Positions 1 to 7,468 of a stretch of DNA of 7,468 nt are shown here, piece after piece. The position numbers were made by a program, and so were the translations under genes. The first letter of the stretch is position 1, and the number at the start of each line of letters is the position of its first letter. A model generated the notes under the pieces. It saw only the letters and a list, made by a program, of their open reading frames with translations. It did no database searches and was not told where the DNA came from. Origin of the DNA: an uncultured archaeon. Its GTDB lineage: Archaea; Asgardarchaeota; Jordiarchaeia; Jordiarchaeales; Jordiarchaeaceae. The stretch covers positions 1 through 7,468 of the forward strand of contig CAZECW010000107.1 in the NCBI GenBank assembly GCA_964510585.1, in the 5' to 3' direction.

Positions 1-134
1 GCTCCAACCTAGAAAAGGGGATGGGAAGCCCTCCAGACTTGCGGGGAACTTGAAAAACCAGAACGCTTTTGAGAAAACCTAAAAGAAGGAGAAGAAAATA
101 CACGTAAACCCCAAAAATTCATCCGAATCTATAG
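1..134. other. Purine-rich segment not homologous to FGGY kinase; possible end of an inserted element
   Basis: None of the three forward frames gives kinase-like sequence upstream of about 133, and all three contain stops. The segment ends ...AAAATTCATCCGAATCTATAG at the point where kinase similarity begins. Element family not identifiable by eye. Confidence 0.35.
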
Positions 135-1107
135 TCCTGGAAAACATGACTGGTCGGATAAAATTCTCAAAAAGTATGGAGTAGACAAAGAAAAACTCCC
201 CGAAATAAAAGCTTCAACCGATGTTGCTGGTAAACTCACAAAAAAAGCTGCGGACGAACTAAGTCTAAAAGAAGGGACACCAGTTATCGTTGGGTCAGGC
301 GACGTGGCAGCAGTGGCTGTGGGTTCTGCTGCAGTTAAAGAAAGGGAATACTTCATTTATATCGGTACTAGCGACTTTATGGGCACCCACACAAAGCACA
401 GAAAGGTGGATATATCCCACTATATGGGAAGCATATGCAGCGCTATCCCCGATATGTACCTATACACGGGAGAACAAGAAACTGCGGGTACCTGTTTAGA
501 CTGGGTGAAGAATGAAGTGTACAAGAGTTCAGCTGAGGAGCTTGGAGAGAAGGTTTATGACTTGTTGGACGAGGCTGCGGGAAAAATTCCGGCGGGTTCT
601 GAGGGACTTATGTTCACCCCATGGCTATCCGGAGAGAAAACCCCTATGGACGATGACACCATACGTGGAGGATTTCACAACTTGAGCCTTGAACACAACC
701 GAGACCACATGGTTAGAGCAGTTATGGAGGGTGTTGCGTTTAACATCCGCTGGGCGTTTCGGTGCATGGAGAAAAAAATAGGGACTGCAAACTGGGTTAA
801 CTTTGTGGGAGGCGGAGCACTGAGGGAAACATGGGGCCAGATAATAGCTGACGTCCTTAATAGGGAAGTGAGGCAGCTTATAAATCCGAGGGAAGTTGGT
901 GTGAGAGGGGCGGCCATGATTGCTACTGTGGGTTTAGGTATACATAAGGACTTTCCAACTGCTGCTAAGCTGGTCAAGGTAACCAAAGTCTACAAGCCTA
1001 AGCCAGAAAACGTTACCACATACGACAAGCTTTTTGCCCAGTTCGAAAAACTCTACGAATGCCACAAAAAAATCTGCAAGTATATAAATGAGAAAATTCA
1101 CAAATGA
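73..1107 (+). pseudogene. FGGY-family carbohydrate kinase (xylulokinase-like), 3' fragment; 5' half missing or interrupted
   Basis: Frame 1 is open from 73 to TGA at 1105-1107, further than the 304 start in the ORF track. It reads ...PGKHDWSDKILKKYGVDKEKLPEIKASTDVAGKLTKKAADELSLKEGTPVIVGSGD..., then YIGTSDF, FTPWLSGEKTP, RAVMEGVAF, VGGGA...WGQIIADVL, GAAMIATVGLG, all typical FGGY motifs. In-frame stops at 10-12 and 70-72; kinase-like sequence starts only near 133. Confidence 0.8.
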
Positions 1108-1280
1108 GAAATTGGGCTCCATTTATTCTACAAACTTTTTGAAGAGATTCAAAGCTCCAAGAATAGTAGACCTGTTTAGAATTGGGTTAAGAAATGTAGG
1201 GAACCAAGCAGTGTAGTGTGTAAAGTTTTTTTATAACTAGTTGCCTGCGGCTCTGTCTTATAGTGGAATAAAGGGTGGGG

Positions 1281-2756
1281 CTATTTTTTGATTTCCGCTA
1301 ACTCTTCTTTTTCTATTCCTGCAATGATTTTGGCGAGTTTCTTTTTGTGCTCCATGTCTACTCCTCTCTCAATCATTATTCTCTGAGATTGTGGTGAGCC
1401 TGCCCCATGCATGGACTCTGTTCTGTAGCCTACGGATCCCAGTCCCATGGAAATATTCTCTATGAGTCTTAGTATGCGTAGCCTATGCTCCGTGGGGACT
1501 TTGCTCACACCCTTTAGATACTTTTCTACGTACTTTCCAATTTCTGGATTTTTGAAGTCCTTCTCTGAGGGTGCGGTTACCAGTATGCCGCCTGCAATGT
1601 CCTCTGCCAGCCTGACAATCTCGTAGGGGAACCTGGTTACGTTATGCTTGCAAATATTCGCCAGTAAAATATTGACCAGATAGGTTCCTGAAGGGGTTTT
1701 TGTTCCCTCAGATGAACATGCGATTCCACAGGAATATATGGTTTCGTTGAGGTGGTTCATTTCCACAATTTTATCCCTAACACTTGAAGAGTCAGCCACT
1801 CCGTTATACTCCGCTATGGTGGCCGCTGCGCCTATTAGTACATCCCCAACACCGGATTTGCACCCTCCGTAGCTTTGCCTGTGGTACGCCGAGAAATTGT
1901 CAACCAGTGGCCATGCAAACTGATACTCCCCACACATAAAGACCCTCTCCCAGGGAACAAAAACATCATCAAAGATTATCATTGCTTCCTGGCCTCCGTA
2001 GCGAATGTTTCCCGTATCGAACTCCACTCCCTCGAGTTTCCTTGTGTCGCAGGACTGCCTGCCATAAATGTATATTAGTCCTTGGGCGTCGCTGGGGATC
2101 GCGAATGAGACTGCATAATCCTTATCATCTTCACGCATTGTTCTTGTGGGCATAACAATAACTTCGTGGGAGTTCACCGCACCAGTTTGATGCATCTTTG
2201 CCCCCCTAACCACGATGCCATCTTCTCTTCTCTCAACAATCCGGAGATAAAGGTCGGGATCCTCCTGTTGGCTTGGTCTCAGGCTTCTATCCCCTTTGGG
2301 ATCCGTCATGGCACCGCAACACACAAAGTCGTTTCCCTGAACATATTTTAAATATTCCAGAAATCTCTGGTAATAATCTGTTCCCAGCTTCTGGTCCATT
2401 TCGAATGTAACTATTGAGAGAGCGTTAAGGGCATCCATACCTACGCATCGCTGAAAGCACGTGCCAGTTTTTCCGCCCAGCAGTCTTAGCAACTTCACCT
2501 TTTTTACCAAATCTTCGGTACTCTGGTGAATGTGAGTGAAGCGATTGATTCTTTCTCCCGTGATGTGGGAAGTGGCGGTTGCCAAGTCCTGATATCTTGG
2601 GTCGTTTGCCACATCGTAAGTAACAGAGAGGGAATTTATGGAGGGCCGTATAATTGGGTGGTCAACTGGGTTCTCTACCTTTTCGCCCAACAAGTAAACG
2701 ACAAGTCTTCTTTTCCTTAAACTCTCAATATACTCCTTGCCAGTCTTTAATGTCAT
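1281..2756 (-). CDS. abfD: 4-hydroxybutyryl-CoA dehydratase/vinylacetyl-CoA delta-isomerase (FAD, [4Fe-4S]; HpaB/AbfD family)
   Basis: KTGKEYIESLR N-terminus, TGTCFQRCVGMDA (two cluster Cys), YHRQSYGGCKSG (His and third Cys), ESMHGAGSP C-terminal motif. The ATG at 2756 is preferred over the GTG at 2765 because GGTGGT (2766-2761) lies 4 nt upstream as an RBS; this gives 491 aa. Confidence 0.92.
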   Translation of the reverse strand: MTLKTGKEYIESLRKRRLVVYLLGEKVENPVDHPIIRPSINSLSVTYDVANDPRYQDLATATSHITGERINRFTHIHQSTEDLVKKVKLLRLLGGKTGTCFQRCVGMDALNALSIVTFEMDQKLGTDYYQRFLEYLKYVQGNDFVCCGAMTDPKGDRSLRPSQQEDPDLYLRIVERREDGIVVRGAKMHQTGAVNSHEVIVMPTRTMREDDKDYAVSFAIPSDAQGLIYIYGRQSCDTRKLEGVEFDTGNIRYGGQEAMIIFDDVFVPWERVFMCGEYQFAWPLVDNFSAYHRQSYGGCKSGVGDVLIGAAATIAEYNGVADSSSVRDKIVEMNHLNETIYSCGIACSSEGTKTPSGTYLVNILLANICKHNVTRFPYEIVRLAEDIAGGILVTAPSEKDFKNPEIGKYVEKYLKGVSKVPTEHRLRILRLIENISMGLGSVGYRTESMHGAGSPQSQRIMIERGVDMEHKKKLAKIIAGIEKEELAEIKK

Positions 2757-2799
2757 TTTAACCACCGATAATTCAACACCGCTTAGTTAAACTTGCTCT

Positions 2800-2816
2800 A
2801 ACCTATTTATAAGGTT
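2800..2816 (-). promoter_or_regulatory. Putative abfD TATA box (TTATAAAT) flanked by a 5-bp inverted repeat AACCT/AGGTT
   Basis: + strand AACCT-ATTTATA-AGGTT at 2800-2816, about 50 bp upstream of the ATG. Confidence 0.45.
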
Positions 2817-2868
2817 GGTCGAAAATTTTCTCAGTGAACCATTTTTTGGCTTTTTTTAACAAAAATAT

Positions 2869-3555
2869 TTACATTTCTAACTTCGTCCACCTGAATCCGG
2901 GTATCTTCTTTCTCTTATTGTTCTTTTTGAAGGTGTATAGTCTTGCGGGGCGGTGGACGCCGAATTTGTATTTTTCTGTTGGTTTAACTATTCCCATAGA
3001 GAATATTTTCTTTCTGAAGTTTCTTTTGTCCAGTTTTTCTCCCAGAACCACTTCGTAAACTCTTTGCAGTTCGGTGAGGGTGAAAAATTTGGGAAGAATT
3101 TCTAGTGCTATTGCGGTGTATTCCAGTTTATATTTTAGTCTCTGGTGGGCGTATCTAATTATCCTATCTTGGCCCAAGGCTAGTGGTGGAAGTTCATAAA
3201 CTGAGTGCCAGGCTGCATTTTCCCTAATTTTAATTTTCCCAGGATACACTAGGGCAAAATAGGCAACTGTTATAACTCTACCTCCAGGGTCTCCCACCGC
3301 CTCCCCGTAGGTGTAGAGTTGCTCCAAGTAAAGGTTTTCAAAAATTCCCCCCTTCTCCTTCAAAACTCTTAGTGAGGCCTCCTCCAGAGATTCCTCTTTT
3401 TTTAAAAAGTCTCCGGGGAGTGCCCAAACCTCCCCATTGGACGAGGCATTGCTTCTATTTAGTAGCACCTTCAAATTGTTGTCTTTTATTGTGAATATGC
3501 ACACTTCCACCGAGACAAATACTGATTTTTCCAACTGAGCTGTATCAGTAGACAC
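2869..3555 (-). CDS. nrtR: NrtR-family transcriptional regulator (Nudix-like domain plus C-terminal winged helix)
   Basis: WALPGDF...ESLEEASLRVLKEKGG (degenerate Nudix box), YLEQLYTYG, VITVAYFAL, then wHTH FTLTELQRVYEVVLGEKLDKRNFRKKI...HRPARLYTF. GTG start with AGGTGGA RBS; overlaps the upstream gene's stop by 11 bp. Confidence 0.9.
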   Translation of the reverse strand: MSTDTAQLEKSVFVSVEVCIFTIKDNNLKVLLNRSNASSNGEVWALPGDFLKKEESLEEASLRVLKEKGGIFENLYLEQLYTYGEAVGDPGGRVITVAYFALVYPGKIKIRENAAWHSVYELPPLALGQDRIIRYAHQRLKYKLEYTAIALEILPKFFTLTELQRVYEVVLGEKLDKRNFRKKIFSMGIVKPTEKYKFGVHRPARLYTFKKNNKRKKIPGFRWTKLEM

Positions 3556-4705
3556 TTAGGTCCACCTTTTCCAGTCTGGGATTTGGCCGATACGGTCTGC
3601 CCGCCTTGTGCAGAGTTATAAATTCATCATCAACGAAGTAGCCCATAATATCTGAGGTAGCAACGTAGCGGTCGTCTGCGAAGCCGGCGCCTATAAAATC
3701 GAAGAGCTTCAAATCGTACCTTTGCTCACCAAGTATGAATGCTTCAACCTTTTTGGGGTTGCTAAATCCGCTTGAAAGTGCTATTTTCAGGTTGGGGTAT
3801 CCCTCGTCGTTAAATGCTCGTCTGGCGGCGGCAACCGCTTCAACAGTTACTCCCGTCCCAGTCCAATATTTTCTTCCATCAAAAGGCACGCCTCCCTCTG
3901 CTATAACTGCTCCATTCGTGTCGAACCTCGGCCCCCAGAAATCGTCCCCCAATTCTTCTGCAACTTTTAGGGTGTCAGTGATTTCTCTGTTGAACGTGTC
4001 TGCCAGAAAAATTCTTGGAACATCTTTAGGCATATGCTTGTGGAAGGCCTTCATGGTTTCCACAGCGGAATCTTCTTCACCATATTTTGAGGCGAATGCC
4101 AGAACTAAGGCGTGAGGCACTGTGCCCACCCCCTTCTGCCCAAATGTGGCTGCACCAATATCTGTTGAGGTGGACGCTGCCCCCGCTTCATAGGCTACTC
4201 TGGCAATTTTAGCATCCCACTCGTACCCATAGTGTCTGGCTCCAAAATAGGACAAGTGTCTGGGGCCAAACTTACTCTTATTTATTAGTTCAGCCACTTC
4301 TCTAACGTTTGCCCTAATTTTTTCCAGATCCGGCTCCGGCTCACCATTTGCCCTGCCGGTCCTATCTGATAGGATAGAGAGGTACATTGTCTCTAACTCG
4401 ATTAAATCTAGAATGGGGCCTTCAAGAAGCATTAGGGTTTCTTCGGGTTGATATGGAACCCCATCTTGAAGAGCGAAAATTCTCCCACCATGCTCCGCCA
4501 GTTTGGGACTGTACTTCATAATTGCAGCTATCGCTTCATCTATGCCACCAGTTATGCCTGGGCCTTTCCTTATGAAAACTTGATACCTTACAAAGGGGTT
4601 TATTCCCTCTTTTCTCAGTATTTCTGCGCTTCTCAAAAAGTACTTATCTGTATGTGGTTCGTGTCTTGGTGGGAAAGTGAATTCAGTTTTTCTTTGGCTT
4701 CCCAT
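3545..4705 (-). CDS. pncB: Nicotinate phosphoribosyltransferase-like protein (type II PRTase, NAD salvage)
   Basis: TDKYF N-terminal motif, LIELETMYLSILS, FGARH, GTVPHALVL (His motif), ADTFN, RFDTNG, KIALSSGF. ATG at 4705 with GAGGTG (4716-4711) 5 nt upstream. Adjacent to NrtR. Exact substrate (nicotinate, quinolinate or nicotinamide) is not provable from sequence alone. Confidence 0.82.
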   Translation of the reverse strand: MGSQRKTEFTFPPRHEPHTDKYFLRSAEILRKEGINPFVRYQVFIRKGPGITGGIDEAIAAIMKYSPKLAEHGGRIFALQDGVPYQPEETLMLLEGPILDLIELETMYLSILSDRTGRANGEPEPDLEKIRANVREVAELINKSKFGPRHLSYFGARHYGYEWDAKIARVAYEAGAASTSTDIGAATFGQKGVGTVPHALVLAFASKYGEEDSAVETMKAFHKHMPKDVPRIFLADTFNREITDTLKVAEELGDDFWGPRFDTNGAVIAEGGVPFDGRKYWTGTGVTVEAVAAARRAFNDEGYPNLKIALSSGFSNPKKVEAFILGEQRYDLKLFDFIGAGFADDRYVATSDIMGYFVDDEFITLHKAGRPYRPNPRLEKVDLSVY

Positions 4706-4743
4706 CCATACACCTCTTAATGTTTTTATTCAAACCCTTAACT

Positions 4744-4762
4744 TAGTGTATATTTTACACTA
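4744..4762. promoter_or_regulatory. Predicted NrtR operator TAGTGTA-TATTT-TACACTA
   Basis: Perfect 7-bp arms with a 5-bp spacer; contains the GT-N7-AC core described for NrtR boxes; lies 39-57 bp upstream of the pncB-nrtR start. Confidence 0.8.
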
Positions 4763-4765
4763 TTG

Positions 4766-4780
4766 TTATATATATCCTTT
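4766..4780 (-). promoter_or_regulatory. Archaeal-type BRE/TATA promoter of pncB-nrtR
   Basis: Minus strand reads AAAGGA-TATATATAA: a purine-rich BRE-like stretch followed by a TATA box, immediately upstream of the palindrome. Confidence 0.65.
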
Positions 4781-4903
4781 TGGTTTTAGCAAATAATACA
4801 CTAAGTTGTGTGGAGAAGAATCATGCTACATTGCCATTATAACCGAGGAATCGAAGTCGCTTTTACAACTTTTTGTATTAGATAGGGGCTTGCATCTTAT
4901 AAC

Positions 4904-6208
4904 TTATTCACCCATTTTCTTCGTGATGCGGGTTAGATTTGTGGCTGCTTCCTCAAATTTGGGGTTAAGCTCTAAAGCTTTGGTGAAGTCTTTTAAAGCT
5001 CTGGCGTATTCCCCTTTCTCCTCAAATATGAGTCCTCGGCTGTTATAAATAGTTTCGTCTTCGGGGTCTAGTGTTATTGCGTGTGTGAGGTCTGCTATGG
5101 CTTTATCAAGTTCTCCCTTTTTTCTCCAGGCTAATCCGCGGAAATGGTATGCAAACACGTATTTGGGAAGCAATTCTATTGTGTGTGTAAAGTCCTCTAT
5201 TGCCTTATCGTATTCGCCTTTATAGTAATAGATGAGTCCACGATTGTTGTATGCCTCAACGTAGTTCGGGTCGAGTCTAATGATGGTATCGTAGTCCTCT
5301 ATGGCTTTGTCGATTTCTCCCTTATCCTCCCATGCCAGGGCTCGGTTAAAATAGAATTCTGGCTCGTTAGGTTCAAGTTCTATTGCATGGGTGTAGTCCT
5401 CTATGGCCCTTTCAAAATCGTCTTTATAGTACCAGGCTAGTCCCCTTCTATTATAGATTGTTGCGAGTCTGGGCTCCAGTTCTATAGCTCTACTGAACTC
5501 TTTTATGGCTTGGTCGAGATTTTTTTTGGCGTAATATGCGATTCCCCGGTAGAGTGGATGGTCATAACATTTTTCAACAAGATTTGAGTTGAGATCGATG
5601 GCACGGGAATAATCTACTACCGCCTTTTTATGTTCCCCCTTAATAAAATACTGGAGCCCTCGGAAATAATAGGCGTTGGCGAAATCGGGATATAGTTTAA
5701 TAGCTTGACTGTAATCCTCTATTGCCCTATCAAGTTCTAACCTTGCGTGGAGGGCTTGGCCGCGATTATAGTAAGCATCCGCAAAACTGGAGTTTAGTTC
5801 AATGGCTCTAGTAAAGTCCTCTATTGCCTTATCCAGCTCCCCCTTTAATTTCCAAGCCAGACCACGATTATTGAACGCTTGTGCATTGTTGGGTTCAATC
5901 TCTATAGCTTGAGTGTAATCCCCTATTGCGCTATCGAGTTCTCCCATTTTCATCCAAATATTGCCGCGTTCCAAATAGGCTTGTGTATATTTGGGGTCGA
6001 GTTTTATGGCTTGGTTAAAATCCTCTAAGGCTTTTTCCAGATCTCCTTTAATGTGCCAAACGCACCCCCTATTATAGTAGGCTTGTGGATATTTGGGGTC
6101 GAGTTTTATGGCTTGGTTAAAATCGTCTAATGCCCGGTAGTAGCTTCCCTTACCCAGCCATTTGGTTCCACTATCATTGTAGTCAGCAGCACTTTTTGTC
6201 GTATTAAT
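4904..6208 (-). CDS. Tetratricopeptide-repeat protein, 12 TPR units plus capping helix (about 434 aa; start uncertain)
   Basis: 34-aa repeats of the form AYxNRGxxxxxKGExDKAIEDFTxAIELxP. The frame stays open and TPR-like for 78 codons above the TTG at 5974, up to TAA at 6220-6218. Those 78 codons contain no ATG/GTG/TTG; 6208 is an ATT. Confidence 0.85.
   Translation of the reverse strand: MNTTKSAADYNDSGTKWLGKGSYYRALDDFNQAIKLDPKYPQAYYNRGCVWHIKGDLEKALEDFNQAIKLDPKYTQAYLERGNIWMKMGELDSAIGDYTQAIEIEPNNAQAFNNRGLAWKLKGELDKAIEDFTRAIELNSSFADAYYNRGQALHARLELDRAIEDYSQAIKLYPDFANAYYFRGLQYFIKGEHKKAVVDYSRAIDLNSNLVEKCYDHPLYRGIAYYAKKNLDQAIKEFSRAIELEPRLATIYNRRGLAWYYKDDFERAIEDYTHAIELEPNEPEFYFNRALAWEDKGEIDKAIEDYDTIIRLDPNYVEAYNNRGLIYYYKGEYDKAIEDFTHTIELLPKYVFAYHFRGLAWRKKGELDKAIADLTHAITLDPEDETIYNSRGLIFEEKGEYARALKDFTKALELNPKFEEAATNLTRITKKMGE
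5976..6130. repeat. Two 53-bp near-identical copies 102 bp apart (5976-6028 and 6078-6130)
   Basis: TAGGCTTGTG[T/G]ATATTTGGGGTCGAGTTTTATGGCTTGGTTAAAATC[C/G]TCTAA, 2 mismatches; spacing equals one TPR unit. Confidence 0.95.
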
Positions 6209-6440
6209 TGCCCCCGCTTAGACTCAATGTTGGTGGTGCCTTAAAACTATAATCATTTACCAATTATGTGATTTTTAATGTTTATTTTTTTCTAACTTAC
6301 TACAATACAATGATTTATTAGTTTTGGATTTTTGAACTGCTTAGCCTCTGAGACTTTTGGAGAGCGCTTTTTGGTAAAATTAATATTTTGTACTGGTTAT
6401 TTACTTTTCAACGTTTTTAATTATTGTTGGAGGTTTCAAT

Positions 6441-6728
6441 GTGTGTGGCTCCAATTCAAAGGAATCAATTTATGTCATTAGAAAAATGAGTGTTCCTCAC
6501 TGTGCAAGGGGGCCTCTGAGATGCGAAAAGTGTAGAATTATGGAAAAAGAAGTGAAAATATGCCTGTTGAAAGTCCATTTTGAGCCGGGGGAAATTACGC
6601 GACCAGTGATCGATATTTATGTGAATGGAAAGAAAAAATTCTGCGAGTACGACCTCATAAAAACATTTGAGAACGAAAAAGAAGCAAAAGAGTATGCCGA
6701 GAGGAATATGTTAAATCTCCTAGAATAA
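6441..6728 (+). CDS. Small Cys-rich hypothetical protein (HC-x6-C-x2-C motif)
   Basis: 95-aa ORF with GGAGGT RBS at 6429-6434; PHCARGPLRCEKC cluster; helical acidic/basic C-terminus (FENEKEAKEYAERN). Start could be GTG 6441 or ATG 6486. Confidence 0.65.
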   Translation: MCGSNSKESIYVIRKMSVPHCARGPLRCEKCRIMEKEVKICLLKVHFEPGEITRPVIDIYVNGKKKFCEYDLIKTFENEKEAKEYAERNMLNLLE

Positions 6729-6880
6729 ATAAACTCAGAGTGTTTTTACTCTACGGGTGGAAGAACATTTTTTCTGGAATCGAAGTCTCTCAAGGCAAAC
6801 TCAGCTATATCTGCTAAGATTGTTATTATAGCTTGAAATTCTGTATTTAAATAAAAGTTGTATCCCCAAAAAATTGTGAT

Positions 6881-6899
6881 AAAAAAGATGAGAAAAAAA
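6881..6899 (-). terminator. Oligo-T tracts, probably the original ssb terminator
   Basis: Minus strand TTTTTTT (6899-6893) and TTTTTT (6886-6881); the first would begin about 10 nt after the ssb stop once the 326-bp element is removed. Confidence 0.5.
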
Positions 6900-6907
6900 T
6901 AACTTAC

Positions 6908-7233
6908 AAAGACGGGTGCTCAGAAAGCCCCCGACTTTAATCGTGGGGATGAATGGACAAAGATTTAAAGGTTTTCCGCTAAACACTGTATATTAGATGT
7001 GGCTCGGATGTCCAAAGGCTCGAATAAGGCTCCAAGCCGAGACAGGCAGAGAAGGTTCGAACATTTAACGATAATCCCAAGTCCCACAAGGGACAGGGAT
7101 AACTGGGTGGTGGCACACCCATTGCAGATAGCCACTGAGCGGTGAAGGAATGAACGCTTAAACGAATGTATCCCTGAGCGTTGAAGGAAGCTGTGTGCAA
7201 GAATCCCCCGACTTCAGTCGAAGGGAGTGTCAA
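6908..7233 (+). mobile_element. Non-autonomous IS200/IS605 (IS608-like) mini-element, 326 bp
   Basis: Target TTAC at 6904-6907; left-end guide AAAG (6924-6927) at the foot of hairpin CCCCCGACTTTAATCGTGGGG (6928-6948); right-end guide GAAT (7201-7204), hairpin CCCCCGACTTCAGTCGAAGGG (7205-7225) and terminal TCAA (7230-7233). This is the IS608 end code. No full tnpA or tnpB lies between the ends. Confidence 0.88.
7008..7145 (+). pseudogene. 45-aa in-frame ORF, probable internally deleted tnpB remnant
   Basis: MSKGSNKAPSRDRQRRFEHLTIIPSPTRDRDNWVVAHPLQIATER*. The PSPxRDRDNWVVAHPL tail resembles TnpB C-terminal tails as I recall them, and it sits just upstream of the right end. Not verified by search. 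Confidence 0.5.
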
Positions 7234-7235
7234 AT

Positions 7236-7468
7236 CTACCTTCTTCTGCTATTTCTACTACCGCCTCTGTCTCTTCTGAATGGTTTTCCTGTGTATTGTG
7301 GGCGTTCTCCTCCGCCGTATCTTGGGTGGGGTCGGCGTTCCTGTTCGTATACTCGGTTTGAGAGGTTGTTTTCTGTGTTGACTTCTGCGGGTGTTTCCTC
7401 CTCTATTTCTTCCATTGTTCCGTATTTTCCAAGGTTTAGTCTTAGGGAGCCTTTGAAAACTGTTGTGT
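7236..7468 (-). CDS. ssb: Single-stranded DNA-binding protein (OB-fold, Sulfolobus-like SSB), 3' part; runs off the window
   Basis: Not in the ORF track. Frame 7466 to 7236 reads TTVFKGSLRLNLGKYGTMEEIEEETPAEVNTENNLSNRVYEQERRPHPRYGGGERPQYTGKPFRRDRGGSRNSRRR*. TTxFKGxLxLNxG matches the last OB-fold strands of crenarchaeal-type SSB, followed by an R/G-rich tail. Stop TAG at 7238-7236. Confidence 0.78.
   Translation of the reverse strand, partial: TTVFKGSLRLNLGKYGTMEEIEEETPAEVNTENNLSNRVYEQERRPHPRYGGGERPQYTGKPFRRDRGGSRNSRRR

Follow-up and report, generated by a model that had tools for sequence, protein, structure and literature searches.

The window, which is the whole stretch of 7,468 nucleotides analysed here, corresponds to the entire contig C107 of a 217-contig bin (96% complete, 4.8% contamination). 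On its minus strand, an ATG at 4705-4703 opens an ORF of 386 aa (3545-4705), and a second gene overlaps the end of this ORF. The features of the two genes and of the region in front of them are listed below in the direction of transcription.

4783..4805, minus strand: predicted distal NrtR box (box 1), CTTAGTGTA-N5-TGCTAAAAC, abutting the BRE
4775..4781, minus strand: BRE-like purine-rich element AAAAGGA, directly 5' of the TATA box (AAAGGA is 4780-4775)
4767..4774, minus strand: TATA box TATATATA, which reaches 4766 with one extra A
4742..4764, minus strand: predicted proximal NrtR box (box 2), core palindrome 4762-4744
4741..4747, minus strand: predicted transcription start, about A4744, 26.5 nt from the TATA centre and in the right half of box 2
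4711..4716, minus strand: Shine-Dalgarno-like GAGGTG, 5 nt before the ATG
3545..4705, minus strand: pncB-like gene, 386 aa, divergent type II phosphoribosyltransferase
2869..3555, minus strand: nrtR, 228 aa, GTG start, overlapping the pncB-like gene by 11 nt
2858..2865, minus strand: oligo-T run TTTTTGTT, 4 nt past the nrtR stop, candidate archaeal terminator

The host is an Asgard archaeon (Jordarchaeia/Freyarchaeia), and the locus is not a binning error. Four kinds of evidence indicate this. The bin contains two full TBP genes. The GC content of the contig is 43.5%, compared with 41.7% for the bin, and its tetranucleotide profile is ordinary for the bin. Orthologues of NrtR with 66-96% identity are labelled Jordarchaeaceae, Jordarchaeum, Freyarchaeota, or Lokiarchaeia, while those of the PncB-like protein include one of Candidatus Freyarchaeum deiterrae, on a 3.58-Mb contig. 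The pncB-like/nrtR pair is present in all six genomes of the genus, one of which is closed (a single contig, 3.6-Mb chromosome). The archaeal host presumed in an earlier, sequence-only reading of this DNA is thus confirmed. All 6 genomes of the window's genus contain the NrtR_WHD domain, against 0 of 5 in the sister family. No match above the cut-off is found in the other 389 Asgard genomes, and the domain is confined to one genus among the 400 Asgard genomes searched. The sequencing runs containing the locus are hot-spring metagenomes.

The product of the first gene is probably a nicotinate phosphoribosyltransferase, based on models that match below their cut-offs and on the operon context in relatives. 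Only NAPRTase models of NCBIfam match the 386-aa protein. All of them score below cut-off (the best is NF006415, with 131 bits against 243), and the protein thus falls short of the curated NAPRTase threshold. Its best PDB match is 2i14, and it shares only 23% identity with the classical PncB from one relative (L018). PncB-like genes of relatives head operons with pncA, nadE, nadK, and nrtR, or with aspartate dehydrogenase, pncA, nadE, and nadM. These NAD-gene operons support a role of the PncB-like protein in NAD salvage.

The second gene encodes a protein of the NrtR family, as the sequence-only reading had proposed. It matches Pfam NrtR_WHD (PF21906) with an E-value of 1.5e-24 and 86.3 bits against a cut-off of 27, and NUDIX (PF00293) at residues 17-133 with an E-value of 3.6e-9. 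The score of AraR_C on the same protein is 47 bits, in comparison with 86 bits for NrtR_WHD. The PDB matches are 5bs6 (Bacteroides AraR, E 1.7e-39), which is the best, and 3gz5 (Shewanella NrtR). 3GZ5/3GZ6 are the structures of Shewanella oneidensis SO1979. The equivalog model NF050029 of NCBIfam (ADPR-responsive repressor) gives 144.8 bits against a cut-off of 400. By these model scores, the window protein is a member of the NrtR family and not an equivalog of the characterised protein. The motif DKRNFRKK in the winged-helix domain is invariant between the window NrtR and its bacterial relatives, and so are RPA and Y207. The association of NrtR with NAD metabolism is seen in the overlap with the pncB-like gene, in the order pncB-pncA-nadE-nadK-nrtR in relatives, and in a box at nadA in the closed genome.

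Throughout the Jordarchaeial clade, NrtR has the degenerate Nudix box RVLKEK, where active Nudix enzymes carry REUxEE. Judging from this degenerate box, NrtR is probably a sensor and not a hydrolase. LPG(A/D/V)F is common to the whole Jordarchaeial clade together with RVLKEK. Two further changes are more restricted. The window NrtR alone has GDPGGR in place of RDPRGR, with the loss of two arginines, and its closest orthologue (L011) retains RDPRGR. LALGQ replaces LAFDH in the window NrtR and in only one other orthologue (L025). Based on these two replacements, the ligand response of the window NrtR, or even its function, may be altered in this species.

The operon probably consists of the two genes, pncB-like and nrtR. 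The oligo-T run lies just past nrtR, and hpaB is preceded by a TATA-like sequence, TTATAAAT, and a GGTGG Shine-Dalgarno-like motif, which suggest that hpaB probably has its own promoter. Elsewhere in the window, an FGGY sugar-kinase gene (1-1107, plus strand) is truncated and matches only residues 201-520 of a 523-aa orthologue. The match corresponds to window 136-1095 with 94% identity, and the first 135 bases are unrelated and contain in-frame stops. Either the 5' part of the gene has truly been deleted or rearranged, or the contig end is chimeric.

The order and coordinates of AAAGGA, TATATATA, TAGTGTA-N5-TACACTA, GAGGTG, and ATG on the minus strand are all as the sequence-only reading had described them. 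The core of box 2 is a perfect palindrome composed of TAGTGTA (4762-4756), the spacer AAATA (4755-4751), and TACACTA (4750-4744), read on the minus strand. Four bases separate it from the TATA box and 27 bases from GAGGTG, and the centre of box 2 is 17.5 nt 3' of the TATA centre. It contains GT-N7-AC, the core that defines most NrtR boxes (PMC2330246), and a predicted 21-bp palindromic operator with this core is located upstream of the putative target genes. Box 1, missed in the sequence-only reading, has a perfect left half and a degenerate right half, and its centre is 23.5 nt 5' of the TATA centre. The TATA box is therefore flanked by NrtR boxes on both sides, and the perfect outer halves of the two boxes form a 17-nt inverted repeat around it. 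An A/T-rich TATA box, a purine-rich BRE, and a genome encoding TBP are what is expected of an archaeal TBP/TFB promoter. The function of AAAAGGA as a BRE is proposed by analogy with archaeal promoter rules. A search of 4600-4950 finds no sigma-70-type promoter, and the idea that a bacterial -35/-10 pair is retained in the window was dropped for this reason.

Half-site-like sequences are also seen farther upstream. TACAAAAAGT is located at window 4865-4880 (minus strand), about 60 nt 5' of box 1 and just past the stop codon of a TPR gene. Together with the left half of box 1, it makes up an imperfect inverted repeat. Two orthologous loci (L015 and L018) contain an extra TTAGTGTA half-site 13 nt 5' of box 1.

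With up to two mismatches, 0.03 matches to the palindrome pattern are expected per shuffled window, and any match appears in 5 of 200 shuffles. The exact palindrome occurs only once in the whole 3.78-Mb genome. The low expectation and the single exact match indicate that the palindrome is not a chance feature. At one or two mismatches, the genome contains 6 matches per strand, which is not above the control with the reversed pattern (8). A weight matrix was made from 15 orthologous sites, and the reversed genome was used as control, with a best score of 18.6. Box 2 scores 28.5, the highest of all sites. Box 1 has a weak right half and scores 20.2, just slightly above the control maximum, and this counts against the interpretation that we prefer below.

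No other site in this genome exceeds the reversed-genome control. The best extra match, at C98:26624, was rejected, as it sits at the end of a gene without a TATA box. The sequence-only reading had suggested a scan of NAD genes for further sites, and the outcome is mixed. The upstream regions of nadA, nadE, and the pncA-like gene in this genome contain no box, and their scores are no better than those of random windows. In the closed genome, a box-1-type site is present at nadA (score 25.1), and another is present at a gene for an old-yellow-enzyme-like FMN oxidoreductase, downstream of nrtR (G006:C1:1243121-1243140, L110/L135; G006:C1:3048878-3048897; about 5010-5060 of L016/L017). Both sites have the same fixed spacing to the TATA box as box 1 has, and no box is found downstream. 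The nadA site is absent in three other species, including that of the window. This distribution of predicted sites indicates that the membership of the regulon differs within the genus.

Transcription in archaea usually starts about 26 nt downstream of the TATA centre. This spacing would place the start near 4744, where the palindrome ends, and thus inside box 2. The nrtR promoters of DPANN archaea point in the same direction. In the examined promoters (L027, L092, and L139-L153), the TATA box is followed after 0-4 nt by the box. In three DPANN genomes, the ATG of nrtR is only 1-3 nt past the box, too close for a leader to fit, so that the box must cover the interval from the TATA box to the start in these genomes. 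The RNA-library record consists of one 202-nt contig covering 4506-4707, which is uninformative on the start position. The tRNA genes found in this genome are just five, too few for calibrating the distance from TATA box to start.

An alignment of the promoter from nine orthologous loci shows conserved boxes, a conserved TATA block, and diverging flanks (mean column identity 67%). Three blocks are recognized: ACTTAGTGTA-N5-TACAAAA at box 1, with ACTTAGTGTA invariant in all nine promoters; AAAG(G/A)A-TTTATAT at the BRE and TATA box; and AATAGTGT-N7-ACACTAAGT. The TATA box is TTTATATT in most orthologues, and GGTG before the ATG is kept. The centre of box 1 is always 21.5-23.5 nt 5' of the TATA centre. 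The centre of box 2 is 15.5-17.5 nt 3' of the TATA centre at 7 of the 9 loci. This conservation, together with the presence of the same box at the promoters of bacterial relatives, bears out the description of the palindrome as a bacterial-type operator.

L014, L017, and the closed genome retain only a decayed version of the proximal box. They carry a full new box 40.5-43.5 nt downstream, against the Shine-Dalgarno-like motif, and this corresponds to a shift of about 25 nt. L018 has boxes at all three positions. The proximal box can thus be described as undergoing turnover with retention: it moves, yet it is always kept, which argues for its function. Of the relatives sharing this promoter layout, L018 and L138 are the deepest. 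L138 comes from a genome with 37% GC. Its PncB-like gene, 69% identical to that of the window, heads an operon with aspartate dehydrogenase, pncA, nadE, and a nadM-Nudix gene. The region L138:2860-3000 contains a TATA box and three NrtR boxes before the PncB-like gene, and the last of these boxes lies against the Shine-Dalgarno-like motif. No nrtR is present near this gene within the 7 kb examined.

The best explanation, to which we give a probability of roughly 0.75, is that the region 4705-4805 is the archaeal promoter of a pncB-like and nrtR operon controlled by its own product. NrtR, a winged-helix regulator derived from a Nudix protein, would have been acquired horizontally by this genus of Jordarchaeia/Freyarchaeia. 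We infer that its dimers bind two copies of the ancestral 21-bp box of the family, that their effect is repression at the predicted start, and that a NAD-derived ligand relieves it. Box 1 would lie directly 5' of the BRE, and box 2 would fill the interval between TATA box and start (about -19 to +1). NrtR on box 2 is expected to prevent the recruitment of RNA polymerase and the opening of the promoter, and the probable role of box 1 is to impede TFB at the BRE or to make the repressor complex more stable. When the ligand rises, NrtR would be released, and both the salvage enzyme and the repressor would be made. The ligand could be ADP-ribose, as in the studied bacterial members: ADP-ribose relieves the DNA binding of NrtR from Synechocystis and Shewanella (PMC2330246). 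Repressors of archaea bound at or after the TATA box are known to block TBP/TFB or the recruitment of polymerase, and a repressor within or against the BRE/TATA blocks TFB or TBP (PMC5937170).

The main competitor, clearly less probable than autorepression, is dual control, in which NrtR represses from box 2 and activates from box 1 by recruiting TFB/TBP. The two genes of the closed genome, nadA and the old-yellow-enzyme-like gene, fit this, as they have only a box-1-type site, at a fixed spacing from the TATA box, and a position immediately 5' of BRE/TATA is the usual one for archaeal activators (PMC5937170). However, all NrtR proteins studied so far are repressors (PMC2330246, PMC6800001), and a site abutting the BRE can equally repress by excluding TFB. 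Besides, the TATA and BRE-like elements of the promoters with box 1 do not look weak. If dual control were true, a bacterial repressor family would have become a position-dependent dual regulator in an Asgard genus, where NrtR would activate the two genes with box 1 only and repress its own operon, which has both boxes. Autorepression through both boxes remains the reading that we follow here.

It is rather improbable that the boxes are bound while the promoter has been misread. Transcription would then start from another A/T-rich element, and box 2 would act as a roadblock or be part of the 5' leader. L014 and L017 do have a second A/T-rich stretch before the displaced box. Were the leader transcribed (window 4706-4752, minus strand), base-pairing would be possible between the right half of box 2 (UAUACACU) and the Shine-Dalgarno-like region (GGUGUAUG). 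In an RNA fold of 4766-4706 (-10.1 kcal/mol, z -2.3), this half pairs with GGTGTAT of the Shine-Dalgarno-like motif. Such pairing requires a start upstream of the predicted one and is limited to the sub-clade of the window; the orthologues, which have GGTGAAT, lack it. The same box also precedes TATA boxes and then lies outside the transcript. The half-sites do not vary in a compensatory way, as would be expected of an RNA stem, and this is consistent with a protein site. The TATA block alone among the A/T elements keeps its distance to box 1 at all nine loci. A circuit in decay, in which the boxes are relics and NrtR has lost its ligand response or regulation in this species, is the least probable of the explanations and hardly to be expected. 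It can be speculated from GDPGGR and LALGQ in the window NrtR, where the closest orthologue keeps the arginines, and from a regulon that has shrunk to its own operon in this genome. Against this, the winged helix is intact, box 2 is both a perfect palindrome and the top-scoring site, and the frames remain open, with 92-96% identity to relatives.

Based on the phylogeny, the Jordarchaeial NrtRs form one clade with full support inside a mostly bacterial family. Support for its sister, Melainabacteria, is weak (83), and monophyly of all archaeal NrtRs cannot be rejected (p-AU 0.38). DPANN archaea are among the closest relatives of the two operon genes outside the genus. Transfer of a ready-made cassette from one archaeon to another and a direct bacterial origin are equally possible, and the weak sister support and the p-AU value preclude naming a donor lineage or the number of transfers. 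NrtR is present in 34 of the 301 sampled genomes of one DPANN class, and TBP is present in 3 of the 4 DPANN bins checked. In L026, L027, and L083, the DPANN nrtR adjoins genes for archease-RtcB, NAD kinase, ADP-ribosylglycohydrolase, or a second small Nudix protein. This neighbourhood hints at a wider ADP-ribose-related regulon in DPANN.

A literature search finds no paper describing NrtR in archaea, in line with the suspicion of the sequence-only reading that an archaeal regulon is little described. Among the papers searched, it also finds no regulator of NAD synthesis or salvage in archaea, and NrtR is treated in them as bacterial. A study of Nudix proteins of Sulfolobus calls NrtR bacterial and absent from that archaeon. 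Three aspects are new: the domain of the host, the placement of boxes on both sides of BRE/TATA, and the turnover of boxes within one genus. The regulator, the box, and the link to niacin salvage are already known from bacterial NrtR, and the mode of repression from archaeal LrpA and Phr. The Asgard identity of the host and the commonness of NrtR in DPANN had not been noticed in the sequence-only reading.

The locus shows that a complete unit of predicted repressor, unchanged operator, and target enzyme has come to sit on a eukaryote-like TBP/TFB promoter, in a lineage related to the ancestor of eukaryotes. Its layout is conserved yet evolving: boxes shift, and targets are gained or lost between species. 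Such a small circuit with simple predictions might shed light on how bacterial-type regulators act against archaeal initiation, and on how a regulon survives transfer between domains. It offers a testable model of NAD control in archaea that is mechanistically ordinary. Its value is limited by the fit to standard archaeal repression and by the commonness of the same circuit in DPANN archaea.

Bacterial NrtR is the closest of the known systems. Its regulons include those of Shewanella oneidensis SO1979 and Synechocystis Slr1690, and those of Chloroflexi and Pirellula with pncB, pncA, and nadE (PMC2330246). The two-domain protein, the 21-bp GT-N7-AC palindrome, the link to niacin salvage, and the autoregulation layout are shared. 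The box TTAGTGTA-N5-TACACTAA is seen at nrtR/NAD promoters of Ktedonobacteraceae (score 28.5), Anaerolineae, Gammaproteobacteria, Blastocatellia, Saccharibacteria, CPR relatives, and others, and the window box is letter-for-letter that of the Ktedonobacteraceae, Anaerolineae, and gammaproteobacterial relatives. The bacterial box begins at or beside the -10 hexamer of TTGACA-N17-type promoters. In contrast, the window box follows a TATA box and, judging from the promoter elements, would act on a TBP/TFB promoter, not on a sigma-70 promoter. The two boxes bracketing BRE/TATA, the Asgard host, and the divergent 386-aa PncB-like partner enzyme are further differences. Bacteroides AraR (5BS6) has the NrtR-family fold and is the best solved-structure match by sequence, but AraR senses arabinose and controls sugar genes, whereas the context in the window is NAD salvage.

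The nrtR promoters of DPANN archaea share the regulator family, the box, and its placement directly after the TATA box. They differ from the Jordarchaeial promoters, where the mRNA is predicted to be leadered with a Shine-Dalgarno-like motif. The conserved distal box abutting the BRE, the turnover of the proximal box, and a regulon that varies between species (nadA and the old-yellow-enzyme-like gene) also belong to Jordarchaeia. Among archaeal repressors, Pyrococcus LrpA and Phr (PMC5937170) are similar in having the operator between the TATA box and the start, where a block of polymerase recruitment is expected, and the circuit of LrpA is likewise autoregulatory. The regulator in the window belongs to an unrelated family, composed of a Nudix domain and a winged helix, and has a second site 5' of the BRE.

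Follow-up and report, generated by a model that had tools for sequence, protein, structure and literature searches.

A gene-less IS608-type element of an Asgard archaeon carrying a tnpB-derived, omega-RNA-like scaffold

The stretch of DNA analysed here (the window, 7,468 nt) constitutes contig C107 of a 3.78-Mb, 217-contig genome of a hot-spring Asgard archaeon, an affiliation indicated by profile matches to actin (456 bits) and EAP30 of ESCRT-II (70 bits). The right-hand end of the window is occupied, on the minus strand, by the 3' part of a gene for an Ssb-like protein, whose orthologue in the same-genus genome G005 consists of an Ssb-like OB fold (PF21473) followed by an RGG tail. Two nucleotides from the stop codon of this gene ends a 326-bp element, whose features are compiled in Table 1. 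It is devoid of terminal inverted repeats and carries subterminal palindromes in the same orientation; the two hairpin regions (6916-6949 and 7193-7226) thus form a direct and not an inverted repeat, and both fold as bulged hairpins. In the left one, C6928-A6934 pair with T6941-G6943 and G6945-G6948, and the same left hairpin precedes tnpA in autonomous copies. The element is a gene-less, non-autonomous IS200/IS605 element (PATE) of the IS608 type. The last 209 nt of the window (7260-7468, ssb-like 3' part) recur with 98% identity at a contig end, C131:15770-15978, where the C-terminal tail and the downstream sequence are different; contigs C107 and C131 stop at the same base, and the recurrence reflects either another paralogue or variation between strains at which the assembly breaks.

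Table 1. Features of the 326-bp element and its immediate surroundings (positions are those of the window).
Feature	Position	Strand	Remarks
TTAC target and left cleavage tetranucleotide (CL)	6904-6907	+	Outside the element; retained in the empty site; found at all siblings
Whole mini-element, 326 bp, subfamily B, without protein-coding gene	6908-7233	+	Sibling alignment, empty site
Left guide AAAG (GL)	6924-6927	+	Directly 5' of the left hairpin; kept in 64/64 left ends
Left imperfect palindrome (IPL)	6928-6948	+	7 paired bases, T6944 bulged, C6935/A6940 mismatch by the loop
BRE/TATA-like AAAGATTTAAAGG, archaeal type (candidate promoter)	6960-6972	+	Sequence comparison; 3/4 subfamily B copies
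tnpB C-terminal coding relic TIIPSPTRDRDNWVVAHPL	7068-7124	+	15/19 residues as in C81 TnpB
Helix I, omega-RNA-like two-part hairpin (ATCCC/GGGAT, GTCCC/GGGAC)	7074-7100	+	
Helix II (TGGGTG/CACCCA) with conserved loop GTGGCA	7104-7121	+	
Helix III, long variable hairpin	7122-7200	+	Base pairs 7122-7126 with 7196-7200
Right guide GAAT (GR)	7201-7204	+	Directly 5' of the right hairpin; kept in 70/70 right ends
Right imperfect palindrome (IPR), also helix IV of the RNA scaffold	7205-7225	+	Bulged A7221, C7208/A7222 mismatch
TCAA right cleavage tetranucleotide (CR)	7230-7233	+	Final four bases of the element
Predicted guide segment of read-through omega-RNA, ATCTACCTTCTTCTGC...	7234-7253	+	Placed according to the published OMEGA layout
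3' end of Ssb-like neighbour gene, outside the element	7236-7468	-	Stop codon TAG 7238-7236

Three further copies were found in the same genome, two of them full-length (C58:28227-28557, and one on the minus strand of C32) and one in two parts, at the end of C162 and the start of C21. All three start directly after TTAC, as the preliminary description of this DNA had anticipated for sibling copies, finish with GTGTCAA, and are flanked by unrelated sequences; together with the C107 copy they are referred to as subfamily B. That description had also predicted that the site would read AACTTAC/ATCTACC (the slash marking the junction) before insertion. This was found letter for letter in the same-genus genome G003, in which the flanks (about 91% identical) are contiguous, AAAAGTAACTTAC being joined directly to ATCTACCTTC with no gain or loss of bases, so that the insertion occurred 3' of TTAC without target duplication or loss. 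G004 is also empty at this site, but reads TTAT there. The siblings and the empty allele, in which deviating boundaries had been proposed as the decisive counter-evidence, show identical ends, and the 326-bp boundaries hold. In the fourth copy, a 139-bp AT-rich palindromic miniature element (ends TGCTGTGTTGC...GCAACACAGCA; L003:2-140, corresponding to the start of C21, and C162 24394-24531) is flanked by an 8-bp duplication, CTGGTAAA; it has at least 12 other genomic copies, 99-100% identical and several of them at contig ends, and resembles the small repeats that target PATEs in Haloquadratum.

A pattern search of the whole genome recovered 64 left-end-like and 70 right-end-like sites. TTAC was located 13-16 nt 5' of AAAG in all 64 related left ends, as compared with its occurrence in 7% of random 24-mers, and TCAA formed the terminus of 69 of the 70 right ends. 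Complete pairs of ends within contigs (n = 13) fell into two size classes; ten measured 271-276 bp (family A) and three 326-333 bp (subfamily B). Many further ends lie about 100 nt from a contig end, indicating that these repeats break the assembly; with about 130 related ends in the assembly, many of them at contig ends, the fragmentation of this draft genome is explained. Family A amounts to about 70 near-identical copies. The pattern combining scaffold and right end occurred 62 times in the present genome (G000) and twice in G004, and was absent from the four other same-genus genomes when G001 to G005 were compared. To judge from these counts, we are dealing with a lineage-specific burst, mostly of the 271-276-bp family. 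No tnpA or tnpB lies beside the two G004 scaffold copies (L052 and L054). That the motifs and hairpins at 6904-7233 are a chance constellation in an intergenic region that never was mobile could draw on the shortness of the tetranucleotides and on the fact that each hairpin, taken alone, reaches a z of only about -2 against shuffles, but siblings with identical boundaries, about 130 ends obeying the same rule and an exact empty allele exclude it.

Neither the 326-bp element nor the 84-aa ORF on its minus strand yielded a Pfam match. This ORF is broken in the siblings and no ORF is kept across copies, in agreement with the earlier statement that no transposase is encoded; the 84-codon ORF is not a gene, and should serve as a warning for annotation. 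In IS608 of Helicobacter pylori, the code consists of TTAC (CL), AAAG (GL), TCAA (CR) and GAAT (GR), with TTAC 19 nt 5' of the foot of the left hairpin and TCAA 10 nt 3' of the right foot (PMC3201880, PMC5934647). The same four tetranucleotides occur in the element at the positions first assigned to them, as do bulged subterminal palindromes in direct orientation and insertion 3' of TTAC without duplication; the spacing is 20 nt on the left and 8 nt on the right. Unlike IS608, the element has neither tnpA nor tnpB, its bulged bases are T (left) and A (right), its host is an Asgard archaeon, and it is described here at the level of sequence. A second precedent is provided by the PATEs of Haloquadratum walsbyi, which lack terminal inverted repeats, carry palindromes near both ends, generate no target duplication, are too short to encode a transposase, derive from IS605-type elements by core deletion, and are often hit by other small mobile repeats (PMC3119063). 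The element shares these traits, including the small repeat nested in one sibling, and every sequence-level feature by which PATEs are defined in Haloquadratum is present in it. The H. walsbyi PATEs belong to another lineage and host, and their guide-RNA content was not considered in that work (PMC3119063).

The preliminary description had suggested that the element could be mobilised by a TnpA encoded elsewhere. The genome contains four loci matching Pfam Y1_Tnp and five matching the TnpB zinc-ribbon domain. In C169, C7, C162 and C49, the order is TTAC, a 15-nt spacer, AAAG, the hairpin CCCCCGAC-TTCAA-GTCG-T-GGGG (arms CCCCCGAC...GTCGTGGGG), a 129-aa Y1 TnpA and tnpB, the TnpA frame being open in C169 and C7. 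The almost identical left end in front of these transposase genes makes it plausible that the element is mobilised in trans, and a source of TnpA does exist elsewhere in the genome. Right ends follow tnpB at C8 and C81, and four contig ends, among them the start of C8, show a tnpB 3' end together with its right end. The tnpB piece of C7 is frameshifted, and the tnpB sequences linked to an intact tnpA are contig-end pieces; because the contigs break inside autonomous copies, the assembly yielded no complete intact cognate tnpB linked to an intact tnpA. Downstream of distant tnpA loci, right ends were sought with a loose pattern, which produced nothing of use. In a search of a genome collection from which the window's own genome had been left out, the closest relatives of TnpA were bacterial (e.g. 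Dehalococcoidia), with 65-73% identity. Two Dehalococcoidia contigs (L082 and L083; TnpA 73% identical) display TTAC, spacer, AAAG, CCCCCGACTTTAGTCGAGGGG and ATGAATCGCC about 100 nt upstream of tnpA. Bacterial relatives behind a nearly identical left end indicate that this IS lineage has been transferred between bacteria and Asgard archaea.

The nearest complete TnpB is encoded on contig C81. It belongs to a diverged IS605 (L006:1386-3100, minus strand; C81 5075-6787), in which a 571-codon open frame runs from a degenerate tnpA, with YIQ in place of the HUH motif, into full-length tnpB. In this TnpB and 22 homologues (69-83% identity) from Jordarchaeaceae, Bathyarchaeota and Nitrososphaerota, Gly occupies the canonical RuvC-II Glu position in 23 of 23 sequences, and an invariant Glu is found about 47 residues downstream in the same 23. 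The idea that the C81 TnpB is nuclease-dead, which would make the element a guide for a repressor, was dropped, as the Gly and the downstream Glu are both invariant in these proteins. The combination fits the published 'RuvC-II rearranged' class of TnpB, which is predicted to be active.

Judging from alignments, the interior of the element, on which the preliminary description had been silent in this respect, is not filler but the 3' end of a lost tnpB gene. In the plus-strand frame, 15 of the 19 residues of TIIPSPTRDRDNWVVAHPL are identical to residues 370-388 of the C81 TnpB (E 4e-9), and the last ~170 nt of subfamily B align with family A, with the 3' ends of autonomous tnpB genes (C8 and C152) and with the diverged IS605 on C81. 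The zinc-ribbon domain lies immediately upstream of the aligned tnpB 3' ends of C8 and C81. All element types adopt the same four-helix fold, made up of a two-part hairpin, a hairpin with a GTGGCA loop, a variable long hairpin and the right-end hairpin. RNAalifold, applied to ten representative, related sequences, returned 29 pairs, 8 of which show compensatory double changes; 95% of cells were paired, versus 34-53% with slid partners, and the covariation score reached 0.235, versus at most 0.087 in controls, with none of 500 shuffles attaining the observed score. Part of this covariation may predate the deletion and stem from autonomous ancestors. Among element types, compensatory changes affect 5 of the 8 counted pairs of helix I, and the base of helix III covaries while its length ranges from 24 to 80 nt; helix II underwent a T:A to C:G double change in four family A copies. 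In the C107 copy, helices I to III are free of mismatches. The loop of helix II (UGGCA) and the terminal UGUCA could engage in a 5-bp pairing, a possible pseudoknot that is nearly invariant and hence beyond test by covariation.

With regard to helix I (compared over window 7060-7100), the modules of C107 and C21 are wholly different from those of C58 and C32, while the deletion junction is common to these copies and the sequences on either side of it are about 90% alike; the version present in C107 matches that of the C81 element. On sequence comparison, a single RNA helix seems to have been exchanged here by a patch of recombination. At the other extremity of the scaffold, the GAAT guide, together with the 3' arm of helix III before it and the right-end hairpin after it (GAAGCAAGAATCTCCCGACTT; C81 5075-5140), also codes for the conserved TnpB tail ...EARISRL, so that one stretch combines three roles, in protein coding, in the RNA scaffold and in recognition by the transposase. 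A permissive Rfam scan gave one match, sot0042 (RF02656), at 7069-7225 over the full model (1-174) with 23 bits (E 0.008) against a gathering score of 88 bits, which denotes resemblance and not family membership. RF02656 represents a haloarchaeal small RNA that overlaps the 3' end of tnpB in sense orientation, and the alignment takes in helices I and II, a conserved UAAAC...UAUC stretch and the terminal hairpin. As a family detector the model was rejected, for the score is far below threshold and the C107 copy is its only match in the genome.

The overall best explanation of these data, to which we assign a probability of roughly 85%, is a PATE that arose by internal deletion of a tnpA-tnpB insertion sequence and that would couple mobility through TnpA in trans with an omega-RNA-like scaffold. 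Spared by the deletion were the two ends and the last ~230 nt of tnpB, whereas the greater part of that gene and the whole of tnpA were lost. By analogy with characterised systems, TnpA acting in trans would bind the two top-strand hairpins with their bulges and be led to TTAC by the AAAG guide and to TCAA by the GAAT guide; a single-strand circle would be excised and then re-inserted after another TTAC. The tnpB-derived top-strand scaffold and the 3' flank of the element fit the OMEGA layout, in which the guide is located immediately beyond the right end; transcription that continues from the scaffold into the flank would, on the same analogy, yield an omega-RNA with the guide ATCTACCTTCTTCTGC..., which, given TnpB in trans, would direct cutting of the emptied site only (TTAC followed by ATCTACC...), favouring restoration of the element, a retention mechanism described by Meers et al. 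2023 (PMC10055086). The 16-mer of the guide occurs only once in the genome, and TTAC stands in front of none of its near matches, which would leave the emptied site as the one target open to TnpB. If TTAC is the TAM (assumed by analogy), the occupied site would not be cut, since the guide match follows TCAA and not TTAC there. As for transcription, AAAGATTTAAAGG may be a retained promoter, as it corresponds in position to AAAGCTTATAGG, found ahead of tnpA in the autonomous IS. A bolder version, in which the members of subfamily B are working, mobile, stand-alone guide-RNA genes that use the retained tnpA promoter and are served in trans by a TnpB with Gly at RuvC-II, strikes us as improbable; if true, the helix I swap between C107/C21 and C58/C32 would reflect switching of the TnpB partner, not drift.

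The position of the insertion also had to be considered in relation to its neighbour. The final codons and 3' end of the minus-strand ssb-like gene show complementarity to the predicted read-through RNA, and a TATA-like stretch lies upstream, as would be expected of a domesticated small RNA gene whose antisense transcript regulates the ssb-like gene independently of transposition. The overlap, however, follows simply from the landing place, the insertion is absent at this site in G003 and G004, and the other copies adjoin unrelated sequences; such a function is therefore very improbable, and the deletion-derived PATE described above remains the preferred reading.

Within this preferred reading, the present activity of the C107 copy is a separate matter. 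The four copies of subfamily B are 82-85% identical to each other, and the G-run of the right hairpin carries a different substitution in each. Folded as DNA, the left and right hairpins of the C107 copy reach -5.0 and -5.4 kcal/mol, compared with -6.6 and -6.7 kcal/mol for family A, -7.9 kcal/mol for the autonomous left end and -2.8 kcal/mol for the C58 sibling at its right end; in the right hairpin, the C107 copy bulges an A where the autonomous IS has a C. The preliminary description had noted one extra mismatch in each hairpin (6940 and 7222) and had read both as mild ageing of this copy. Both mismatches are real and A7222 is indeed private to the C107 copy, but A6940 is common to all four copies, and a T at the position of 6935 in two siblings restores a T-A pair, so that the 6935/6940 mismatch is not simply private decay but a trait of the subfamily. 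Ageing is thus broadly right as a description of the whole four-copy subfamily, though not of the C107 copy alone. The latter belongs to an old, low-copy subfamily and may be weakly active or inactive.

Contigs from four hot-spring metagenome runs (four studies) bridge either the left or the right junction, both being covered between them, and one of the strains with an occupied site is about 3.6% diverged. None of the runs recorded for this stretch is an RNA run. Two products of excision had been proposed as a check, the joint of the emptied site and the circle joining right end to left end. Neither the donor joint TTACATCTACC, skipping 6908-7233, nor the circle junction (TCAA joined to AAAGAC) was seen in the assembly or in the contigs of the four metagenome DNA runs, and no empty allele was disclosed either, whether by a pattern search of the assembly or in these contigs. 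As contigs drop rare variants, the missing excision products say little. Being occupied in the ~3.6% diverged strain and empty in G003, the insertion predates the divergence of that strain and postdates the divergence from G003, unless the element was lost from G003 through precise excision.

These observations bear on a more modest view, according to which the C107 copy does originate from a mini-transposon but is no longer excised, transcribed or used by TnpB, its features being inherited only. Both of its hairpins are weakened, only four copies diverged by 15-18% exist, each with its own right-hairpin substitution, one sibling is split by the nested 139-bp element, the site is occupied without any skipped joint in contigs of all four runs, the diverged strain included, and the ~70 near-identical copies of the 271-276-bp family suggest that recent activity took place there instead. 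On the other side, all four tetranucleotides of the code are intact, helices I to III have remained mismatch-free, copies differing by 15-18% keep their helices through paired changes, and the absence of excision products from contigs weighs little. We consider such an inert fossil possible but, on balance, doubtful, and retain as the better account a PATE with predicted TnpA mobility in trans and an omega-RNA-like scaffold.

This account has published counterparts in bacteria. In Geobacillus stearothermophilus, omega-RNAs are encoded by gene-less, PATE-like IS200/IS605 elements (Meers et al. 2023, PMC10055086); for OMEGA systems, mobilised omega-RNAs that stand alone and work in trans have been summarised (PMC10691335). 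Like these, the element is composed of a left end, a scaffold and a right end without protein genes, and TnpA and TnpB would be expected to act in trans. The trans activity of the bacterial omega-RNA elements is experimentally supported, whereas the element described here is archaeal and recognised through its nucleotide sequence; moreover, the nearest complete TnpB (C81) falls into the clade in which Gly replaces the RuvC-II Glu.

Overall, no new principle emerges, as both PATEs carrying omega-RNAs and standalone omega-RNAs have been published already; the subfamily represented by the C107 copy is older and rarer than family A, and its elements are longer. The locus nevertheless provides a clean natural case of the IS608 rule set outside bacteria, in an Asgard archaeon of hot springs, with target, guides, cleavage sites and empty site verified. 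It also indicates that gene-less IS200/IS605 derivatives in a hot-spring Asgard archaeon keep the predicted guide-RNA module of TnpB.

Follow-up and report, generated by a model that had tools for sequence, protein, structure and literature searches.

Two questions are raised by the short segment that adjoins the 3' end of ssb in this archaeal genome: whether it is a stand-alone TnpB omegaRNA cassette, and whether the complementarity between its predicted guide and the ssb mRNA has any bearing on ssb itself. The stretch of DNA analysed, referred to here as the window, is the whole of contig C107 (7468 bp) from a genome of 3.78 Mb in 217 contigs. An initial annotation had proposed such a cassette, and had suggested both that a TnpB supplied in trans could cut ssb alleles lacking the element, driving its retention, and that the RNA or a nuclease-dead TnpB could affect ssb expression. 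The positions that it gave for TTAC, the BRE/TATA box, the tnpB tail, the right-end hairpin, TCAA and the flank overlapping ssb are all correct in the sequence. The other genes in the window (an FGGY-kinase C-terminus, HpaB, a Nudix/NrtR-type regulator, a phosphoribosyltransferase-like gene and a TPR protein) are ordinary.

A gene-less IS608-like element beside ssb

The segment at 6908–7233 on the plus strand (326 nt) is a bona fide insertion: a complete, non-autonomous and gene-less IS200/IS605 derivative of the IS608 type, or PATE, designated A-type here. Its boundaries are defined by copies with the same ends at other loci; the start given in the initial annotation, 6955, omits the left end. 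The assignment is based on the shared ends and tetranucleotide code, on hairpins arranged as direct repeats, and on an exact empty site in a sister species that shows no duplication.

On its 5' side, the element abuts TTAC (6904–6907, plus strand), the motif that would be targeted and cleaved by TnpA and that is also the predicted TnpB TAM. The left-end module (6924–6948, plus strand) consists of AAAG at 6924–6927 and a bulged hairpin, CCCCCGA..TCGTGGGG, at 6928–6948, and is almost identical to the left ends of the tnpA-bearing copies on contigs C169, C162 and C7. The right-end module (7201–7233, plus strand) consists of GAAT at 7201–7204, a bulged hairpin at 7205–7225, and AGTG-TCAA up to 7233, with TCAA (7230–7233) forming the terminal bases of the element. 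In an alignment of A-type, B-type (described below), C81 and C8 copies, this module is unchanged. The left and right hairpins are direct rather than inverted repeats, and a comparison of both ends finds no terminal inverted repeats. AAAG, GAAT and TCAA are invariant in all subfamilies. Together with TTAC, they match by sequence the four-tetranucleotide code of ISHp608, a code reportedly worked out by Barabas and colleagues in 2008. The open reading frames inside the element (6979–7233 and 6801–6986, both on the minus strand) match no Pfam family.

The neighbouring gene lies on the minus strand at 7236–7468, where the window holds its last 76 codons and a TAG stop (7238–7236); the translation ends in RGGSRNSRRR*. 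This 76-residue tail has no match in Pfam. The N-terminal 95 residues, found on contigs C202 and C26, match the Sulfolobus SSB structure 1o7i (E 2.7e-15) as well as NCBIfam SSB models, and by this match of its N-terminal half the gene is read as ssb, encoding a single-OB-fold SSB. The element and ssb are convergent, with 2 bp separating the insertion from the ssb stop.

In a congeneric sister species (G003), the orthologous locus is an exact empty site, ...GTAACTTAC|ATCTACCTTCTTTTGCTG..., without duplication. The orthologous locus in genome G004 is also empty, and its TTAC has decayed. Four hot-spring metagenomes, each from a different study, contain the insertion, on contigs that bridge the left junction (X1, X2 and X4) or the right junction (X3 and X4), one of them about 3.6% diverged. 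An empty allele was sought in the same four metagenomes, where no contig skips the element; these data speak to presence only.

A search of the genome with positions 6900–7240 identifies three to four further A-type copies, on C58, on C32 and in one case split over C162 and C21. A sister subfamily, the B-type, is 275 nt long and is represented by 38 near-complete copies and about 90 half-copies at contig ends, equivalent to roughly 80 elements. The genome thus contains about 85 cassettes, some 80 of them B-type and 4–5 A-type. TTAC precedes all but two or three of 84 left ends from the A and B subfamilies, and TCAA ends all 74 of the mapped right ends, with every copy terminating in GAGTGTCAA. 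Where left and right ends are assembled as a pair, they lie 270–333 nt apart, or 1757 nt in the case of C81, and there are no terminal-only miniature forms among the approximately 30 assembled pairs. The recurrence of the same ends at three to four other loci, the TTAC preceding left ends and the empty site in the sister species show that the element is not a chance pattern. Most contig ends in this genome fall within these repeats, which explains the fragmentation of the assembly.

Candidate promoter, leader and omegaRNA scaffold

The element is best explained as an IS605-type element from which an internal deletion removed tnpA and nearly all of tnpB. Spared were the left end, the candidate promoter next to it, roughly the last 25 tnpB codons and the non-coding DNA leading to the right end; the last two of these together encode a TnpB omegaRNA scaffold.

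The candidate archaeal promoter is a BRE/TATA-like box, ACAAAGATTTAAA, on the plus strand at 6957–6969 (ACAAAGA-TTTAAA, of which TTTAAA occupies 6964–6969). It aligns with AAAAAGTTTATA of the autonomous copies, which sits between the left end and tnpA: in C169, C162, C7 and C15, all of which bear tnpA, the left hairpin is followed immediately by AAAAAG-TTTATA and then by tnpA. The B-type counterpart is AAAGTTTATTT, and the position of the box is common to A-type (ACAAAGA-TTTAAA) and B-type (AAAG-TTTATTT) copies. Retention of a promoter-like BRE/TATA element, as first suggested by the initial annotation, is thus borne out by its placement where the autonomous copies have their tnpA promoter. 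It could plausibly be the promoter of the transposon itself, which would now drive the scaffold, with a predicted transcription start near 6994. A second TATA-like box, TATATTA (6989–6995, plus strand), has counterparts in B-type copies (TATGTAA or TATATAA) and in tnpA copies (TATATTG), and this conservation of position suggests that it could be an alternative promoter. Between the promoter and the scaffold is a leader (6996–7062, plus strand) that may be removed by processing. It can be aligned loosely to the B-type leader, and has no recognisable similarity to tnpB or tnpA coding sequence.

The tnpB 3' coding-tail remnant, TIIPSPTRDRDNWVVAHPLQIATER*, is encoded at 7068–7145 on the plus strand. 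Its frame (..TIIPSPTRDRDNWVVAHPL.., including NWVVAHPL) matches the C-terminal tails of two TnpB proteins from the same genome, those of C81 (GTIIPNPSWGRDNWVVAHPL and ..GTIIPNPSWGRDNWVVAHPLLL..) and C8 (..NWAMAHPLEV). Because the conserved core AACTGGGTGGTGGCACACCCATTGC is shared with both tails, it is best read as what remains of the tnpB 3' coding end.

Within the window, Rfam yields a single match, to RF02656 (sot0042), which covers 7069–7225 across the whole model (174 positions) at E 0.0079. At 23 bits, where the family's gathering score is 88, the element is a distant look-alike of this family and not a member of it. An Rfam search of five sister loci returned no omegaRNA-type match. In view of the weak score and the Rfam-negative sister copies, a covariance model (R1) was built solely from three tnpB-linked 3' ends (C81, G004:C193 and G001:C274). 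This model matches the window at 7063–7233 over its full length, with 100.6 bits and E 2.4e-24. It also matches every A-type and B-type copy tested, and it recovers tnpB 3' ends of G005, which are more distant (E 2e-8 and 4e-7). The scaffold that it describes occupies 7063–7233 on the plus strand and comprises stem 1 (7076–7100), stem 2 (7104–7121), a long stem 3 (approximately 7122–7199) and the right-end hairpin.

The structure is also supported by covariation in an alignment of seven sequences. Across the four helices, 92% of cells are paired, compared with 34–48% when the partners are slid, and 11 of 32 pairs have compensatory changes on both sides. The covariation score is 0.35, against 0.15 for shuffled alignments and at most 0.10 for slid ones. 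The RNA of the window folds better than its own shuffles (z = -2.4). In addition, base pairing is possible between UGGCA, the loop of stem 2, and a 3'-end UGUCA. Both segments are invariant, and their pairing would form a pseudoknot resembling the one in characterised omegaRNAs. Taken with the R1 match and the weak but full-length match to sot0042, the covariation upholds the proposal of a protein-free IS605-family derivative that carries an omegaRNA scaffold.

The scaffold family is present in 19 of the 41 genomes searched within the phylum, with at least 68 matches in this genome, 19 in G003 and 15 in G004. Two forms of scaffold can be distinguished. The tnpB gene on C81 has a long form, nearest to that of the A-type, and the B-type scaffold is nearest to a short form found behind C8-type tnpB. 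Two separate deletion derivatives have kept promoter and scaffold, the A-type from the long-form scaffold and the B-type from the short-form one. It may be that retention of the scaffold in all copies reflects only these two independent events, each subfamily having one founder.

Candidate proteins in trans, the predicted guide and its target

The protein partners of such a cassette would have to be supplied from elsewhere, and the cognate TnpB that the initial annotation looked to is indeed accompanied in this genome by TnpA. Four matches to Y1_Tnp (PF01797) are present, three of them full-length (113–129 bits), and the tnpA copies share the left end of the element. There are five matches to the TnpB TNB domain, and cassettes outnumber nuclease genes by about 20:1. 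By tblastn, a multicopy element with both tnpA and tnpB is broken at contig ends, with 5' parts on C169, C7 and C162 and 3' parts on C8, C45, C54 and C152; the multicopy tnpB of this genome is known from these contig-end fragments, with no full-length assembled sequence.

Upstream of the C81 tnpB and in frame with it is a degenerate tnpA remnant in which HUH is changed to YIQ. A TnpA–TnpB fusion enzyme was considered for this locus and rejected, as its TnpA portion is missing the N-terminal strand in addition to carrying YIQ instead of HUH. It is more likely that the tnpA part is an in-frame remnant and that TnpB starts at an internal methionine before ERTNTF.

Every member of the nearest TnpB clade, including intact multicopy copies in sister species, has glycine where RuvC-II canonically has glutamate. 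The RuvC-I and RuvC-III aspartates and the zinc finger are retained; the C81 protein additionally lacks the aspartate adjacent to the RuvC-II glutamate position. Clades with a 'rearranged' RuvC-II (RIIr) have been described, in which an alternative glutamate is proposed to compensate, and are predicted to be active (Altae-Tran et al. 2023). By analogy, the glycine fits these rearranged clades, and activity of the present clade is a prediction; the candidate for its alternative glutamate is in an RIAE motif. The idea that the cognate TnpB is nuclease-dead was not accepted, since the glycine is clade-wide and occurs in intact multicopy genes, as in the published rearranged clades.

Characterised TnpBs use guides of 16–20 nt, the length assumed here. 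The predicted guide is thus the first 16–20 nt of right flank, ATCTACCTTCTTCTGCTATT (7234–7253, plus strand), directly after TCAA. This flank overlaps the last five ssb codons and the stop, read as CTA at 7236–7238 on the plus strand and as TAG on the other, so the predicted guide is complementary to the 3' end of the ssb mRNA. The predicted target is TTAC-ATCTACCTTCTTCTGC, and its counterpart at the occupied site is TCAA-ATCTACC... The earlier proposal that the guide is directed against the empty site, with TTAC as the target motif, agrees with the sister species: its empty site reads ..AACTTAC|ATCTACCTTCTTTTGC.., and 15 of the first 16 guide bases are matched after TTAC.

A scheme for the maintenance of the cassette can be put together from these parts. 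The Y1 transposase TnpA, provided by autonomous copies, would mobilise the element in single-stranded DNA form and insert it 3' of TTAC. The element's own promoter would drive a plus-strand RNA through the scaffold and into the flank, and TnpB from intact copies would process and bind this RNA in trans. The 16–20-nt guide (AUCUACCUUCUUCUGC..) would then match only the scarless empty site, TTAC-ATCTACC... Should TnpA excise the element, the empty site would be cut, and repair with an occupied sister copy as template would retain the cassette. Transcription of the cassette, loading of its RNA on TnpB and cleavage of the predicted target are steps that we infer, and this homing logic, which the initial annotation had already outlined, is supported as far as computation can go. 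We consider it likely that the element is a PATE with a promoter and a TnpB omegaRNA scaffold, which is moved by TnpA, provides a guide RNA used by TnpB in trans, and is retained by homing.

A rival reading treats the element as an inert relic: a PATE that can still be mobilised or once was mobile, for which a functional guide RNA is neither produced nor put to use. Its omegaRNA-like part would then survive only by virtue of a recent deletion and the need of the right end for transposition. The A-type copies are only 81–91% alike, and stem 1 is partly mismatched in those on C58 and C32, so some of them may be decaying; yet compensatory changes keep the four helices paired in A-type, C81 and sister-species copies. 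TnpA would need about 35 nt of the right end, whereas about 170 nt are conserved, and the TATA box is conserved in position as well. That the scaffold is dispensable for transposition is suggested by the PATEs of Haloquadratum, which shrink to 52-bp terminal-only forms that seem to be mobile (PMC3119063). In this genome, however, both deletion derivatives retained promoter and scaffold, and the assembled pairs include no such terminal-only form. The proximity of the nearest tnpB, on C81, to a degenerate tnpA remnant also fits the relic reading. On balance, an inert relic is unlikely. A different view is that the roughly 85 cassettes are not just selfish passengers but form a distributed guide-RNA library shared by a few TnpB genes. 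Some cassettes, the one between ssb and its terminator among them, could in that case have been co-opted to tune neighbouring host genes, by convergent transcription or by RNA-guided binding. This is distinctly improbable; if true, an archaeon related to eukaryotes would be at an early stage of putting TnpB guides to host use.

Another reading is that the cassette modulates ssb, whether by convergent transcription, by antisense pairing, or by a TnpB of altered catalysis that serves as an RNA-guided repressor. To arrive at its T-rich terminator, the ssb transcript would have to traverse the entire element. Archaeal transcription terminates at oligo-T stretches, and runs of T6, T6 and T7 on the ssb strand (6866–6899) are likely to be the original ssb terminator; in the empty site of G003, the same runs follow the ssb stop directly, and in the window they are 326 nt further from it. 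The element contains no stretch of at least four A on its plus strand; ssb transcripts therefore probably read through all of the cassette, in antisense orientation to the putative omegaRNA, and what would follow from this is a matter of speculation. The convergent orientation and the stable maintenance of the insertion in several populations are likewise compatible with an effect on ssb. Regulation of this ssb copy by TnpB at the DNA level is nonetheless unlikely, since the target at the occupied locus is preceded by GTCAA and not by TTAC, and TnpB, dead or alive, should not bind there. A second ssb locus exists, with its 3' end on C131 and a tail of ..RGSYRGGGRR*; it was considered as a target and rejected, as TTAC is absent there and its match to the guide is confined to positions 2–11 (10 of 16 bases). 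The suggestion of a nuclease-dead TnpB acting on ssb is not supported at either locus. The loss of the canonical RuvC-II glutamate might seem to favor a repressor, but the glycine is found throughout the clade, in mobile multicopy elements with intact ends, unlike TldR-type regulators. Finally, each of the 74 mapped right ends has its own, different, flank-derived guide, and with a crude ORF map, 72% of guide positions are intergenic, compared with 24% of random TTAC sites, a pattern expected from purifying selection on insertions. With some 85 cassettes at unrelated places, ssb is not special, and the special relation to it that had been proposed is not upheld: the link is incidental, a by-product of where the element landed and not a regulatory design. 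Modulation of ssb by the cassette is accordingly very improbable indeed.

Relation to known elements

The kind of element described here is already known. Gene-less elements with stand-alone omegaRNAs have been published, and no new principle is revealed by this one. According to passages in PMC10691335 and PMC10055086, PATEs often encode omegaRNAs, and stand-alone omegaRNAs act in trans. Like the stand-alone omegaRNA loci (Altae-Tran et al. 2021 in PMC10691335; Meers et al. 2023, PMC10055086), the present element lacks transposase and nuclease genes and keeps its ends, its scaffold abuts the right end, its guide is derived from the flank, and a compatible TnpB is encoded elsewhere in the genome. 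It differs from them in several respects: the host is a hot-spring archaeon with about 85 cassettes and only a handful of tnpB genes, the element retains its own archaeal BRE/TATA, the TnpB clade has glycine at RuvC-II, and function in trans is a prediction for this family.

Homing of a guide-only element, the reading preferred above, could be examined well with this system. It is a clean natural 'guide-only' relative of IS605, with both ends, a promoter, a covarying scaffold, a TAM-flanked empty target, and candidate TnpA and TnpB proteins in trans. It is convenient for testing whether a trans-acting TnpB protects gene-less elements from loss, and for an archaeal TnpB clade with a rearranged RuvC-II site it would allow TAM and guide requirements to be measured.

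In its ends, the element is closest in kind to ISHp608 (IS608) of Helicobacter pylori, with which it shares the tetranucleotide code, bulged subterminal hairpins, and the absence of inverted repeats and target duplication. IS608 itself has tnpA and tnpB and is approximately 1.8 kb long, whereas the element here has 326 nt, no gene, and an archaeal host. The PATEs of Haloquadratum walsbyi (PMC3119063) are similar as archaeal, transposase-free, multicopy IS605 derivatives with near-terminal palindromes and no target duplication, and some of them contain the tnpB 3' coding end. Many of the Haloquadratum PATEs are reduced to their 52-bp termini, however, while every assembled copy here keeps the promoter and the full scaffold.

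The sotRNAs of Halobacterium salinarum (RF02656 sot0042; PMC4615843) provide a parallel for the RNA, as they lie over the 3' end of an IS1341-type tnpB and stop at the right end. In the present element the tnpB gene has been deleted, and its score against sot0042 falls far short of the gathering score. Domesticated regulators of the TldR type are a further comparison. In TldR, RuvC is inactivated, the transposon ends and mobility are lost, and the guide is fixed against a host promoter. Here, the ends are intact, the element is multicopy, the RuvC-I and RuvC-III aspartates of the candidate TnpB are kept, and the predicted guide targets the element's own empty site.

B-type elements at gene and contig ends

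At least nine long convergent ORFs enter elements of the B-type family, a 275-nt sister of the A-type family, and share an identical element-encoded tail (..DTLRD*) that terminates 17 nt inside the right end. Examples of B-type right ends are located at C64:9539, C99:138, C214:139, C8:16990, C153:139 and C72:9911; at the last of these, the reverse complement of TCAA provides an immediate TGA stop. Because the right end supplies stop codons, it may be that insertions at the 3' ends of genes are tolerated. On a crude ORF map, the guides that overlap ORFs are antisense in 16 cases and sense in 5.

Approximately 90 contig ends of the genome under study also lie within B-type elements, at a depth of about 136-140 nt, and this repeat family is the main cause of the assembly being in 217 pieces. 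The multicopy element encoding both tnpA and tnpB is nowhere assembled whole in this genome.

The ssb loci and the surroundings of the element

Two ssb loci (or haplotypes), almost identical to each other, are present in the genome, with ssb sequence at C107:7234-7468, C131:15770-15978, C202:29569-29853 and C26:11918-12202. Contig C107 stops inside ssb because one central coding sequence is common to all four contigs. The 3' ends and downstream contexts differ, with the element present on C107 and absent from C131, and there are two different upstream contexts, on C202 and C26. The C-terminal tails of the SSB proteins differ between the loci as well (RGGSRNSRRR versus RGSYRGGGRR).

In a hot-spring metagenome (X4), a diverged strain with the same insertion has A>G at window positions 7232, within the terminal TCAA, and 7251, in the flank past guide bases 1-16; each of the two changes appears in just one contig. 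A 95-codon ORF (6441-6728, forward strand), located in the interval that separates the element from the TPR gene, encodes a small Cys-containing protein (..HCARGPLRCEKC..) for which no Pfam family was matched; this region has 81-91% DNA identity in the sister species G003 and the related genome G004.

An A-type copy split over two contigs (C162:24314-24531 joined to C21:1-398; L005/L003) has an extra AT-rich stretch of ~150 nt just past the promoter region. The repeat GGTAAA(T/C)(G/A)CTGTG is found on both sides of this insertion, an arrangement reminiscent of the small mobile repeats by which Haloquadratum PATEs are targeted (PMC3119063).

The TnpB clade

On the reverse strand of C81 (5075-6787; L034:1315-2988), an open frame of 557-571 codons comprises a degenerate tnpA remnant, with YIQ in place of HUH and the N-terminal strand absent, and a full tnpB. 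The whole omegaRNA region is read through without a stop in this frame, which ends at a TGA formed just beyond the right end (TCAA|TGA).

In all members of the TnpB clade compared (C81, C8 and copies in G005, G002 and G004; L054, L055, L058, L059 and L061), glycine occupies the canonical RuvC-II glutamate position, the motif being IVCGDL, IVLGRL or IVVGNL, whereas the unrelated C204 TnpB has LALEDL. The glutamate of a conserved RIAE motif ~60 residues upstream is a candidate substitute. With glycine at RuvC-II, the clade resembles the published rearranged RIIr clades.
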